A stretch of DNA of 64,000 bases from an uncultured Chloroflexia bacterium (GTDB lineage: Bacteria; Chloroflexota; Limnocylindria; Limnocylindrales; CSP1-4): positions 384,001 through 448,000 of the forward strand of contig CAVYBU010000007.1 of the NCBI GenBank assembly GCA_963766735.1. Direction: 5' to 3'. Numbering within the stretch: the first letter of the stretch is position 1; each line of letters starts with the position of its first letter. The notes beneath the pieces were generated by a model. The model did no database searches. It had not been told where the DNA came from and saw nothing but the letters and a program-made list of their open reading frames with translations. A program made the position numbers and the translations under genes. Positions 1 to 64,000 of this stretch are shown piece by piece.

Positions 1-68
1 CGGTCGGAGGACTGCGTGATATCGACCTCGGAGCGGGCGGTCTGGCGGGACGGCCGGTGAGCGCGGAA

Positions 69-90
69 GGCGGAGCCTGGCGGCTCCGCC
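69..90. terminator. GC-rich hairpin downstream of tRNA-Val, probable terminator
   Basis: Perfect 9-bp stem GGCGGAGCC-tggc-GGCTCCGCC just 3' of the tRNA CCA end. Confidence 0.5.
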
Positions 91-103
91 CTGGGTGGCG
101 CGG

Positions 104-180
<77 letters not shown>

Positions 181-223
181 TCGAAACGACTCGCATTCTA
201 GCGTGGCCGGCGCGATCCGCGCG

Positions 224-490
224 TCAGACCCTGATGCCCGGCCACCGCGCCACCAGGTGTTCGACCGGCAGGTCGTCCACCGCCACGAGCTTGGTCCGGG
301 CGGTGGTTCCGGCCACCAGCCGGACGTTGCGCCGCGCCACACCCAGCTCGCCGGCGAGAAGCCGGACCAGCGCCTGGTTGGCGGCCCCATCCACGGCCGG
401 CGCCGCCACCCGCACCCGCAGCACGCCTTCCACCACCCCGTCGACGCGATCCGCGCCGCCACGGGGCGTGAGGCGCACCGAGAAGCGCAC
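224..490 (-). CDS. DUF167/YggU family protein
   Basis: VRLTPRGG...RVRVAAPAVDGAANQAL...GTTARTK motif; follows yggS. Confidence 0.88.
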   Translation of the reverse strand: MRFSVRLTPRGGADRVDGVVEGVLRVRVAAPAVDGAANQALVRLLAGELGVARRNVRLVAGTTARTKLVAVDDLPVEHLVARWPGIRV

Positions 491-510
491 CTCCCCTGGG
501 TCCGACCTGC

Positions 511-1248
511 TCAGGGGATCGTCCGCCCTGGCATGCCTCGCTCACCGAACAGCGCGCGGCCCACCCGGACCACCGTCGCGCCCTCCTCCACGGCCACCTC
601 GTAGTCGTCGGTCATCCCCATGGAGAGCGCGGCTCCGAGGGCCGGGTGGACGGCCCGCAGCGAGACCGAGAGATCCCGCAGGGCCCGGAACGTGGGGCGC
701 GCCGCCTCGGCTGTGTCCACGAGCCGCCCGATGGTCATCAGCCCGTCCACGCGCACGTTCGACAGGGCGAGTATCCCGGGCAGCACGGCCGCGACGGAAT
801 CGGGCCGGAACCCCGCCTTGGCCGGATCGTCGCCCACGTTCACCTGGAGCAGGACCGGGAGAGGCCGCCCGGGGCGCACCTCGCCGGCGATCCGGTCCAG
901 CCGTCGCGCCAGATCATCGGTATCAACGGTCTGGACCAGGTCGAACAGCTCGATCGCGCGCCGGGCCTTGTTGGCCTGGAGGGGACCGACGAGCTGCCAC
1001 GATGCGCCCGGCACCTCCGGGACCTTCGCGGCGGCCTCCTGGACGCGGTTCTCGCCCAGGACGTCCAGGCCCGCGGCCACGGCGGCCCGCACCCGGGCGG
1101 CAGGCACGGTCTTGGATACCGCGACGAGGCTGACGCCGGCGGGATCCCGTCCGACCCGCTCGGCTGCACCGGCGATCCGTGCCAGCACCTCATCCCGGGC
1201 GCGCCGGAACGCATCGACCTCGCGCGGGTCGAGAGCGGGATCGGTCAC
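511..1248 (-). CDS. yggS: YggS/PROSC pyridoxal-phosphate homeostasis protein
   Basis: LVAVSKT, GENRVQE, LSMGMTDDY, VRVGRALFG motifs; downstream of ftsZ. Confidence 0.95.
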   Translation of the reverse strand: MTDPALDPREVDAFRRARDEVLARIAGAAERVGRDPAGVSLVAVSKTVPAARVRAAVAAGLDVLGENRVQEAAAKVPEVPGASWQLVGPLQANKARRAIELFDLVQTVDTDDLARRLDRIAGEVRPGRPLPVLLQVNVGDDPAKAGFRPDSVAAVLPGILALSNVRVDGLMTIGRLVDTAEAARPTFRALRDLSVSLRAVHPALGAALSMGMTDDYEVAVEEGATVVRVGRALFGERGMPGRTIP

Positions 1249-1297
1249 TGGCAGCTCAGCCGGGCGCGCGTGAACTGGCGCTCACCCGGCGACGCGG

Positions 1298-2536
1298 CTA
1301 CTTGCGCCGAAGGAAGCTCGGGATCTCGAGATCGTCCGCGTCGTAGGAGGGGGTGCGGCGCGCGGCCGGCTCCCCGACGGATCGCTCGGGGCGAACCAGG
1401 GCGCCCACGCCCTCGTCCGGTGTCCGTGCCTTGGTGTCGGACTCTGATCGCTGGCGCTCCAGCTCCTCGAGGAAGTCCCGCGCCGGGATCGTGGCTCCGC
1501 CTGCGGCGAAGGCAGCGGCCGGACGCGAGCCCACGGCCGTCCCGACCCGCTCATCCGCCGCGACCCGGGAGGCCTCGGGGCGGCGCCGGCCGTCGAAGCC
1601 GGTGGCAATGACGGTGATCATGACCTCTTCGCCCAGACGCTCGTTGAAGCTGGTCCCGAAGATGATGTTCGCCTCGGGATCGGCTGCGGCGCGGATCTCC
1701 TCGGCGGCTTCGGTGACCTCCCACAGGGTGAGGCTCGAGGAGCCGGCGATGTTGAACAGGATCCCCTGCGCGCCGGAGATGTTGACCTCGAGCAGCGGGC
1801 TGGCCACGGCCTGGCGGGCAGCCTCGAGCGCCCGGTTGTCGCCGGCTGCGCGGCCGATGCCCATGAGCGCCGAGCCGGCGTCCTTCATGATCGTGCGCAC
1901 GTCGGCGAAGTCCAGGTTGATGAGCCCCGGCACCGTGATGATGTCGCTGATGCCGGCGACACCCTGCCGCAGGACGTCGTCCACGACGCGGAACGCATCG
2001 ACGATCGAGGTGTTCTTCTGCACGACGTCCCGGAGACGGTCGTTGGGGATGGTGATGAGCGTGTCGACCTTCGTCTTGAGGTCCTCGGCCGCCTTCTCCG
2101 CGATGAGCTTGCGCCGGCTGCCCTCGAAGCTGAACGGCTTGGTCACGACGCCGATGGTGAGGGCGCCCTGCTCCTTGGCGATCTCCGCCACGACCGGGGC
2201 CGCGCCGGAACCCGTCCCGCCGCCGAGGCCCGCCGTGATGAACACCATGTCCGAGTCCGCGAGGGCGTCCGCGATCTTGTCCCGGTCCTCGTCAGCCGCG
2301 CGCGCCCCGATGGAGGCATCACCGCCGGCCCCAAGGCCACGGGTGATCTTGTCGCCGATGCGGATCTTGTGCGGGGCATCCGACTGCAGCAGGGCCTGGG
2401 CGTCCGTGTTGCAGGCGATGAACTCGACGCCCATCATCTCGGCCCGGATCATCCGGTTGACCGCATTGCTGCCGCCGCCGCCGACGCCGATGACGCGGAT
2501 GAGGGCGAAGTTTTCGGAATCGGAACGCAGCGGCAT
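1298..2536 (-). CDS. ftsZ: Cell division protein FtsZ
   Basis: [20 protein letters not shown] tubulin signature, C-terminal LEIPSFLR; ATG start at 2536 with GAGGAG SD; TATACT -10 box at 2651-2656. Confidence 0.98.
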
Positions 2537-2712
2537 CGGCGCTCTCCTCGGCGGTTGTGAAGGCCTGGCGTAAGGACGGTCGGGGTCTCGGCCCGTGCAG
2601 CTCCGGTGTCGGTGGTCCGGCGCCGCGGCGGGTCTCACGGATGTGCGCGGAGTATACCCATCAGATCGCGCTGCGGTCGTCCGCGTTTCGAGGATCTCGC
2701 CGGCGGGAACTG

Positions 2713-3126
2713 TCAGCCGGACAGAAAGCTGAGCCTGACGCGCCGCGTCGCGCTGTCCTCGTTGGGGTCCAGCAACGTGATCGACTGCCACGTCCCCAGC
2801 GTCAGTTGACCGTCGAGGACCGGCACCGTCAGCGATGGGGAGGCAAGGAGCGGCAGGACGTGATCCGCCCCGTGCCCGGGGGCGCCGTGGCGGTGCGACC
2901 AGTGGTCGTCCCGCGGCAGCAGCCTGTCGAGCGCCCGCGTCGCGTCGGCTTCGGAGCCCGCGCCAAGCTCCAGCACCACGAGACCCGCGGTGGAGTGCGG
3001 GATGAAGACCGACAGAAGGCCATCCCCGCCGCCGGAGGCATCCGCCGCGAACCGGGCGCAGGCCGGTGTCAGGTCCGTGAACCCGCGATCACGACCGGTG
3101 CGGACCTCCAGCTCCAGGGAGCGCAC
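2713..3126 (-). CDS. yjbQ: YjbQ (UPF0047) family protein
   Basis: HSTAG, HRHG...[13 protein letters not shown] motifs; GTG start inferred. Confidence 0.88.
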
Positions 3127-3139
3127 GACGACCCGCCGC

Positions 3140-4369
3140 CTACGGGAAGATGTTGCGGATGGCGTCCCGGAGCCGCCCGAAGCCGCCCCCGCCGGGAGCA
3201 GACTCGTACCGGAGCGGCTCGCCGACCACGATCTGCGCGGCGCCCCACCGCAGCAGACCAACGGCTGTGGCGTAGGGCGGTAGCTGGATCGTGTCCACCA
3301 GGCCGCCGATCGCCGCCGGACCGCTCACCCGCACCGGCATCTGGAAGACCTCCCGCCCCAGCTCGGCGGTCCCGGCCAGCTGAGCCGCGCCGCCGGTCAG
3401 GATGATCCCGGCCGGCAGCATCCCGTGGCCGCTGCGCGCCATCTCGCCGCGGAGCATCTCGAAGGTCTCGCGCATCCGCGCCTCGATGATCCGGCACAGC
3501 TCCTCCCGGCTCACCGTGCGACCCGCGTCATCGCCGATGACGGAGACGCTGATCTGCTCGTCCTCCATGTTGCGCAGGTCGCAGGTGCCGTGGCGGACCT
3601 TGAGCTCCTCGGCGACCTGGATGGTCGTCTTGACGCCGATCGCCACGTCGTTGGTGACGTTGTTGCCACCCACAGGCAGGACCGCGGTATGGAACGGTGA
3701 GCCATCGGCGAACAGCACGAGGTCGATGGTGCCCGCGCCGATGTCCGCCACGGCGACGCCCAGCTCCTTCTCCGTATCGCTGACCACCGCCTCCGCCGAG
3801 GCCAGCCCGTTGACCACCAGCTCATCGATCTTGACACCGGCCAGCCCCACGCACTTGGTCAGGTTCTGGACCGCCGTCGCCGACGCGGAGACGATGTGGG
3901 CCTCCACCTCGAGCCGCAGGGCGCTCATGCCCAGCGGGTCCTTGACCCCCTCCTGGCCGTCCACGGTGAACCCGCGGCGCTCCACGTGGAGAACGTCCCG
4001 GTTGTTGGGGATCGAGACGGCTCGGGCCACCTCGATCGCACGGTTGATGTCCTCGCGGGTGACCTCGCGGTGGTGCGCGGTCACGGCGACCTGGCCCGTG
4101 GAGTTGAGGCTCTCGACGTGTTGTCCGCCGACCCCCACGAACGCACGGTCGATCTTCCAGCCGGACAGCCGCTCGGCCCGTTCAACGGCGTCCGCGATCG
4201 AGCGTACGGACTGGTCGATGTTGACGACGACACCCTTCTTGAGCCCGGTCGTGGGCACGGTCCCGTGGCCCATGATCGTCAGGCGCCCATCCCGGCTGAC
4301 CTCGCCGATGAGCGCGCAGACCTTTGACGTGCCGACGTCGATGCCGACGAGGACCGCTTCCCGTTCCAC
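3140..4369 (-). CDS. ftsA: Cell division protein FtsA
   Basis: GIDVGTSKVCA, DIGAGT, LTGGAAQL actin-like ATPase motifs. Confidence 0.97.
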   Translation of the reverse strand: MEREAVLVGIDVGTSKVCALIGEVSRDGRLTIMGHGTVPTTGLKKGVVVNIDQSVRSIADAVERAERLSGWKIDRAFVGVGGQHVESLNSTGQVAVTAHHREVTREDINRAIEVARAVSIPNNRDVLHVERRGFTVDGQEGVKDPLGMSALRLEVEAHIVSASATAVQNLTKCVGLAGVKIDELVVNGLASAEAVVSDTEKELGVAVADIGAGTIDLVLFADGSPFHTAVLPVGGNNVTNDVAIGVKTTIQVAEELKVRHGTCDLRNMEDEQISVSVIGDDAGRTVSREELCRIIEARMRETFEMLRGEMARSGHGMLPAGIILTGGAAQLAGTAELGREVFQMPVRVSGPAAIGGLVDTIQLPPYATAVGLLRWGAAQIVVGEPLRYESAPGGGGFGRLRDAIRNIFP

Positions 4370-4389
4370 CTGCCTGTCGTGCCTCGCTG

Positions 4390-4713
4390 CTAGATGAAGT
4401 GCCGCCGGATGAGGGCGACGTTGTTGAAGATGCGGAACCCGAAGTTGATGAGGGCCACGAGATACAGGTCGAGACCCAGCCGGTCGCCGATGAAGGTCAG
4501 GAGAACCGCCACCACGGCGTTGGTGATGAACCCGCTGATGAAGACGCGATTGTCGTAGACCCCGTCGAGTTCGGCGCGCACGGCTCCGAGGACGGAGTCG
4601 AGCGCGGCGAGGATCGCCACGGCCGAATAGCGGGAGAGCTCGTAACTGACGTTGACGTTGAGGACGAGCCCCGCGAGGACGCCGACGAGTAGACCCACGA
4701 GGGGCAGGAACAC
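4390..4713 (-). CDS. sbp: Small basic protein (DUF1290)
   Basis: YSAVAILAALDSVLG...FISGFITN...RIFNNVALIRR; position between ftsQ and ftsA. Confidence 0.88.
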   Translation of the reverse strand: MFLPLVGLLVGVLAGLVLNVNVSYELSRYSAVAILAALDSVLGAVRAELDGVYDNRVFISGFITNAVVAVLLTFIGDRLGLDLYLVALINFGFRIFNNVALIRRHFI

Positions 4714-4798
4714 GGGCGGGCAGCCTCCGTCCGGATGAACGCTCCCCTAACGCTACCAGACGCTCGGGTTCCCGTCGGTGCCGGATGGGTAGCGGCGA

Positions 4799-5719
4799 TC
4801 ATGGCTTTGGGGTCGCCGATGGTTCCGGGGCCGGCTCCGAGGTCGACCGCGGGACATACGTACCACTGCGGTCGTCGGCCAGGATCACCTTGAGCACGTC
4901 GTCCTCGCGTCCCAGCAGGAGGTACTGCAGCAGCCGCACCTGGCCCGGGATCAGTTCGGGCGTTCGCAGCGTCGGCGTGTAGAAGCCGAACACCGCCGTC
5001 CAGTCCGTCGGTCGTCCCCGGACCACGAAGCCGTCCGTGTCGTCCACGCGCAGGTCGAGGCCCGCCGCCGAGCTGCCGATGTCCGCCGGCACCAGCGAGC
5101 CGAGCCGCAGGGCGGCGTCGAGGGTCACGGAATCCAGCACCGTCCCGACACCCAGGTTCGCCGAGGCCGCTCGGCGATCGTCGATGACCGGCAGCGCAGC
5201 GCCGTCTGGCCCGGTGCCGTCCAGCTCAGCGAAGGCCAGCCCGGACCCATCCACGAGGTACCGGCGGTCCGCGACCTGCCAGGCCATCAGCGCCACGCGT
5301 TCGGTGACCGCCACCCGGATCTCATCGGGGAGGGCCACGCTCACGTCGGCACCACTCACGGCCGGGATCCCGAGCAGGCGTTGGGCCAGGTCAGCAGTCC
5401 GGACCGCGAACGCGTTGTGGTCATCGGGGACGGCGAGTGCGGCACGGATCTCGCGGTCGGACGTCCATGTCGTCCCCGTCACGTCGATCTGCTGGATTCT
5501 GAAGGCCTCCGTGGTCGCCATGCCGTACAGGCACGCGATGCCGGCCAGGAGCGCAAGCAGGGCTCCCGCGCGAACCGGCGTCAGGCCGGCCGACGCCCGG
5601 CGCACGGGGTGCGTCCGCCGGTTGCGGGTGCCCCCGGGCCGTCCGCCCGGGCGGAGCACGGCGGGGCGGATCGGCCGCGCTGCGGGCGTGGAGCGGCGTC
5701 CGGACGGCCGGTTGATCAT
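4799..5719 (-). CDS. ftsQ: Cell division protein FtsQ/DivIB
   Basis: Basic N-terminal tail, one TM helix, POTRA-like segment (IDVTGTTWT...VSGADVSVALPDEIRVAVTER); dcw position. Confidence 0.8.
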   Translation of the reverse strand: MINRPSGRRSTPAARPIRPAVLRPGGRPGGTRNRRTHPVRRASAGLTPVRAGALLALLAGIACLYGMATTEAFRIQQIDVTGTTWTSDREIRAALAVPDDHNAFAVRTADLAQRLLGIPAVSGADVSVALPDEIRVAVTERVALMAWQVADRRYLVDGSGLAFAELDGTGPDGAALPVIDDRRAASANLGVGTVLDSVTLDAALRLGSLVPADIGSSAAGLDLRVDDTDGFVVRGRPTDWTAVFGFYTPTLRTPELIPGQVRLLQYLLLGREDDVLKVILADDRSGTYVPRSTSEPAPEPSATPKP

Positions 5720-6864
5720 CGCGGCAGGTCGGCCGGGGTCAACCGGTGTCGGATGCGGCTGGCGTCGCGCTCCAGAGCAAGGTCGATCACGCGCCGGCAC
5801 ACGGAGGCGAAGTCATAGCCGGCCGCGGCCGGGAGGGTCGGAAAGAGGCTGATCGGGGTGAACCCGGGGATCGTGTTGATCTCCGAGATCACCAGCGCGT
5901 CGCCGGCGAGCAGGAAGTCGACCCGCGCAAAACCCTCGGCACCGATTGCCCGGTACGCGTCGCGGGCCAGCTTGAGGATGGACGCCCGCAGAGCCTGGGT
6001 CACCTCCGCCACCTGGCTCGTCTCGGACATCCCCGGCGTGTACTTCGCCGCGTAGTCGTAGAACTCGTGACCGGACAGGATCTCGCCCGGCCCGTACAGC
6101 TCCAGCGCGTCGGGTTCATTGCCGATGACCGCGACCTCCAGGTCCCGGGCGCCGGCGAGGTACCGCTCCACCAGGACCAGGTCGTCGAACCGGAAGGCCT
6201 GGTCGAGGGCGCCCGCCCGCTCGTCAGCCGTGTGGGCGAGGGTCATCCCGAGCGAGCTGCCCAGGCGCGACGGCTTGACCATGAGCCGCGGGTCGTGCGT
6301 TGCGACGGCGAACGCGGCGAGCTCCGCCAGCACCTCGTCGGGCGCCTGTGCCCAGCGCGACGCCCGCACCTCAACCCAGTCCACGACCGGCAGGCCGAGA
6401 CCACGGACCAGGCGCTTGAAGATCGCCTTGTCCATGCCGAGTGCGCTGGCCGCGACCCCCGACCCGGTATACGGAAGACCCGCGGCCTCGCACATGGCCT
6501 GGACCGTCCCGTCCTCACCGAACGGCCCGTGGAGAGCGAGGAACACGACCGGCCGGTGCCCGTCACCGGACGCCACCAGCTCGGCCAGGGCCGTGGCGGC
6601 GGGCTGCGGCCCAGCGGCTCCGAGCGCGATCGGCTCGTCGTAGGTGGCGGGCGGCCGGCCGTGGCGCCGGTGGTCTGCCGGGAGCCGCCACCAGCCGCCG
6701 CCGAGATCGATCAGCCACTGCGTCACGGGGTAGCCCGAGGCCTCCAGCGCGTCCGCGATCGCCGTCCCCGAGACGATCGACACGTCGTGCTCGGCCGACG
6801 GACCGCCGTACACCACGACCACGGGAGTCTCGGCAGGGACGTGACCCAGCGGCGGCACGGGCAT
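5716..6864 (-). CDS. ddl: D-alanine--D-alanine ligase
   Basis: GGPSAEHDVS, LHGPFGEDG, GSSLG, YDYAAKY, EINTIPGFT. Confidence 0.96.
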   Translation of the reverse strand: MPVPPLGHVPAETPVVVVYGGPSAEHDVSIVSGTAIADALEASGYPVTQWLIDLGGGWWRLPADHRRHGRPPATYDEPIALGAAGPQPAATALAELVASGDGHRPVVFLALHGPFGEDGTVQAMCEAAGLPYTGSGVAASALGMDKAIFKRLVRGLGLPVVDWVEVRASRWAQAPDEVLAELAAFAVATHDPRLMVKPSRLGSSLGMTLAHTADERAGALDQAFRFDDLVLVERYLAGARDLEVAVIGNEPDALELYGPGEILSGHEFYDYAAKYTPGMSETSQVAEVTQALRASILKLARDAYRAIGAEGFARVDFLLAGDALVISEINTIPGFTPISLFPTLPAAAGYDFASVCRRVIDLALERDASRIRHRLTPADLPR

Positions 6865-7841
6865 CAGGCAGTCTCCTCTGGCGGCCAGGCGGACCAGTCG
6901 CCCGCGAACTCGATCTCGAACGCGAGATCGATCCCGTGGCGCTCGCGGACCTCGCGGCGAACGTGCTCCGCGAGGGCCCGGACATCGGCCGCCGTCCCCT
7001 TGCGGTCGTTGACGATGAAGTTGGCGTGCTTCTCGGACACCACCGCACCGCCGATCCGGTGGCCCTTGAGCCCGAGGATATCGATCAACCGGCCGGCGGA
7101 GTCGCCCGGCGGGTTCCGGAAGACGCTGCCGGCTGACGGGATCCCGAGCGGCTGGTGCTCGCGGCGCCACCGCCGGATCTCGTCCAGCCGCGCCCGGATC
7201 TCGTCCGGGTCGGCCGGGCGCAGGTGGAACACGGCGCCCAGGACGATCTCCGCTGGCCCGGCATCGCCGGCGGGACCACTCGCGACGGCGTCCTTGAACC
7301 GGCTGTGGCGGTACGAGAGGCCAAGCTCATCGACCGGCATCTCGCGCTCCGAGCCATCGCCCATGAGGACGGTCGCCGATTCCAGCACGCCCGCCGTGTC
7401 GCTGCCGTGTGCCCCGGCGTTGGCCCACACCGCGCCGCCGACCGTGCCCGGGATCGCGAGGCCGTACTCCAGCCCGGCCAGGCCCGCCCCCTGCGTCTCC
7501 GTGGCGGCCCGCGCCATCGGAACGCCGGCCTCGGCGTGGTACCGCTCCCCATCCACCCGCGACGCCTCGGCCTTCACGTGGATCACGAGGCCCCGCAGTC
7601 CCGCGTCCGAGATCACCAGGTTGCTGCCCCGCCCCAGGATCGCGAACGGAATCTCACGAGCGCGCGCGTACCTGACCAGGGCCCGCAACTCGAACGCGTT
7701 GTGCGCCACCGTGAACAGGTCGGCCGGACCACCCACCCGCATCGTGGTGAAGCGGGCCAGCGGCTCGTCCCGGACGGTCTTGACGCCGATGCGGCGCTGG
7801 ATCTCCGTGCCGGAGGCGAACGGGTCGAACGCGGCGGTCAC
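6864..7841 (-). CDS. murB: UDP-N-acetylenolpyruvoylglucosamine reductase
   Basis: TTMRVGG, LGRGSNL, IPGTVGGA, SAGSVFRNP, SEKHANF. Confidence 0.96.
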   Translation of the reverse strand: MTAAFDPFASGTEIQRRIGVKTVRDEPLARFTTMRVGGPADLFTVAHNAFELRALVRYARAREIPFAILGRGSNLVISDAGLRGLVIHVKAEASRVDGERYHAEAGVPMARAATETQGAGLAGLEYGLAIPGTVGGAVWANAGAHGSDTAGVLESATVLMGDGSEREMPVDELGLSYRHSRFKDAVASGPAGDAGPAEIVLGAVFHLRPADPDEIRARLDEIRRWRREHQPLGIPSAGSVFRNPPGDSAGRLIDILGLKGHRIGGAVVSEKHANFIVNDRKGTAADVRALAEHVRREVRERHGIDLAFEIEFAGDWSAWPPEETA

Positions 7842-8986
7842 GTCCTGCTCCCGCGCGCGGCAGCGTCAACATCGGCCTGGGCCGGCAGCGCCGAGCGGAG
7901 GGCGACCGCCATGACCAGGTCCCCAACGGCGGCGGCGGCGGCCGGTCTGGCCGCATCTCGGGCCGCGGCGGACATCAGCGCGTGGCGCGAGGGATCGGCC
8001 AGCAGCCCTGCGACGTCGACCAGGCGATCCGCGTCGAACTCCTCATCCTCGATCAGGACGGCCGCGCCCGTTTCCGCGTACGCCTCCGCGTTGCGACGCT
8101 GGTGCCCCGCCGCGTGCGGGTACGGGACGATCGCGGTCGGCAGCGCGAACGCCGCCGCCTCCGCCAGCGTGGACGCCCCGGCTCTGCCGACCGCCAGGTC
8201 CGCGGCGGCGAGCGCATCGGTCATCTCGTCGTGGAGGAACGCGAACGGCCGGTAGCGGTCCTGCAGGTCCACCGGCAGCTCCTCCCGTGCCGCGATCGCC
8301 GGTCCGTACCCGGCGTCGCCGGTCACGTGCACCACGCGGACGCGCTCCACCAGCCGCGGCAGCGCCGCCAGGACCGCCTCGTTGATCCGGCGCACGGCCT
8401 GTGACCCGCCGAACACCAGCAGGATGCGCTCGCCCGGACCACCCCCGAAACGGGCCCGCGCGGCGTCCACGTCCACACCCCCCAGGGAGCGGATCGGCGT
8501 GCCGGTCACGTAGGTCCGGGGATGGCCGAGCGCCCCGGCCGTCTCCGGATGGCTGACGGCGACGACCGTGGCCCACCCCGCGACGAGGCGGACGCTCCGG
8601 CCCGGGACCACGTTCCCATCCCACAGCACGGTCGGGATCCGCAGGAACCGGGCCGCCAGCATCGTCGGGATGGCCACGTAGCCGCCGGTGGTGAAGACCG
8701 CGGCCGGGCGCCGTGTGAGCAGCAGGATCAGGGCCTGCGGGATCGACAGGGCGAGGCGGATTGGGTCCAGCACGAGGTGCGCGTCGCGACCCACGGACCG
8801 GAGCGAGCGCAGGACGAGCCGGCGGAGCGGGATCCCGGCCCCGGGGACGATCGTCCCCTCCAGGCCGCGATGACCGCCGAGCCAGGCGAGGTCAGGCGCG
8901 CCGGCTCGAGCGCGGAGCGACCGGGCGACGGCGAGGGCCGGGTAGATGTGACCGCCCGTTCCCCCGCCCGCGATCAGCAGGCGCAT
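7838..8986 (-). CDS. murG: Lipid I GlcNAc transferase MurG
   Basis: GGGTGGHIYPA, FGGSQA, RAGAST, HQRRNA. Confidence 0.96.
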   Translation of the reverse strand: MRLLIAGGGTGGHIYPALAVARSLRARAGAPDLAWLGGHRGLEGTIVPGAGIPLRRLVLRSLRSVGRDAHLVLDPIRLALSIPQALILLLTRRPAAVFTTGGYVAIPTMLAARFLRIPTVLWDGNVVPGRSVRLVAGWATVVAVSHPETAGALGHPRTYVTGTPIRSLGGVDVDAARARFGGGPGERILLVFGGSQAVRRINEAVLAALPRLVERVRVVHVTGDAGYGPAIAAREELPVDLQDRYRPFAFLHDEMTDALAAADLAVGRAGASTLAEAAAFALPTAIVPYPHAAGHQRRNAEAYAETGAAVLIEDEEFDADRLVDVAGLLADPSRHALMSAAARDAARPAAAAAVGDLVMAVALRSALPAQADVDAAARGSRT

Positions 8987-10166
8987 CGTTCCAGGTTCCT
9001 TTCTCGACGGTCTCTCGCGATATGGAGAGCAGGATGCCCACGGCGGCAAAGCTGACGATCAGCGAGGAACCGCCGGCCGAGACGAACGGCAGCGGGATGC
9101 CCGTGACGGGGATCAGCCCCACCACGACGCCGATGTTGATGAAGGCCTGGATGCAGATCCAGGCAGTGATCCCTGCGGCCAGCAGGGCTCCGAACGTGTC
9201 CGGTGCCCCCAGCGACGTGCGGATGCCGAGATACCCGACGGTCAGGAACAGGACGATCACCAGCCCGCCGCCAAGCAGGCCAAACTCCTCGCCGATGATC
9301 GCGAAGATGAAGTCGTTGGAGGCGTTGGGCAGGAACAGGCCGCCCGCCAGACGGCTCTCACCAAGGCCCGCCCCCAGGAGGCCGCCCAGCGCCAGCGCCA
9401 GGTAGCCCTGGATGCTGTGGAACCCGAGACCAGACGGGGATTTCCATGGGTCCAGCCAGGCCGTGATCCGGTCCACCTGGTAGCCCTGCAGGAACATGGC
9501 GGCCACGAGCGGCACCGCGGCGACCGCCATCGCGACCAGGTGGAGCACGTTCGCGCCGGCCAGGAAGAACATCGTGAAGGCCGTGAACGCGAGCACGGAC
9601 GACGTGCCGAGGTCCGGCTCCAGGAGGACCATGACGACGACTGGCGCGACGATCACGAGGAACGGCACCGTGCCTGACCAGAACCCGTGGACCGCGCTCC
9701 CCCGCTTGGCGAACCAGTGGGCGAGGTAGATCACCAGGGCCAGCTTCATGAACTCGGCCGGGTGGACGGCCGGCAGCGGGCCGATCTTGAGCCATCTCGC
9801 CGATCCACCGATGACGACGTTGAGCGCCGGGACGAAGACGAGGATGAGACCGACGATGGCGATCAGGAACAACGGGACGGAGGCCACTCGGAGCCAGCGG
9901 TAGTCCACCCTCATCATCACGACCATCGCCACCATGCCGATCGCCGCCCACAGGATCTGGGGTCCGACGATCGCGAATGTGTCCGCCTCCTTGGACAGGA
10001 AAGCCTTCATCGCCGACGACGAATAGACCATCAGGATCCCGATAGCCGCCAGGGCGACGACCGCGACGACGATCCCGTACTCGGGTTCGTGCCGCTCGCG
10101 CTGGAGGGTGTCCTTCGGCCGTGACCGGGTGATCGTGCGCGGGATCGACAGGGGCGTCGTGCTCAT
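8892..10166 (-). CDS. ftsW: SEDS family peptidoglycan polymerase FtsW
   Basis: Multi-TM; HPAEFMK, EPDLG, NDFIFAIIGEEFG, TGIPLPFVSAGGSS; overlaps the murG start by 95 nt. Confidence 0.95.
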   Translation of the reverse strand: MSTTPLSIPRTITRSRPKDTLQRERHEPEYGIVVAVVALAAIGILMVYSSSAMKAFLSKEADTFAIVGPQILWAAIGMVAMVVMMRVDYRWLRVASVPLFLIAIVGLILVFVPALNVVIGGSARWLKIGPLPAVHPAEFMKLALVIYLAHWFAKRGSAVHGFWSGTVPFLVIVAPVVVMVLLEPDLGTSSVLAFTAFTMFFLAGANVLHLVAMAVAAVPLVAAMFLQGYQVDRITAWLDPWKSPSGLGFHSIQGYLALALGGLLGAGLGESRLAGGLFLPNASNDFIFAIIGEEFGLLGGGLVIVLFLTVGYLGIRTSLGAPDTFGALLAAGITAWICIQAFINIGVVVGLIPVTGIPLPFVSAGGSSLIVSFAAVGILLSISRETVEKGTWNDAPADRGRGNGRSHLPGPRRRPVAPRSSRRA

Positions 10167-11713
10167 GCGGGTCCTCCGGCACCGGGTTCGCGACCCGCGA
10201 GGTGAGCGACCGCGGCAATGAACGCGCGGCCCCGTGCCGCGTAGTCCTCGAACATGTCGAACGACGCGGCCGCCGGGCTCAGGAGCACGGTGGCGACGGT
10301 CCCCTCAGGAGATCCCGCCAGGGCATCGCGGGCCAGCTCGGCAGCGACCGCCACGGCCTCGTCCATGGACGCGGCCCGCCGGGTACGCGCCAGACCGGCC
10401 GCGCGGAGGAGGCCCTCGATCATCGGGCCGCTCTCGCCGATGAGCACGGCTGCGTGGGCGCTCACGGCGGCGACCCGCGCCATCCCGGAGAGGTCCACGC
10501 CCTTGTCGCGGCCACCAGCGATCAGCACCACCGGGGCCGGGAACGCCCGCAGCGCCGCCATCACCGCGTCGGGCTGCGTTCCCTGCGAGTCGTCGACGAA
10601 GCGGACACCGTCCAGGAGCGCCACGGGCTGGAGCCGGTGCTCCACGCCGGTGAAGGCGGCAGCCGAGCGCCGTATGGCATCTGGGGCAACGCCAAACAGC
10701 AGGCCCACGGCGATGGCCGCCAGCGCGTTGGACACGTTGTGGCGCCCTGGGATGCCCAGCTCGTCCACGGGCATGATCCCGCCGCCCGGACCGGTGGCTG
10801 CCGTCCCGCCGCCGGCCAGCGGCAGTCGCTCCACGGCAGCGGACACGATCCACCCCTCCACCACACCCAGACCGCCCGGCAGCGGCCGATCGTGCCGGTA
10901 CAGCACGATCGGGGCCGTCCCGAGCCCCGCGTAGCCGCCAACCACCGGGTCCTCGATGTTGAGCACGAGCGCGCCATCCGGGTCCACCAGCTCCGCCAGG
11001 CGCCGCTTGACCCGCCGATAGGCGTCCACGTTCCCATGCCGGTCCAGGTGATCCGACGTCACGTTGGTGTAGACCGCCACGGTGGTGCCGCGGGAGAGCG
11101 CCGGCAGCTGCAGCTCGGACAGCTCGACCACCACGCGGTGATCCGGGGTGAGCTCCGGCAGCCGCTCCACCAGCGGAATGCCGATGTTCCCGCCCAGGAG
11201 CGCCGGGTGGAGTGGGTCCGCAGACAGGATCGCGTGCGCGAGCGAGGACGTCGTGGTCTTGCCCTTGGTCCCCGTCACGCCGATTGTCGGGGCCGGGCAC
11301 AGACGCAGGAACAGGTCGGACTCCGAGACCAGCGGCGGAGCGCCGGGGTCGCCCGAGGCATGCGCGGCAACCAGAGCCTGCAGCTGCGAGCGCAGGCGCG
11401 GCTCCGTGGTCGGGTAGTCGGGGGTGATCGAAGGCGAGGTGGCAACGAGGTGGGCGCCGGCCCAGGTGGTCCCGGGGTCAATGCCCGGGCCCAGCCGCAG
11501 CGTCACGTCGCGCCCGGCCAGCTGTTCGATCGCACGCCCCAGGTCATCCTCGGGCCTGCCGTCGTACACGGTCACGCGGGCACCTGCGTCCGCGAAGAAC
11601 CGCGCCAGCGCTATCCCGCTGCGGGCCAGCCCCAGCACGGTGACCGGGCGCCCATCGAAGGCACCGGCACGAACGTCGGCCAGCGTCAGGGCGTCGAGGT
11701 CGAGATGGCGCAC
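10163..11713 (-). CDS. murD: UDP-N-acetylmuramoyl-L-alanine--D-glutamate ligase
   Basis: LGLARSG, GVTGTKGKTTT, DHLDRH, HRLQ, LSPAAASFDMF; GTG start inferred. Confidence 0.95.
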   Translation of the reverse strand: MRHLDLDALTLADVRAGAFDGRPVTVLGLARSGIALARFFADAGARVTVYDGRPEDDLGRAIEQLAGRDVTLRLGPGIDPGTTWAGAHLVATSPSITPDYPTTEPRLRSQLQALVAAHASGDPGAPPLVSESDLFLRLCPAPTIGVTGTKGKTTTSSLAHAILSADPLHPALLGGNIGIPLVERLPELTPDHRVVVELSELQLPALSRGTTVAVYTNVTSDHLDRHGNVDAYRRVKRRLAELVDPDGALVLNIEDPVVGGYAGLGTAPIVLYRHDRPLPGGLGVVEGWIVSAAVERLPLAGGGTAATGPGGGIMPVDELGIPGRHNVSNALAAIAVGLLFGVAPDAIRRSAAAFTGVEHRLQPVALLDGVRFVDDSQGTQPDAVMAALRAFPAPVVLIAGGRDKGVDLSGMARVAAVSAHAAVLIGESGPMIEGLLRAAGLARTRRAASMDEAVAVAAELARDALAGSPEGTVATVLLSPAAASFDMFEDYAARGRAFIAAVAHLAGREPGAGGPA

Positions 11714-11723
11714 CGCGCCGGCC

Positions 11724-12704
11724 TCAGTTGAGCGCACGGATGGAAGCCATGAACAGCGTGACACCCATGAGCCCCGCCAGGATGCCCACGATCCAGAACC
11801 GGAGCGTGATCTTCTCCTCGTCCCAGCCGCCCAGCTCGAAGTGGTGGTGGAGGGGCGCCATCCTGAACACGCGCTTCCCGCCCGAGAGCTTGAAGTAGCC
11901 GATCTGGATGATGTCCGACATCGTCTCGACGACGAAGATGAGACCGATGATCGGCAGGACGAGGATCTGGCCCGTGATGAGCGCGATGACGGCCAGGGTC
12001 GCCCCGAGCGAGAGCGATCCCGAGTCCCCCATGAACACCTGGGCCGGGTGGACGTTGAACCACAGGAACCCGAGCAGCGCGCCGATGATCAGGGCGCACA
12101 GGAAGGCCAGGTTCGGCTGGGCCGGCACATTGAGCAGCGCGATGATCATGAACGACACGAAGGCGAAGGCGAGCGTCCCGCCGGCCAGCCCATCGAGGCC
12201 GTCCGTGATGTTCACGCCGTTCGACGCCGCCACGATCGCGAACGCCGCGAAGAAGACGTAGACGACGGGGTCGATCCCGACGTCGCCGATGAACGGGACG
12301 CGGATCGCGGTGATCTGGTACGTGCTCTGGATCTGGAACGCGACCACGAGCGCCACCACGGACTGCCACAGCAGCTTCTGCCGGGCGCGGATCCCCTCGC
12401 CGGTCCGGGCGTTGAGGTAGTCGTCCGCGGCGCCCAGGAGGGCGACCAGAGCCAGCGTCGCAAGCGGCGCGATGACGCCGCCCTCGACTGGCCAGCGCAG
12501 GAGCAGGAAGATGCCGAGAACCACCGCGATGACCAGGAGGCCACCCATGGTGGGCGTTCCCCGCTTCACCATGTGGCTCTGCGGGCCCTCCTCCCGGATC
12601 TGCTTCGCGAAGCCGAAGTGCTGGAGCAGCCGGATGTAGGGCGGCATCAGGATCACGACCAGCGCGAACGCCAGCAGCAGGCCCTGGATCAGCTCCAGCG
12701 TCAC
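11724..12704 (-). CDS. mraY: Phospho-N-acetylmuramoyl-pentapeptide transferase
   Basis: KRGTPTMGG, NITDGLDG, FMGDSGS, MAPLHHHFEL. Confidence 0.97.
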   Translation of the reverse strand: MTLELIQGLLLAFALVVILMPPYIRLLQHFGFAKQIREEGPQSHMVKRGTPTMGGLLVIAVVLGIFLLLRWPVEGGVIAPLATLALVALLGAADDYLNARTGEGIRARQKLLWQSVVALVVAFQIQSTYQITAIRVPFIGDVGIDPVVYVFFAAFAIVAASNGVNITDGLDGLAGGTLAFAFVSFMIIALLNVPAQPNLAFLCALIIGALLGFLWFNVHPAQVFMGDSGSLSLGATLAVIALITGQILVLPIIGLIFVVETMSDIIQIGYFKLSGGKRVFRMAPLHHHFELGGWDEEKITLRFWIVGILAGLMGVTLFMASIRALN

Positions 12705-14236
12705 GCGCCTGCCTCCGGACCGCCCAGGGCCGCCACCAGGCCGTCGACCACGCGCTCCAGCTCCACGCCGCGCGACGCCTTGACCAGCACGATGTCGCCG
12801 GGGACGAGCCGGGGACGCAGGACCTCCACGGCGGCAGCCGCATCCGGGACCGCGAGGATTCGATCCTCGGCCAGCCCTGCGGACCGTGCCCCCACAACGA
12901 TCTCTGCGGCCGCGCCGCCGGATTCACCGTCCACGACGACCAACAGGTCGAGCACTTTGCCCGCAGCCTCGCCGACCTCGCGATGGCCGGCGTCATGGAC
13001 CGACCCGAGCTCCCGCAGCTCGCCCAGCACGGCGATGCGGCGACCGGGCAGCCCGGCGATCAGCTCCAGGGCCGCCCGCACGGAGCCGGGTGCCGCGTTG
13101 TAGGAGTCGTCCACGATCACCACACCCGCGGCCCGGATCACAACAGACCGGTGCGGAGCCGTGGAGGGGGCCGCCAGGCCCGGCACCACCTCGTCCAGGC
13201 CCATCCCGGCAGCCAGGCCCGCAGCGACGGCCGCCAGGCCGTTGTGGACCGCGAGCCGCCCCAGGGCCCCGATCGAGACCTGCCGCGACCCATCGGGCGT
13301 CACCAGCCGGAAGCGCATGCCATCGAACCCGGCGGACACAACGTCGGCCGCGCGGACGTCCGCGGCGGGCGTGAAGCCGTACGTGACCACGCGAGCGCGG
13401 GTGCGTCCGGCCATGCCCAGCACGAGTGTGTCATCGGCGTTGAGGATCGCGATCCCGCCGTCGGCAGCGGCCGGCAGCGCTTCGAGCAGCTCGGCCTTCG
13501 CGTCCACGATGGCGTCGATGGACCCGATCCGGGACAGGTGGACGGGCTGGATCGCGGTCACGATGCCGATGGACGGCAGCCCGATATCAGCCAGGTCGCG
13601 GATCTCGCCCCCGGTGTACATGCCCATCTCGAGGACCGCGGCGCCATGCTGAGGCCCCAGGCGGAGCACTGTCAGCGGCAGGCCCACCTCGTTGTTCTGG
13701 TTGCCCTCGGTCCGCAACGTCGGGAACCGGCGGGACAGCACGCCAGCCACCGCTTCCTTGGTGGAGGTCTTGGCGATGCTGCCCGTGACACCGACGACGA
13801 GCGGGTCGAAGCGGCGGCGCCACGACGCCGCCACCGCGTGGAGCGCACGAAGCGGGTCGGTCACCTGGATCACGGTGACGTCGCCCAGCGACTCGAGCGT
13901 GGGTTCGCCTGCTCCGATGTCCGGCTTGCGACCCACCAGGAGAGCGACGGCCCCGGCCGCGACCGCAGCACCCAGGTACCGGTGCCCGTCGGTCCGCTCG
14001 CCCGGGAGCGCCACGAACAGGGTCCCCGGCATCACCAGGCGCGAGTCGACAGCGCCACCGCGCGCGGTTCGCCCACTCCGAAGCAGCAGCCGCCCGCCCG
14101 TGGACGCAAGCAGGTCATCGGCCGACAGCGACGGGCCGGCGTCGGGCGCGCCGGGGACCGCGGGGGTCGTCGCAGAAGCATCGCCACGGTGGCGATCGGG
14201 AGGGTCGGGAACGGGCGACCGTCCGGGTTTCGTCAC
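12701..14236 (-). CDS. murF: UDP-N-acetylmuramoyl-tripeptide--D-Ala-D-Ala ligase
   Basis: DSR...LFVAL, GVTGSIAKTSTKE, NNEVG, DDSYNAAP, LVKASRG; start uncertain. Confidence 0.93.
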   Translation of the reverse strand: MTKPGRSPVPDPPDRHRGDASATTPAVPGAPDAGPSLSADDLLASTGGRLLLRSGRTARGGAVDSRLVMPGTLFVALPGERTDGHRYLGAAVAAGAVALLVGRKPDIGAGEPTLESLGDVTVIQVTDPLRALHAVAASWRRRFDPLVVGVTGSIAKTSTKEAVAGVLSRRFPTLRTEGNQNNEVGLPLTVLRLGPQHGAAVLEMGMYTGGEIRDLADIGLPSIGIVTAIQPVHLSRIGSIDAIVDAKAELLEALPAAADGGIAILNADDTLVLGMAGRTRARVVTYGFTPAADVRAADVVSAGFDGMRFRLVTPDGSRQVSIGALGRLAVHNGLAAVAAGLAAGMGLDEVVPGLAAPSTAPHRSVVIRAAGVVIVDDSYNAAPGSVRAALELIAGLPGRRIAVLGELRELGSVHDAGHREVGEAAGKVLDLLVVVDGESGGAAAEIVVGARSAGLAEDRILAVPDAAAAVEVLRPRLVPGDIVLVKASRGVELERVVDGLVAALGGPEAGA

Positions 14237-14262
14237 GTCCGCGAGTGTCGCACAGGCGGCGG

Positions 14263-16113
14263 TCACGGCTCGGCCGTGGCGACGGGCATGTCGACCTGCT
14301 CGCCGGGGGCTTCGACCTGCCCCTCGGGAAGGAGGTACGGCGTGTTGATCGCGTTGTGGGCGATCCGACGGAACAGCTCGAACGACATGACCGGCATCTC
14401 GAGGTGGCCCAGGCGGACCACGGTCGGGGTGCCTTCCTCGATCCGCACCGCCACGACCAGGTCCGGGTGCCCAGCCGCCCGGCCGATGTACCCGACGAAC
14501 GAGTAGTTGAACCGGTTGACCTTCCAGGCACCCTTCTCCGAGTCCCAGATCTGCGCGGTGCCGGTCTTGCCGCCGACCTCGAAGCCCGGGACGAGGGTTC
14601 GGGTGCGGTAGAAGCCCACCTCGGTCACGACGTGGTTCATGAGCTTCTGGAGAGTCGCGGACAGCTTGGCGCTGAGAACGCGCCCGTGGCTGATGGGCAT
14701 GCTCTCGGTCTCGCCGACCGACTTGACCACGCGGGGCTGGACGAGAGTCCCGCCATTCACCATTGCCGCGAAGGCCTGGGCCAGCTGGATCGGCGTCACG
14801 GCGACACCCTGTCCGAAGGCGCCGTTGGCGATGTCGATCTGCCGCCACGGTCGAGTGGCCGGGTCGTTGACGATGCCCGGTACCTCGTTCGCGACGTCGA
14901 TGCCGGTGGCCGCCCCGAACCCGAGCTCGCGCCATTCCCGATACAGCCGCTCCGACGCCTTGGCGGTCGTCTTGCCCAGCTTCAGCCCCACCTTCGCCAA
15001 GACGACGTTGCGCGAATAGGCGATGGCATCCTCGAACGTCATCCAGCCCATCGCCTTGTGGTCGGCATCGTCCACGCGCGCCCGGCCCTTGTCGAGCCTG
15101 AGGGTGCCCGTGTCCTTGAGCTTGGTCTTGATGGTGACCACACCGTCCTGGAGGGCCGCGGCGGCCGTCATCATCTTGAACACCGACCCCGGCTCGTAGA
15201 CCGTGGACACGATCGGGTCGATGAACCTGCCCGGATCCTCCGCGGCGATCGCCTGGTACTGGTTGGCGTCGTACGAGGGGTAGCTGGCGTAGGCATACAC
15301 CTCGCCGGTGTAGGGATCGATCACCACTGCCGAGACCCGCTTGGCGCGGTCCGCGATCCAGGTGGCCAGCAGCTCCTGCTCCACCGCGACCTGCAGCGTG
15401 GCATCGATGCTGAGCGTCAGGTCCTGGCCCGGGTAGCCGGTCTCCAGCACCACCGAGGTGTCCGGGACCACGTTGCCACTGGTGTCCTTCTGGGCGGCGA
15501 CCAGCGTCGGCAGCCCGGCCAGCTCGTCCTGGTAGAACTGCTCAATCCCATACTGACCGGCGCCCTCGCGATTGACGAAGCCCAGCAGGTGGGCCGCCAG
15601 CGTCGTCTCCGGTCCCCCACCCGGCTGCGGCGAGAGCCGCACCTGCTCGGGCTCGAGAAGCAGGCCCGAGAGCGCCGGGTCCTTGCCGATGCTCGCCGCG
15701 CGGATCCGGTCCGAGGTATCCGGGCCCAGGCCGCGGGCCAGCACGGTGTAGTCCTTCTCGGACGTCATCCGGCCGGTGAGGGTGGCGGCCGCGTCGTCGG
15801 TGAGGCCCAGTATCTTCACGAGGTTCGCGGCCACCTGCGCCCGGCGTTGGGGTGTGAGGCGACTCGGGTTCGCCGCAAGGCGGTCGCGGCTGATGCTCGT
15901 GGCCAGCACCACGGTGCCGGTCCGGTCGTAGATCGAGCCCCGGCTTGCCGGAATCTCGTACGTCATCGACGACTGCTTGACCGCCATCGCGGCGAGGTCG
16001 TCACGCCGGACGACCTGCCAGTACGCGAGGCGCACGCCGAGGCTCCCCGCGACGAGCACGAGGGCGACGAGGAACGCGAGTGCGCGTCCGCGGGAGTCTG
16101 TCCGGCCGAGCAT
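14263..16113 (-). CDS. ftsI: Class B penicillin-binding protein (FtsI/PBP3)
   Basis: RGSIYDR, EPGSVFK (SxxK), SRN (SxN), KTGT motifs; N-terminal TM. Confidence 0.95.
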   Translation of the reverse strand: MLGRTDSRGRALAFLVALVLVAGSLGVRLAYWQVVRRDDLAAMAVKQSSMTYEIPASRGSIYDRTGTVVLATSISRDRLAANPSRLTPQRRAQVAANLVKILGLTDDAAATLTGRMTSEKDYTVLARGLGPDTSDRIRAASIGKDPALSGLLLEPEQVRLSPQPGGGPETTLAAHLLGFVNREGAGQYGIEQFYQDELAGLPTLVAAQKDTSGNVVPDTSVVLETGYPGQDLTLSIDATLQVAVEQELLATWIADRAKRVSAVVIDPYTGEVYAYASYPSYDANQYQAIAAEDPGRFIDPIVSTVYEPGSVFKMMTAAAALQDGVVTIKTKLKDTGTLRLDKGRARVDDADHKAMGWMTFEDAIAYSRNVVLAKVGLKLGKTTAKASERLYREWRELGFGAATGIDVANEVPGIVNDPATRPWRQIDIANGAFGQGVAVTPIQLAQAFAAMVNGGTLVQPRVVKSVGETESMPISHGRVLSAKLSATLQKLMNHVVTEVGFYRTRTLVPGFEVGGKTGTAQIWDSEKGAWKVNRFNYSFVGYIGRAAGHPDLVVAVRIEEGTPTVVRLGHLEMPVMSFELFRRIAHNAINTPYLLPEGQVEAPGEQVDMPVATAEP

Positions 16114-16128
16114 GGGGATGATGCGCGC

Positions 16129-16512
16129 CTAGGGAGCGCTGACGATGACGGGCTCGGGCAATGGCCCGAAGCCAGCCCCGATGGCCAGCTTCCGGACCGC
16201 GGGCGCCTTGCCCAGCCGGTTGAGCTCGTTGCGCAGGTCCTGGGCGCGCGCCTCCATACGCATCTGCTGAGTGGCGAGCCGATCCATCTCGTAGCCGGTT
16301 GCGGACACGCGGATGTCCTGCGAGAGAGAGAAGAACGCCCCGGCAAAGGCGATGACGATCGCCGACAGCAGGAGGGCCATGCGAGAGGGGCCTCGACGGG
16401 CGCGGACGGCCGCGCGCGCACGACGGCGGGGCAGCGCCGGCGTCGCAATCTCGACGCGCGGGCGGCGGGGCAGGACGACCGTGCGCTGGCGCGCACCCTG
16501 GTAGACGGCCAT
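16129..16512 (-). CDS. ftsL: FtsL-like cell division protein
   Basis: Basic N-terminus, single TM, coiled coil; lies immediately upstream of ftsI. Confidence 0.7.
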   Translation of the reverse strand: MAVYQGARQRTVVLPRRPRVEIATPALPRRRARAAVRARRGPSRMALLLSAIVIAFAGAFFSLSQDIRVSATGYEMDRLATQQMRMEARAQDLRNELNRLGKAPAVRKLAIGAGFGPLPEPVIVSAP

Positions 16513-16515
16513 CGC

Positions 16516-16713
16516 TCAGTCGCCCAGGGCGAAGTGCAGCCGTGCCGAGCGCGGGTCGAGGAATGCGAACCGGTCCGCGAGGGCGGTCGGGGCAACGTCG
16601 TCGAACACCGGCTCGACCGCGTCGGGCTGGTAGTCGCGCTGACGGCGCTCGGCCAGCTCGTGCTGGCGGCGGCCGTAGTTCTTGCGGCGGTTGGACTGGT
16701 GGCGCTTGCTCAC
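16516..16713 (-). CDS. Small hypothetical protein, 65 aa (MSKRHQSNRRKNYGRRQHE...)
   Basis: GTG start after a strong GGAGGAGGAG SD; stop 3 nt before the ftsL ATG; GC3-rich codons. Confidence 0.65.
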   Translation of the reverse strand: MSKRHQSNRRKNYGRRQHELAERRQRDYQPDAVEPVFDDVAPTALADRFAFLDPRSARLHFALGD

Positions 16714-16820
16714 GGGACTCCTCCTCCGTGGGCGAGGGGCCGGCCCTGGGGCCGGTATCGACGGGTCATGGCGTCGGCGCGTCGCTCGGTGTCGGGCTGT
16801 CTCCTCTTGTTGGCGATGAC

Positions 16821-17765
16821 TCAGGCGGCGAGCCGCTCGGCGGCCCGCAGGCGGGCACTCCGGGCCCTGGGGTTGGCGTCGATCTCCGCCTCGGTCGGAG
16901 TCAGCGAGGGGCGAGTAACGAGCCGGAGGCGCGGCGTCTTGCCGCACACGCACACCGGCACCTGGGGCAGGCAGACGCAGCCGCGCCGCTCCGCCGCGAA
17001 GAAGTGCTTGACGATCCGGTCCTCGAGCGAGTGGTACGAGAGGACGACAAGACGACCGCCGGGCCGCAGCAGGTCAACCGCGGCGACGAGGCCTTCCTCC
17101 AGCGCTTCCAGCTCCTCGTTCACGGCGATACGGAGCGCCTGGAAGACTCGCGTGGCCGGGTGGGTGCGCCGGCGCACGCGCGGGTTGACGGGCACGACGC
17201 GTTCGACCAGGGTGGCGAGATCCTCGGCAGTCCGGATTGGAGCCGTGGGGCGAGTGGTGGCGATCGCCTTGGCGATCTTCCAGGCCGCCGGCTCCTCGCC
17301 GTACCGTCGGAACAGGGTTGCGAGCCCGTCGGCGTCCAGCGTCGCGAGCAGCTCGGCGGCGGGGACACCCCGGCTGGCATCGAAACGCATGTCAAGGGGA
17401 CCGCCGGCGCGGAACCCGAAACCGCGTTCCCGGTCGGCCAGCTGGTAGGAGGACAGCCCGAGGTCGAAGAGAAGGCCGTCCACGGCTCCGAACCCGGCCG
17501 CAGGTGCCACCTCGGCGAGCTCGCGGAAGTTCGCACGGCGCAGCACGAGGCGGTCACCGAACCGCTCAAGGCGGAGGGCGACCCGGTCGATCGCGGCCTG
17601 GTCGGCGTCCAGCCCAAGGACGCGACCATCAGGGCTGGCGGCCTCCAGGATCCGCTCGGTGTGCCCACCGCCGCCGACCGTCGTGTCGATCTGGAGGCCG
17701 CCGGCGCCCGGAGCGAGCGTCGCGATGACCTCCTCCGGCATCACCGGCAGGTGCCCTGCCTCCAT
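16821..17765 (-). CDS. rsmH: 16S rRNA m4C1402 methyltransferase
   Basis: HLPVM, DTTVGGGGH, DLGLSSYQL, PLDMR, HPATRVFQALRI, NPRARSARLR. Confidence 0.97.
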   Translation of the reverse strand: MEAGHLPVMPEEVIATLAPGAGGLQIDTTVGGGGHTERILEAASPDGRVLGLDADQAAIDRVALRLERFGDRLVLRRANFRELAEVAPAAGFGAVDGLLFDLGLSSYQLADRERGFGFRAGGPLDMRFDASRGVPAAELLATLDADGLATLFRRYGEEPAAWKIAKAIATTRPTAPIRTAEDLATLVERVVPVNPRVRRRTHPATRVFQALRIAVNEELEALEEGLVAAVDLLRPGGRLVVLSYHSLEDRIVKHFFAAERRGCVCLPQVPVCVCGKTPRLRLVTRPSLTPTEAEIDANPRARSARLRAAERLAA

Positions 17766-17826
17766 CACTCCTCCACGGTTCGGTTGCGGATCCCGAGCGG
17801 ACCCTGGAAGCGCATGTCGTGCGACG

Positions 17827-18255
17827 TCAGATCCCCAGCCCGGCGATGGCCTGCGCGAAGGCATCCGGGTCGTCGAGGCTCTCGCTGTAGGTATCCCAGC
17901 GGGCTGGCGCCCAGATCTCGGCGTGGTCCCGGGAGCCCAGGACCATCGCCTCGTCCTCGAGGCCTGCGAACGCGCGGAGCCCCTGCGGGACGAGCACCCG
18001 GCCCTGCCGGTCGAGCTCCGTCTCGAAGGCCCCGGCGAACAGCTGGCGCTGGAGCAGGCGAGCGTTCGAGTCGGTCATGGGCAGGCTCCCGACCTTCGCC
18101 GAGAGCTCCTCCCACGCCGCCATCGGGAAGATCGCGAGACAGGTGTCCAGCCACCTCGCGACCACGGCCCCGCCGTCGAGCTGCGCGCGGAAGCGTGCGG
18201 GGACGGCGATGCGCCCCTTCACGTCTACCGCGTGCCGGTACTCGCCGGTGAACAC
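17827..18255 (-). CDS. mraZ: Division/cell wall cluster transcriptional repressor MraZ
   Basis: FTGEYRHAVDVKGR, LDRQGR, EIW; GTG start. Confidence 0.96.
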   Translation of the reverse strand: MFTGEYRHAVDVKGRIAVPARFRAQLDGGAVVARWLDTCLAIFPMAAWEELSAKVGSLPMTDSNARLLQRQLFAGAFETELDRQGRVLVPQGLRAFAGLEDEAMVLGSRDHAEIWAPARWDTYSESLDDPDAFAQAIAGLGI

Positions 18256-18330
18256 CGATCCGCCTCTCCCTGACGTCGTGTGGCGCCGATGGTGGTTCGT
18301 CCTGGGGAAGGGCTCCGGCGACCGGATGTT

Positions 18331-18357
18331 CCCCACTTCCCACCACTTTGCGCCACT
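18331..18357 (-). promoter_or_regulatory. MraZ-binding repeats (3 x AGTGG, 10-bp period)
   Basis: CCACT at 18333, 18343 and 18353, between the promoter and mraZ; matches the known GTGG-repeat MraZ operator. Confidence 0.8.
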
Positions 18358-18363
18358 CCGGGC

Positions 18364-18391
18364 ATTCTAGCGCCCGGAACCGGCACGTCAA
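18364..18391 (-). promoter_or_regulatory. Sigma70-type dcw promoter TTGACG-N16-TAGAAT
   Basis: Both hexamers read directly upstream of the MraZ boxes. Confidence 0.7.
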
Positions 18392-18675
18392 TGGCGAAAT
18401 CGCAGATGTGCGGCGGGAATCGCCAGATCCAAGGGATACGAGGTCGGAATCGGGTCCTCGGGCGGCCGTGAGCGGCGCCGGCGGGCGTGCGGCCCGTGCC
18501 GCGCGATGTAGCGCGAGTCAACGGGACCTGCGGCAGCGGCCACCAGCCGGCGATCCGCGGGTCTTCGGGCCGACATCGTGGCCTCTGACGCCACGGAGCG
18601 ACCAGGCCTGCGGCGGATCAGGCCCTCCAAGCCGAATTCGTGGCGTCTGACGCCACCGGCGTGACTAGAGCGGGC

Positions 18676-19506
18676 CTACCTCGTGGGCGGCGGCATCCGG
18701 ATCGAGTCACCCGCTCGCAGGCGGGTCCCCGGGTATTGCGGGTTCCACGAGTAGATGGTCGTCAGGGAATGGCCGAAGTAGTTGGCGATGCTGAAGAGGT
18801 TGTCGCCGGATCGGACGCGGTAGATCCAGCACTTGTCCCGGTCTGCGCACGGCTTCAGGAGGGCGTATCGGGTGCTGGTGGGCGTAGCCGCAGGCGTGCC
18901 CGTGGGAGGCGGCGTTGCGGTCGGTGCCGGAGTTGCGGTCGGTGCCGGAGTTGCCGGAGGAGTAGGAGCCGCAGTCGGTGCCGGAGTCGGCGAGGCTTCC
19001 GGGATCGGCGTCGCCGGGACGGTCGGTGGGGCTGCCGTGGCCGCCGTGGAGGGCGCCGGTGCCACCACACCGGCGAGGTCCGTGGGGGTCGCCTCTCCCC
19101 CGACGACAGGCAGGTCGATTCCACCACGCTGGACCACGAACCCGAATGAGATCCCTGCGCTGAGGACCAGCACGAGGAGCGCGGCCAGTGTTGCCCGCGG
19201 CACCGCGATCTGGCGACGAGAGGGAGGGTTCTCCGGCACGACCAGGGTCCCCTTGAGGAATCGGGGGCAGTCGACGTGCGCTGCGCGGAGGCAGACCAGC
19301 TCTTGCTGACGGGATGCCTGCGGCCGGGGGGCGCCGATGGCGACACACCGGTTATCGTCGTCCGGCTCGCGACGTGGGACCAGGAGGTTGCCGTCCAACT
19401 CTCGCCGGAAGAACGGGCAGACGGACGGGTCCGGCGATCGCGCTGCGTCGTCCATCATCGGCAAGGCCGCCCGCATCCCGCCGGACACGACGCCCTCGTC
19501 GGGCAC
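18676..19506 (-). CDS. Membrane-anchored LysM protein with N-terminal Cys/His motif and Pro/Thr linker
   Basis: C-terminal YRVRSGDNLFSIA...WNP...LRAGDSIRMP LysM; one TM; start uncertain. Confidence 0.85.
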   Translation of the reverse strand: MPDEGVVSGGMRAALPMMDDAARSPDPSVCPFFRRELDGNLLVPRREPDDDNRCVAIGAPRPQASRQQELVCLRAAHVDCPRFLKGTLVVPENPPSRRQIAVPRATLAALLVLVLSAGISFGFVVQRGGIDLPVVGGEATPTDLAGVVAPAPSTAATAAPPTVPATPIPEASPTPAPTAAPTPPATPAPTATPAPTATPPPTGTPAATPTSTRYALLKPCADRDKCWIYRVRSGDNLFSIANYFGHSLTTIYSWNPQYPGTRLRAGDSIRMPPPTR

Positions 19507-19733
19507 GTTTGCTGCGGGGTCGCTGCCGGCGACCGCCGCGGGCTCCTCGTTCAGCTCGAATCCTCCCGGCGAGACGGCAGACGATCTCCCACCTGCGGCG
19601 AGTCTAGTACCTCCGGCCTGTTGCCGAGGCGGAATCCATGGTGGTAGGCTGCGCCTCCGCCGCCGCGCGATGCGCTGCAGCGGGACTACAGTAGGAGTCG
19701 TCCATCCCGTTCGGAGGCAGCCAGCCGCATTCC

Positions 19734-19988
19734 ATGGCGCTCCAGCTCACCGTGCCGGCCATCGCTCAGGATCTCGCCCAGGACGCTTCGCGCCTTGCCC
19801 CGCACCGAATCAAGCGCTGCACCTTCCGGCGCCTGATCTCGCTGGACCGACCCCAGGAGCGCATCTACGAGGTCGAGTGCCTGTACCCGGATCGCACGGT
19901 GCCGATACCGCTGGGCGACCTGGACAGCAGCCTGCCGATCTGCAACACGTGCACGGCGGCGCACATCTTCCGAGCGGACGAGGACTGA
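19734..19988 (+). CDS. Small hypothetical protein with 4 Cys (C..C..CxxC)
   Basis: 84-aa ORF with GC3-biased codons and upstream GGAGG. Confidence 0.7.
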   Translation: MALQLTVPAIAQDLAQDASRLAPHRIKRCTFRRLISLDRPQERIYEVECLYPDRTVPIPLGDLDSSLPICNTCTAAHIFRADED

Positions 19989-20069
19989 CCCCGGCATCGC
20001 AGCGGCGCTCTTGGCCACGGCCAGTCCCTCGGGAGGACAATCCGCGGCATCGGCGCCAACTCGGGTGAG

Positions 20070-20421
20070 GCGCCAGCGAGGCGGCCTGTAAGCCGAGTTC
20101 TGTACCGCGGCTCGCGCCGCGGTGACGGTCATCCATCTGGGGCCGCCGGTTGCCCGACGGCTCATGCAGCCGACCCGAGGGCTGGGCAGCGCACCTCTCC
20201 CCCCGGCGAACCGGGGTTGCGCCCTCCTATTTGGCCTTGCTCCGGGTGGAGTTTGCCGCGTTTCACTCCGGCCCCGAAGGGCCGGCATCGTCACTGTGGC
20301 ACTGGTCCTCGCCTCACGGCGGACGGGCGTTACCCGCCACCCTGCGCTGGGGAGCTCGGACTTTCCTCACGCCGCCCGGTTGCCCGGCCGACGCGCGACC
20401 ATCCGGCCGCCTCGCTGGCGC
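20070..20421 (-). ncRNA. rnpB: RNase P RNA (type A)
   Basis: Conserved GAGGAAAGTCCGAGC and ACAGAACTCGGCTTAC segments; 17-bp P1 helix between 20070-20086 and 20405-20421; TACACT -10 box at 20426-20431. Confidence 0.95.
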
Positions 20422-20505
20422 ACCCAGTGTAGGTCAACCGATCGACGAGCCCCCGGACCGGATCTCCGGTACCCCGACTGGTGGGACATGTGCTGGCACC
20501 GCCGG

Positions 20506-21135
20506 CTACAGGAGGCCCCGGACGACCTCGGCCACGGCCCGCCCGAGGACCCCGTGGGAGACGGCGTTGAGATGCACCCCGTCAGCCGGATCGCCGCTCA
20601 CCAGCGCCGACGCGTCCAGGAACGCGACGTCCCTCATCTCCGCCACAACCGCATACAGCCGCGGCAGGCGGTCGCTCGCGGCCCGCGCCGCCCCGAAGCC
20701 CCACAGCTCGGAGCGCTCCGTGGTCGTGCCGAGGCGCGGCGGCGCCAGCAGGAGCACGGTCGGCGGTCCCCCACCGGGACCCGCGCCGGATGCGAGCGCC
20801 AGGTCGATCAAGGCCCCCACGGCCGTGGCGATCTCGTGCGGCTGCCGGCCGAAGATCGACTTCAGGTCGTTGGTGCCGAGCATCAGCACCAGGACGTCGA
20901 CCGGCGCGTGGGACCGCAGGCACGGGAGCAGGTAGGGCCTGCCGTTCCGCCCACCCATGAACGGGTCGTCCCAAAGCGTCGTCCGGCCGTTGAGGCCCTC
21001 CTCGATCACCTCGGCAGCACCGGCGAGCTCGGCAGCGAGCACCCCCGGCCACCGGACGTCCCGCGGGAAGCGCGCCAGCGTCACGGGTTCGGCGCCGTGC
21101 GTGTTCGAGTCGCCATAGCAGACGACGGTGGCCAT
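20506..21135 (-). CDS. SGNH/GDSL hydrolase
   Basis: YGDSNT, EEGLNGRT, MLGTND, DGVHL. Confidence 0.92.
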   Translation of the reverse strand: MATVVCYGDSNTHGAEPVTLARFPRDVRWPGVLAAELAGAAEVIEEGLNGRTTLWDDPFMGGRNGRPYLLPCLRSHAPVDVLVLMLGTNDLKSIFGRQPHEIATAVGALIDLALASGAGPGGGPPTVLLLAPPRLGTTTERSELWGFGAARAASDRLPRLYAVVAEMRDVAFLDASALVSGDPADGVHLNAVSHGVLGRAVAEVVRGLL

Positions 21136-21165
21136 CAGCCTCTCCTCTCCGCGTTGCGTCCCGTC

Positions 21166-21648
21166 TCAGGCCTGCGGCGCCACCCGCCGCGCACGCGCCA
21201 CGCGCATCGGACCGCCGGCAGCGACGCGATCCAGCGCCTCGTTGGCGAGCCGATCTGCCGTTGAATTCTGCGCCCGGGGCACATGCGTCGCCGACCAGCT
21301 CCTGAAGCCGCCCAGCATCACCTTTGCCTCTACCCAAAGGGGCTGCAGCTTCGCGTCCTTCACCCGCCACCGGCCGTGGAGCTGCTCCACGATCAGCTTG
21401 GAGTCCAGGAACATGTCCACCCGCTCGGCGCCCAGGCGCTGGGCGAGCTTGAGCGCTTCCACGACGCCGGTCCACTCAGCCACGTTGTTCGTCTGGTGGC
21501 CGAGCGCCTCGGAGATCGTCGCGTCGGGGGGTGCTGCCGGGTCGAGCGCGTCGGCGCGCGAGCCGTCGATCAGCGCGGCGCCCAGCGATGCCGGGCCCGG
21601 GTTGCCCCGCGCCGCCCCGTCCGTCCGGATGACGAGATGCGGGATCAC
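21166..21648 (-). CDS. rnhA: Ribonuclease HI family protein
   Basis: TDGAARGNPG, TNNVAE, DSKLIVEQ, HVPRAQN..ADRLAN; GTG start inferred. Confidence 0.88.
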   Translation of the reverse strand: MIPHLVIRTDGAARGNPGPASLGAALIDGSRADALDPAAPPDATISEALGHQTNNVAEWTGVVEALKLAQRLGAERVDMFLDSKLIVEQLHGRWRVKDAKLQPLWVEAKVMLGGFRSWSATHVPRAQNSTADRLANEALDRVAAGGPMRVARARRVAPQA

Positions 21649-21674
21649 GGGCAGCGTGCCCTCGCCCCGAGTGC

Positions 21675-22376
21675 TCAGGCGCGTCGCCCCACGATCGCCG
21701 AGGACACCTCGAGGATCGCCTGGGTGATGTGGATCCCGCGCGGGCAGGCATCCACGCAGTTGAAGATCGTCCGGCAGCGCCAGACGCCGTCCCGGTCGGC
21801 CAGGATCTCGAGCCGCTCTTCTGCGGCGTCGTCCCGCGAATCGAAGATGAACCGGTGCGCGTTCACGATCGCCGCCGGCCCCACGTAGTCGGGCTGCGCC
21901 CAGAAGGACGGGCAGGAGGACGTGCACGAGGCGCACAGGATGCACTTCGTGGTGTCGTCGAACCTGGCCCGGTCCTCGGCCGACTGGCGCCGCTCCCGCT
22001 CGGGCACCGGGTTGTCGTTCTGGAGATAGGGCTGGACGCTCCGGAACTTGGCGAAGAAGGCATCCATGTCCACCACGAGGTCCTTCATCACCGGCAGGCC
22101 AGGCAGCGGGGCAACGGTGATCTTCCTGCCGCCCAGCTGATCGACACGGATCTTGCAGGCGAGCCGGTTCCGGCCGTTGATCAGCATGGCGTCCGAGCCG
22201 CAGACGCCGTGGGCGCACGACCGGCGGAACGTCAGCGTGCCGTCCTGCTCGAACTTGACCTTGTGCAGCAGGTCCAGGACCCGGTCCATCGGGCCGGCCT
22301 CAACCTGGTACGTCTGGACGTGGGGCTTGGAGTCCTTCTCCGGGTCGAAGCGGAGGACGCGAAGCTCGACGGGCAT
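21675..22376 (-). CDS. sdhB: Succinate dehydrogenase iron-sulfur subunit
   Basis: SCAHGVCGSD, CILCASCTSSCP, CRTIFNCVDACP. Confidence 0.96.
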   Translation of the reverse strand: MPVELRVLRFDPEKDSKPHVQTYQVEAGPMDRVLDLLHKVKFEQDGTLTFRRSCAHGVCGSDAMLINGRNRLACKIRVDQLGGRKITVAPLPGLPVMKDLVVDMDAFFAKFRSVQPYLQNDNPVPERERRQSAEDRARFDDTTKCILCASCTSSCPSFWAQPDYVGPAAIVNAHRFIFDSRDDAAEERLEILADRDGVWRCRTIFNCVDACPRGIHITQAILEVSSAIVGRRA

Positions 22377-22391
22377 CGTTCTCTCCTCCGC

Positions 22392-24167
22392 TCAGTAGAC
22401 GCGCGGCTTGGGCTGGAACTTGGTGATCGTGACCGGCTTGTAGGCCAGCTCGACCCCGCCTTCGCCCCTGGTCGCCAGTGAGTGGGTGAGGAAGTTCACG
22501 TCGTCCCGGTCGGGGTAGTCCTCCCGGCTGTGGGCGCCGCGGCTCTCCTTGCGGGCGAGCGCGGCGGCGACCGTCGTCTCCGCGCAGTCGAGCAGGTAGC
22601 CCAGCTCGCGTGCCTCCAGGAGGTCCGTGTTGAACACGGTGCCCTTGTCGTTGACGCCGACGTTCGCGTAGCGCCCGCGCAGGGCGGCGACACCGTCCCG
22701 GGCACGGGTCAGAGCCGTCTCGTCCCGGTAGACGCCCACGTCGTCCATCATCACGTCCGCAAGGTCAGTCCGGATCGCCGCGGCCCGCTCGCCGCCCTCC
22801 CGACCGCGGATCGCCTCGATCTCGGCGCGGACGGGCTCCATGACGGAGGCGTCGACTGCAGGCATCTCGATCCCCTTGAGGTCAAGCGCCATCTGGCGGC
22901 CGGCCCGCCGGCCGAAGACCAGCAGGTCCACGAGCGAGTTCGTGCCCAGGCGGTTGGCGCCGTGGACTGACACGCAGGCCGCCTCGCCCGCGGAGTAGAG
23001 CCCGGGGACCACGATGCTGTCCGTGTTTCGGATGACGCGGTTGACCATGTCGGCCGGTCGGATGACGCGGGTGACGAGGTCCGTCGGGATGCCGCCCATC
23101 GCGTAGTGCGCGGTCGGCTGGATCGGGATCGGGTCCGTGTAGGGTTCGATGCCCTGGTACACCCTGACGAAGTCCGTGATGTCCGGCAGCTTCTCGTCGA
23201 TCATCTTCCGGCCGAGGTGGCGGACGTCGAGGTAGACGTAGTCCTTGCCGTCGATGCCGCGGCCGGCCCGGATCTCCTGGACGATGGCGCGGCTGACCAT
23301 GTCGCGCGGCGCAAGCTCCATGAGCTTGGGGGCGTAGCGCTCCATGAACCGGAAGCCGTCGTTGTCGAGGAGGTAGGCGCCCTCGCCACGGGCCGCCTCG
23401 GACAGGAGGATCCCGATCCCGACGATCCCGGTGGGATGGAACTGGTAGAACTCCATGTCCTGGAGCGGGACGCCGTGGCGGTACGCGAGGGCACAGCCGT
23501 CTCCGGTCAGGCTCCACGCGTTGGAGGTGACCCGGAACATCCGGCCGAAGCCGCCCGTCGCGAGCAGCACGGCCTTGGATCGCAGCACCACCAGCTCGCC
23601 GTCGGCGATCCGGTACGCGACGACGCCGGCGGCCCTCCCGCCGGAACCGAGGTCCCCACCCTCGGTCACGAGGTCCACCACGTGGTACTCGTCGTAGAAC
23701 TTGACACCGGCCTTGAGGCACTGCTGGTACAGGGTCTGGAGGATCATGTGGCCCGTGCGGTCGGCCGCGAAGCACGCCCGCATCACGGCGGCCTCGCCGT
23801 AGTTGCGGGTGTGCCCGCCAAACCGGCGCTGGTCGATCTTCCCGTCGGGCGTCCGGTTGAACGGCAGGCCCATGTGCTCGAGCTCGATCACGGTCTCGAT
23901 GGCCTCGCGGGCGAGGACCTCGGCCGCGTCCTGGTCCACCAGGTAGTCGCCACCCTTGATGGTGTCGAACATGTGCCACTCCCAGTGGTCCTCCTCCTGG
24001 TTGCCCAGGGCGGCACACACGCCGCCCTGGGCGGCGCCGGTGTGGGAGCGGGTCGGGTACAGCTTCGTGATCACGGCCGAGTCAACGCCGGCCTTGGCGA
24101 GCTCCAGGGCGGCCCACAGGCCGGCGCCCCCGGCGCCGACGATCAGGGCGTCGTGGTCGCGGATCAT
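22392..24167 (-). CDS. sdhA: Succinate dehydrogenase flavoprotein subunit
   Basis: [41 protein letters not shown]. Confidence 0.97.
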
Positions 24168-24559
24168 GGCTGCACCGGGAAATTGAGCGTCATGACGGCG
24201 ATCGTGCCCATCGCGAAGACGATGAACGCGCCGATGTAGAGAGCCATCGTGAGCACGGTGCGGAGGCCGCCCTTCGTGTAGTCCTGGACGACCGTGCGCA
24301 TGCCCATGAAGGCGTGAAACACGACGAAGGTGAGCATCAGCCAGTCGGCGGTCCGCCAGGCGATGCTCCCCCACCGCTCATCGAGGATCCACTGGGCCGT
24401 CTGGTCCTTCGGGTCGTAGAGGAAGTGGACGATGATGTAGTGCGCGAGGGCGGTCACGAACAGGCCCACGGCCGTCAGCCGCATCAGGTACCAGATCGCG
24501 AGCTCCCAGCCGCCGCCAGACGGGCGGACGCGGCCGGCACGGGGATTTCGAGTGGTCAT
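24164..24559 (-). CDS. sdhD: Succinate dehydrogenase membrane anchor
   Basis: [22 protein letters not shown]; three TM helices. Confidence 0.88.
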
Positions 24560-24942
24560 GACTGGAACCTGAAGGGGGGCTCGAGCCCGAAGGCCGGGGC
24601 CATGATCTGGATGAGGATCGGCAGGCCGATCAGGGCGAACAGGACCCAGTTCGCGTACCACATCTGCTTGTGGTACCGGGTCATCGACGGCCAGAAGTCC
24701 ATGATGATGATCCGCAGGCCGTTGAGCGCGTGGTACAGGAGCGCGGCACCAAGCAGGGACTCCACGACACGCCCGCCCGGACTGCCGTAGATCACCAGGA
24801 GCTCGTCGTAGAGCGCCGGGTTGACGCTGGCGAGCCAGATGTCGAAGACGTGGAGCAGGATGAACGCCCAGATGGCGACACCCGAGAGGCGATGGAACGC
24901 CCAGGCGAGCATTCCCTCGCTACCCCGATACCGCAGGAGCAT
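24556..24942 (-). CDS. sdhC: Succinate dehydrogenase cytochrome b556 subunit
   Basis: WAFHRLSG, YHALNGLRI. Confidence 0.9.
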   Translation of the reverse strand: MLLRYRGSEGMLAWAFHRLSGVAIWAFILLHVFDIWLASVNPALYDELLVIYGSPGGRVVESLLGAALLYHALNGLRIIIMDFWPSMTRYHKQMWYANWVLFALIGLPILIQIMAPAFGLEPPFRFQS

Positions 24943-25001
24943 GGAGCCTCCGTGTCTCCCCGGCCCGCTGTCGCGGGTCGCGATGACGCGTGCCCGGCCG
25001 G

Positions 25002-26006
25002 TCAGCCGAGGCGCGCGATGATGGCGTCCGCGAACTCCCTGGTGCCCGCGGGACCGCCGAGATCGTAGGTCGTGGACTTGCCTTCGGCGATGACTTCGCG
25101 CATGGCGGTCTCGACGCGGACCGCCGCATCCTGCTCGCCGAGGTGGCGGAGCATGAGCACGCCCGACAGCATGAGCGCGGTGGGATTCGCCTTGTTGAGG
25201 CCCGCGTACTTGGGCGCCGAGCCATGCACCGGTTCGAAGACGGACGCCTCGGTGCCGATGTTGGCGCCCGGCGCCACGCCGAGGCCGCCCACGAGGCCGG
25301 CGCACAGGTCGCTCACGATGTCACCGTACAGGTTCGGCAGGACCATGACGTCGTAGAGCTCAGGCTTCTGCACCAGCTGCATGCACATGTTGTCGACGAT
25401 GCGATCCTCGAACTCGATCTTGCCGGCGTAGTCGGCCGCCACGGTCCGGCAGCTCTCAAGGAACAGCCCGTCGGAGAGCTTCATGATGTTGGCCTTGTGG
25501 ACCGCCGTGACCTTCCGGCGGCCGTTCGCGACGGCGTACTCGAACGCGAACCGGGCAATCCGCTCCGAGGCCGCCCGGGTGATGATCTTGATGCTCTCAG
25601 CCGCGTCCGGGCCCACCATGTGTTCGATGCCCGCGTACAGGTCCTCGGTGTTCTCGCGCACGATCACCAGGTCCACGTCCTGGTAGCGCGTGTCCAGGCC
25701 CTTGATGGACCGGGCCGGTCGCAGGTTCGCATACAGGCCGAGCACCTGGCGCAGCGTGACGTTGACGCTCCGGAACCCGGACCCGACCGGGGTCGTGATC
25801 GGGCCCTTGAGGGCGACCTTGTTGCGGCGGATGGACTCGAGGACATGTTCGGGCAGCGGCGTCCCGTACTGGGCCATGACGCCCTCCCCGGCGTCCTGGA
25901 CCTCCCAGTCGAAGGCGACGCCGGAGGCGTCGAGCACGCGACGAGTTGCCTCCGCCAGCTCCGGACCGATGCCGTCGCCGGGAATGAGCGTGACGTTGTA
26001 GGGCAT
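25002..26006 (-). CDS. icd: Isocitrate/isopropylmalate dehydrogenase family, probably NAD-dependent isocitrate dehydrogenase
   Basis: [41 protein letters not shown]; TCA gene context. Confidence 0.85.
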
Positions 26007-26266
26007 GCGGCGATTGTAGCCGCGCCATCCGCGCCCGATGGCTGACTTCCGGGCCCTGCTGGAGGGCCATTGCGCCCGTCCTCAGACCGTGCGGGCCGGA
26101 ATGGGTGACAACGAGGGGCCGTCCGGCCATGACGGACATCCGCCATCCCTGTCGAGACTCTGTCGCATCGCCCGACCCGGGGCCGGCCCTGTGCCGGCGC
26201 ACGCCGGGCCGCGGTCGGCCAACCGTCGTCCCGCCCCGGCGGGCCGGCCAAGGGAAGGTGAGCCTC

Positions 26267-27043
26267 ATGACACGGACCCGCTGGGCGCTCGTCATGGCCC
26301 TCGCAACAACGCTCCTCGTGGGAGCCTGCGGCGGCACCGACAGCGCGACGGCCACGCCTCCGGATACCAGTCCCGCAGCCACGGCCGGGGTGGCCACCTC
26401 CGCCCCCGCCCCGAACGTTGGGACGGGAATCGGCGGCGCCGTCACGGCGCTGGAAGACCTCACCTCGTACACGTTCGCGATAGGCATCGCCGCCGAGGGC
26501 ACAGCCGGCTTCTCATTCGTGCCGTCCGACGGCAGCATGACGATCAGCGGCACCGCGATCCTCGAGCCCGAGATCGCCATGGACCTGACGATGTCCACCA
26601 GGGACGCGGCCGGTGCGGAGGCAGCCTTCGGCTACCGGATCATCGGCGACCAGGCGTATGTGAGTCTCGGAACCGACATGTGGATCGAGACCTCCGCCGA
26701 GGACGCCCAGCGCACCGTCGAATCCCTCAAGCCCGGGGGCTTCCTGTCCAGCTTCGGCAGCATGGACGCCATGCAACCGGTCGGCGACGAGATGAAGAAC
26801 GGCGTCTCGTGCACCCATTACTCGGGCGAGGCACCCGCGGCGCTGGGCGCCATGTTCGGGCTGCCGGCCGGCACCTGGACCACGGAGGCCTGGGTTGCCA
26901 AGGATGGCGGCTACGTGGTCTCGGCCGCCGTCACGGGCGAGGCACCCGACGGAACGTTCACGATGACCGTGGACATCGGCGACTTCAACTCTCCCAGCAA
27001 CACCGTCGAGGCACCGTCTGACTTCACGCCGATGGGCGGCTGA
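26267..27043 (+). CDS. Putative lipoprotein (LppX/LprA-like fold possible)
   Basis: Signal peptide ending LLVGAC (lipobox), Ala/Pro/Thr linker, beta-rich domain. Confidence 0.75.
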   Translation: MTRTRWALVMALATTLLVGACGGTDSATATPPDTSPAATAGVATSAPAPNVGTGIGGAVTALEDLTSYTFAIGIAAEGTAGFSFVPSDGSMTISGTAILEPEIAMDLTMSTRDAAGAEAAFGYRIIGDQAYVSLGTDMWIETSAEDAQRTVESLKPGGFLSSFGSMDAMQPVGDEMKNGVSCTHYSGEAPAALGAMFGLPAGTWTTEAWVAKDGGYVVSAAVTGEAPDGTFTMTVDIGDFNSPSNTVEAPSDFTPMGG

Positions 27044-27136
27044 CAACCACGGTCCTCTGCTTGCGGCCGGAGCCGCGCACTTGGCGGTTATGATCGGTCC
27101 CAGTCACACCCGTCCGCCGGAGGTCTCGCCCGTCGC

Positions 27137-28317
<1,181 letters not shown>

Positions 28318-28321
<4 letters not shown>

Positions 28322-29202
28322 GCATCCTCATCGGGCGCGACACGCGGCTCGTGGTCCAGGGCATCACCGGCCGCGAGGGCGAGTTCCACAGCAGGGCGAT
28401 GCTCGACTACGGCACCCCCCTGGTCGCCGGCATGACTCCGGGCAAGGGCGGCCAGATGGCGCTCGATGGCCGGGTTCCGGTGTTCAACACCGTGAGCGAG
28501 GCCGTCCGCGAGACCGGCGCCAACACGTCGTGCATCTTCGTGCCTGCCGGCGGTGCTCCCGATGCGGTGCTCGAGGCGATTGATGCCGGCATCACCACGA
28601 TCTTCTGCATCACGGAGGGCATCCCGGCGCTGGACATGGTCCCCGTCGTCGAGGTGGCCCGACGCGCAGGCGCCCACCTCGTCGGGCCCAACTGCCCGGG
28701 CGCCACGTCCCCCGGCCGCGCGAAGGTCGGCATCATCCCGGGCTCGATCCATCGCGAAGGGCGCGTCGGCGTGGTCTCGCGCTCCGGCACCCTCACCTAC
28801 GAGGCCGTCCAGGCGATGACGGACGCCGGCGTCGGGCAGTCCACGTGCGTGGGGATCGGCGGCGATCCGGTGATCGGGACCCAGTTCCTCGACGTCCTCG
28901 AGCTGTTTGCGGCGGATCCCGAGACCGAGGCGCTGGTGCTGATCGGCGAGATCGGCGGCGCGGCCGAGGAGGAGGCGGCGGCCTGGGCAGCGGAGCACAT
29001 GGCCGACGTCCCGAAGGTCGCGTTCATCGCCGGCCGCACTGCGCCCGAGGGGAAGCGCATGGGTCATGCCGGCGCGATCATCTCGGGCGGCAGGGGCACG
29101 GCGGCCTCCAAGGTCACGGCTCTCGAGGCCGCGGGGTTCCGGGTCGCGAACTCGCCCACCGAGCTGCCAGCGCTCCTGCGCGAGGCCGGCTACCGGGGCT
29201 GA
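28318..29202 (+). CDS. sucD: Succinyl-CoA ligase alpha subunit
   Basis: [28 protein letters not shown]. Confidence 0.97.
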
Positions 29203-29354
29203 CGCATGCGGCGACCGACGGACGACCCGGAAACGACCTTCTGCGCTCGAGAAATCGCGGCGTCGGCAGCGCTGGGGCGGCCGTAGACTAGTCGACCTGC
29301 GACCCGGCACCTGCCGTGTCGCGAGATGGAAGGAGGATCGGCGCCCCGGCGCCC

Positions 29355-29825
29355 ATGGGAAGTCTGATGGACCTCGTCGCGGGTGACGCCCGTGACATCG
29401 TCCTCGCCCTCTCGATCGACGACGTGGCAGCGTTTGAGGATCCGGACCGGTTTGTCGCCCATCTGCCCCTCGGCGGTGGACTGGACCCAACCTGGCTGGA
29501 CCTCTTCTCGGAAGCCGTTCGATCCGTGACCGGGCTCGAGGACCTCGTCGACTTCCTGGATGCCCGGATGGAGATCGAAGGGGCGGCGGCGGCGGGCGAG
29601 CGGATCGTCGACAGGGTGGATCGGGACTGGGTCGAGGCCGTCGCCCAGGTGCCCGAGGATCATCTCGGCGCCCTGGCCGGGCGATGGATCGAGCTCCTGG
29701 AGGAGGAGCTGGGATTGCTCCCCCGGGAGGAGAAGCCCTGGATCCGGGACCTGGCGGGGCGCATCGTCGCGTTCTGCCGAGCGTCCTCCGAGGCGCGGGA
29801 CGTCATCTTCGCCTGGGCCTTCTGA
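29355..29825 (+). CDS. Hypothetical acidic protein
   Basis: GC3-biased ORF of ~156 aa; no recognisable motif; start uncertain. Confidence 0.7.
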   Translation: MGSLMDLVAGDARDIVLALSIDDVAAFEDPDRFVAHLPLGGGLDPTWLDLFSEAVRSVTGLEDLVDFLDARMEIEGAAAAGERIVDRVDRDWVEAVAQVPEDHLGALAGRWIELLEEELGLLPREEKPWIRDLAGRIVAFCRASSEARDVIFAWAF

Positions 29826-29910
29826 GCGGCGACTGTCAGGGTCCGATCCGCCCCCTCCCGGGTCTCCTCCGGCCCTCCCCTGCTCGCGTTGGGAAGCCCA
29901 TCCTGTTCGC

Positions 29911-30579
29911 ATGAGCACAATCGACCCGGCACCCGGTGCCTTCCCCCCGCTCGCGGAGCCGCCGCTCGACCAGGGCGGCTGGGCGATCGCGGAACCGTGG
30001 CTCCGCCGCGGCTTCAAGATCCTCAATCAGCGATTCATGATCCCGATCCACCGGGCCGGCCTCGGTGCCTGGCTCTCGACCCCGATCGGCGGCTACATGC
30101 TCCTTCTCCGGGCCCGCGGCCGGAAGAGCGGGGTGATGCGCGAGACGCCACTCGGCTACCTTGTCGCGGAGGGCTCCGCCTGGGTGCTGGCCGGCTTCGG
30201 GCCGCGGACGGAGTGGTACCGGAACCTGTGCGCCGACGCGCACGTGGAGGTGTGGATGCCGGGAGGGCGCCACGCGGCGATCGCCGTGGAGGAGCTGGAC
30301 CCCGCCGTTCGCGCCCGGATACTGCCGCCGCTGCTGAGATCCATGGGCGGCCCCGGACTCATGATTGGCGTCAACCCGTGGACGGCATCGGATGAGGCGA
30401 TCATCGAGGCTCTCGCATGGGTCCCCCTGATCCGGATCAGCCCCGACGATGGTCCCCTCGAGGCCGGACCGGACGATCCCGGCGGGTACAACTGGATCTG
30501 GCGCCAGGCCATCGCCCTTGGGGCCACGTGGCTGGCGTGGCGCGTCCTCCGGCGATCGATCGGGCGCATCCTGGGCTGA
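29911..30579 (+). CDS. Deazaflavin (F420)-dependent nitroreductase family protein with C-terminal membrane anchor
   Basis: LLLRARGRKSG..RETPL, GFGPRTEWYRNL. Confidence 0.85.
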   Translation: MSTIDPAPGAFPPLAEPPLDQGGWAIAEPWLRRGFKILNQRFMIPIHRAGLGAWLSTPIGGYMLLLRARGRKSGVMRETPLGYLVAEGSAWVLAGFGPRTEWYRNLCADAHVEVWMPGGRHAAIAVEELDPAVRARILPPLLRSMGGPGLMIGVNPWTASDEAIIEALAWVPLIRISPDDGPLEAGPDDPGGYNWIWRQAIALGATWLAWRVLRRSIGRILG

Positions 30580-30612
30580 GTCGGCTTCGCCAGGCACCCC
30601 CGTCCGCGGCGA

Positions 30613-31101
30613 TCAGGTCGAGGCGGGATACCCGAGAGCAGCCCACGAAGGGCCGCCCGGCGCCTCGATGAGCTCCACCAGCACCCCGTGGCATGTGCGC
30701 GGATGCAGGAAGGCCACGGGCCCCTCGGCACCCTTGCGCGGCGCGCTGTCGATCAGCTCGATTCCGTCCATCTCCAGGCGCATCAGCGTCTCGGACAGGT
30801 TGGCCACCTCGAAGCAGACGTGGTGGAACCCCTCGCCCTTCGCGGCCAGGAACCGCGCCACGCCCGTCGTGTCGTCGGTGGGCTGGACAAGCTCCACCTT
30901 CGACTCCCCCACCGGCAGGAAGGCGATGGTGCTCCTGTCGTGCTCCATGTGGACGACCAGGTCCACAGGCAAGCCGAGCATGTCCCGCCAGAACCCGAGA
31001 GAGCGGTCGATGTCGGCCACGACCAGGGCGACGTGGTGGATCCTTCCCAGCTTCCGGATGGGCTCCGGCACCCTGGAGACCTCGCGGGTCGAGTCCGTCA
31101 T
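30613..31101 (-). CDS. mce: Methylmalonyl-CoA epimerase
   Basis: IHHVALVV, KVELVQP, GEGFHHVCFEV, FLHP..CHGVLVEL; adjacent to the mutase. Confidence 0.92.
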   Translation of the reverse strand: MTDSTREVSRVPEPIRKLGRIHHVALVVADIDRSLGFWRDMLGLPVDLVVHMEHDRSTIAFLPVGESKVELVQPTDDTTGVARFLAAKGEGFHHVCFEVANLSETLMRLEMDGIELIDSAPRKGAEGPVAFLHPRTCHGVLVELIEAPGGPSWAALGYPAST

Positions 31102-31114
31102 TGCCTCGTCCTCC

Positions 31115-32839
31115 TCAGACCGTGATCAGCTCGCGGTGGACGCCGAACGACGACCGCAGCCGGTCGGCGATCTCGCCCACGGTGGCGTAGGTCGCGACGG
31201 CCTCGATGATCGGCGGCATCAGGTTGCCGGTGCCCCGCGCCTCGTCCTCGAGGCGCCGGAGCGACGCCTCCCAGGCGGCCGGGTCCCGCCCGGCACGGAC
31301 ACGGAGGAGGCCTGCGACCTGGTCGCGCTCCCCATCGGGATCGATCCTCAGGAGCGCCGGGCGGGTGCCGGAATCCTCGTCCCTGAACTTGTTCACGCCG
31401 ACGACCACCCGGTCGGCTCGCTCGATCTCCCGCTGCACCCGGTAGGCGGACTCCTGGATCTGCCGCTGCTGGAAGCCACCCTCGATGGCGGCCAGGGTCC
31501 CGCCCATCGCGTCGATCTCGGCCAGGTACGCCAGGGCGGCGGCCTCGAGCTCGTTGGTCAATGACTCCACGAACCAGCTGCCGGCCAGCGGGTCGGGCGT
31601 CTCGGTGACACCTGCCTCGTGGGCGATGATCTGCTGAGTCCGGAGGGCCAGCCGGGCCAATTCGACCGTCGGCAGGGCCAGGGCCTCGTCCCGGGAGTTG
31701 GTGTGCAGGCTCTGGGTCCCGCCCAGCACCGCGGCCAGCGCCTGGATGGTGGTTCGGACCACGTTGTTGTCGATGGACTGGGCGGTCAGCGAGGAACCGG
31801 CGGTCTGGGTGTGGAAGCGGCACATCATCGATTTCGGGTTCCTGGCTCCGAAGCGCTCCTTCATGATCCGGGCCCACATCCGCCGGGCGGCCCGGAACTT
31901 GGCCACCTCCTCGAACAGCTCCGACCAGGCGGCGAAGAAGAACGAGAGTCGCGGGGCAAAATCGTCCACGTCCAGGCCCCTGGACACGGCCGCCTCCACG
32001 TAGGCGATCCCATCGGCGAGCGTGAAGGCCAGCTCCTGGGCCGCCGTGGCCCCCGCCTCCCGCATGTGGTAGCCGGAGATGCTGATCGTGTTCCAGCGCG
32101 GGAGCTCGCGTGAGGCGAACTCGAACACGTCGGTGACGAGGCGCATGGACGCACGGGGCGGGTAGATCCACGTTCCCCGGGCGATGTATTCCTTGAGGAT
32201 GTCGTTCTGGGTGGTGCCCGAGACCGCCCCGCGGGCGACTCCCTGCTTCTCGGCGGCCGCCACGTAGAGGGCAAGCAGGACCGGCGCCGTCGCGTTGATC
32301 GTCATGGACGTGCTGACCGTGCCCAGCGGGATCCCGGCGAACAGGGTCTCCATGTCCGCAAGCGACGAGATCGGCACGCCGACCCGACCCACCTCCCCCT
32401 CCGCCTCCGGGGCGTCGGAGTCGTAGCCCATCTGGGTGGGCAGGTCGAATGCCACCGACAAACCGGTCTGGCCCTGCTCGAGGAGGTACCGGAAGCGCTC
32501 GTTGGTCTCGGCGGCGGTCGCGAAGCCCGCGTACTGGCGCATGGTCCAGAAGCGGGAGCGGTACATCGTTGCCTGCACCCCCCGGGTGTATGGGTACTCG
32601 CCCGGGAGCCCCAGGTCCACGGCCGGATCGAGGTCCGGGATGTCGGCCTTCGTGTAGAGGTCGCGGATCGGGATCTGCGAGGCGGTGGCGAAGTCGGGGC
32701 TTCGCTCCGCGGACGAGGCAACGGCCCTCGCCCGGGTGGTGGCCCGCCAGCGCTCCACGGCAGGATCGCCCGCCGCCGTGGACCCGGGACCGGTGCGGTC
32801 TCCGGCGCCGTCCGGCTGCGCCTTCGCCTCGTCGTTCAC
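31115..32839 (-). CDS. Methylmalonyl-CoA mutase, substrate-binding subunit (split type, no B12-binding domain)
   Basis: [45 protein letters not shown]; no DxHxxG motif. Confidence 0.93.
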
Positions 32840-32850
32840 CCGGACCTCCG

Positions 32851-33531
32851 TCAGTCGATTACCAAGAGGACGTCGCCCACATCGATGTTCTGGCCAGGGG
32901 CAACGTTGACGCGGGAGATGGTGCCATCCCGCGGCGCCCGGAGCTCGTTCTGCATCTTCATGGCCTCGACGACGAGCAGATGCTCCCCGGCCGCGACCGC
33001 GTCACCGGCAGCCACGAAGACCGTCGCCACCTTGCCAGGGATGATTGCCTTGACCTGCAGCGGACCGCTCCGGGCGCCCGCAGCCCGTCCCCGCGAGGCA
33101 CGCTCGCGCAGGGCGGCGATGCGCTCGGACTCGGTCTCCACCTCGAACCGGAAGCCGTCCACCAGGACCTCCCGTCGGCGTGCCCCACCCTCCCCGGCCA
33201 CTGCCGGCTCCAGGACGACCCGCGTCACGCTGCCGTTCCCGGACAGCCGGAAGCGGCCGGATCCGAGCGACCGAAGGACGATGTCGGCAGGTGCGCCGTC
33301 CACCGTCACGGTGTGTCTTTGCGCACGGACACCCGCGCCGTCATCGCCCGCGGAGACGGGTCCGGCAGGCGACACGGTCAGGCCCGGCCCGTCCCTGTCC
33401 TGGCTCGCATCCGACATCCGAACGCGCACCCCACGCGGATCGACCGGGACGATGGGGAAGGTATCCACCCCGCCCGTGGCCCCGACCGTGCTGCGGGCCG
33501 CCACGCTGGTGGGGTCGGTCAGATCGGCCAT
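32851..33531 (-). CDS. Biotin carboxyl carrier protein
   Basis: EAMKM biotinylation motif in the C-terminal domain; start uncertain. Confidence 0.88.
33313..33332. repeat. Palindrome copy 1, candidate non-canonical parS (GTGTCTTTGCGCACGGACAC)
   Basis: Lies inside the BCCP gene, read there as CGT GCG CAA AGA CAC with rare codons. Confidence 0.6.
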
Positions 33532-35123
33532 CGGTCGACTCCCTGTGCCCGCCCACCGCGCCGCCAGCCGTGCCCGGCCCTGACCGGACCATCTCCGGTG
33601 CTCCCCAGCGATGCCGGCAACGCGACAGACGCCGGCAGCGTGGTCACCGAGTAGCCGGAGCCCATCGGCTCGTCGATTGCCGCCACGCCGGCGGCGAGCA
33701 GGGCCTTCCCGATCGCGGCGCTCCGGGCGGCCTCCCCGTCCCAGTTGGCATCGACCCAGCCGGTGGACAGGTCGCCTCGCCTGAACGCGTCGCTCCGCGC
33801 AACAGCACGGTGGAATGGCAGCGTGGTCTGCACCCCGCCAATCTCCGTCTCATCGAGCGCCCGACGCAACCGATCGATTGCCGCCTCGCGGTCGTGGGCG
33901 TGGACCATCAGCTTCGCGATCAGGTTGTCGTAGTCCGCCGGCACGCGATCGCCGGCCTCGATGTGCGTGTCCACGCGAATGCCCGGACCCGACGGCATGT
34001 TCCAGCGTCCGACGCGACCCGGTGTGGGCGCGAAGGAGCGAGCTGGGTCCTCGGCAGCGATCCGAACCTCGATCGCGTGGCTGGAGGGCAGGGCGGCTCG
34101 CTCCCCCGCGGCAACGACCTCAGGGCTGAGCGCCCCGCCTGCAGCGATCCGGAACTGCTCCCGAACGATGTCGACGCCGGACACGAGCTCCGTTACGCCG
34201 TGTTCGACCTGCAGGCGCGTGTTGACCTCCAGGAACCAGAACTTGCCGTCGGGACTGTAGAGGAACTCACACGTTGCGGCATTGCGCAGGCCGGCCGCTT
34301 CGCCCATGCGCACGGCCAGGCCATGGAGGTGTCGGCGCTGCTCTTCCGTGAGACCGGGGGCCGGGGCCTCTTCGACAAGCTTCTGGTGGCGCCGCTGGAG
34401 GGAGCAATCCCGCTCACCCAGCGCGACAACCCGGCCATGGGCGTCGGCCAGGAGCTGCACTTCGATGTGGCGGGCGGGAACAATCTCCCGCTCGAGATAG
34501 ACCGAGCCGTCGCCGAACGCCGATTGCGCCTCCTGCGAGCCCGCCAGGAGCGCGGCCGCGAGGTCCTCCTCGCCCGTCACTCGGCGCATGCCCCTGCCGC
34601 CGCCGCCCGCCGCTGCCTTGACCAGCAGCGGAAAGCCGATCTCGCGGGCCGCGACGACGATCGCATCCGCCTGGTCCGGGTGGTCAACCGGCACCGGATC
34701 GAGCGTTCCCGGAACGGAGGGAACCCCGATGCGCGCGGCAAGCCGCCGGGCATTGAGCTTGTCGCCCAGCACCTCGATCGCGCCGGACGCTGGACCCACG
34801 AACACGAGCCCGGCATCCTCGACAGCGCGAGCAAAGGCAGCTCGTTCGGCAAGGAACCCGTAACCGGGATGGACCGCCTCGGCTCCGGTGGACAACGCCG
34901 CCTCCACGACCGCGTCGATGCGCAGGTAGCTCTCCGACGGGGGCGGAGGACCCAGGTGGACGGCCAGATCGGCCAACCGGACATGCGCGGCCGATGCGTC
35001 GGCGTCGCTGTAGACCGCAACGGCTTCCATGCCCATCTCGTGACAGGCCCGGATGATGCGGACGGCGATCTCGCCCCGGTTGGCGACGAGAACCCGTCCG
35101 AAGGGCGGCGGCTCGGTGGTCAC
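33519..35123 (-). CDS. accC: Biotin carboxylase subunit of acyl-CoA carboxylase
   Basis: ANRGEIA, HPGYGFLAE, GGGGRGM, RDCSLQRRHQK, EVNTRLQVEH. Confidence 0.93.
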   Translation of the reverse strand: MTTEPPPFGRVLVANRGEIAVRIIRACHEMGMEAVAVYSDADASAAHVRLADLAVHLGPPPPSESYLRIDAVVEAALSTGAEAVHPGYGFLAERAAFARAVEDAGLVFVGPASGAIEVLGDKLNARRLAARIGVPSVPGTLDPVPVDHPDQADAIVVAAREIGFPLLVKAAAGGGGRGMRRVTGEEDLAAALLAGSQEAQSAFGDGSVYLEREIVPARHIEVQLLADAHGRVVALGERDCSLQRRHQKLVEEAPAPGLTEEQRRHLHGLAVRMGEAAGLRNAATCEFLYSPDGKFWFLEVNTRLQVEHGVTELVSGVDIVREQFRIAAGGALSPEVVAAGERAALPSSHAIEVRIAAEDPARSFAPTPGRVGRWNMPSGPGIRVDTHIEAGDRVPADYDNLIAKLMVHAHDREAAIDRLRRALDETEIGGVQTTLPFHRAVARSDAFRRGDLSTGWVDANWDGEAARSAAIGKALLAAGVAAIDEPMGSGYSVTTLPASVALPASLGSTGDGPVRAGHGWRRGGRAQGVDRWPI

Positions 35124-35143
35124 TGGTGCCTCCCGACGCGCGT

Positions 35144-35159
35144 GTCTTTGCGCAAAGAC
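35144..35159. repeat. Palindrome copy 2, perfect 16-mer GTCTTTGCGCAAAGAC
   Basis: Perfect inverted repeat in the pccB-accC spacer. Confidence 0.7.
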
Positions 35160-35171
35160 GGCATCCGCGTC

Positions 35172-36725
35172 TCAGAGGGGGATGTTTCCATGCTTCTTCC
35201 TGGGGTTCGTGTCTCGCTTGTCGGCAAGGATCTCCAGTGACCTGATGAGGCGTGGCCGCGTTTCGCGCGGAAGGATCACCTCGTCGATGTAGCCGCGCGC
35301 CGCGGCGGCATACGGACTCGAGAACTCCGACTCGTACTCGGCGACCAGGCGCTGCCGCTCCCCCGCCGCGTCATCGGCCCCCGCAATCGTGTCCTTGAAG
35401 ATGATGTTGACGGCACCTTCCGCCCCCATCACCGCAATTTCCGCCGTTGGCCAGGCGAAGTTCATGTCGCCCCGGATGTGCTTGCTGCTCATGACGTCGT
35501 AGGCACCGCCGTACGCCTTGCGGGTGATGACCGTGACCTTGGGGACGGTCGCCTCACAGTAGGCGTAGAGCAGCTTGGCACCGTGCTTGATGATCCCGCC
35601 ATGTTCCTGGCCGACCCCAGGCAGGAACCCCGGCACGTCCACGAAGGTGACGACGGGAACGTTGAACGCGTCGCAGGTCCGCACGAAGCGCGCGGCCTTG
35701 ACCGATGCGTCGATGTCCAGCGCTCCCGCGAGAACTGCCGGCTGCTGGGCGACGATGCCCACCGGTCGCCCGCCCAAACGGGCGAAGCCGATCAGGATGT
35801 TGGCGGCCCATGCCGGCTGCAGCTCGAAGAACTCGCCGTCGTCGAATACGTGTCGAAGGACCGCGTGCATGTCGTAGGGCCGCGACGATTCGTCGGGCAC
35901 CACGCTGTCGAGCTCCACGTCCATCCTGTCGGCGGGATCCGTCGACGCGACTCGCGGCGGATCCGCCAGGTTGTTCTGCGGCAGATGCGCAAGGAGCCGC
36001 CGGACGTGGTCCAGGGCCTCGGCCTCATCGCGGGCCGCGAGGTGTGCCACCCCGCTGACGCCGGTGTGGACGGCGGCGCCACCAAGTGCCTCCGAGTCAA
36101 CCTCCTCGTGGGTGACCGCCTTGACCACGTTCGGACCGGTGACGAACATGTAGCTCGTCCCCTCGACCATCACGGTGAAGTCCGTCATCGCCGGCGAGTA
36201 CACGGCACCACCCGCACACGGACCGAGGATCACCGAGATCTGCGGCACGACACCGGATGCCATCACGTTGCGCAGGAAGATCTCCGCATAGCCGCCCAGC
36301 GACGCCACGCCTTCCTGGATCCTCGCCCCGCCAGAATCGTTCAGACCGATGACGGGGGCTCCGACCTTCATGGCGAGGTCCATCACCTTGCAGATCTTCT
36401 CTGCATAGGCCTCGGACAGCGAGCCACCAAACACCGTGAAGTCCTGGCTGAAGACGAAGACGAGTCGGCCGTCAACGGTCCCGTGGCCGGTCACGACGCC
36501 GTCGCCCAGGAACAGTTGGCGGTCCAGGCCGAAGTCAGTGGCTCGGTGGGTCACAAACGCGTCGAGCTCGACGAAGGACCCCGCATCCAGCAACAGGTCG
36601 AGACGTTCGCGCGCGGTCAGCTTGCCCCAAGCGTGCTGTCGCTCCATGCGAACCGGTCCCCCGCCCAGGAGGGCCTCTGCCCGCATGCGCTCGAGGCGAG
36701 AGATACGATCCTCATTCTTCGTCAC
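35172..36725 (-). CDS. pccB: Propionyl-CoA carboxylase carboxyltransferase (beta) subunit
   Basis: [52 protein letters not shown]. Confidence 0.93.
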
Positions 36726-36755
36726 GTGGTGGGCTCCATCCGGTCAGGGGCTGTC

Positions 36756-36771
36756 GTCTTTGCGCAAGGAC
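36756..36771. repeat. Palindrome copy 3, GTCTTTGCGCAAGGAC
   Basis: In the divergent pccB/parA intergenic region; stem extends to GTCGTCTTTGCGCAAGGACGGC. Confidence 0.7.
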
Positions 36772-36848
36772 GGCGCGACACGACCCATCATAGGCTCACG
36801 GGCCGCCCGCGAAGAAGGGCTGAACGACAATGCATCGAATCCGGCTGG

Positions 36849-36890
36849 ATATCCACAGAAAGGTGCACAACCCGTCCGATCTGTGGACAA
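36849..36890. promoter_or_regulatory. Two DnaA-box-like 9-mers upstream of parA
   Basis: ATATCCACA (36849-36857) and TGTGGACAA = TTGTCCACA (36882-36890), each one mismatch from TTATCCACA. Confidence 0.55.
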
Positions 36891-36987
36891 CCTGGCGACG
36901 CGCCATTCGGAAGCGCGGAGTAGCATTCCCCCACTCGGACCCGCCGCCGGTCTCCGTCTCGCTTCTTCACTTCCCGAGGTGACGCTC

Positions 36988-37758
36988 TTGACACACGTGA
37001 TCGCCATCGCCAATCAGAAGGGCGGCGTGGGCAAGACGACGACCGCAATCAACCTTGCGGGCGCGCTCGCAGAACTTGGGCGAAGGGTCCTCCTCGTGGA
37101 CATGGACCCACAGGCGAACCTCACGGTCGGCGTCGGCATCAACCTCAACACCGTGGAACGCTCGATGGCCGACGTTCTCGCCGATGGTCGCTCGACGCTC
37201 ACAGAGGCGATCCTCCCAACGGAGACGGCCGGCATCGACGTCGCACCGGCGCACATCGACCTCGCGAGCACCGAGGGTGAGCTGTTCACCGCCCTGGGCC
37301 GCGAGCAGATCCTCAGCGAGGCGATGCGCGACGCGATCGATCCCTACGACTACGTACTGATCGACTGCCCGCCCAACCTGGGCCTGCTGACGGTCAACGG
37401 TCTCGTCGCCGCGGACAGCGTGATCATTCCGGTCCAGACGCAGTTCTACGCGATGAAGGGCCTCAACAACCTGGTCAAGGTCATCAACGCGATCCGGTTG
37501 AAGTTGAACCGGGACCTGCGGATCCTCGGCCTGCTGCCCACCTTCTACGACGGCCGCACCAACCTTGCCAAGGACATGCTGGACGAGCTGCGCGTGGTGG
37601 GTGATCACCATGTCTTCAACACCATCATCCGCCAGAGCGTGAAGCTGGGCGAGGCGCCCCTCGCGGGGCGGCCAATCACCGCCTATGCCAGCTCGTCCGA
37701 AGCAGCCCGTACATATCGTGAGCTCGCCCGGGAGGTGATCGAACTTGGCCAGGACTGA
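36988..37758 (+). CDS. parA: ParA/Soj family ATPase
   Basis: NQKGGVGKTT deviant Walker A, VDMDPQANL, IDCPPNLG; TTG start after GAGGT. Confidence 0.95.
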   Translation: MTHVIAIANQKGGVGKTTTAINLAGALAELGRRVLLVDMDPQANLTVGVGINLNTVERSMADVLADGRSTLTEAILPTETAGIDVAPAHIDLASTEGELFTALGREQILSEAMRDAIDPYDYVLIDCPPNLGLLTVNGLVAADSVIIPVQTQFYAMKGLNNLVKVINAIRLKLNRDLRILGLLPTFYDGRTNLAKDMLDELRVVGDHHVFNTIIRQSVKLGEAPLAGRPITAYASSSEAARTYRELAREVIELGQD

Positions 37759-38755
37759 TTTCCGCGCCGCCGCCGCCCGTCGACTCTCCGAGGAGCGGGA
37801 GCTTCCGCCTGCAATCGTGAGCCTCCTGTCACCGGACATGAACCGCCGCTCGACCGGCGTCAAGGTGATCGAGGTTGATCACATCGACTCCAATCCGGAG
37901 CAGCCACGCCTCGCCTTCGACGAGGCGACCCTCGAGGAGCTGGCAGCCTCGATCCGCGAGCATGGCGTCCTCCAGCCGATCCTCGTCCGACCGCGGGACA
38001 ACGGCCGCTACCAGTTGATCGCCGGGGAACGCCGCTGGCGCGCCTCGCGGATCGCCGGCATGGCCACGATCCCCGCCCTGGTCGAGGACATCGACGACGA
38101 CACCGCCCTCGAGATCTCGATCATCGAGAACCTCCAGCGGGAAGACATCTCCGTCCTCGACGAGGCCGCGATGTACGACCGGATGATCCGGGACCACGGT
38201 TACAGCATTCGCAAGCTCGCGGACAAGCTGGGCAAGGACAAGGGCTATCTCGAGAACCGGCTCCGGCTGGCTGACGCGCCGCCCGAGGTTCGGGAGCTCG
38301 TGTCTTTGCGCAAGGACACCCTGTCGCACGCCTACGAGCTCATGAAGGTCACCGACCCCCGGAAGCGCAGGAAGCTCGCCGATCAGGTCGCCCGCAACGA
38401 GCTCTCGCTGGTGAAGCTGCGCGAACGCATCGAGGGCCGGCGAGCCCGGGTCGCCAGCGCTGAGGAGCCGCAGGAGACCGGGATCGAGGCCGCCGCATCG
38501 CGTGTGGACGATGAGACGGCCGACTGGTCGGAGCATCGAGGCGCGGCCGAGCCGATCCGTGACGACAGCCTCGTGGCCGCCAAGCAGCAGCTCAACGAGG
38601 CGGTGGAGGATCTCCTGGACGTCATCCGGAACCCGGACGTCCTGGACGCCATCGGCGCTGTCGACCGCACCAACCTGGCCAAGTACCTGACGATCGCCAA
38701 GCTCCGGCTTGAGAACGCGATCGCGGTGATCCGCTCCGGGGACACGGACCGCTAG
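37745..38755 (+). CDS. parB: ParB/Spo0J family CTPase with atypical HTH specificity residues
   Basis: NPEQPR, GVLQPILV, AGERRWRA, IIENLQREDI; HTH reads GKDKGYLENRLRL. Confidence 0.94.
   Translation: MARTDFRAAAARRLSEERELPPAIVSLLSPDMNRRSTGVKVIEVDHIDSNPEQPRLAFDEATLEELAASIREHGVLQPILVRPRDNGRYQLIAGERRWRASRIAGMATIPALVEDIDDDTALEISIIENLQREDISVLDEAAMYDRMIRDHGYSIRKLADKLGKDKGYLENRLRLADAPPEVRELVSLRKDTLSHAYELMKVTDPRKRRKLADQVARNELSLVKLRERIEGRRARVASAEEPQETGIEAAASRVDDETADWSEHRGAAEPIRDDSLVAAKQQLNEAVEDLLDVIRNPDVLDAIGAVDRTNLAKYLTIAKLRLENAIAVIRSGDTDR
38300..38319. repeat. Palindrome copy 4 inside parB, GTGTCTTTGCGCAAGGACAC
   Basis: Encodes V-S-L-R-K-D-T using the rare codons TCT and TTG. Confidence 0.7.
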
Positions 38756-38781
38756 GTTCTCCCCGCCCCGTCCAGCAACCG

Positions 38782-38810
38782 CGAAGCCGGCGCCATTGGC
38801 GCCGGCTTCG
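38782..38810. terminator. Hairpin between convergent genes, probable bidirectional terminator
   Basis: CGAAGCCGGCGCCA-T-TGGCGCCGGCTTCG. Confidence 0.65.
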
Positions 38811-38848
38811 TCGTCACCGGGTGAGTTGCCCCCGTCGGGGCACCGGGA

Positions 38849-39446
38849 TCAGCGGGATGCCTTGCCGTGGGCGGCCCGGGCGGCGGCGCCCTTCGCCTTG
38901 CCCTCTGCAGACTTGCCTGCGGCCTTTGCGGCCTTCTCCGCAGCCTTTGCGGCCTTGTCGGCGGCCTTGTCGGCGGCCTTGTGCGGCCTTCGGGTTGGCA
39001 GCGCCACAGAACTCCGGCGTGACGGTCTCCCAGTCAAAGCCGACGACGCTCACGTCCAGGTGAGCAACGCACGAGACGAAGGCGCCGTGATTGGCAAAGC
39101 CCACTGGCGTCGCCATCCGGGCGGCAGTCGACACGAGGGCGCCGTGGGTGTCCTTCGGTTCCGTGCTCGCGGTCTCGTCCGCCTCGGGCGCCTTGGGAGC
39201 CTCGCTCGGCTCGGCGGTCTCGGTCGCCTCCGGGGTCTCGGTCGGCTCGGCGGTCTCGGTCGCCTCCGGGGTCTCGGTCGGCTCGGCGGTCTCGGTCGCC
39301 TCCGGGGTCTCGGTCGCCTCCGCGGCGATCTGGGTCGGCGACGAGACGCGGGCCTGGGGGGCGGCCGCGAAGGCGACCGTGGCGGAGATGGCCAGCACCG
39401 CGAGGGCGACGGCAAGGCTGCGGGAGCGGCGGAGAAGATCAGTCAT
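38849..39446 (-). CDS. Secreted low-complexity protein (TETPEA repeats, two HGAxVS motifs, Lys/Ala tail) with apparent frameshift near 38983
   Basis: Signal peptide ending AFA; the natural KAADKAAK tail lies in a different frame (ORF 38849..39037). Confidence 0.7.
39206..39321. repeat. Coding tandem repeat, 3 x 36 bp (PTETPEATETAE)
   Basis: Exact 36-bp units without spacers. Confidence 0.9.
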
Positions 39447-39595
39447 GGGCGCGAGAACCTCGGCTTGTGGGACGGTTGCATAGAGGGTAACGGGCACGGA
39501 CGGGGGTCTGTTAGGGGTACTTCCGGTCCCGGTGCACCCTACCCTGGGGATTGCCTACAGGCACCACTCCTGATGACCCGGACGGCAAAAAGGTT

Positions 39596-40570
39596 TCAGG
39601 CCCCCAGCGGCGTGCCGGCGGAGGCGCTCAGGGCGCCCAGCCAGGCAACGGCCAGGAGCCCGGTCCCGACGGCCTGGATCTCCCACGCCAGCTCGCGCCA
39701 GGCAGTCCCCTCGCGGAGTGCGGCGACCCGCCCGAAGATCGCCCCACCGAGGGGCACGGCCGCTGCCACGACGACCGCACCAACCCACCCCGTGGGCGCG
39801 CCAAGAGCGACCGCGGTGGCCAGAGCCAGCAGGACCACGACCGTGTGCAACACGATCACGAGCCCGGCGGCGCGACGCGCCCCCAGGGTCAGCGCGATCG
39901 ACTCGATCCCCGCCGCCTCGTCGCGCTCCATGTCCACGATCGCGTTCGCGATCGCCAGGGCGGTCCCGGCGTTGGCAGCGGCCGGGATGATCACCAGGAA
40001 CACGCCGGGCAGCTCGCCGGTTGCCCCGTACCAGCCATATATCGGCAGCAGGGGGATCCCCACGGCCAGCGGCAGCCAGGACAGCGTGGTGCCCTTTGCC
40101 CGCAGGTCGTACCAGGCACCGATCGCGAGCACCACGCCCGCGACGGCGACGAGCGCCGGGCCGCCGGTGAGCGCGAGCGCCAGGCCCGAGGCAGCGGTCC
40201 CAGCGGCGACGATTCGGGCCGATCGAAGACTCACCAGGCCGGCGGGGATCGGCTTGCCCAGCCTCACGCCGGCGTCACGGGGCGCATCGACGATGTCGTT
40301 CAGGGTGCCGATCGAGAACTGGAGCAGCGTCATCGACGCCCCAAGCACGATGGCCGTCGAGGGCCCTCCCCCGCCGACCATCGCGACCAGGGCGACCACC
40401 AGCCCATCGAGGACGGCCGGGAACGGATGGACGAGCCGGGCGGCCCTCGTGACCCGGGACAGCGGAGTGTGAGGCGTCGGGACCGCCGATCGATCGGGGT
40501 CCAGCGTCGCCGTCAGGCCGGGGTCCGCACCCTCGGCGCCGTCGTCGTCAGACGTAGACGATCTCGTCAT
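39596..40570 (-). CDS. UbiA family prenyltransferase
   Basis: NDIVDAPRD..K.IP and NAIVDMERD Asp-rich motifs; multi-TM; start uncertain. Confidence 0.88.
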   Translation of the reverse strand: MTRSSTSDDDGAEGADPGLTATLDPDRSAVPTPHTPLSRVTRAARLVHPFPAVLDGLVVALVAMVGGGGPSTAIVLGASMTLLQFSIGTLNDIVDAPRDAGVRLGKPIPAGLVSLRSARIVAAGTAASGLALALTGGPALVAVAGVVLAIGAWYDLRAKGTTLSWLPLAVGIPLLPIYGWYGATGELPGVFLVIIPAAANAGTALAIANAIVDMERDEAAGIESIALTLGARRAAGLVIVLHTVVVLLALATAVALGAPTGWVGAVVVAAAVPLGGAIFGRVAALREGTAWRELAWEIQAVGTGLLAVAWLGALSASAGTPLGA

Positions 40571-40913
40571 AGCTTGCGATCAGGTACTCGATCAGGCGAT
40601 CGCGCCCGTCGGGGACCTGGGCGCGAATCCCGGGGACGAGTGCCCAGAGCGCTACGGCGGGGACCATCAGGCGACCCTGGGCGTCCCTGCCGACGGTCGC
40701 CGGCGGGCCACCCCCAGAAGCGAACACCCGTTCGAATTCCTGCTCCGTGAGGCCGGCGGCGCGGCGGAAGTCCGCCACTACGCGTACGACGCCCCGGCGG
40801 ATGGCGGTGTCGCGCATCATCTCGGCCGCCCAGGTGTCGATCTGGGCGTCGGTCTGCTCCGCAAGGCGGGCGCGGTATTCGTTCGTGTCGGCTGAGAGGC
40901 CGGTGGCTCCCAC
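40548..40913 (-). CDS. Hypothetical protein
   Basis: GC3-biased ORF, GGAG SD before GTG. Confidence 0.65.
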   Translation of the reverse strand: MGATGLSADTNEYRARLAEQTDAQIDTWAAEMMRDTAIRRGVVRVVADFRRAAGLTEQEFERVFASGGGPPATVGRDAQGRLMVPAVALWALVPGIRAQVPDGRDRLIEYLIASYDEIVYV

Positions 40914-40964
40914 GGGTTCTCCACAGAGGTTCGGTGATCGTTCGCAGGATGCCACACCCGGAGG

Positions 40965-41745
40965 TCAGCCGGCGCCGTCTCCCGTCACCTGTCGCCCGCC
41001 TCCGGGCGGCGGCGGCGCCGTCGCCATCGCCCAGGGCTGGTCGGGCACCTTCGGACCAGTCGTTGAACAGCTCGGTCAGCCAGCGCCCGACGGGCCCGGG
41101 CGCGGGACGATCCGGGAAGTCCGCCGTCATCGCCAGCAGGGCACGTTCCGTGCGGGCCGTGAGCGCTGCGATGGCCTCCCGCGTCGGGCGGCCGCCGGCG
41201 TCAAGGGGCTCGCCAACGCGGACGCGGACGCGACGACGGAACCCGAGCCAGCTGGTGCCGTTGATCGCGAGCGGGATGATCGGTACGCCGGATCGGAGCG
41301 CAAAGTAGGCCGTCCCATCCGCCAGCGGAAGCAGCTCATGCTCGCCACGGTGGATCCTCCCCTCCCCTGCGATCAGGATCACCCACCCATCGTCCAGGAC
41401 CCGGCCGACGCGGCGGGTGGTCTCGATGAGATCGCTCTTCTCGGGCCGGTACGGGATGCCGAACCCCGCCCAGGAGATGAGGCGGTTCCTTGCGCCAACC
41501 GTCATGTCCGCCTCCTTGGGGCCGAACATGGCGAGCTTCGGCTCTGCCGGCATGGCAGCGAGCAGCACGATCGGATCGGTCCAGTTGAGGTGGTTGAAGC
41601 AGTAGATGGCCGGGCCCGAGGCAAAGCGCTCCCGCCCCTCGACCCGCAACTCGAGGACGAGCCCGACCACGGCCGTGCAGAACCACCGCACGAGACGCAC
41701 GCGGGCGGGCCGGTGAACCGGGCCGGGACTCAGGGGCTGGACCAC
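40965..41745 (-). CDS. Lysophospholipid acyltransferase (PlsC family); 3' end uncertain
   Basis: NHLNWTD (HX4D), AGEGRI, VPIIPLAING. As given the frame reads through to 40567 over the next gene; a 1-nt shift would end it at the TGA at 40965. Confidence 0.8.
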
Positions 41746-41777
41746 GGCGGCAGCATAGACACCCCGTCGCCGCCACG

Positions 41778-42497
41778 TCAGGGCCGAACGATCCTCGCCG
41801 CGGGCCCCGGATCAAGGTCCGAGATCCGGCCCAGCACGAGGTCCGCCAGCTCCACGGCACCGCGCGCCGGCGGGACGCTGGCGTTCGGCACCAGGGCGAC
41901 CGTCATGCCGGCGGACTTGCCGGCGCGGACGCCGTTGACGGAGTCCTCGATCACGAGGCAGCGGCCCGGATCGACGCCCAGGCGCGCCGCGGCGAGCAGG
42001 TAGACGGCCGGATCCGGTTTGCCGGCTGCCACGTCGTCGGAGGAGACGATCTCGTCCAGGATGTCGCGCAGGCCCAGGGCGTCAACCGCGGCCTCGATCA
42101 CCGCCCGGTGGGCCGACGACGCGATCGCAACGGGGTGGGTCTCGGCAACCCGACGCACCGTGTCGGCGGCTCCCGGGATGACCGGCAGCACGTCGGAGGT
42201 TCGGTACTTCTCCACGACGCCGGCGACGATCGCGTCCTGGATCGAGTCCTGGTCGAGATGTCCGAGATCCAGCCGCTCCCGCATGACCGCGGCCCACTCG
42301 CGCGAGTTCCCGCCCATGACAGCGTGCTGGTCATCCGGGCCCCACGGGCGATCGTTCTCGCGTGCGAAGCGGACCCGCACCTCGTCCCACCAGGGCTCGG
42401 TGTCAACGAGGACCCCATCCAGGTCGAACAGGACGGCATCAAACCACGGGGCGCCGCGTTGGGCACCGCGCTCCGCAGTTGGCTCGTTGTGGCGCAT
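41778..42497 (-). CDS. HAD family phosphatase (subfamily IA)
   Basis: FDLDGVLVDTE, GKPDP, IEDSVNG; AGGAG SD. Confidence 0.92.
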   Translation of the reverse strand: MRHNEPTAERGAQRGAPWFDAVLFDLDGVLVDTEPWWDEVRVRFARENDRPWGPDDQHAVMGGNSREWAAVMRERLDLGHLDQDSIQDAIVAGVVEKYRTSDVLPVIPGAADTVRRVAETHPVAIASSAHRAVIEAAVDALGLRDILDEIVSSDDVAAGKPDPAVYLLAAARLGVDPGRCLVIEDSVNGVRAGKSAGMTVALVPNASVPPARGAVELADLVLGRISDLDPGPAARIVRP

Positions 42498-42695
42498 CGA
42501 TTCTCCTGGTGAAGGCGCGACTCGACACGCCTCCCGGTCCGCCAAGGCTAGCGTGTCCGCGGTTCCGGACACGAGGACACGATGAGCCGTCCCTGGGGGC
42601 CGCTCGGAGGTTGGACAGGTGACGTCCGTCCTGTCGCTCGACAGCCGATTGCGCCATCATGGTCTCGCGGCTCCGGTGGCCGCGGAGGTGAGGCC

Positions 42696-43688
42696 ATGCA
42701 CGTCAATCGCGGACTCCTGGGGTGGGGCGTCTTCTTCATCACGCTGGGTTGCGTGCCGCTTGCCGTCCGGGCGGGCTACGTCGACGCGGATGCCGTCGCA
42801 CGGGCGTGGCAGCTGTGGCCTCTGATCCTCATCGGGATCGGCCTGGGCCTGCTGCTTCAACGGACGAAGGCAGCCGTGATCGGCGGGCTGGTGGTGGCCG
42901 TCACGTTCGGGTTGATGGCCGGCGGGCTCCTGGCCGGAGGCGTGCCGTCGATGGGCGGGATGACATCGTGCGGGTTCGGGCCGGCCGCCGACAACGGGTC
43001 TGCGTTCCCGACGCAGGACGGGTCCTTCGGCCAGGAGGCGAAGGTGGAGCTGGACCTCAACTGCGGCGAGCTCGCCCTGGTCAGCGCCGACGGCACGGGC
43101 TGGACGGTGGCCGGGACGAGCGACGGCGGGCGGCCGCCGGAGATCCAGGCCTCGGAGGCTCGCCTCACCGTGCGCGCCCCGGACCAGCCCGGTGTTGCCC
43201 TAGGGGTCCGAGGGTCGCGCTGGGACATCACGCTGCCGCGGCAGACGAGCCTGCGGCTCGCAGTGTCCGTCAACGCCGGGTCGGCCAATCTGGACCTGAC
43301 CGGGATGCGCGTGCCCAGCCTGGATGTCTCGGTCAACGCGGGTGACGCGACGGTCGACGCCTCGGGGCTGGTCGAGGCGGCATCGGTCAGCGCCGGCGCC
43401 AACGCCGGCTCCCTGACGATCTCGCTGCCGGTGCCGAGCACGAACCTGCAGGGTGACCTTTCGGTGAACGTGGGCTCGATCGAGGTCTGCGTGCCCGACG
43501 GCGTAGGCCTCCGGATCCGCGCGGGCGAGGATGCCATCGGATCGAACAACTTCGGCGACCGAGGGATGGTCCGGGTCGGTGACACCTGGGCGCGTCCGGG
43601 CTACGAAGCTGCGACCGCGCACATCGACCTGACCGCCAGTGCAAACCTTGGCAGCATCACCCTGAACCCGGAGTCCGGCTGTGAATGA
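42696..43688 (+). CDS. LiaF/DUF5668-type TM region plus DUF4097-like beta-repeat domain
   Basis: WQLWPLILIGIG TM motif; repeated VSVNAG beta units. Confidence 0.75.
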   Translation: MHVNRGLLGWGVFFITLGCVPLAVRAGYVDADAVARAWQLWPLILIGIGLGLLLQRTKAAVIGGLVVAVTFGLMAGGLLAGGVPSMGGMTSCGFGPAADNGSAFPTQDGSFGQEAKVELDLNCGELALVSADGTGWTVAGTSDGGRPPEIQASEARLTVRAPDQPGVALGVRGSRWDITLPRQTSLRLAVSVNAGSANLDLTGMRVPSLDVSVNAGDATVDASGLVEAASVSAGANAGSLTISLPVPSTNLQGDLSVNVGSIEVCVPDGVGLRIRAGEDAIGSNNFGDRGMVRVGDTWARPGYEAATAHIDLTASANLGSITLNPESGCE

Positions 43689-44220
43689 ACGTCTCTACCG
43701 CTCCCCGTCCGACCGCATGATCGCGGGAGTTGCGGGTGGCCTGGCGATCTGGCTCAACATCGACCCGTCGCTGGTCCGCATCGCCTGGGTTCTCCTCGCC
43801 GTCTTCTCGGGCGGCATCTTCGCGCTGGTCTACTTCGTGATGATGATCGTGGTACCGCTGGCGCCGCCCGGATGGGTGCCGAGGCCGAGGGACGCCGGGG
43901 TCTGGCCTCCCCCGCCGGGTACCGAGCCTGGGGATGGCCGGGCGCCGGCCAGCGGACCGGGACCGGGACCTGCGCAGGATCCCGGAACCACGGGCGGCTG
44001 GGCCACGCCGCCGCCGGCCTGGCCCACACCGCCGCGGGACTGGTCCGCCCAGCGGGCTGCCGGGAATGCCGGACTTGTCGCCGGCGGGGTGCTGGTGCTG
44101 GTGGGCCTCTGGTTCCTCGTCGATGAGTACGTCCGCATCGACTGGAGCCTGATCTGGCCGGTGGCGATCATCGCCGTGGGCTGCCTGCTCATCGTCGGCG
44201 CGGTCCGTCGGAGCCGGTGA
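43681..44220 (+). CDS. PspC domain protein with C-terminal LiaI/LiaF-like TM hairpin
   Basis: RLYRSPSDRMIAGVAGGLA...IDPSLVRI; IWPVAII. Confidence 0.9.
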   Translation: MNERLYRSPSDRMIAGVAGGLAIWLNIDPSLVRIAWVLLAVFSGGIFALVYFVMMIVVPLAPPGWVPRPRDAGVWPPPPGTEPGDGRAPASGPGPGPAQDPGTTGGWATPPPAWPTPPRDWSAQRAAGNAGLVAGGVLVLVGLWFLVDEYVRIDWSLIWPVAIIAVGCLLIVGAVRRSR

Positions 44221-45284
44221 CCGAGAGCACGGCAGTCGTCATCGCGCTGGCCGCCCTTGGCATCGCCAGCGGCCTGACCCTCCTCGGCCGAGGGCTGGCC
44301 GGATACAGGTCCAGCGCCCGGATCGCAGACACGGCGACGTCCCGGATCTCGTCCCTGGCCGCTGGCGAGGTGCGCGTCACCGGCACCATCGAACCGGCCG
44401 AGGTCACCCTGATCTCACCACTCCAGTCGCGGACGTGCGTCTGGTATCGCTCGAGCATTCACGTCAGTGGCGACGACACCCCCGACGAGATGGACGAGGA
44501 GCGCGGGATCGGGTTCCGCGTCCGTGACACCACGGGCAGCATCCGGGTCTTCCCCCGCGGCGCGCGGCTCGACGTCGCGGACCGCTTCGACGAAGGCGAC
44601 AGCAGCTTCGGCGACCCACCGGTGGGGCTGGAGCTGCGCGAGGGGTCGCCGCATGCCGCAACGACCTACGTGGACCGCGAGACGGCGATCGCCGAGCTGC
44701 TCACGGTTCGGCAGCCGGAGCCGGCGTTCGGCCGCGGGCTGCCGAGCATGGGACGCGACAACGGGAGCCGACGGTATCGCGAAGCGCGCCTGGAGCCAGG
44801 TGACGTCGTCACCATCGTGGGGACCGCGCTGCCGTTCGGTCACCTGGAGGATCCTGATGGCGCCGACCGGCTGGACCGGTTCGGGGACCCGCTGGCGGCC
44901 CTTGACGACCCCGTGCTGGCCGGGGAGATTGCCGCCGCCCGCGCCGCCGGCACGCTGCTCACGCCCGAAGAGGCGTGGGGGAACGCGGCGATCGAGGGGT
45001 TCGGGATCGGGCGGCCCGTGCGGGCGCCGGAGCTGGACCCCGGCGTTGCGGCGCCGGTCCTCGCCACGGCCGCGGAAGCCGCACACTTCGAGCGGACATT
45101 CGACCTTGAGCCGGATCTTCTGGTGCTGGCGGCGGGGCCGGACGCGCCGCTGGCGATCGCTGCCGGGACGCCGACTGACGCCGTGGCGCGTGAGCAGGGG
45201 CGGTTCCTGTTGGGGCTCCTGGGCGCGGTGATCGCGATCGGGTCCGCGATCCTGGGGGCCGTCGCGCTGTCCTCGCTGGCGTGA
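44217..45284 (+). CDS. GIDE-domain-like membrane protein
   Basis: IADTATSRISSLAAGEVRVTG, SPL..TCVWY, FRVRDTTGSIRV, REARLEPGDVVTIVG; TM at both ends; adjacent to lemA. Confidence 0.7.
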   Translation: MTESTAVVIALAALGIASGLTLLGRGLAGYRSSARIADTATSRISSLAAGEVRVTGTIEPAEVTLISPLQSRTCVWYRSSIHVSGDDTPDEMDEERGIGFRVRDTTGSIRVFPRGARLDVADRFDEGDSSFGDPPVGLELREGSPHAATTYVDRETAIAELLTVRQPEPAFGRGLPSMGRDNGSRRYREARLEPGDVVTIVGTALPFGHLEDPDGADRLDRFGDPLAALDDPVLAGEIAAARAAGTLLTPEEAWGNAAIEGFGIGRPVRAPELDPGVAAPVLATAAEAAHFERTFDLEPDLLVLAAGPDAPLAIAAGTPTDAVAREQGRFLLGLLGAVIAIGSAILGAVALSSLA

Positions 45285-45357
45285 GACGCAGAGGCGGGCT
45301 CCACCGGGCGGCAGCTGGCGTGCGCGGCCGGGCCGGTTGGCCGATGATGGCGCCACG

Positions 45358-45933
45358 ATGACCCCCAGCACTGCCGCCGCCCTGTTTGCCCTCGCAGTGG
45401 TCGCCGTCGTTGTCGGCTTCCTCGTCATCGCGACCTACAACGCCATCGTCGCCGCGAAGATCCGCATCGCAAGGGCGTGGGCCAACATCGACGTCGCGCT
45501 CAAGCAGCGCCACGACCAGCTCCCGAACCTCGTGCAGGCCGTCCGCGGCATCATGGAGCTCGAGCAGGACGTCCTGGAACGGGTCGCCGAGCTGCGAGCT
45601 GCCTACTCCGACCGGGATCCCATCCCCCGCCAGGCCGCGACGAGCGAGGCAACGAGCGCCGCCGTGCGCCAGCTGTTCGCCGTGGTCGAGAACTACCCGG
45701 AGCTGAGATCGGCCGACAACGTGCGCGCGCTCCAGGAGGAGATCAGCCGCCTGGAGGACGTCATCGGCGACCGGCGGGAGCTCTACAACAACCAGGTCTA
45801 CCTCTACAACGCACGGATCGCTCAGGTTCCCGCGAACCTGGTGGCGGGGCTGTTCGGCTGGACGCCGGCGCCGTTCTTCAAGACCGACGAGGAGGAGCGG
45901 GCGAGACCGGAGGTCGAGCTCGGCAGGGCCTGA
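45358..45933 (+). CDS. lemA: LemA family protein
   Basis: YN...AWANIDVALKQRHDQLPNLV, ENYPELRS, YNNQV..YN. Confidence 0.93.
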   Translation: MTPSTAAALFALAVVAVVVGFLVIATYNAIVAAKIRIARAWANIDVALKQRHDQLPNLVQAVRGIMELEQDVLERVAELRAAYSDRDPIPRQAATSEATSAAVRQLFAVVENYPELRSADNVRALQEEISRLEDVIGDRRELYNNQVYLYNARIAQVPANLVAGLFGWTPAPFFKTDEEERARPEVELGRA

Positions 45934-46098
45934 CGGGGACGCGTGGCCGGGACCGCCGCCGCCGTCGTCGGGAGCCCCGTTGCGGCGTGTCCCGCTGTCT
46001 GGCGAGCCCCTGTTGTCTGGCGCGCCGTACCCGCGCACCGCCCCGTCACCGGTGCGTCACGAATCGGGCCTAGACTGCGGGAACACGACGGAGGTCCC

Positions 46099-46752
46099 AT
46101 GCAGTTCCTGTTCAACAAGCCGTCCATGCCCGACGCCGGCGACGCCCTGCCCGGCCGTCCGGAGCCGCTGGAGGTTCCGGGCCACCACTTCGTCAGCGGC
46201 CGTCCGCTCGCCGGGCCCTACCCCGAGGGCCTCGCGATCGCCGACTTCGCCATGGGCTGCTACTGGGGCGCCGAGAAGAAGTTCTGGTCGATCCCCGGCG
46301 TCTGGGTGACGGCGGTCGGCTTCCAGGGCGGCGAGACGCCCAACCCGACCTACCCCGAGTCCTGCACCGGACATACCGGCCACGCCGAGGTGGTCCGGAT
46401 CGTGTTCGACCCCGCCGTCGTTTCGTACGAGCGGCTGCTCAAGGTGTTCTGGGAGTCGCACGACCCAACGCAGGGCATGCGCCAGGGGAACGACGTGGGC
46501 ACGCAGTACCGGTCCGCGATCTTCGCCCACGGCGAGGCGCAGCTGGCGGCCGCGAATGCGTCCCGCGATGCCTACGCGGCCGAGCTGACGAAGGCGGGCT
46601 ACGGGGCGATCACCACGGAGATTCGGCCGGCCCCCGAGTTCTTCTTCGCCGAGGATTACCACCAGCAGTACCTGGCCAGGAATCCCGATGGCTACGACTG
46701 CCACACGGCGACCGGCGTCGCCTGCCCGATCGGGCTCGAGGTCGAGGCGTAG
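46099..46752 (+). CDS. msrA: Peptide methionine sulfoxide reductase A
   Basis: [30 protein letters not shown]. Confidence 0.96.
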
Positions 46753-46773
46753 ACCGCCAGGCGGTTCGAGGAC

Positions 46774-47238
46774 CTATGCGCGCTCCAGGTTCGCAGAAAT
46801 GGCGGCACGCAAGGCGTCGTGCTGAGGCCCAAGCGCTGACGAGGGGTCTCGCCACTTCTCCGGCGGGTAGAGCCATACCGGCCGCTGGATCAACTCGTCC
46901 GGCTCCCACCCGTAGCGAGGCCAGATGTGGGTGTGGAGGTAGTCGTCAGCGTTGCCGAGGATCTCGACGTTGACGCGACGGAACCCTGGATCGGCGGCAG
47001 CGCAGGCACGCTCGACTGCCGCCGCCAGCCTCGCCATGCTGTCGAGATACGCGCTCCGTTGATCCGGTCGCAGGTCTGAGAGGCGGGTGGCTGATGGGTC
47101 ATCTGACAGCAGGAGGCAGTAGCCCGGGAGCCATTGAACATCTCCGATGACCGCGAAGCCTGCGGGCATCCTGCATAGGACGGTCGGATTCTCGCCCCTG
47201 AGCGCGGAGCCGATGCGGTCGCTTGTCCAGTCCACCAT
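46774..47238 (-). CDS. HIT family (Ap4A hydrolase-like) protein
   Basis: GDVQWLPGYCLL, NVEILGN..YLHTHIWPRY. Confidence 0.82.
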   Translation of the reverse strand: MVDWTSDRIGSALRGENPTVLCRMPAGFAVIGDVQWLPGYCLLLSDDPSATRLSDLRPDQRSAYLDSMARLAAAVERACAAADPGFRRVNVEILGNADDYLHTHIWPRYGWEPDELIQRPVWLYPPEKWRDPSSALGPQHDALRAAISANLERA

Positions 47239-47547
47239 GCTGCGAATAGTGCCTGATGGATGTCGAGCGCCGCCCCCGAACTGAGCCGATGGGACGGAGG
47301 GCCCACCGCAGCCGCCGAACCGTTCGGGTCATCGTCGCGAAGGCGAGCTCGCCGGATCGCCACACGACGACTGTCCGTCTCGAGCCCAACGGGTCGTGAG
47401 TGACCCAGCCTGACGCCCTGTCGAGGCACGGCGAAGGCCGGCTCGCCACCCGCTCAGCGAGCGGGAGCGCTGCCGGACTGGGGCACGCTTGGAGCTCCAA
47501 CGCGGTTGGCTCTTGACGATCGGAGACGACCCGGCAAGAGTCTCGCC

Positions 47548-48054
47548 ATGGATTGGCTCGACGCCCTGCTGGTCAACACGGGATCGCTGTTCATCGTCAT
47601 GTCGCTCCTGGCGGTCATCATCCCCTCGTTGCGCCGAAGCGGCTCGTGGCGTGGCATCGGCGCCGCCTGGCTGGCGACCTTCGTCGCCACCCTCCTCGTC
47701 GCCTTCACCCACCTCGACGACTGGGCGCTGGACTGCAATCTGGGCGTGCTTCGGTCCGGGGTGACGGGAGGCACGCTGCTGAACCCGGGCGAACCGTGCA
47801 CCGGCGCGAACAGCCTGCCGCTGTGGCTCGTCGCGCTCCCGCCGCTGGTCGGCATCGCCATCCTGCTGGCCTGGGTCTGGCGCCACACCCGCCCGCTGCC
47901 GGCCACGCTGCGAACCATCGGCGCCCTGATCGCCGCGGCCGTCGTCATCGTCGGCCTGGGGCAGGTGAACGCGAACGTGGCCCTGCTCGCCGTGGTGGTG
48001 GTCGCAGTGGCGGTCTATGCCTGGCCCCGCCTCCGGCGGCAGCACGCGGCCTGA
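47548..48054 (+). CDS. Hypothetical membrane protein
   Basis: About five hydrophobic segments; paired Cys in a loop. Confidence 0.7.
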   Translation: MDWLDALLVNTGSLFIVMSLLAVIIPSLRRSGSWRGIGAAWLATFVATLLVAFTHLDDWALDCNLGVLRSGVTGGTLLNPGEPCTGANSLPLWLVALPPLVGIAILLAWVWRHTRPLPATLRTIGALIAAAVVIVGLGQVNANVALLAVVVVAVAVYAWPRLRRQHAA

Positions 48055-48133
48055 AGTCCGGGGCGCGGCGGGGACGCCCCAGGAAGACGGCTCGTCTCGG
48101 CGCCCGTCGCGATCGATCTCGCGCTGGTCGATC

Positions 48134-49367
48134 TCAGTCGTAGGCGGGATCGCGCCAGACCGGGCAGGTCATGCAGTGCCCGCCACCACGGCCGCGACCC
48201 AGCTCTGACCCGTCGATCTCCAGGACCCTGACGCCGGCCTTGCGCAGGCGGGCGTTGGTCCATTCGTTGCGGTCATAGGCGACGACCACGCCGGGCTCCA
48301 GGGCAACCACGTTGTTGCCGTCATCCCACTGCTCGCGTTCCTGTTCGAAGGCGTCGCCACCGGTGGGGATGGTGCGCAGCTCCCTGAGACCGAGCGCGTC
48401 GGCGACGGTCTCGACCCAGCCCCTCGTCTCGATCGTCACGTCCAGCTTGCCGCCGATCGCCGGGCCGGTAGCTGATGGGCTGGATGGCCGCCACCGCCGG
48501 CTCGTAGACGGTCACGAGGTCGCGATCGCAGAACGAGAAGATCGTGTCGAGGTGCATGCTGGCGCGGTCGGCCGGCATCTTGGCGGCGATCACCCGCTCT
48601 GCGACGCCCTTGGCGAAGAGCGCCTGCGCAACCTGGCCGACGGCCTGGTAGGTGGTGCGCTCGCCCATGCCCACGAGCACGATGCCCTTGCCGACGGGCA
48701 TGACGTCGCCGCCCTCGAGGTTGGCGTTGCCGTGGTCACCGTCATCGGGATCGCCCCACCAGATCTCGAAGTCGCCATCCTTGAACTCGGAGTGGTACTT
48801 GTAGATCGCGGCGAGGTGCAGCGCCTCCTTGCGGCGCGCCGGCCAGAACATCGGATTGATCGTCACGCCACCGTAGATCCAGCATGAGCTGTCGCGGGTG
48901 AAGAGCTGGTTGGGGAGCGGAGCCAGGACGAAGTCCGTCGCACCCCACGCCTGCTGCATCCAGTGGCGAAGGTCCTTGGGCAGCTCGGTGACCGCCACTC
49001 CGCCGATGAGGTGTGAGACGAGCTTCTGCGAATCCATCTCGTCCATCCAGGCGCGAAGCTCGTGGATGCCACTGACACCGACCTCGTCCGCGACGAGCTT
49101 GCGATCGAGGACGTAGGCGCGGCCCTCGGGGTCGTCCATGACGTCCTTGAGCAACTCGTGGACGCGGTACACCGTGATCCCGAACTCTTCCCGCATGAGG
49201 TCCACGAACCCATCGTGGTGCATGCGGGCCTTGCGGCTCCAGATGACGTCGTCGAAGAGCAGCTCGGCGGCGTTGGTCGGCGTCAGGCGGCGCATCTCCA
49301 GGCCGGGCCGATGGACGATGACCTTGCGCAGCTTGCCGACTTCGGAATGAGCGCCGAACTCAGACAC
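48134..49367 (-). pseudogene. arcA: Arginine deiminase, frameshifted near 48453 (possibly sequencing error)
   Basis: HSEVGKL, LLFDD, FTRD, EGGD, MHLDT in ORF 48321..49367; EQWDDG and [13 protein letters not shown] in ORF 48134..48439. Confidence 0.9.
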
Positions 49368-49403
49368 GCGATGACTCCTTGCCGCCGGACGGGGTGGTCG
49401 GCA

Positions 49404-50406
49404 CTAGGACCCGAGGGTCGCGACCATGACCGCCTTGATGGTGTGGAGCCGGTTCTCGGCCTGGTCGAAGGCGACGCTGGCGGGCGACTCGAAGACCTCG
49501 TGGCTGACCTCCAGCCCGTCGGGCATGTCGGTGGCTTCCATCATCTCCCTGCCCGCGATCGTGTGGATGTCGTGGAACGCCGGCAGGCAGTGCATGAACT
49601 TCACGTCGTCAGTTGCCGGCCCGGGCCATGAGGCGGCTGTTGACCTGGTACGGCTTCAGCAGCGAGACGCGCTCGTTCCAGACGTCCTTGGACTCGCCCA
49701 TCGAGACCCACACGTCGGTGTGGATGAAGTCGACGCCCTCAACGGCTGCGGGGTCGTCGCTGACCGTGATCCTGGCGCCGGTGGTGGCCGCGATGTCCCG
49801 GGCGATCTCGAGCACGTCCGCCGGCGGTGCCAGCTGCTTGGGCCCGACCAGCCGGATGTCGCTGCCGAGCAACGCCGCGGTGACCAGGTGCGAGCGGCCC
49901 ATGTTGAAGCGCAGGTCGCCCATGAAGGCGTAGCTGAGCTGGTCGTAGTCCTTGCCGCTGGACTCGCCCATGGTCAGGAAGTCGGCCAGCATCTGGGTCG
50001 GATGCCACTCATCGGTGAGGCCGTTGTAGACCGGTACGCCCGCGGACTCCGCGAGCACCTCGACGTCGGCCTGGGCCTTGCCGCGGTACTCGAGGGCGTC
50101 GTAGTAGCGACCCAGGACCCTCGCCGTGTCCGCCACGGACTCCTTGTGGCCCAGCTGAGAGCTCACGGGGTCCAGGTACGTGACGTGTGCACCCTGGTCG
50201 TAGGAGGCCACCTCGAATGCGCAGCGCGTGCGCGTCGAGCTCTTCTCGAAGATCAGGGCGATGTTCTTGCCCTTCAGGCGCTGGACCTCGGTGCCGGCGT
50301 ACTTGGCGGTCTTGAGGTCGGCCGAGAGCTTGAGCAGGAAGCGCAGCTCCCCGGGCGTGAAGTCGATCTCCTTGACGAAGCTGCGGTTCCTGAGGTTGAC
50401 GGGCAC
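49404..50406 (-). pseudogene. argF: Ornithine carbamoyltransferase, frameshifted near 49611 (possibly sequencing error)
   Basis: STRTR, HPTQ, DVWVSMG, then FMHCLP and QAENR in the shifted frame (AAC-T-GAC GAC GTG). Confidence 0.9.
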
Positions 50407-50552
50407 GACTGGTCTCCTTCCGGGCGGTGATCAGGCTGGGGTCGTATCCGCGGAATGCGCGGATCCGGCGGCTGGGCTGGTGGGTGGGCGATGCGCTCCT
50501 GGTCCGTGGCGATCCGCGCCTGCGATGGCGCGCCCGGGCTGACGGATCGGCC

Positions 50553-51041
50553 TCACGGTGCGGTGGTCTGCCCCCGCGCACGGGTCGCCCAGGTGAGGAC
50601 GGCCACCGCGACGATCACGGACGAGACGGCCAGGCCGAGACCCAGGATCTCGAGGTCTCCCTTCCATTCGACCGCCTGCCCGAGGAACGCCACCAGCAGG
50701 GCGACGACGATCACCTCCGTCAGGTTCTCCTTGAGGTCGTCGAGCGACTCGATCCTCAGCCAGCCGGGGAGGGGCAGGTCAGGGTGGACGAACAGCTGGT
50801 ACAGCCCGGCCGAGATGACGAACAGGACGGTGCCGATCAGGAAGATGTCGATGATTGCCACGGTGTCGGCGATCAGGCTCTTGCTCGCCGCGGCCGAGAC
50901 GTCACCGGCCCGGAGCAGGTCCGCGATGACGGCCACCACCCGGATGAGCCCGAACACCTGGAGCGTCGCAGACGCGACGAAGGCGCCCAGCACCGCCAGG
51001 ATGATCAGGAATCGGCTGGTGCCGAGGATGTTGCGGATCAT
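50553..51041 (-). CDS. YqhA/UPF0114 family membrane protein
   Basis: SRFLII, IDIFLIG..L..ISAGLYQLF, LP.WL.IESLDDLK. Confidence 0.85.
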   Translation of the reverse strand: MIRNILGTSRFLIILAVLGAFVASATLQVFGLIRVVAVIADLLRAGDVSAAASKSLIADTVAIIDIFLIGTVLFVISAGLYQLFVHPDLPLPGWLRIESLDDLKENLTEVIVVALLVAFLGQAVEWKGDLEILGLGLAVSSVIVAVAVLTWATRARGQTTAP

Positions 51042-51092
51042 GGCAGCGACGATCGTACCCGATGGGCTGGGCCCGGAGCCGTGCTCGCGACG

Positions 51093-51839
51093 TCAGCCGG
51101 CGTCGCCCGGGGCGTCGGCACCGGGTCCGATCGCCGGCAGCCCGTCGATCACGAGGTCAGCGCGTCCCTCCGTCCGCTCGATCAGGCGGGCGTTGGCCTC
51201 GTCGCTGCGGTGGACCCAGTCGTGCGCGTGGTCCGGCGACTTGCCGTGCTCGATGTGGCGACGGATCAGGCGCTCCACGCGCGTCTCGTCCGAGCGCAGA
51301 TACCAGGCCTCGTCCAGGAGGGGGCGAGCGGCGGCCCACGGCTCCTCCGCGAGCAGCAGGTAGTTGCCCTCGGTCACGACCAGTGGGATCTCGCGCGGGA
51401 CGGTGATGGCGTCCGGGACGACGGAGTCCGCATGCCGGTCGAAGGCGGGGGCCAGGACCACGTCCTCTCGGGCGTCGCGAAGGCGGCGCAGGAGCGCGAG
51501 GAAGGCGACGGCATCGAACGTGGCGGGAGCGCCCTTGCGGTCCCGCAACCCCACCCGGACGAGGTCGTCGTTCGCCAGGTGGAACCCGTCCATCGGGACG
51601 AGGATGGCGGCTTCGCCCAGCGCGCGACAGACGGCCTCGGCCAGGGTGGACTTGCCGGCGCCCGGTGGCCCGACGATGCCCAGGATGTGCCGCTGGCCCG
51701 GTACGGCCAGCGCGCGGGCCCGCCGGACGAGGTCCTCCATCGGCGGGCGGCGGAGGACGGGAGGACCCGGCGGGTTCGGCGGCGCTGGCGGGCCCGGCGA
51801 GGCGGACTGGCCCGGCGGGTTCGGCGGGACCGGCGTCAT
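51093..51839 (-). CDS. P-loop nucleoside/pantothenate kinase-like protein (FrcK-type)
   Basis: GPPGAGKST, PMDGFH, RKGAPATFD, EGNYLL. Confidence 0.88.
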   Translation of the reverse strand: MTPVPPNPPGQSASPGPPAPPNPPGPPVLRRPPMEDLVRRARALAVPGQRHILGIVGPPGAGKSTLAEAVCRALGEAAILVPMDGFHLANDDLVRVGLRDRKGAPATFDAVAFLALLRRLRDAREDVVLAPAFDRHADSVVPDAITVPREIPLVVTEGNYLLLAEEPWAAARPLLDEAWYLRSDETRVERLIRRHIEHGKSPDHAHDWVHRSDEANARLIERTEGRADLVIDGLPAIGPGADAPGDAG

Positions 51840-51845
51840 CGCCAA

Positions 51846-52283
51846 TCAGCGCCGGCCGGAGGCGCGCAGGGCATCCTCGACGAACGGCGCGAGGCGCGCC
51901 CCAATCTCCGCGGCAGTGCGCCGGAAGGCCTCGAGGCGCTCCTCGTCCGTACCCTGGACGTCGGACGGGTCATCCAGACCCCAGTGCAGGGTGCTGGTGG
52001 AGCCCGGGAAGACCGGGCAGGTCTCGCGGGCGTGGTCGCAGACGGTTATGACGTAGTCGAACCTCTGGCCGAGGAACCCATCGATCGTCTTGCTGGTGGC
52101 GCCGGTCCAGTCGATCCCCTGCTCCGCCAGGACCCGGATCGCATACGGGTTGACGCGCGTGGCCTCCGTGCCGGCGGAGTGGACCTCGAAGTCGTCGCCG
52201 CCGAGCCGGCCCAGCAGTGCCTCCGCGAGCTGGCTGCGGGCCGAGTTGTGGGTGCAGACGAACAGGACGCGGATCGAGGTCAT
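51846..52283 (-). CDS. arsC: Arsenate reductase (LMW-PTP family)
   Basis: FVCTHNSARSQ, ITVCD..ETCP, HWGLDDP. Confidence 0.9.
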   Translation of the reverse strand: MTSIRVLFVCTHNSARSQLAEALLGRLGGDDFEVHSAGTEATRVNPYAIRVLAEQGIDWTGATSKTIDGFLGQRFDYVITVCDHARETCPVFPGSTSTLHWGLDDPSDVQGTDEERLEAFRRTAAEIGARLAPFVEDALRASGRR

Positions 52284-52675
52284 GGACGGCTCCTTGCGTG
52301 GCGCCAGCTGGGTGCGGGGGCGCGCGTGCCCTGTTGGGGGTCTCGCCGCTGTTCGTGAACTGGCCTGCGGGCGTGAAGAAGCCCCGCGAGTGCGATGAGG
52401 GCGGTTGACCAGATGGGGATGGTCCGCGCGACGGCGTCGGGCAGGTAGATATCGGACACGGAGCCGCGTGTCGCACCCAGACGCTCGGCCTGGGTCGTCA
52501 TCGGGCAGACGCCGCCATTCGCGATGAAGACGACGCTCTCGGCGGCCACGAGCGAGGCCGCCAAGGCGACGGTCCGATCCCTTCGGCCGGTCAGGCCGGT
52601 CACAAGCAGCCAGCCGATCGACGATAGCTCGACGAAGAAGACGGCCGTGTGGAGCAAGCGGATCATTGTGAGCAT
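52280..52675 (-). CDS. Hypothetical membrane protein
   Basis: Three TM segments, NGGVCPMT..AE and SDIYLP motifs; overlaps the arsC start. Confidence 0.7.
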   Translation of the reverse strand: MLTMIRLLHTAVFFVELSSIGWLLVTGLTGRRDRTVALAASLVAAESVVFIANGGVCPMTTQAERLGATRGSVSDIYLPDAVARTIPIWSTALIALAGLLHARRPVHEQRRDPQQGTRAPAPSWRHARSRP

Positions 52676-52820
52676 GCCGCCGCTCTGCACCGATCTGGTC
52701 ATGCTGCGACCTCCTCAGCGCACCATGATGAGGCATCGCACCTGGTAGACGGCGAAGCAGAGCAGGCCGATCGCCACGGCGGCACGGCGCGAGACCCCGC
52801 GACCAGCAGCGGCGAGAGGA

Positions 52821-53330
52821 TCACCACGATCCCGCTTCGGGCGAGGCCCCATCGGATCGATCCGGCGCCCGCCTTGCGACGCGCACGATGACGGCCCCGG
52901 ACGCGACCGCGGCCAACACCGGCCTGTCATGCACCTGGTCACCTGACAAGCCAAGTGTCCGGGCCATCCTCGGCTGACCTCCCAGGTAGGCCGCGAGATC
53001 CTCCACGGCCTCGGGGCTATCGCCGATGTGGACGGTTGCGCGGCAGGGGACGTCCCGGCCGCCCAGTACGACCGTGATCTCGGGGTCCGCCTGCACGTTC
53101 CGCCACCACTGCTTGTGCCCCGGACGGCCCACGAAGATGATCACGCGGTCGCCGGTGTGCACGCACGAGACGGGCGTGGAGAGGGAGCGACCTGAGCGAC
53201 GGCCGCGATAGCCGACCACCGTCATGCCCGGGAACAAGCGGCCGAGCGGCGAGCGGAGGACGGCGACCAGCGCTCCATCGCTGACGCGCGCCGCATGCGA
53301 CCGGGTCCGAGGCTGCTCGACCGCCCGCAT
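52821..53330 (-). CDS. Deazaflavin-dependent nitroreductase-like protein
   Basis: LRSPL, GRRSG..LSTPV, KQWWRN; TGATG coupling to the upstream gene. Confidence 0.72.
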   Translation of the reverse strand: MRAVEQPRTRSHAARVSDGALVAVLRSPLGRLFPGMTVVGYRGRRSGRSLSTPVSCVHTGDRVIIFVGRPGHKQWWRNVQADPEITVVLGGRDVPCRATVHIGDSPEAVEDLAAYLGGQPRMARTLGLSGDQVHDRPVLAAVASGAVIVRVARRAPDRSDGASPEAGSW

Positions 53331-53995
53331 CAGGCGGACGCTGCTGCTTCGGTGGCGGCGGAGGTGGTGCGGGCTGCCGATCTCGTCAGGACGCGCAGCC
53401 GCAGGCTCACGAACGCCATCCAGAGGATGGGCGTCCACATCGCGGCGCGCTGCAGCAGGCCAAGCGAGCCCGGCAGCAGGTCGGCGGCGATGATGGGTCC
53501 CGAGACGAGCGCTGCCAGGCCGATCAGGAACGAGGCGGTCTGCCACCTCGGCCCGAACCGCCCGTCGGCCCGGAATGCCAGCGAGCTGAGCATCGCGGCC
53601 GCCGGGAGGCCGATCGCGCCCGGCATGCTGAAGGTTGAATGGAGCTCACCGGTCCGGGTGACATCGACGCACCCTGCGTCGCATGGGAAGAAACCCACGG
53701 TGATCATCCCCAGGCCGGCCACGACCAGCAGGGCCGTTGCCAGCAGCTTCCAGGGGCTGGCCCGGAGCACCAGGAAGTACGCACCGGCGAAGGCCAGGAT
53801 GATGATGCCGAGCGCCATGAACCCGCCCACGTTCATCAGCAGCCCGTGCGGGGCGCCCACTGCTCCGAGCTCACTCTGGGTCTGCCGGATCGGGTCGTAG
53901 CCCGTCCAGAGAGCGCCCAGGAGGGTCACGAACCCGATATAGGCGAGTGCGCCCGCGATGCCGACCAGTGTCAGGGTCCGCGCAATCATGTCCAC
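53330..53995 (-). CDS. DUF998 family membrane protein
   Basis: YDPIRQTQSELGA.GAP, FPCD, LH, GLLQR. Confidence 0.88.
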   Translation of the reverse strand: MDMIARTLTLVGIAGALAYIGFVTLLGALWTGYDPIRQTQSELGAVGAPHGLLMNVGGFMALGIIILAFAGAYFLVLRASPWKLLATALLVVAGLGMITVGFFPCDAGCVDVTRTGELHSTFSMPGAIGLPAAAMLSSLAFRADGRFGPRWQTASFLIGLAALVSGPIIAADLLPGSLGLLQRAAMWTPILWMAFVSLRLRVLTRSAARTTSAATEAAASA

Positions 53996-54011
53996 ACCTC
54001 CGAAGAACCAC

Positions 54012-54056
54012 TTGCCGGTCAGGCGACTTAGTGGTACTATTACTTAGTCGTCCTAT
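54012..54056 (+). promoter_or_regulatory. tetR promoter TTGCCG-N17-TACTAT overlapped by tandem operator-like repeats
   Basis: ACTTAGTGGTACTAT (54026-54040) and ACTTAGTCGTCCTAT (54042-54056) in an AT-rich divergent spacer. Confidence 0.6.
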
Positions 54057-54075
54057 ATTGTCAAGAGGTGAGGGA

Positions 54076-54699
54076 ATGGCCGATCGACGACACCGGGGCG
54101 TGCTGCGCCAGGAGATCATCGACGCCGCCGATCGGCTGCTGTTCGAGCTCGGTGACGCACGCGACGTCTCGATCGAATCCGTGGTCGACGCGGTCGGCTG
54201 CACCCCCCCGGCGCTGTACTACTACTTCCCGTCGAAGGAGCGGCTGCTGGCCGAGGTGTGCCGCCGGCAGTTCCTGCGCTTTGCCGAGGCGCTCGAAGCC
54301 GGGTTCCAGGCCACCGGGAATGCCGTCGACGAGCTTCGCGCGCGCGGCCATGCGTACCTCGACTGGGCGGTGACCCACCCGGAGCACTACCGCATCCTGT
54401 TCATGACCTCGGTGGCATCACAGTTGGGGACGGATGACGCTGACCCGCACCAGGCGGCCGGCCTCGCGGAGCTCATCGGCAACCTCGAGCGTGGCATCGC
54501 CGAGGGAACCATCAAGCCCGGTGATCCCCTGCTCATGGCGCTCATGCTCTGGTCCACCGTGCACGGGATGGCCTCCCTGGCGGTGGCCAACCCTGCGCTC
54601 CCCAGGGACCTGGCGCACGCCGTCGTTGAGCGTACGAGCCATTCGGTCATCGGCGGCCTTGCCACTGGGGCTCGTGCTCACCCCGGAGAGCCCCAATGA
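54076..54699 (+). CDS. TetR/AcrR family regulator (WHG-type C-terminus)
   Basis: IIDAA..., TPPALYYYFPSKE HTH; HPEHYRILF; WSTVHG. Confidence 0.93.
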   Translation: MADRRHRGVLRQEIIDAADRLLFELGDARDVSIESVVDAVGCTPPALYYYFPSKERLLAEVCRRQFLRFAEALEAGFQATGNAVDELRARGHAYLDWAVTHPEHYRILFMTSVASQLGTDDADPHQAAGLAELIGNLERGIAEGTIKPGDPLLMALMLWSTVHGMASLAVANPALPRDLAHAVVERTSHSVIGGLATGARAHPGEPQ

Positions 54700-55238
54700 G
54701 CGGGCTGCCGGGCAATGCGGAGGGACGAATGTCGTACGCGGGTTTCTCCAGACGCGCGCCTGCCCTGGCCTGGGATCTGCCGGTCATCGTCGCGTGGGCG
54801 GTCTTTGCGGGGATCGCCGGCATCGGGTTCAACGCGATCGCCGGGTCTCGGGCCACGTCGCCCTGGTCGCTCGACTTGCAGGCGTTCCTGACGTTGATCC
54901 TGCCCGTCATCCTCACCTTCGCCTACCAGGAGGGCTCGTCTCGGCAGGCCACCTTCGGCAAGCGCCGGTTCCGCATGATCGTCACCGACGCAACCGGCCA
55001 GCCGCCGGGATATCGGCGGGCACTCGTCCGATCGGTGGTGAAGTTCGTGCCGTGGCAGCTGGGTCACACCGCGGTCTTCCACCTCGTCGCGGGATCGACA
55101 TCGGCCGTCTTCGTGGTGATGTCGATCGGCGCGCAGCTGTTCGTGCTCATGTCGCTGCTGGTCATGGTGGCCGACAGCCGACACCGGGCGCTACACGACT
55201 GGGCGGCCGGTACCCGCGTGATGGATGCGACGGCATGA
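54696..55238 (+). CDS. RDD family membrane protein
   Basis: YAGFSRR.....D, QATFGKR, ALHDWAAGTRV. Confidence 0.88.
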   Translation: MSGLPGNAEGRMSYAGFSRRAPALAWDLPVIVAWAVFAGIAGIGFNAIAGSRATSPWSLDLQAFLTLILPVILTFAYQEGSSRQATFGKRRFRMIVTDATGQPPGYRRALVRSVVKFVPWQLGHTAVFHLVAGSTSAVFVVMSIGAQLFVLMSLLVMVADSRHRALHDWAAGTRVMDATA

Positions 55239-56383
55239 GACACCTGAAGAAGATCGGCGTCACGGCCCTTGTGATCGTCGCCGGCCTGTCCGTGCTCTAT
55301 GGATGGGCCCGGCTCAACCTCGATACCTCGCAAGTGGCCAGGTACATCGTCTGGCTCGACTCCGACGTCGGCGACTGGCAGCGCTTCCCATCGCGGACCG
55401 TGGCTGCCGGGCCCGAGCCAGTGGATCTGGTCGCACCGCAACAACCCGACGCACGCGTGGCTGCAGTCATGCTCGACGGGAAGCCCCTGGCAAGCTTCCT
55501 CGGGGCCAACGAGACGACCGCGTTCCTCGTCGCTCGCGGCGAGACCTTGGTCTACGAGCTCTATCCGAACGGGTCCTCCCGCGAGGCCATCCAGACGTCG
55601 TTCTCCGTCGCGAAGTCGTTCGATTCGACACTCGTGGGCATCGCGGCAAGCGAGGGTCTGCTGGGCCTCGACGACTCGGTTGCGGCCTACCTCCCCGAGT
55701 TGCTGGAGCGCGATTCCCGGTTCGGGGCGATCTCGATCCGCCATCTCATCACGATGTCGTCGGGCATTCGCTACGCGGCGTTCTACCTGCCCTGGAGCGA
55801 CGACACCACGACGTACTACGCCCCCGACCTTCGGTCGGCTGCCCTGGCGGCGAACATCGACGGGCCGCCCGGCGAGCAATTCCTCTACAACAACTTCAAT
55901 CCACTCCTGATCGGGATGGTTCTGGAGCGCGCCACTGGCATGCACGTGTCCGAGTACCTCGCGACGCGGCTGTGGCAGCCGATGGGAGCCGAGGCCGATG
56001 GCTCCTGGAGCCTGGACAGCGAGCAGACCGGGTTCGAGAAGATGGAGAGCGGCATCAACGGGCGGGCGATCGACTTCCTGAAGCTCGGCCTGGTCTTCGC
56101 CCACGAGGGGCGAATCGCAGGACGCCGGGTGGTTCCGGCGGCGTGGGTCTCCGAGGCGACCCGGGTCGACACCACGACCGACCCCGCAGAGGGGTATCAG
56201 TATTTCTGGTGGGTCTTCCCGGAACATCACGCCTTTGCCGCGCTCGGCAACAAGGGGCAGTTCATCTACGTCGATCCCGTGGCGGACGTGACGATCGTGC
56301 GCATGGGGAGCAACTACGGCAGCCTCGACTACCTGCGGTGGATCGACCTGTTCGGAACCATTGCAGACGCCGCGGGCAGCTAG
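55235..56383 (+). CDS. Serine hydrolase, class C beta-lactamase-like
   Basis: SVAK (SxxK), FLYNN, LGNKGQ; N-terminal TM. Confidence 0.9.
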   Translation: MRHLKKIGVTALVIVAGLSVLYGWARLNLDTSQVARYIVWLDSDVGDWQRFPSRTVAAGPEPVDLVAPQQPDARVAAVMLDGKPLASFLGANETTAFLVARGETLVYELYPNGSSREAIQTSFSVAKSFDSTLVGIAASEGLLGLDDSVAAYLPELLERDSRFGAISIRHLITMSSGIRYAAFYLPWSDDTTTYYAPDLRSAALAANIDGPPGEQFLYNNFNPLLIGMVLERATGMHVSEYLATRLWQPMGAEADGSWSLDSEQTGFEKMESGINGRAIDFLKLGLVFAHEGRIAGRRVVPAAWVSEATRVDTTTDPAEGYQYFWWVFPEHHAFAALGNKGQFIYVDPVADVTIVRMGSNYGSLDYLRWIDLFGTIADAAGS

Positions 56384-56594
56384 ATGGGCCAGGAGCCTTC
56401 CGGCCGTCCCAGTCGCGCCTGGTGGACCGCCGGTCATCCTCGTTCGGGCAGCAGGTCCTCTGCGAGCGTGATCATGGAGCAGGGCGGTCCCGGCTCCGGG
56501 CCGATCACGGGGACGACCGCTGCCTGGACGCGCGGGGCTACGCCGGTCGGGCGCGACCGCTGTCCGATCCGATCGAGGATGCAGCGGCTGGAAC

Positions 56595-56669
56595 TGGCTC
56601 CGGCGGTAGGATTCGAACCTACGACCAAGTGATTAACAGTCACCCGCTCTACCACTGAGCTACGCCGGA
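56595..56669 (-). tRNA. tRNA-Asn(GTT)
   Basis: Reverse complement TCCGGCGTAGCTCAGTGGTAGAGCG-GGTGA-CTGTTAA-TCACT...GGTTCGAATCC...CGGAGCCA. Confidence 0.97.
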
Positions 56670-56780
56670 GCGGCGTTGCGGGGCGTTGCAGCCCGCGCAT
56701 CGGGGGCGCCATCGCGGCGCCGCGGGAGAGGATAGCAGGCCCCCGGACGGCACGGGGGCACGACCCGTAGACTCCGGTGC

Positions 56781-57626
56781 GTGAGCATCATCGACCCCGA
56801 AACCCTGCTCGCTCGCATCGGCGACCCTGACCTGCGGATCGCGGACGTGCGCTGGTGGCTGGCGGATCCCGCGAAAGGGCGGCGCGACTACGACTCCGGT
56901 CACCTGCCCGGAGCCGTGTTCGTGGACCTGGACACCGACCTGGCCTCTCCGCCGGCTCCAGCTGGACCCGGACGGCACCCCCTGCCAGACCCGGCGACCT
57001 TCGCGACCCGGATGGCGGACCTCGGGTTCGATGACGACAGCGAGATCGTCGCGTACGACGACTCCGGCGGCGCGATCGCGGCACGCCTGTGGTGGATGCT
57101 GGACAACCTGGGGCACCCTCGGGTGCGGGTGCTGGACGGGGGGATCGCGGGATGGGCGGCGATCGGTGGACCGCTCACGGAGGCGGTGCGATCACATCAG
57201 CCGGGCCGGCTGCGCCTGCGGAACCGCTGGACGCGGACCATCGATCGCGATGCCCTGGAGGTCCGACTGGGCTCGGTGGGGCTCATCGACGCGCGGGCGA
57301 CCGAGCGATACCGCGGAGATCTGGAGCCCGTGGACGCGGCGCCGGGTCACATCCCGACCGCGATCAACCGACCGATCACCGGGAACCTGGGGCCGGACGG
57401 CCGATTCCTGGACCCCGAGTTGCTACGGACCCGGTTCGAAGGGTTGGGTGCGGACGTCGTCACCTACTGCGGCAGCGGCGTGAACGCGTGCCACAACGCG
57501 CTGGCGATGCGGCTGGCGGGTCTCGCCGATCCCCTCCTCTACCCGGGGTCCTACAGCGACTGGGCCGGGACCGGGATGCCGATCGCGACCGGCAACGAGC
57601 CCTCGGTCATGCCGGCCGGCGGCTGA
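56781..57626 (+). CDS. Sulfurtransferase (tandem rhodanese, SseA-like)
   Basis: GHLPGA, GRHPLP, ARLWW, GHIPTA, YCGSG, YPGSYSDW. Confidence 0.92.
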   Translation: MSIIDPETLLARIGDPDLRIADVRWWLADPAKGRRDYDSGHLPGAVFVDLDTDLASPPAPAGPGRHPLPDPATFATRMADLGFDDDSEIVAYDDSGGAIAARLWWMLDNLGHPRVRVLDGGIAGWAAIGGPLTEAVRSHQPGRLRLRNRWTRTIDRDALEVRLGSVGLIDARATERYRGDLEPVDAAPGHIPTAINRPITGNLGPDGRFLDPELLRTRFEGLGADVVTYCGSGVNACHNALAMRLAGLADPLLYPGSYSDWAGTGMPIATGNEPSVMPAGG

Positions 57627-57918
57627 CCTTCACCGCGGCGGCCTGCGCGAGGGCGACGACGAGGGCCGCCGCGAACCCGATCAGGAGATCGCCGACGAGG
57701 GCCACCTGGAAGCCGAACATCGAGATCTCTGGCCCGACGGACAGCCCCAGGCGATGTCCGATCAGGTAGAACGCACCGAACGCTGCGGCAATCGGGAGCA
57801 GGTAGGCGGTTCGTCCCCTCGGCCCGCCGGCGCGGGCGACGATCCGGACCGCCACCACGCCGAGCGCGACGGAGCAGAGCATGAACAGCGTGACGAGGGC
57901 GTAGGCCTGCGGCGGCAT
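57607..57918 (-). CDS. Small hypothetical membrane protein
   Basis: Three TM segments; TATCGT 6 nt before the ATG. Confidence 0.6.
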   Translation of the reverse strand: MPPQAYALVTLFMLCSVALGVVAVRIVARAGGPRGRTAYLLPIAAAFGAFYLIGHRLGLSVGPEISMFGFQVALVGDLLIGFAAALVVALAQAAAVKVSRRPA

Positions 57919-57985
57919 ACCCCGACGATAGCGGGAATGCGCTTCCGGCGGGGCAGGTTCGACGGAGGCGGATGCCGGACGCGAG

Positions 57986-60299
57986 TCAGCGACCGCGGAT
58001 GCGTGCCGTCCGGTAGCTCCGGTTGCCGGCCGCATCCACCGCACGCACGTAGTACCGCGCCCGGTAGACCGTCCTGATGCGGATCTTGGTGTTGCGCGTC
58101 GTCGCGACGGGCTTCGCCCGTCCGTACCGGTAGATGTAGTACTTGACCACGCCCACGTTGTCGGTCGATCTGCGCCAGGCGAACGTGACATAGCGACCGG
58201 ATCGCGCAACCTTGCGGAACCTGGCCGGTTTCGACGGCCGGATCGTGTCCGCAGCCGTGGTGACCGTCATGCTCGCGGGCTGGCTGACGCGCCCCTCCGC
58301 GTCGACGGCGACCACCGTGTAGGCGTAGGTCGTTCGCGGCGTGCGCGAACCGTCGTAGATGGCCGTGATGGGAACCGTGCCGATGGGGGTTCCGTCCCGC
58401 GTGATCCGATACCCAGTCACCGCCGCATCGTCCGTGGACGCGGTCCATGTCAGGCGCACCGACGTCGCCGTGCGGGTGGCGGCAAGCGCGGTCGGGGCGG
58501 CGGGTCCTGCGCCGTCCGAGGCGGACGTTGGCGCCGGCGTCGGGGCCGAAGCCGGCGCCCGCTGTCCCGGTCGGGTCGGGGGTCGGAGGCTGCTGGGCGG
58601 CGGGGTCCGCGCTGGGGGCGGGGGTCGGAGCCGGCGGGGCGGGCATCGTCGCCGAGGCGCTCACGGCAGGCCCTTCGTTGCCGGACGTGTCGACCGCCGC
58701 CACGGCATACGCGTACGTCGCGCCGAGCTGCGCGCTCGCATCGGTCCAGGACGTCGCGGACGCCGCCGGCGTGGCCACTTGCGTCCCGTCGCGGGTGATC
58801 CGGTAGGAGCCGACCGCCACGTTGTCCGTCGCCGCTGTCCAGGCAAGCGTGACAGACGGTGTCGCGGTGGCAGTCGCGGACAGCGATCCGGGCGCCGACG
58901 GGGCGATGGACTCGCCGACCCGCACGACTACCCCGGCCGACGAGACCGACATCGACTTGAACGAGATGCCCGAGACCGGGTCGGTCATGGTCCGCCCGAC
59001 GAGGAGCGGGGCGTCCTTGAGATCAGCCGTTGACGGCGTGGTGTCGAGAAGCTCCGTGCCCTTCGGGGCGTTCGTTGGGCTGGCCGTGCCCAGGCCTGCC
59101 CGGATCGTCACGCCGGTCACCGCCGGGGATCCGGCGGCGTAGTTGTCGAAGGAACCGTACGGGGTGCGGACGTCCAGGTCGAAGAAGCTGCCGTCACCGC
59201 GCGGGACGCGGACCAGCTTCACGCCTCCGGCACCGAAGTACGGGACGATCGTGTAGGTGTTGCCGGGCTCGCCGATGACCTTCTCGGACGCCTCCAGCCA
59301 GCCGAGCTCGCCCAGCTGGGATCCGTGGTTGTGGCGGAGCGCGTTGTTGCCCATCGTGGAGAAGGGGTCTGCGTACACCTGCGTCGTGCAGTTGGCGGCA
59401 GCGGCGATGGTGACGCGCGTACCGCCGACCGTGCAGTTCCGCGCGTTCGCGTGGCCGAGGCCCATGTTGTGCCCGAGCTCGTGGGTCATGACCTGGACGT
59501 TGGTCGTCCCGTTGAGGTAGGTGAAGCTGCCCGGGGCGTAGCCCAGACCGGCGAACCCGCACTGGCTCGTGTTCGGCCAGAGGAACATCACGTTCGTGTA
59601 GGCGTTGAGGTCCACCCCGCCCGCCGTCGCGGCGTTCCAGCCGAGGGTGTGCCAGGTTGGCCAGTCGCAGCCGGTTGTCGAGGCGTTGATCGTGTACCAG
59701 CCGAAGACCGAGCCGGCCACGCTCATGCGGCCCTTCGACTCTTCCTCGAAGAAGGCCTTGACGCTGGTGCCGCCGCCGGTCAGCGCACTCTGGACCGCCG
59801 TCTTCGTGTAGGGCTGGGTCGCGAGGTTCGTGAAGTTGATCAGGACGACTGCGATGCTCTTGGCGACCGGTGCGGCAGCCGTGGCGGCCTCGAGGCTGGT
59901 GGTGGTGACCGTGGCGGCTGATGCGGCGGCCGCTGAGTCCGTCGCTTGCATGGTCGTGGTTTCGCCGGCCGTGGGCATGCGCGTGACGCGGAAGGTGCGA
60001 CCCGGCCGTGAGGAGTCGATGCGGAGCGCCTTCCCGGCGCGGGTCCCGGTCACGGTGACGGTGGCGCCGCCACGGCCGACCGGACCGCCGTCGGCGAACT
60101 TCAGTGGGATCAAGCCTCGGGGGGTCCGGAGCAGGTACTCCTCGTGCTCACGGCCCGTCTTGAATTCGTCGACGTGGACGGCCTCGAGGGTTCCGGTCAG
60201 CGTCTCCTCGATCGCGCCACCAGGGACCACCGCGGCGACCGGGGCTGCGAATGTGACGGCAAGGAGGGCGGCAGCGAGGGTGGACAGGGTCGGGCGCAT
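57986..60299 (-). CDS. Secreted M11 (gametolysin-like) zinc metallopeptidase with FN3 domains; apparent frameshift near 58560
   Basis: Signal peptide; HELGHNMGLGH zinc motif; YADPFSTMG Met-turn; three W..STDN/D.V..Y FN3 repeats, the last two in ORF 57986..58459. Confidence 0.85.
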
Positions 60300-60732
60300 T
60301 GGACTCCGAGCGCTTGGCTGCGGTGCTTCCCAGCTTTCGTGCCGGGCTCACCTGAGCGTCGGGCATCGGAGGTCGCCGGAGGATCGCCCAGGGGTTCCGG
60401 GTGGGGTCGATAAAGGTCCCGGTGCGCGGGTGCGTCGGCACCAGAGGGCGTCAATCCGGTGCGTTGCGGTGCATGCGGCGGTGCGGCGGTCCGTGCTCCC
60501 GGCCGGGTGGTCGTGCGGAGATCGTGCGCCTGCACGGTGAGCACCCGCAGGTGGCCGCAGGGCGGTAGGAGGCACCGGCCGCGGTCGACGCGCCCGGTAC
60601 GGGACGTCAGCACCTCCGGGTCGTCGTTGTACCCTTGTTTTGATTGTCACCAACGAGAGAGGCTCTGCACCGAACGGTGGCTCGAACCTGTGTTTGTCCG
60701 TCTGGGGGGAGATTGAGTCGTGGGCCGCACAC

Positions 60733-61638
60733 GTGAGCCCTGAATACGGCTTCGTGATCGTCATGACGCTGCTCCTGGGACCGACGGCCATCTGGCTGGT
60801 GTTTCTGGTGATCCGTGGGCGAGAGGCCCGGCATGGCGAGTCATTCCTTGCGAGCTCCGAGTCGAGTGGCAGCGCCCAGGCCGCCGCGGATCGGATCGAT
60901 CGGCTGATCGCCGAGGGGTTCTGGGTCTGTCCAACGTGCCGGTCGATGAATCGTCACGAGGCGAAGGCCTGCTACGGCTGTCGCACGGTGCCGACCACGA
61001 AGGAGGGCGCCGCACGGGACGAGACGCCCTTCCACGGCGTCCCGGTGATGGCCGAGGGCATCACCCAACCCCCGGACAGGATCCCGGAAGCCGCCGTGGT
61101 TCGCGCCAGGCCGCCCGAGCCGCTCGTTCGTGGCGTCCCGGAGGTGGCAGAGCAACTTGCCCGACCTCCCGCCACTGCTCCCAAGGGCCCGGCAGCGCGC
61201 CGGAGGTCACCCAGTACCGCTGCCGCCACGAGCGCGGCTGCCGCCGCTGCTACGGGTGCCGCTTCCGCAACCGTTGCCGCCTCTCCAGCCGTTGCGGTCT
61301 CTCCAGCCGTTGCGGCAGTTGACGGTCCCGGCCGCCAGCCCGCCCCCACTCGTTCACCGGACGCGGTGCCTGCGAGCGCATCGGTCTGCCCGTTCCTCGG
61401 GCTCAGCCACGATCGAACGACGTGGTGCGGCTTCCCGGATTCGAGAAATGTCTGTCACGCGGTCCCCGCGCCCGGCGAGACGTCGTTCAGGTCCGCAGCC
61501 CGGTCGATCATCGACCGATCCGCGAGGGCCCGATCACGGCCGATCGAGGCCGCACACCAGGGGTCGACGTGCCTGACGGCGGCTCATGAGCAATGCGCCC
61601 GATACCCGGCGGGCGACCCGGTTCCAGCTCGCCGCTAG
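60733..61638 (+). CDS. Membrane protein with RanBP2-type zinc ribbon and C-terminal Cys/His domain
   Basis: One TM; WVCPTCRSMN...ACYGC; CPFLG...NVC...QGSTCL.AAH..CARY; start uncertain. Confidence 0.75.
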   Translation: MSPEYGFVIVMTLLLGPTAIWLVFLVIRGREARHGESFLASSESSGSAQAAADRIDRLIAEGFWVCPTCRSMNRHEAKACYGCRTVPTTKEGAARDETPFHGVPVMAEGITQPPDRIPEAAVVRARPPEPLVRGVPEVAEQLARPPATAPKGPAARRRSPSTAAATSAAAAAATGAASATVAASPAVAVSPAVAAVDGPGRQPAPTRSPDAVPASASVCPFLGLSHDRTTWCGFPDSRNVCHAVPAPGETSFRSAARSIIDRSARARSRPIEAAHQGSTCLTAAHEQCARYPAGDPVPARR

Positions 61639-61644
61639 TGAGTA

Positions 61645-61800
61645 GCTGACAGCTCCTCGACGACATCCGGGTCTGCGTCCCTGATGAGCCTGCGCATTCT
61701 GCCGAGGGTCCCCCGCGCCAGTCCCTGAGCTCAGCGATCCTGGTCGAGACAAGCTCCGATGCCGACTGGCCCCGGTTCGCGCGTGACTCGTCCGCGTTCT
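61645..61800 (-). pseudogene. Truncated, frameshifted DUF1801 (YdhG-like) gene fragment
   Basis: QSASELVSTRIAELRDWRG then, in a shifted frame, TLGRMRRLIRDADPDVVEE; the rest of the domain is absent. Confidence 0.6.
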
Positions 61801-62020
61801 CCTCCCCGGGAGTTCCGGATCTGTCTCGTGTGCGGGGCGTTCGCAACGGACCTGACCCAGGAACCGCTGCCGGCAAGCGTGGAGCTTGGGCTACTCGAGA
61901 TAGTCCCCCCTGCGTCCGTCGGGGTCCGTCGGCGTCAGGGCCCGGGGTGCATTCGTGCGTGAGGGGCTTCGATTTCGGTGCGTGACCGGTAGCGCGGACC
62001 GGGGTCCGGACACCGGCGAA

Positions 62021-62041
62021 TGCTGCCAGAAGTGCTGCCAG
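62021..62041. repeat. Tandem 12-bp-period repeat TGCTGCCAGAAGTGCTGCCAG, left arm-like site
   Basis: Identical 21-mer at 63090-63110. Confidence 0.8.
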
Positions 62042-62127
62042 ACAAACGGGAAGCCCCCGGGTCGCCGGGCATCCCGCTAGCTGGTCGGGCGCTCCGCGCG
62101 GAGCCGGGGGCGAACGCGAGCTGTTGG

Positions 62128-62351
62128 TCAGCAGTCCCGGTAGCGCCAGCGCGGCGGCTCATCGCGTGGGCCGCGGAAGATGCGGATCATCCAGACGAGC
62201 CCGATCAGGGCGGCGACGATCGCGAGCAGCGCGATGAGGACATTGGACGGCACCCCCAGTAACGACCCACGGTCGCAACCGAAGCAGGGCTGGAGGCTGA
62301 GCGACACGAAGAACCCGATGGTCAGGATCAGGCCGGTGTGCGGTTCCTCAT
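62128..62351 (-). pseudogene. Small two-TM protein, apparently frameshifted just after the ATG
   Basis: TAAGAT-N6-ATG AGG AAC CGC, then hydrophobic frame TGLILTIGFF...WMIRIFRGPRDEPPRWRYRDC-stop. Confidence 0.5.
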
Positions 62352-62462
62352 GGGGGCATCTTAGGCCCGCGATGCAACGGCGCTTGCCCCCGGTCGCCGC
62401 TCGCCGAGCTGACTAGCGAGCTGGGATCGAACACGAGCGCGCGGAGCCGTACCATCGCCGCC

Positions 62463-62636
62463 ATGTCCACCGCCCTCGATGACGCCTGGAACGACCTCCA
62501 CACCGCCACGCCTCCCGGCTGGTTCGTGGGCCGGCCGTCCTACCACGAGGGGCTCAGGGTCTGGGAGCAGTACGCCTTCGATCCCCGCGAACGGGCCAAG
62601 GCTGGAGCCCGGTCGCGGGAGTGGACTGCAGTTTAG
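62463..62636 (+). CDS. Small hypothetical protein, 57 aa (MSTALDDAWNDLH...), possibly truncated
   Basis: TACCAT-N7-ATG; Trp-rich, GC3-biased; below the ORF-track cutoff. Confidence 0.55.
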   Translation: MSTALDDAWNDLHTATPPGWFVGRPSYHEGLRVWEQYAFDPRERAKAGARSREWTAV

Positions 62637-62830
62637 AGGGACTTCGTGACGATCTTCAACTCTTCGGCGGTTGGCTTGGCGCCGCGGGAGAGCTGGATGA
62701 GCCGATCGGTGCTGAGCCGGGTTGTCGAGGCGAGCTTCTTGATGCCAGCCTGATCGAGCGACTGCAACTTCCGGAACACCGGGACCTCGAATGCGACGAT
62801 CGGGTCCTCGAACCCACTGCGGTCGGGCAT
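62633..62830 (-). CDS. Small putative HTH (Cro/XRE-like) protein
   Basis: GGGAGG SD; IKKLASTTRLSTDRLIQLSRG.KPT..EL pattern resembles an XRE-type HTH. Confidence 0.55.
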   Translation of the reverse strand: MPDRSGFEDPIVAFEVPVFRKLQSLDQAGIKKLASTTRLSTDRLIQLSRGAKPTAEELKIVTKSL

Positions 62831-63084
62831 GTCAGGCGCCTCCCATCAATCAAACTGATCCCCGGAGGACGCGGGATGATTATCGCACGCTGTCAAGGCT
62901 GCGGCCCGCGAGCCTCGGAACCCGGCATCCCGGGTCAAAGTCCGTAGGTCCGCCTACGCCGTCACCCGTGCCCGGGCTCCTTGGTCAATGCGACCATCAT
63001 CTCCGTCGACGTGCCTGGCGCTGCCTCGGTTCGCGCCGGGGACCGTCCGCGCTCGTTCGTGAGCGTCTCGGCGAACATAGCACG

Positions 63085-63110
63085 AGAAGTGCTGCCAGAA
63101 GTGCTGCCAG
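63085..63110. repeat. Tandem 12-bp-period repeat AGAAGTGCTGCCAGAAGTGCTGCCAG, right arm-like site
   Basis: 14 bp from the rpoD-embedded core repeat. Confidence 0.8.
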
Positions 63111-63125
63111 CGTGAGTGGATAGCG

Positions 63126-64000
63126 CTACTCGAGATAGTCCTTGAGCTTGCGGCTCCGCGACGGATGGCGGAGCTTGCGGAGCGCCTTCGCTTCGATCTG
63201 GCGGATCCGCTCGCGGGTCACGTTGAACTCCCTGCCGACCTCCTCGAGGGTCCGGGCACGCCCATCCTCGAGGCCGAACCTCAGCTGCAGCACGCGCCGC
63301 TCGCGGCCCGTCAGGGAGTCCAGCACCGCCTCCACCTGTTCCTTCAGCAGCTGGTGCGATGCCGCCTCCGCCGGGGCCAGGGCCCCACGGTCCTCGATGA
63401 AGTCACCGAGGTGGGAATCCTCCTCCTCGCCGATCGGCGTCTCCAGCGACACCGGCTCCTGCGACACCTTGATGATCTCGCGGACCTTCTCCGGGGTGAC
63501 CACCACCTCCTGACCCTTTGACATCGCCTCCGCGATCTCCTCGACCGTAGGCTCGCGGCCCAGCTCCTGGAGCAGCTGCCGGGAGACACGGATGAGGCGG
63601 TTGATGGTCTCCACCATGTGGACCGGGATGCGGATCGTCCGGGCCTGATCCGCAATGGCCCGGGTGATCGCCTGGCGGATCCACCACGTGGCGTACGTGG
63701 AGAACTTGAACCCCTTCTCGAAGTCGAACTTCTCGACCGCGCGGATGAGGCCGATGTTCCCCTCCTGGATCAGGTCCAGGAACGACATGCCGCGGCCGAT
63801 GTACTTCTTCGCGATCGACACGACGAGGCGCAGGTTGGCCGAGGTCAGCTGCTCGCGCGCGTCGCGCCCGATCTTGACGACATCGCCCTTGCGGTCCCGC
63901 ATCTTGGTCTGCGGCGGCACCTCGGGATCGAAGCCCATCTTCCGCAGCAGGTCGGAGTCGTTGCCAGCCTCGATCCAGCGCTGGAGCGCCGGGAAGGCCA
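63126..64000 (-). CDS. rpoD: Primary sigma factor RpoD/SigA (5' part outside the window)
   Basis: [63 protein letters not shown]. Confidence 0.97.

Follow-up and report, generated by a model that had tools for sequence, protein, structure and literature searches.

Do four copies of a non-canonical palindrome around a parAB operon form the centromere of a partition system, and if so, of which system? The question is raised by a 64-kb window (the whole stretch of DNA analysed here) from a soil Chloroflexota bacterium, a Limnocylindria MAG. The window belongs to the core chromosome and carries dcw, TCA-cycle and related genes. The original prediction held that the palindromes are the centromere-like loading sites of the adjacent ParB and represent a new specificity. 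We recover all four copies of YGTCTTTGCGCAAAGACR, which lie within 5 kb around parAB. The features of the locus, with the partition genes designated parA2 and parB2, are as follows.

33314..33331, no strand assigned: candidate parS2 copy 1 (tGTCTTTGCGCACGGACa), within the variable linker of the biotin-carrier (BCCP) gene
35143..35160, no strand assigned: candidate parS2 copy 2, perfectly palindromic, in the gap that separates the carboxyltransferase stop from the biotin-carboxylase start
36755..36772, no strand assigned: candidate parS2 copy 3, between the divergent carboxyltransferase and parA2 genes, with the carboxyltransferase start 31 nt downstream of it
36849..36890, no strand assigned: convergent pair of presumed DnaA boxes (ATATCCACA, 24-nt spacer, TGTGGACAA), upstream of parA2
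36976..37758, plus strand: parA2, a Soj-type deviant Walker-A ATPase (Pfam AAA_31 2.9e-63, CbiA; start uncertain, 36976 or 36994)
37745..38755, plus strand: parB2, a ParB/Noc-family CTPase clamp with HTH (Pfam ParB_N 2e-36, HTH_ParB 3.8e-17)
38301..38318, no strand assigned: candidate parS2 copy 4, inside parB2, codons V188-D193 (VSLRKD)

Scored against GTCTTTGCGCAAAGAC, the copies lie at 33315 (2 mismatches), 35144 (perfect), 36756 (1) and 38302 (1), and there is no further match at ≤3 mismatches in the 64 kb, where chance would give 0.07 matches and none of 100 shuffles reached four. The GT/AC flanks described for the first and fourth copies are present, the assignment of the copies to the BCCP gene, the carboxyltransferase/biotin-carboxylase gap, the carboxyltransferase/parA intergenic region and parB holds, and canonical parS is absent from the window at ≤3 mismatches, as had been noted by eye. 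The scan of genome and relatives that had been proposed confines the motif to the parAB locus: at ≤2 mismatches there is no copy beyond these four in the whole assembly (G000; 3,619,335 bp in 35 contigs), and in a complete related chromosome (G001, 3.62 Mb), which likewise has four sites in 5 kb, none lies outside the parAB2 locus. The locus is thus a parA-parB operon with four palindromes in or near it, one of them within parB. The biotin-carboxylase and carboxyltransferase genes start 20-46 nt downstream of copies 2 and 3; this operator-like placement of half of the copies, close ahead of start codons, counts against the reading that we favour below.

ParA2 carries the motif NQKGGVGKTT, which contains the deviant Walker-A signature KGGxGKT, and its gene overlaps parB2 by 14 nt. 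The ParB2 translation has the GERRWRA and ENLQRE boxes, in keeping with a CTP-binding domain followed by an HTH, and in the PDB it matches Noc (7ng0, 2e-40) and Caulobacter ParB (6t1f, 2e-38) best; its Pfam KorB match falls below the cut-off (20.2 vs 22.3 bits). Mapped by hand onto Caulobacter numbering, the contact set of ParB2 is D172 K173 R179 D184 S201 Y204, so that all four known specificity residues (173/179/184/201) are unlike those of canonical ParB. A canonical ParABS would combine a parS of consensus TGTTNCACGTGAAACA with R173 and G201; ParB2 has K173 and S201. We saw no other DNA-binding gene in the conserved locus.

A canonical ParAB (ParA1 and ParB1) with two canonical parS, a system not known when the original prediction was made, is encoded on another contig of the same assembly, ~40 kb from dnaA. 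There, the parS-type residues R173, T179, G201 and R204 of ParB1 occur alongside canonical parS. Because this canonical system lies on another contig, the parAB of the window is a second system, ParAB2; its proteins are 48% (ParA2 vs ParA1) and 38% (ParB2 vs ParB1) identical to those at the origin, and ParB2, as a second paralogue, is not the main ParB of this chromosome. The G001 chromosome (3.625 Mb) has dnaA at 1.072 Mb, parS1 at 1.0275 Mb and the parABS2 locus between 3.361 and 3.366 Mb, which places parAB2 ~1.3 Mb away from the origin, and not near it as in canonical chromosomal systems. The two-system arrangement is present in 46/46 sampled genomes of the class.

We then considered conservation of the sites. 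Among 80 related loci (ParB 70-97% identical, 1.37 Mb in total) there are 272 sites, 261 of them within the four slots; the single locus without a match has four sites at 3-4 mismatches, and Y...R flanks extend the motif in 271/272 sites. The slot of copy 1, in the BCCP linker, is occupied in 46 of the 66 loci that cover it, that of copy 2 in 68/72, that of copy 3 in 69/75 and that of copy 4, in parB2, in 77/80. The loci of family f3, where ParB2 is 52-57% identical by tblastn, have three sites (12/14) or two (2/14), in three of these same four slots, with the slot of copy 2 occupied in all 14 at ≤3 mismatches. Across the phylum, at ≤1 mismatch, matches occur in 23/23 genomes of family f1 plus G000 and in 14/16 of f3. 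Ten of 355 other Chloroflexota matched (nine with one site, one with two) and the reversed control pattern matched 9 genomes; in these 355 genomes the motif is at control level.

The two intragenic copies had been said to force rare codons, and window codon usage bears this out: in the 27 other ORFs (9,827 codons), TCT encodes 4.5% of serines, TTG 3.1% of leucines, CAA 5.7% of glutamines and AGA 1.7% of arginines, and these are the codons that the motif imposes in parB (TCT TTG) and BCCP (CAA AGA). The expected conservation at synonymous positions is found in the orthologues of both genes. At the parB2 site the codons are GTG in 79/79, TCT in 54 and TCC in 25 of 79, TTG in 71/73, CGC in 77/80 and GAC in 79/79, with a synonymous-entropy ratio of 0.29 vs a gene median of 0.75, and the peptide at this position changes freely where the site is absent (AQRY, AERS). 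In BCCP, the codons GTC CTT GCG CAA AGA are invariant in ~42/66 ORFs, and the linker around them is gapped and variable. These comparisons show that the palindromes are conserved under selection at the level of the DNA, with rare codons holding the intragenic copies in place.

In f1 and f3 the sites are always adjacent to, and interleaved with, carboxylase genes, so that any uncoupling of the two rests on the two genomes of family f4 and on a sister clade of ParB2. In f4, the epimerase-mutase-carboxylase operon is intact, on another contig than parAB2, with a carboxyltransferase 67-69% identical to its orthologue, and it has no site at ≤4 mismatches over 14-18 kb. A single Y/R-flanked site remains in each f4 genome, where helicase-nuclease and MFS genes converge; this site is 46.8 kb from parB2 in one genome (G326) and on a separate contig from parAB2 in the other (G318), and no site lies within 10 kb of parAB2 in either. 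The motif does not follow the propionate genes where these are unlinked from parAB, a point on which the original prediction had staked itself. The sister clade, in which identity to ParB2 is 47-53% by tblastn and the residues are S172 K173 R179 Q184 Y204, is drawn from metagenome contigs that lack carboxylase genes, and has accessory-type gene surroundings; in 3/4 of its loci, GTATTT-N4-AAATAC palindromes lie inside parB and upstream of parA, and there are none in 263 other loci compared. In a tree, a 100/100 branch splits ParB2 and the sister clade from generic chromosomal ParBs.

Family f2 differs. Its four streamlined genomes, which are 91-93% complete, have retained a ParB2 whose K173/R179/S201/Y204 set is unchanged, and all four are without ParA2 at that completeness. 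They have no credible site (0 matches at ≤2 mismatches); a degenerate pattern gives control-level matches that are intragenic and have no Y/R flanks. Thus ParB2 can persist without the motif and, being kept without ParA2 or sites, has some ParA-independent role.

The sites co-occur with parA2-parB2, the DNA contacts of ParB2 are non-canonical, and a separate canonical ParABS1 sits at the origin. All the computational tests put forward with the original prediction have turned out in its favour. We suggest, with a probability of roughly 0.78, that ParB2 loads at the four palindromes as its cognate sites (parS2), and that the locus is a second complete ParABS in the main chromosome of Limnocylindria. 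Against this reading stand, besides the operator-like copies, the f2 genomes, the absence of an f4 site within 10 kb of parAB2 and the constant adjacency of sites and carboxylase genes in f1 and f3. In the mechanism that this implies, ParB2 dimers would recognise an 18-bp palindrome, mainly through its GTCTTT arms, close as CTP clamps and spread over the ~5-kb locus, and ParA2 would move or position the resulting complex independently of ParB1 and parS1. The terminus-proximal part of the left replichore would thereby have its own centromere. Via the two promoter-proximal copies, ParB2 may also damp transcription of parAB2 and the adjoining carboxylase genes.

That last activity could instead be the main one. 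ParB2 would then bind the palindromes as a KorB- or Noc-like CTP clamp that regulates parAB2 and carboxylase transcription or organises local DNA, with ParA2 serving some other positioning task. This is consistent with the position of copies 2 and 3, with the distance of the locus from the origin, with the retention of ParB2 without ParA2 or sites in f2, and with a PDB similarity to Noc that is as strong as that to ParB. We nevertheless consider it unlikely, since ParB2 in f1, f3 and f4 is translationally coupled to a complete Soj-type ParA2, the f4 and sister-clade sites have no carboxylase genes nearby, the f4 site lies between two gene ends and not at a promoter, the copies inside parB and BCCP are not operator-like, and the KorB Pfam score is under its cut-off.

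The paired boxes upstream of parA2, which we take to be DnaA boxes, raise a further alternative. Genome-wide there are only three box pairs within 60 bp, this one among them; the reverse box is present in 77/77 f1 and 14/14 f3 loci, and the forward box in 71/77 f1 loci with a spacer of 24-26 nt (24 or 25 nt in 70). In f3, the copy-3 site lies 17-19 bp from a box in 14/14 loci. The conserved pair suggests that parAB2 expression or loading is tied to DnaA. Together with the palindromes it could also mark a replication-control or secondary-origin element: a second origin of replication, or a timing site akin to crtS/datA that remains from an ancient chromid fusion. The accessory-type contexts of the sister clade and the 100/100 branch separating it and ParB2 from generic chromosomal ParBs would agree with such an element. 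There are only two boxes, however, we saw no initiator gene in the window, and the sampled GC skew of G001 fits a single origin near dnaA and a single terminus at ~2.9-3.0 Mb with no local cumulative minimum at 3.36 Mb, in what is a coarse test (40 samples; 12/300 permutations fit equally well). We regard such an element as very improbable. We hold it equally improbable that the palindrome is the operator of some transcription factor for propionyl-CoA carboxylase/methylmalonyl-CoA genes, with parAB nearby by accident: the interleaving with carboxylase genes in all f1 and f3 loci and the two copies just upstream of start codons speak for it, but the f4 operons, which the motif does not accompany, largely refute it, and the f4 site between convergent unrelated genes, the conserved copy in mid-parB, the lack of a regulator gene among those seen in the locus, the control-level occurrence in other Chloroflexota and the sister-clade palindromes that go with parAB in the absence of carboxylase genes all stand against it.

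If the four sites are indeed a second parS, a broader scenario may be entertained, which we think possible though doubtful: Limnocylindria chromosomes would be permanently two-centromered, having kept, throughout the history of the class, an orthogonal second ParABS ~0.4 Mb from the terminus, derived from an absorbed plasmid or chromid whose origin was lost, and wired to DnaA via the box pair. An active, timed process, and not a passive one, would then segregate or position the late-replicating portion of the chromosome. We know of no established mechanistic precedent for a centromere ~0.4 Mb from a terminus, which also weighs against the reading of the sites as parS2.

How does parABS2 compare with known systems? 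Its organisation is that of chromosomal ParABS, where spo0J likewise carries a parS inside the gene itself. As in Soj/Spo0J-parS of Bacillus subtilis and ParB-parS of Caulobacter (PDB 6t1f), a short Soj-type ParA and a ParB whose CTPase N-domain (GERRxRA) is joined to an HTH and a C-terminal domain are encoded in a parA-parB operon, with 16-bp palindromes clustered at the operon and one inside parB. In contrast, parS2 agrees with canonical parS (TGTTTCAC) at only 3/8 half-site positions, the R/T/A/G plus S/R set of canonical ParB is replaced by K173/R179/D184/S201 plus D172/Y204, and parAB2 lies ~1.3 Mb from the origin in a genome that has a canonical system as well.

Noc is not known to have a dedicated ParA, and its binding sites are dispersed along the chromosome. 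Like ParB2, the Noc protein of the Noc-NBS system of Firmicutes (PDB 7ng0, 7nfu, 6y93) is a ParB paralogue on ParB's chromosome, with a palindrome specificity reprogrammed via residues 173/179/184/201. These are QKKR in Noc (Q173 K179 K184 R201) and KRDS in ParB2, which has its own ParA2 adjacent and one tight site cluster. KorB-OB of RK2 (PDB 8qa8) also involves a ParB-family CTPase, which binds palindromes at promoters and acts in partition, but KorB is plasmid-borne with many operators, and its similarity to ParB2 is weak (PDB E-value 1.5e-16 vs 2e-40 for Noc and 2e-38 for ParB; Pfam KorB below cut-off). The plasmid-database matches listed for ParB2 are ≤40% identical, and the Burkholderia records among the best 25 of them are ~30% identical and KorB-like.

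Two partition systems with different centromeres on one chromosome also characterise dicentric fusions, which are reported for Vibrio cholerae and for fused chromosomes of natural Agrobacterium tumefaciens isolates (bioRxiv 10.1101/2025.02.23.639760). Those fusions are recent, strain-level and keep two active origins, whereas the arrangement here occurs in 46/46 sampled genomes of the class, with no second initiator seen in the window and no second-origin skew signature in G001 at coarse sampling.

A precedent for the site is the parS of Burkholderia cenocepacia chromosome 2 (Bsr-type), gTTTATGCGCATAAAc (PMC7022226 Table 1, a review), with which parS2 shares 12/16 positions, a T-rich 5' arm and the TGCGCA core. 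Bsr parS are 16-bp palindromes that are T-rich at the 5' end and have a 2C/2G/1A/1T core of 6 bp around a central CG (PMC5450999), a format that GTCTT-TGCGCA-AAGAC fits, and they too are orthogonal to the cell's own canonical parS. The likeness seen is one of site sequence. Bsr systems serve separate replicons beside their own origins in Betaproteobacteria; parABS2 forms part of the one main chromosome in a class of Chloroflexota. The predicted site sequence departs from canonical parS but is not without precedent. On our best reading, with the parS2 sequence having this Burkholderia precedent, what is newer about the system is that a second centromere near the terminus extends across a whole class and has a DnaA-box pair beside it.

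The four palindromes around parAB in the window are copies of the 16-mer GTCTTTGCGCAAAGAC, located at 33315 (two mismatches), 35144 (perfect), 36756 (one mismatch) and 38302 (one mismatch). A pattern scan finds no fifth match at up to three mismatches in the 64 kb, where 0.07 would be expected, and four matches were reached in 0 of 100 shuffles. The original prediction that the palindromes lie near parAB and nowhere else in the window is borne out, and holds for the whole assembly (3.62 Mb in 35 contigs, about 70% G+C), in which these four are the sole matches at up to two mismatches. It was equally right that the window lacks a canonical parS, none being found at up to three mismatches. The genes concerned, assigned by Pfam, are as follows.

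31115-32839, minus strand, methylmalonyl-CoA mutase
32851-33531, minus strand, biotin-carrier protein (BCCP), containing copy 1
33519-35123, minus strand, biotin carboxylase
35172-36725, minus strand, carboxyltransferase
about 36976-37758, plus strand, parA2, divergent from the carboxyltransferase gene
37745-38755, plus strand, parB2, containing copy 4

Copy 2 falls in the gap from the carboxyltransferase stop to the biotin carboxylase start, and copy 3 lies 31 nt 5' of the carboxyltransferase start. The window is core chromosome: it carries mraZ-mraW-PBP, succinate dehydrogenase, isocitrate dehydrogenase, sucCD, the mutase and carboxylase genes, UbiA and a sigma factor, and no replication-initiator or plasmid genes were seen in it. 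Between 33000 and 39000 a sigma-70 promoter scan returned 0 promoter-like sites and the three terminator-like matches do not exceed shuffle expectation; an Rfam search of 36600-37100 gave no match. Between parB2 and UbiA there is also a probable gene (38814-39554, minus strand), a 246-aa ORF with a GC3 of 0.82, an N-terminal hydrophobic segment, low-complexity repeats, no Pfam match and weak conservation in relatives.

The sites are conserved in position. A scan of 185,579 species genomes yielded 409 relatives, and the best 80 of these loci (ParB 70-97% identical; 1,366,985 bp) contain 272 sites at up to two mismatches, 261 of which occupy four fixed slots: inside parB (77 of 80 covering loci), in the carboxyltransferase/parA intergenic region (69 of 75), at the carboxyltransferase/carboxylase junction (68 of 72) and in BCCP (46 of 66). 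The remaining 11 lie no more than about 8.5 kb from the parB anchor, and the sole locus without a match at this threshold has four sites at three to four mismatches. The 16-mer is preceded by C or T in 272 of 272 sites and followed by A or G in 271 of 272; since these flanking bases were not used in site selection, the element is an 18-bp palindrome.

Conservation of the motif also holds at the codon level in both parB and BCCP orthologues, and with it the earlier suggestion that the intragenic copies force rare codons: the codons at the sites are held in the orthologues and include TCT TTG in parB and CAA AGA in BCCP, which are rare in the genome. In parB the held codons are GTG (79/79), TCT or TCC (54 and 25 of 79), TTG (71/73), CGC (77/80) and GAC (79/79); the same amino acids at neighbouring codons show free codon variation. 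Taken as a window, the six codons have a synonymous-entropy ratio of 0.29 (gene median 0.75), which ranks third of 158, and the two windows with a lower ratio are made of common codons. The BCCP copy falls in a gapped, variable linker, yet GTC CTT GCG CAA AGA is unchanged in about 42 sequences.

Another ParB and ParA are encoded on contig C3 of the same genome (G000), with two canonical parS (TGTTTCACGTGCAACA) directly 5' of the genes and dnaA 41 kb off. The system in the window is therefore the second one, ParAB2/parS2, and ParA2 and ParB2 are respectively 48% and 38% identical to ParA1 and ParB1. The two canonical sites 5' of parA1 (2824-2839 and 2895-2910 in locus L002; G000:C3:129385 and 129456) are 71 nt apart, and both are preceded by an identical 8 nt (GGTCGCGA), which points to a duplicated unit exceeding the 16-mer.

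The complete chromosome of a relative, G001 (3,624,741 bp), allows the two systems to be placed on one map. The motif occurs four times, all within 3,361,110-3,366,199; ParB2 lies at 3.3657 Mb, ParB1 at 1.0287 Mb, two canonical parS at 1.0275-1.0277 Mb and dnaA at 1.072 Mb. GC skew, tested coarsely in 40 sampled windows of 20 kb, has positive values between about 1.10 and 2.91 Mb and negative values on the rest of the chromosome (difference 0.0155, t = 3.9), a split that is the best of two-breakpoint fits and was equalled by 12 of 300 permutations. At this coarse resolution the origin coincides with the dnaA/parS1 region and the terminus falls at about 2.9-3.0 Mb, with parABS2 some 0.36-0.46 Mb beyond the terminus on the left replichore; its distance from parS1 is about 1.29 Mb, or 35.5% of the circle. 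With the same sampling the cumulative skew shows no local minimum at parABS2, and in G000 the skew of contigs C7, which holds the window, and C3 is too weak for placing origin or terminus. In two large contigs from another family ParB1 and ParB2 are 794 kb apart on a contig of 2.24 Mb and 778 kb apart on one of about 2.1 Mb, so that the relative position looks conserved. G001 additionally contains two weak DnaA-family AAA matches of equal score (C1:1270622-1270945 and 3344547-3344870; 34.7 bits, 310-aa frames), which resemble a single insertion-sequence helper ATPase present in two copies; one of them lies 17 kb from the parABS2 locus.

A convergent pair of DnaA boxes (ATATCCACA, a 24-nt spacer, TGTGGACAA) is found 5' of parA2 at 36849-36890 (G000:C7:420849-420890), and the reverse box is present upstream of parA2 in 77 of 77 loci of the closest relatives (family f1) and 14 of 14 loci of family f3. 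Across G000 only one DnaA box is perfect, and boxes lie paired within 60 bp at three places. A like pair with a 22-nt spacer lies directly 5' of rsmG/gidB on the dnaA contig, near the origin region (G000:C3:22314-22353). Clusters of at least three boxes were not found anywhere in G000, leaving no obvious oriC. The pairs at parA2 and rsmG are together a hint of DnaA coupling.

Of 401 sampled Chloroflexota genomes, 46 belong to the class (Limnocylindria), and every one of these has two ParB matches, one of ParB2 type (47-100% identity) and one of ParB1 type, and most Chloroflexota outside the class have a single match. At up to one mismatch the motif is present in the source genome, in 23 of 23 f1 genomes and in 14 of 16 f3 genomes, the other two carrying it at two to three mismatches; f3 loci keep full synteny and three slots. 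It occurs at this threshold in 0 of 4 genomes of the streamlined family f2 and 0 of 2 of family f4. Among other Chloroflexota it is found in 10 of 355 genomes (a single site in nine of them, two sites in the tenth), compared with 9 genomes for a reversed control pattern; these background genomes include five unpublished ones (G146, G273, G039, G345 and G174), on which no claim about the class rests. Two ParB-family matches were also seen in all five sampled genomes of genus g120 in family f50 (G172, G240, G304, G312 and G320), at 38-40% identity to ParB2 among the matches listed, and second ParB paralogues may be recurrent in Chloroflexota.

Family f4 bears on the alternative that the motif tracks the propionate genes, among which copies 1 to 3 lie. 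In both of its genera parA2-parB2 has been relocated away from the carboxylase genes, and the epimerase-mutase-carboxylase operon is intact on another contig, its carboxyltransferase 67-69% identical, with no site at up to four mismatches across 14-18 kb. In every f4 genome a single site is found at up to two mismatches, complete with the Y/R flanks and at the same spot in both genera, between the 3' ends of helicase-nuclease and MFS transporter genes; this is not at a promoter. In G326 the site and parB2 share a contig, 46.8 kb apart. Since the operon lacks a site and the site is elsewhere, the motif does not follow the propionate genes. In f4 a tRNA-like stretch, read by eye, abuts parA2 on its 5' side, and after it in G318 (L131, about 11500-11700) comes a 17-nt inverted repeat (GTGTCGCGCAAGGGACA, a 3-nt gap and the complement) loosely like half of the motif; these may be a trace of the parAB2 relocation.

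The main evidence that ParB2 and the motif are not linked in a simple one-to-one way comes from family f2. In its four streamlined genomes of 1.1-1.4 Mb (G310, G270, G134 and G358; loci L132-L135) an orphan parB2 is the direct neighbour of the methylmalonyl-CoA mutase gene. A parA2 was found in none of the four, carboxylase genes are absent from all four parB2 loci, and a genome-wide search of three of the genomes found no carboxyltransferase. None of the four has a credible palindrome: matches to a degenerate pattern are at control level, intragenic and without Y/R flanks, so we read them as chance and rejected them as sites. Blind palindrome discovery in the f2 and f4 loci returned codon-like GC-rich palindromes only, apart from a loose GATC...GATC group in the f2 loci.

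ParB2 has the CTP-pocket boxes and a helix-turn-helix, as seen from Pfam and its translation, and it is an equally good match to structures of Noc and of ParB. According to Jalal et al. 2020 (PMC7383237), parS-type specificity in Caulobacter ParB resides in R173, T179, A184 and G201, Noc has QKKR at these positions, and Q162, G170, K171, S172, N178 and R204 are conserved DNA contacts. With residues mapped to Caulobacter numbering by alignment and by counting motifs by hand, ParB1 has R, T, E and G, together with R204; ParB2 has K173, R179, D184 and S201, plus D172 and Y204. K173, R179, S201 and Y204 are kept across all four families. In the best 150 representatives drawn from 1.84 billion proteins the ParB2 signature is common to the ParB2-type sequences, and it changes abruptly to an S-R...G...R/K type in generic ParBs. 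We rejected a recent plasmid origin of ParB2, the plasmid database having no relative above 40% identity among the matches listed.

The signature of one protein representative, P0057, is intermediate (S172, K173, R179, Q184, Y204). Relatives of it occur on four metagenome contigs; they are 47-53% identical to ParB2 by tblastn, and the contigs have parA-parB, no carboxylase genes and accessory-type neighbours. Three of these contigs carry GTATTT-N4-AAATAC palindromes: L188 has one, with core GCGC, inside parB (5466); L189 has four, one of them with one mismatch, with core ATAT, three 5' of parA and one inside parB (10813); and L190 has two, with core CCAG, inside parB (8147 and 8219). The fourth contig terminates within parB, and the exact pattern is absent from the other 263 loci examined. 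The intragenic copies share a common reading frame in the parB linker, coding [SP]-Y-[LF]-x-K-Y-D; since the same palindrome is also intergenic in L189, the DNA is the conserved unit. In L190 palindrome and peptide are duplicated, 72 nt apart. In this sister clade centromere sites appear to have been built into parB as extra linker residues. In an unrooted maximum-likelihood tree, for which we disregarded the L130 row (a faulty extraction with 43% of columns filled and a very long branch), a 100/100 branch splits generic ParBs, including ParB1, from ParB2 and the sister clade, which are set off by branches of 94/89 and 100/99, respectively. The simplest account would be one ParB lineage with its own palindrome family, GT[C/A]TTT-N4-AAA[G/T]AC.

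On this comparative evidence we put the probability that ParB2 uses the palindromes as its loading sites at roughly 0.78. Whether the ParB2-parS2 complex would go on to serve as a working second centromere, moved by ParA2, we regard as about evenly balanced; the case for it is that parA2 is intact, coupled to parB2 and kept in f1, f3 and f4, and that the sites are lost together with parA2 in f2. Alongside a centromere role, ParB2 may act as a regulator or organiser at the two copies close to promoters.

Bacteria generally rely on ParABS as their centromere system. To our knowledge, single chromosomes have one ParABS with one conserved parS near the origin, and other specificities have been described for secondary replicons. 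The place and persistence of the system described here are more interesting than a non-canonical parS as such: a widespread soil and freshwater class keeps a second, sequence-orthogonal ParABS in its main chromosome, near the terminus. If functional, it would be a natural model for two centromeres on one bacterial chromosome, would raise the question of what purpose a centromere serves on the terminus side, and would be a test case for domestication of an absorbed replicon's partition system. It would also supply a new ParB/parS pair with graded variants (GTCTTT and GTATTT arms, different cores) for orthogonal labelling of DNA loci, and a natural series on the reprogramming of ParB specificity beyond the ParB/Noc case.

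In the literature searched, a second chromosomal ParABS is reported only for multi-replicon and fusion cases; we found no account of a second ParABS that is class-wide and distant from the origin of a single chromosome, and no occurrence of the parS2 motif as a 16-, 14- or 12-mer. Two partition systems per chromosome occur in recent replicon fusions in Vibrio and Agrobacterium, and in the fused Agrobacterium chromosomes both origins remain active, according to bioRxiv 10.1101/2025.02.23.639760. The parS2 motif has the same format as the chromosomal and Bsr parS described in PMC5450999, namely a 16-bp palindrome whose arm is T-rich and whose 6-bp core consists of 2C/2G/1A/1T with CG at the centre. 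The original prediction of a sequence unlike the known chromosomal consensus stands with respect to canonical parS, with which only 3 of 8 half-site positions are in common; the motif is not unprecedented, however, being identical at 12 of 16 positions to the B. cenocepacia chromosome-II parS, gTTTATGCGCATAAAc, as listed in Table 1 of PMC7022226.

Follow-up and report, generated by a model that had tools for sequence, protein, structure and literature searches.

A chromosomal ParB from the Chloroflexota with altered DNA-contact residues and a probable non-canonical centromere

The ParB protein encoded in the 64-kb window analysed here (the whole stretch of DNA) raises the question of which DNA site it reads. 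The initial annotation had found K, R, D, and S at the four positions that distinguish parS-binding ParB (R-T-A-G) from NBS-binding Noc (Q-K-K-R), and had proposed a third recognition code, matched to a non-canonical palindrome. The spacing of these positions (173, 179, 184, and 201) and the assignment of the two signatures agree with the available text of PMC7383237. The altered DNA-reading residues, together with the four palindromes around the gene, indicate that this ParB most likely reads a centromere other than the usual one.

The parAB operon and its products

The locus is a parAB operon on a chromosome of the Chloroflexota (Limnocylindria-like), the replicon context including the dcw cluster, TCA-cycle genes, and RNase P RNA. 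It combines the features of a ParABS system, that is, a CTPase domain with its motifs, an HTH domain, an adjacent Walker-type ParA, and a cluster of inverted repeats near the operon. The genes, and the two motifs read from the sequence, are the following:

36988 to 37758, plus strand: parA, Walker-type partition ATPase of about 256 aa, small Soj-like form
37745 to 38755, plus strand: parB, 336 aa, with an N-terminal CTPase domain, HTH domain, disordered linker, and helical C-terminal domain
38024 to 38044, plus strand: GERRWRA, CTP-binding motif (box II) of the ParB N-terminal domain
38126 to 38143, plus strand: ENLQRE, CTPase motif (box III)

The stop of parA overlaps the start of parB by 14 nt. 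The parA start is a TTG at 36988, which is preceded by GAGGTGA and matches the GTG starts of the related loci in the alignment, and Pfam places AAA_31 (8.1e-64), CbiA, and ParA matches at window positions 36958-37755. The true start of parB is most likely the TTG at 37745, giving 336 aa, rather than an internal ATG, because the 31-residue N-terminal extension is kept in homologues without the internal Met. A promoter and terminator scan of positions 36600-39000 found no sigma-70-type promoter and a single terminator-like match, at chance level.

The ParB contains ParB_N (1.5e-36) and HTH_ParB (3.2e-17) according to Pfam, and reaches 165.7 bits with the NCBIfam model TIGR00180 (cutoff 58.45). 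Its PDB sequence matches (HMMER) are to ParB, Noc, and Spo0J, with 37-41% identity to solved ParBs, and the top Foldseek matches of the AF2 model (mean pLDDT 77.6) are to ParB, Noc, Spo0J, and KorB, including the ParB/Noc DNA-binding-domain structures 6s6h and 6y93. In this model, the linker at residues 233-270 is disordered, and the C-terminal part, where a ParB would have its dimerisation domain, forms three helices at 273-331 (block pLDDT 76 to 90 over 271-330); this region has no Pfam match, and the solved-structure matches are C-terminally truncated chains. The two CTPase motifs are intact, as had been annotated, with G94, E95, R96, R97, W98, R99, and A100 all invariant or nearly so in the ParB alignment, E128, L130, and R132 invariant, and N129, Q131, and E133 conserved at 90% or more.

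Residues of the DNA-reading surface

Residues are numbered here after Caulobacter ParB (chain 6t1f_A), to which the protein aligns in HMMER (E 2.5e-38) with no gap in the relevant segment. This alignment places K/R/D/S opposite R173/T179/A184/G201, exactly as the earlier manual alignment had done:

38207 to 38335, plus strand: DNA-contact segment of the HTH domain, from the gap-free HMMER alignment to 6t1f_A and the contact list in the available text of PMC7383237
38240 to 38242, plus strand: K, paired with Caulobacter R173 (K166 in the 336-aa numbering)
38258 to 38260, plus strand: R, paired with Caulobacter T179 (R172)
38273 to 38275, plus strand: D, paired with Caulobacter A184 (D177)
38324 to 38326, plus strand: S, paired with Caulobacter G201 (S194)
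Contact residues here (Caulobacter in brackets), first part: I155 (Q162), G163 (G170), K164 (K171), D165 (S172), K166 (R173)
Contact residues here (Caulobacter in brackets), second part: N171 (N178), R172 (T179), D177 (A184), S194 (G201), Y197 (R204)

The peptide GKDKGYLENRLRLADAPPEVRELVSLRKDTLSHA is encoded at 38231-38332 on the plus strand, within the ORF 37745-38755. In the columns of 173, 179, 184, and 201, the HMMER alignment gives Q, K, K, and R for the Geobacillus Noc (7ng0_A). Lysine, which here stands in place of R173, is chemically close to arginine.

As a four-letter code, K-R-D-S is too narrow a description. In the mutational scan, as given in the available text of PMC7383237, parS-specific variants accept 17 residues at position 179 (all but P, D, and E), any residue at 184, and G, C, S, or T at 201. 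Only the lysine at 173 argues for a switch, therefore, since R179, D184, and S201 are all among the residues that parS binders accept, and R173, which hydrogen-bonds guanine 1 of parS, is invariable in the parS-specific variants. The changes beyond these four positions, Q162 to I (V or L in other proteins), S172 to D, and R204 to Y, are more telling than K-R-D-S itself; the same text lists Q162, S172, and R204 as parS-contacting residues conserved between ParB and Noc. With K173 added to I162, D172, and Y204, the non-canonical specificity predicted in the initial annotation is supported, and the protein very probably reads neither canonical parS nor NBS.

The K-R-D-S signature is carried by 119 of the 120 closest database proteins, and is kept in all 80 related loci, where position 162 is I in 73 and V in six, and position 184 is G in one. 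Among the representatives, 144 of 150 cover all ten contact positions. The R173-type proteins (n = 74) have Q or H at 162 in 70 cases, G201 in 69, R or K at 204 in all 74, D184 in five, S201 in three, and R179 in none. The K173 proteins (n = 64) have I, V, L, or Y at 162 in every case, R179 in 62, D172 in 54, Y204 in 52, and S201 in 50. In a quick tree, with SH-aLRT supports only and a midpoint root, the K173 proteins form a single clade (32 rows, SH-aLRT 98), which is nested among the canonical ParBs. Sister subgroups of the K173 proteins carry the ten-position signatures I/V-G-K-G-K-D/E-R-R/K-T-R and Y-G-K-S-K-N-R-Q-S-Y. The K-R-D-S variant does not occur in the supplementary file mmc1.pdf of PMC7383237.

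The palindrome cluster and its conservation

The second component of the locus is a 16-bp palindrome, GTCTTTGCGCAAAGAC. Its arm is T-rich, its centre is CG, and its 6-bp core is made up of two C, two G, one A, and one T. The claim that a non-canonical palindrome is clustered around parB was borne out: at up to 3 mismatches, four copies are found within 5 kb, against 0.07 expected, a number reached in none of 100 shuffles, and no further copy is present in the remaining ~59 kb of the window. The copies are the following:

33315 to 33330, unstranded: copy 1, GTCTTTGCGCACGGAC, 2 mismatches, inside the biotin-carrier-protein gene (32854-33531, minus strand)
35144 to 35159, unstranded: copy 2, perfect GTCTTTGCGCAAAGAC, between the biotin-carboxylase and carboxyltransferase genes
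36756 to 36771, unstranded: copy 3, 1 mismatch, intergenic between the carboxyltransferase gene and parA
38302 to 38317, unstranded: copy 4, GTCTTTGCGCAAGGAC, 1 mismatch, inside parB, at codons V186-T192
38300 to 38319: extended palindrome GTGTCTTTGCGCAAGGACAC around copy 4, at the codons for V-S-L-R-K-D-T

Canonical parS (TGTTNCACGTGAAACA) has no match in the 64-kb window at up to 3 mismatches, and none at up to 2 mismatches in the 1,375,123 bases around parB in the 80 related loci, in which NBS is also absent at up to 2 mismatches. These loci are all syntenic and belong to a single lineage (at least 84% identity over the 89-aa query), so their agreement represents conservation, and not 80 independent co-occurrences. 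Within this one lineage, the signature is found in 80 of the 80 loci and at least one copy of the palindrome in 79 (up to 2 mismatches), with canonical parS in none. At the same threshold, there are 182 matches in the 694,403 bases upstream, with the in-gene copies counted separately, and none in the 678,320 bases downstream of parB.

The individual positions are maintained to different degrees. A site at the matching position is found for copy 1 in 40 of 67 loci, for copy 2 in 66 of 69 (of the 69 sites detected there when up to 3 mismatches are allowed, 30 are perfect), and for copy 3 in 66 of 71, the number of loci that extend far enough. Across the loci, conservation is limited to the 16-bp core and does not extend into the intergenic flanks, those of copy 3 included. 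Some loci have extra or shifted copies, at about -7.8 kb and -4.6 kb, which points to turnover inside a maintained cluster. In an unbiased survey of the perfect 12-mer palindromes of the loci, CTTTGCGCAAAG ranks first (36 loci). Runner-up 12-mers, such as TCGAGATCTCGA, were set aside because they are located in conserved parB coding sequence.

With up to 2 mismatches allowed, the copy inside parB is present at the same position in 79 of the 80 loci, and with up to 3, in all 80. It is under selection at the level of the DNA, and is held by rare codons, in agreement with the earlier claim that this segment is constrained as both DNA and protein. Val186 is GTG in all 80 loci (GTG accounts for 23% of Val codons elsewhere in parB), Ser187 is TCT in 50 (background 1.7%), Leu188 is TTG in 71 (background 2.3%), and Lys190 is AAA in 34 (background 2.4%). 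A TTR codon is found at Leu188 in 99% of the loci, compared with 7% or less at each of the 29 other conserved Leu positions. Part of the DNA word is nevertheless forced by the protein, given that every member of the K173 clade, even those without this palindrome, has V186, R189, and D191.

This invariance is what speaks for the palindrome being a by-product of coding for a conserved peptide, joined by chance matches elsewhere, a reading that can hardly be credited. It is already contradicted by the two intergenic copies, with their conserved cores and unconserved flanks, by the excess of copies over expectation, and by the fixation of synonymous positions on rare codons.

The initial annotation had also placed the site within the codons of this HTH segment. 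The site is indeed encoded by VSLRKDT, but these codons correspond to residues 193-199 of the Caulobacter protein, which lie after the recognition helix (alpha4) and before alpha6, and so outside the helix itself. The Leu188/Val188 variants, which alter site position 5, show no covariation with the intergenic sites of the same locus, and in the related loci the choice of T or G at site position 5, and of T or C at position 4, does not depend on the protein. A site that overlaps the codons for the DNA-binding domain of its presumed reader, and is kept by rare codons, offers a clean example of dual coding.

The reader of the palindrome and its known counterparts

The position of the palindromes, their architecture, and the analogy with known systems suggest that ParB is their reader. 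Three of the four copies lie at acyl-CoA carboxylase genes, however, in or beside the biotin-carrier, biotin-carboxylase, and carboxyltransferase genes, which makes a metabolic regulator conceivable in this role. The palindrome would then be the operator of another protein, such as a regulator of the carboxylase, with ParB keeping a canonical or relaxed specificity and the proximity to parB reflecting synteny. The synteny of the carboxylase genes and parB is common to all the loci, and R179, D184, and S201 are compatible with parS binding (available text of PMC7383237), both of which fit this account. A carboxylase regulator would leave the rare-codon copy inside parB unexplained, however, and the Pfam-scanned part of the conserved block contains no regulator gene. 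The replacement of R173 and three other conserved contacts, and the absence of canonical parS from 1.375 Mb around parB, argue in the same direction, and this account is considered improbable.

A relative from the same phylum bears on this point. The ParB of the Candidatus Chlorohelix allophototropha plasmid NZ_CP128402.1 is 39% identical, belongs to the K173 group (signature I-G-K-D-K-N-R-K-R-R), and shares I162, D172, K173, N178, and R179 with the window ParB. It is plasmid-borne, and where the window ParB has D, S, and Y, it has K184, R201, and R204. Two perfect copies of GTCTGTATATACAGAC lie in the 229-bp spacer directly 3' of its parB, with no further copy elsewhere in 40.6 kb (0.06 expected). 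Like the window site, this is a 16-bp palindrome beside parB, with the outer GTCT...AGAC in common, whereas the inner 8 bp are GTATATAC in the plasmid and TTGCGCAA in the window. This relative thus has a similar pair of palindromes beside parB with no carboxylase genes nearby, contrary to what an operator of the carboxylase genes would suggest. A second Chlorohelix plasmid (L083) encodes a ParB that is 31% identical, with G-E at 172-173 and no repeated palindrome nearby, and was uninformative.

The same relatives give some weight to a different view, in which ParB does read the palindrome, but as part of an accessory or acquired plasmid-type system fixed in the chromosome, with a canonical ParB-parS pair near the origin responsible for the main segregation. 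In the plasmid collection, relatives of the HTH domain are found only on the two Chlorohelix plasmids, one of them in the K173 group. Furthermore, the operon adjoins acyl-CoA carboxylase genes, outside the classic neighbourhood of rsmG, jag, yidC, rnpA, and dnaA in which parAB is located in many bacteria. On the other hand, the housekeeping synteny around the operon is conserved in every one of the 80 loci, whose contigs reach 3.6 Mb, and there is exactly one ParB locus per source, both in the 64-kb window and in every 20-kb locus. The ParA is of the small chromosomal type, and the best plasmid ParB match of any kind is merely 41% identical. Proximity to the origin is also hinted at by two DnaA-box-like motifs that are conserved as a pair upstream of parA in the related loci, and by the minimum of the cumulative GC skew of the window, at about 38-42 kb. 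DnaA-box matches as such are not enriched in the window (8 against 6.9 expected), so that this pair stands out by its conservation alone, and the window ORFs scanned with Pfam include no DnaA-family match. Overall, an accessory module appears unlikely, albeit less so than a carboxylase operator.

Even with ParB as the reader, the complex may serve chiefly as a KorB-like silencer or autoregulator of parAB and the carboxylase genes, rather than as a centromere. KorB is reported to act as a sliding-clamp repressor (PMC11790492), KorB structures are among the fold and sequence matches of the protein, and copies 2 and 3 lie in intergenic, promoter-bearing regions. Two of the four copies are in coding regions, however, the cognate ParA is co-transcribed, and the KorB Pfam match is under its cutoff (20.5 against 22.3 bits). 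Regulation and partition can, moreover, coexist in ParB proteins. A role confined largely to silencing is thus very improbable.

Given these comparisons, the preferred reading, which is considered likely, is that of a ParB with a re-specified DNA-binding surface, the cognate centromere of which is GTCYTTGC|GCAARGAC, and not canonical parS. The ParB dimers would nucleate on the four to six copies spread over ~5 kb, with the acyl-CoA carboxylase genes at one end and parB at the other, and the intact CTP motifs would allow them to close as a clamp and then spread. The resulting complex of ParB and palindrome would act as the centromere, with the small Walker-type ParA moving the ParB-DNA complex. 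The chances that the new site has replaced canonical parS throughout the genome seem evenly balanced.

A broader reading is more tentative, and is given slightly less than even weight. A whole class of the Chloroflexota may have replaced the near-universal centromere, its sole ParB belonging to the K173 clade and reading GTC-N10-GAC palindromes, with inner bases specific to each subgroup. Since one copy is encoded, via rare codons, within the DNA-binding domain of ParB, the new parS and its reader would be locked together, and the cluster would lie beside a possible origin that bears DnaA boxes. If this were the case, studies of how ParB-parS specificity evolves would have a third, naturally occurring end-point within the chromosomal ParB clade, and DNA labelling would gain a ready-made pair that is probably orthogonal to both parS and NBS. 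The ParB-parS and Noc-NBS pairs already serve as orthogonal DNA tags (available texts of PMC11109969 and PMC11798528), so a further pair that does not cross-react would be useful. A chromosomal ParB lineage that keeps a different palindrome throughout many uncultured Chloroflexota of soil and fresh water would break the rule of near-universal parS, and would extend the work on ParB/Noc specificity (PMC7383237, available text) by a natural case that combines K173 with changes in three contacts shared by ParB and Noc. The literature searched contains no print report of TTTGCGCAAA as parS, nor of the Limnocylindria ParB family.

The window system resembles canonical ParB/Spo0J in its domain set, fold, CTP motifs, and parA-parB operon, and its sites resemble canonical parS as 16-bp palindromes with a central CG that are clustered around the gene. 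In B. subtilis, the spo0J gene also contains a copy of parS within the gene itself. The window site differs from TGTTNCACGTGAAACA, nevertheless, at four of the eight arm positions when aligned on the centre, and the canonical R173, Q162, S172, G201, and R204 are K, I, D, S, and Y in the window ParB.

The Geobacillus Noc is the best PDB sequence match of the window ParB (E 1.7e-40), which, however, scores 194.2 bits with the Noc model TIGR04285, below the cutoff of 315, and has K/R/D/S in place of the Noc signature Q/K/K/R. Noc is not known to have a ParA partner, and its sites are scattered, in contrast with the ParA partner and clustered sites found here. What Noc has in common with this protein is a derivation from ParB and a specificity switched at the same surface (PMC7383237, available text).

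The ParBs of secondary replicons and plasmids are well known to have 16-bp palindromes of their own (PMC5450999, PMC7022226), which means that the claim of a third specificity does not stand for the ParB superfamily. The parS sites of the Bsr families and of chromosomes have in common a T-rich arm, CG at the centre, and a 6-bp core made up of two C, two G, one A, and one T (PMC5450999), a description that fits the window site GTCTTTGC|GCAAAGAC. The parS of Burkholderia cenocepacia chromosome 2, gTTTATGCGCATAAAc, has the same TGCGCA core and six of the eight arm positions in common with it (PMC7022226, Table 1). The Bsr systems, which belong to secondary replicons of the Burkholderiales, are found on secondary chromosomes and plasmids of the Proteobacteria, whereas the window system lies in housekeeping synteny on a Chloroflexota chromosome.

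DNA-contact residues of ParB

The protein under study is a ParB/Spo0J family member by its domains, motifs, fold and partner. Its start is most likely the TTG at window position 37745, giving a predicted 336 aa, and is favoured because the N-terminal 31 residues are kept in homologues that lack the internal Met.

36988-38755, forward strand: parA-parB operon
37745-38755, forward strand: parB

The initial annotation had read K-R-D-S at the specificity positions as a third recognition code, with the CTPase motifs intact. The HMMER alignment to Caulobacter ParB 6t1f_A (E 2.5e-38) has no gap over the flagged segment GKDKGYLENRLRLADAPPEVRELVSLRKDTLSHA, encoded at window 38231-38332, and places K/R/D/S in the columns R173/T179/A184/G201 (Caulobacter numbering), where Noc has Q/K/K/R. 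The four residues are thus confirmed, the RTAG/QKKR numbering agrees with PMC7383237, and GERRWRA and ENLQRE are both present. In the parS-specific variants described in that paper, R173 is constant, whereas position 179 tolerates 17 residues, position 184 tolerates all, and position 201 accepts G, C, S or T; therefore K173 is diagnostic, while R179, D184 and S201 are not. The same paper gives Q162, G170, K171, S172, N178 and R204 as parS contacts common to ParB and Noc. These positions are I/G/K/D/N/Y in this alignment, so that three further contacts are altered (I162, D172 and Y204 against Q162, S172 and R204).

The contrast between R173 and K173 proteins extends over a representative set, in which residue 173 is neither R nor K in 6 of 144 sequences.

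Residues at DNA-contact positions in ParB representatives (the best 150, from clusters at 50% identity, of which 144 cover all ten positions; representatives are ranked by similarity to the query, and the shares do not equal natural frequencies)
R173, n=74: 162 Q/H, 70; 179 R, 0; 184 D, 5; 201 G, 69, and S, 3; 204 R/K, 74
K173, n=64: 162 I/V/L/Y, 64; 172 D, 54; 179 R, 62; 184 D, 47; 201 S, 50; 204 Y, 52

A quick maximum-likelihood tree of 109 rows, with a midpoint root and SH-aLRT as its only support measure, unites the K173 proteins in a single clade (32 rows, support 98) that lies nested within the canonical ParBs, and the KRDS family is a sub-clade of it (21 rows, support 96), with a sister group that carries other signatures.

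The AlphaFold2 model (24-row input alignment, mean pLDDT 77.6) has high confidence over residues 40-230; residues 233-270 are a disordered linker, and 273-331 form three helices. Its top Foldseek matches in the PDB are the ParB/Spo0J proteins of Myxococcus, Caulobacter, Thermus and Helicobacter, together with Noc and KorB, and the ParB fold is confirmed at the level of this prediction, which is uninformative on specificity. Noc proteins are not known outside the Firmicutes and are not known to have a ParA partner. An identity as Noc is ruled out here by the TIGR04285 score, which at 194 bits lies below the cutoff of 315.

The palindrome cluster and its copy within parB

When up to 3 mismatches are allowed, the window contains the 16-mer GTCTTTGCGCAAAGAC at four places only, in comparison with 0.07 copies expected, and four copies were reached in 0 of 100 shuffles. 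Canonical parS is absent from the 64-kb window at up to 3 mismatches.

Copies of the palindrome in the window
33315: 2 mismatches, in the biotin-carrier gene
35144: 0 mismatches, intergenic
36756: 1 mismatch, in the interval between the carboxyltransferase gene and parA
38302: 1 mismatch, inside parB

When GTDB species genomes were searched with the HTH segment (89 aa), 332 relatives were found, of which the best 80 were taken as related loci. In 79 of these 80, the palindrome is present once or more with no more than 2 mismatches, while canonical parS and NBS have no match at this threshold in their 1,375,123 bases. Copies recur at about -1.6 kb (66 of the 71 loci reaching that position), -3.2 kb (66/69) and -5 kb (40/67), and the in-parB copy lies at the matching position in 79/80. 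With the in-gene copies counted separately, the 694,403 bases on the upstream side of the parB anchor contain 182 matches, and the 678,320 bases on its downstream side contain 0. The intergenic copies have a conserved 16-bp core (consensus Y-GTCYTTGC|GCAARGAC-R) and unconserved flanks. In some loci, there are additional copies around -7.8 kb, or perfect ones around -4.6 kb, which points to a turnover of sites inside a maintained cluster. As the 80 loci form a single syntenic lineage, this pattern represents conservation, rather than independent co-occurrence.

The copy within parB (window 38302-38317) is selected as DNA, as its codons reveal. Val186 (in the protein's own numbering) is GTG in 80/80 loci, a codon used at 23% in the rest of parB, while Ser187 is TCT in 50/80 (1.7% elsewhere in the gene), Leu188 is TTG in 71/80 (2.3%), and Lys190 is AAA in 34/80 (2.4%). 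Of the 30 Leu positions that are conserved in 60 loci or more, Leu188 is encoded by TTR at 99%, and each of the other 29 at no more than 7%. The rare codons TCT and AAA, which map to the symmetric palindrome positions 4 and 13, are nearly mutually exclusive (TCT+AAG in 42 loci, TCC+AAA in 27, TCT+AAA in 7, TCC+AAG in 2, and other pairs in 2), and the in-gene copies are therefore mostly single-mismatch, and never perfect. Exactly one mismatch is found in 72/80 loci and a perfect copy in 0/80, against 30 perfect copies among the 69 sites detected at -3.2 kb with up to 3 mismatches allowed, although these counts come from related genomes, with few evolutionary events behind them.

The seven palindrome codons align with residues 193-199 of the Caulobacter protein, which lie between alpha4, the recognition helix, and alpha6, and the encoded stretch lies in helices 180-188 and 190-199 of the AlphaFold2 model. 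V186, R189 and D191 are invariant throughout the K173 clade, which indicates that the peptide frame predates the palindrome, and that the site was adapted to this frame by means of synonymous codons and conservative replacements. The mutual constraint of protein and DNA site that had been proposed thus holds, with this order of events. No covariation of the Leu188/Val188 variants with the intergenic sites was found in the 80 related loci.

Genomic setting of parAB

The window is chromosomal DNA, with 70% G+C, and contains the dcw cell-division cluster (mraZ to ftsZ, including ftsA), the RNase P RNA, sdhAB, sucCD, methylmalonyl-CoA mutase, an acyl-CoA carboxylase set and two tRNAs. In many bacteria, the classic parAB neighbourhood consists of rsmG, jag, yidC, rnpA and dnaA. 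No match to the DnaA family was found among the window ORFs scanned. Upstream of parA, an inverted pair of DnaA-box-like 9-mers (window 36849-36890) is formed by ATATCCACA on the forward strand and a perfect TTGTCCACA on the reverse strand. The perfect TTRTCCACA is concentrated in one 250-bp bin directly upstream of parA, with 73 of its 75 matches in the 80 related loci (1.375 Mb), and is present there in 70/80, while the alignment of the window with 15 of the 80 loci has a conserved block, GATATCCACAGAAACGGTG[A/C]ACAA...TGTGGA[T/C]AAC. DnaA-box-like matches are not enriched over the window as a whole. The pair could serve the control of parAB by DnaA, or could belong to an origin. The cumulative GC skew has its minimum at approximately 38-42 kb, at and just after parB, and rises beyond it within the 64-kb window, and G+C falls to 0.67-0.68 over 34-40 kb; the minimum is suggestive of origin proximity, in a window too short for a decision.

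Two further short blocks are conserved in the related loci, CATCATAGG (window 36790-36800), shortly 3' of the palindrome, and GGAGTAGCAT(G/T) (36918-36928), ahead of the ribosome-binding site. Both are possible promoter elements, and a search of window 36600-39000 with the sigma-70 consensus gave no promoter.

Two other features of the window are a repeat-rich ORF directly downstream of parB, in which a 36-bp unit, present four times, encodes repeats rich in Pro/Thr/Glu/Ala, ahead of an Ala/Lys-rich tail that has repeats of 12/21 bp, and an ornithine/aspartate carbamoyltransferase split into two adjoining ORFs in different frames, which is a frameshift, an assembly error or a pseudogene.

38814-39497, reverse strand: repeat-rich ORF, with repeats at 38912-38990 and 39183-39325
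49407-50406, reverse strand: split carbamoyltransferase
49612-50406, reverse strand: OTCace_N and the first part of OTCace
49407-49604, reverse strand: rest of OTCace

Distribution and comparison with known systems

The closest 120 proteins are 79-100% identical, those named being from Chloroflexi, Chloroflexota or Limnocylindrales MAGs, and 119 of them carry the full ten-residue signature. Among the best 80 of the 332 relatives, 79 are labelled Chloroflexota, 11 of the 80 naming Limnocylindrales or Limnocylindria, and one, a contig of 4 kb, bears the label Eisenbacteria. All 80 retain the signature (I162 in 73, V162 in 6, G184 in 1), on contigs of up to 3.6 Mb, with one ParB locus per source. 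No ParB in the PLSDB plasmids is more than 41% identical to this one.

In two MAGs, the parB locus lies on two or three contigs with differing site spacings (L046/L047/L073 and L071/L079), more likely due to mixed strains or duplicated contig ends in the bin than to true paralogues. The parB frame is broken into at least two pieces, or fused to the upstream ORF, in L010 (a fused ORF of 930 aa), L012, L022, L067 and L073, probably through assembly frameshifts.

The canonical chromosomal ParB subfamily has canonical parS nearby, together with R173/G201 and the contacts Q162/S172/R204, whereas the present locus has neither that site nor those residues. According to PMC5450999, the parS of chromosomes and the Bsr sites are palindromes of 16 bp in which the arm is T-rich, CG stands at the centre, and the 6-bp core comprises 2C, 2G, 1A and 1T. 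The window palindrome fits this architecture. The parS of B. cenocepacia chromosome 2, as listed in Table 1 of PMC7022226, shares its TGCGCA core and 6/8 arm positions.

An independent relative is encoded by the Chlorohelix plasmid NZ_CP128402.1. This ParB is 39% identical and likewise has I162, D172, K173, N178 and R179, but differs in K184, R201 and R204. Two perfect copies of GTCTGTATATACAGAC lie within 229 bp after its K173-type parB (20808-20823 and 20892-20907 of the locus, L082), with none elsewhere in 40.6 kb and 0.06 expected. This pair, apparently unannotated in the record, is likely the parS of the plasmid. It shares the outer GTCT/AGAC with the window palindrome, and differs in the inner 8 bp, which would fit a K173 clade reading GTC-N10-GAC-type sites, in a single comparison between two candidate sites.

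Position, architecture and this relative make ParB the likely reader of the window palindrome, a role favoured because the cluster straddles parAB. The system would work like ParABS, with binding and segregation predicted from sequence. The broader reading, that the universal centromere has been fully replaced in a bacterial class, inside a wider K173 clade of re-specified ParBs, is offered only tentatively. No report of this ParB family or site was found in the literature searched. The spo0J gene of B. subtilis contains a parS. On plasmids and secondary chromosomes, ParBs that have palindromes of their own are well known, and the principle is therefore not novel. The apparent novelty lies in a lineage-wide, chromosome-borne case in the Chloroflexota, in the sequence of its site, and in the copy that is dual-coded.
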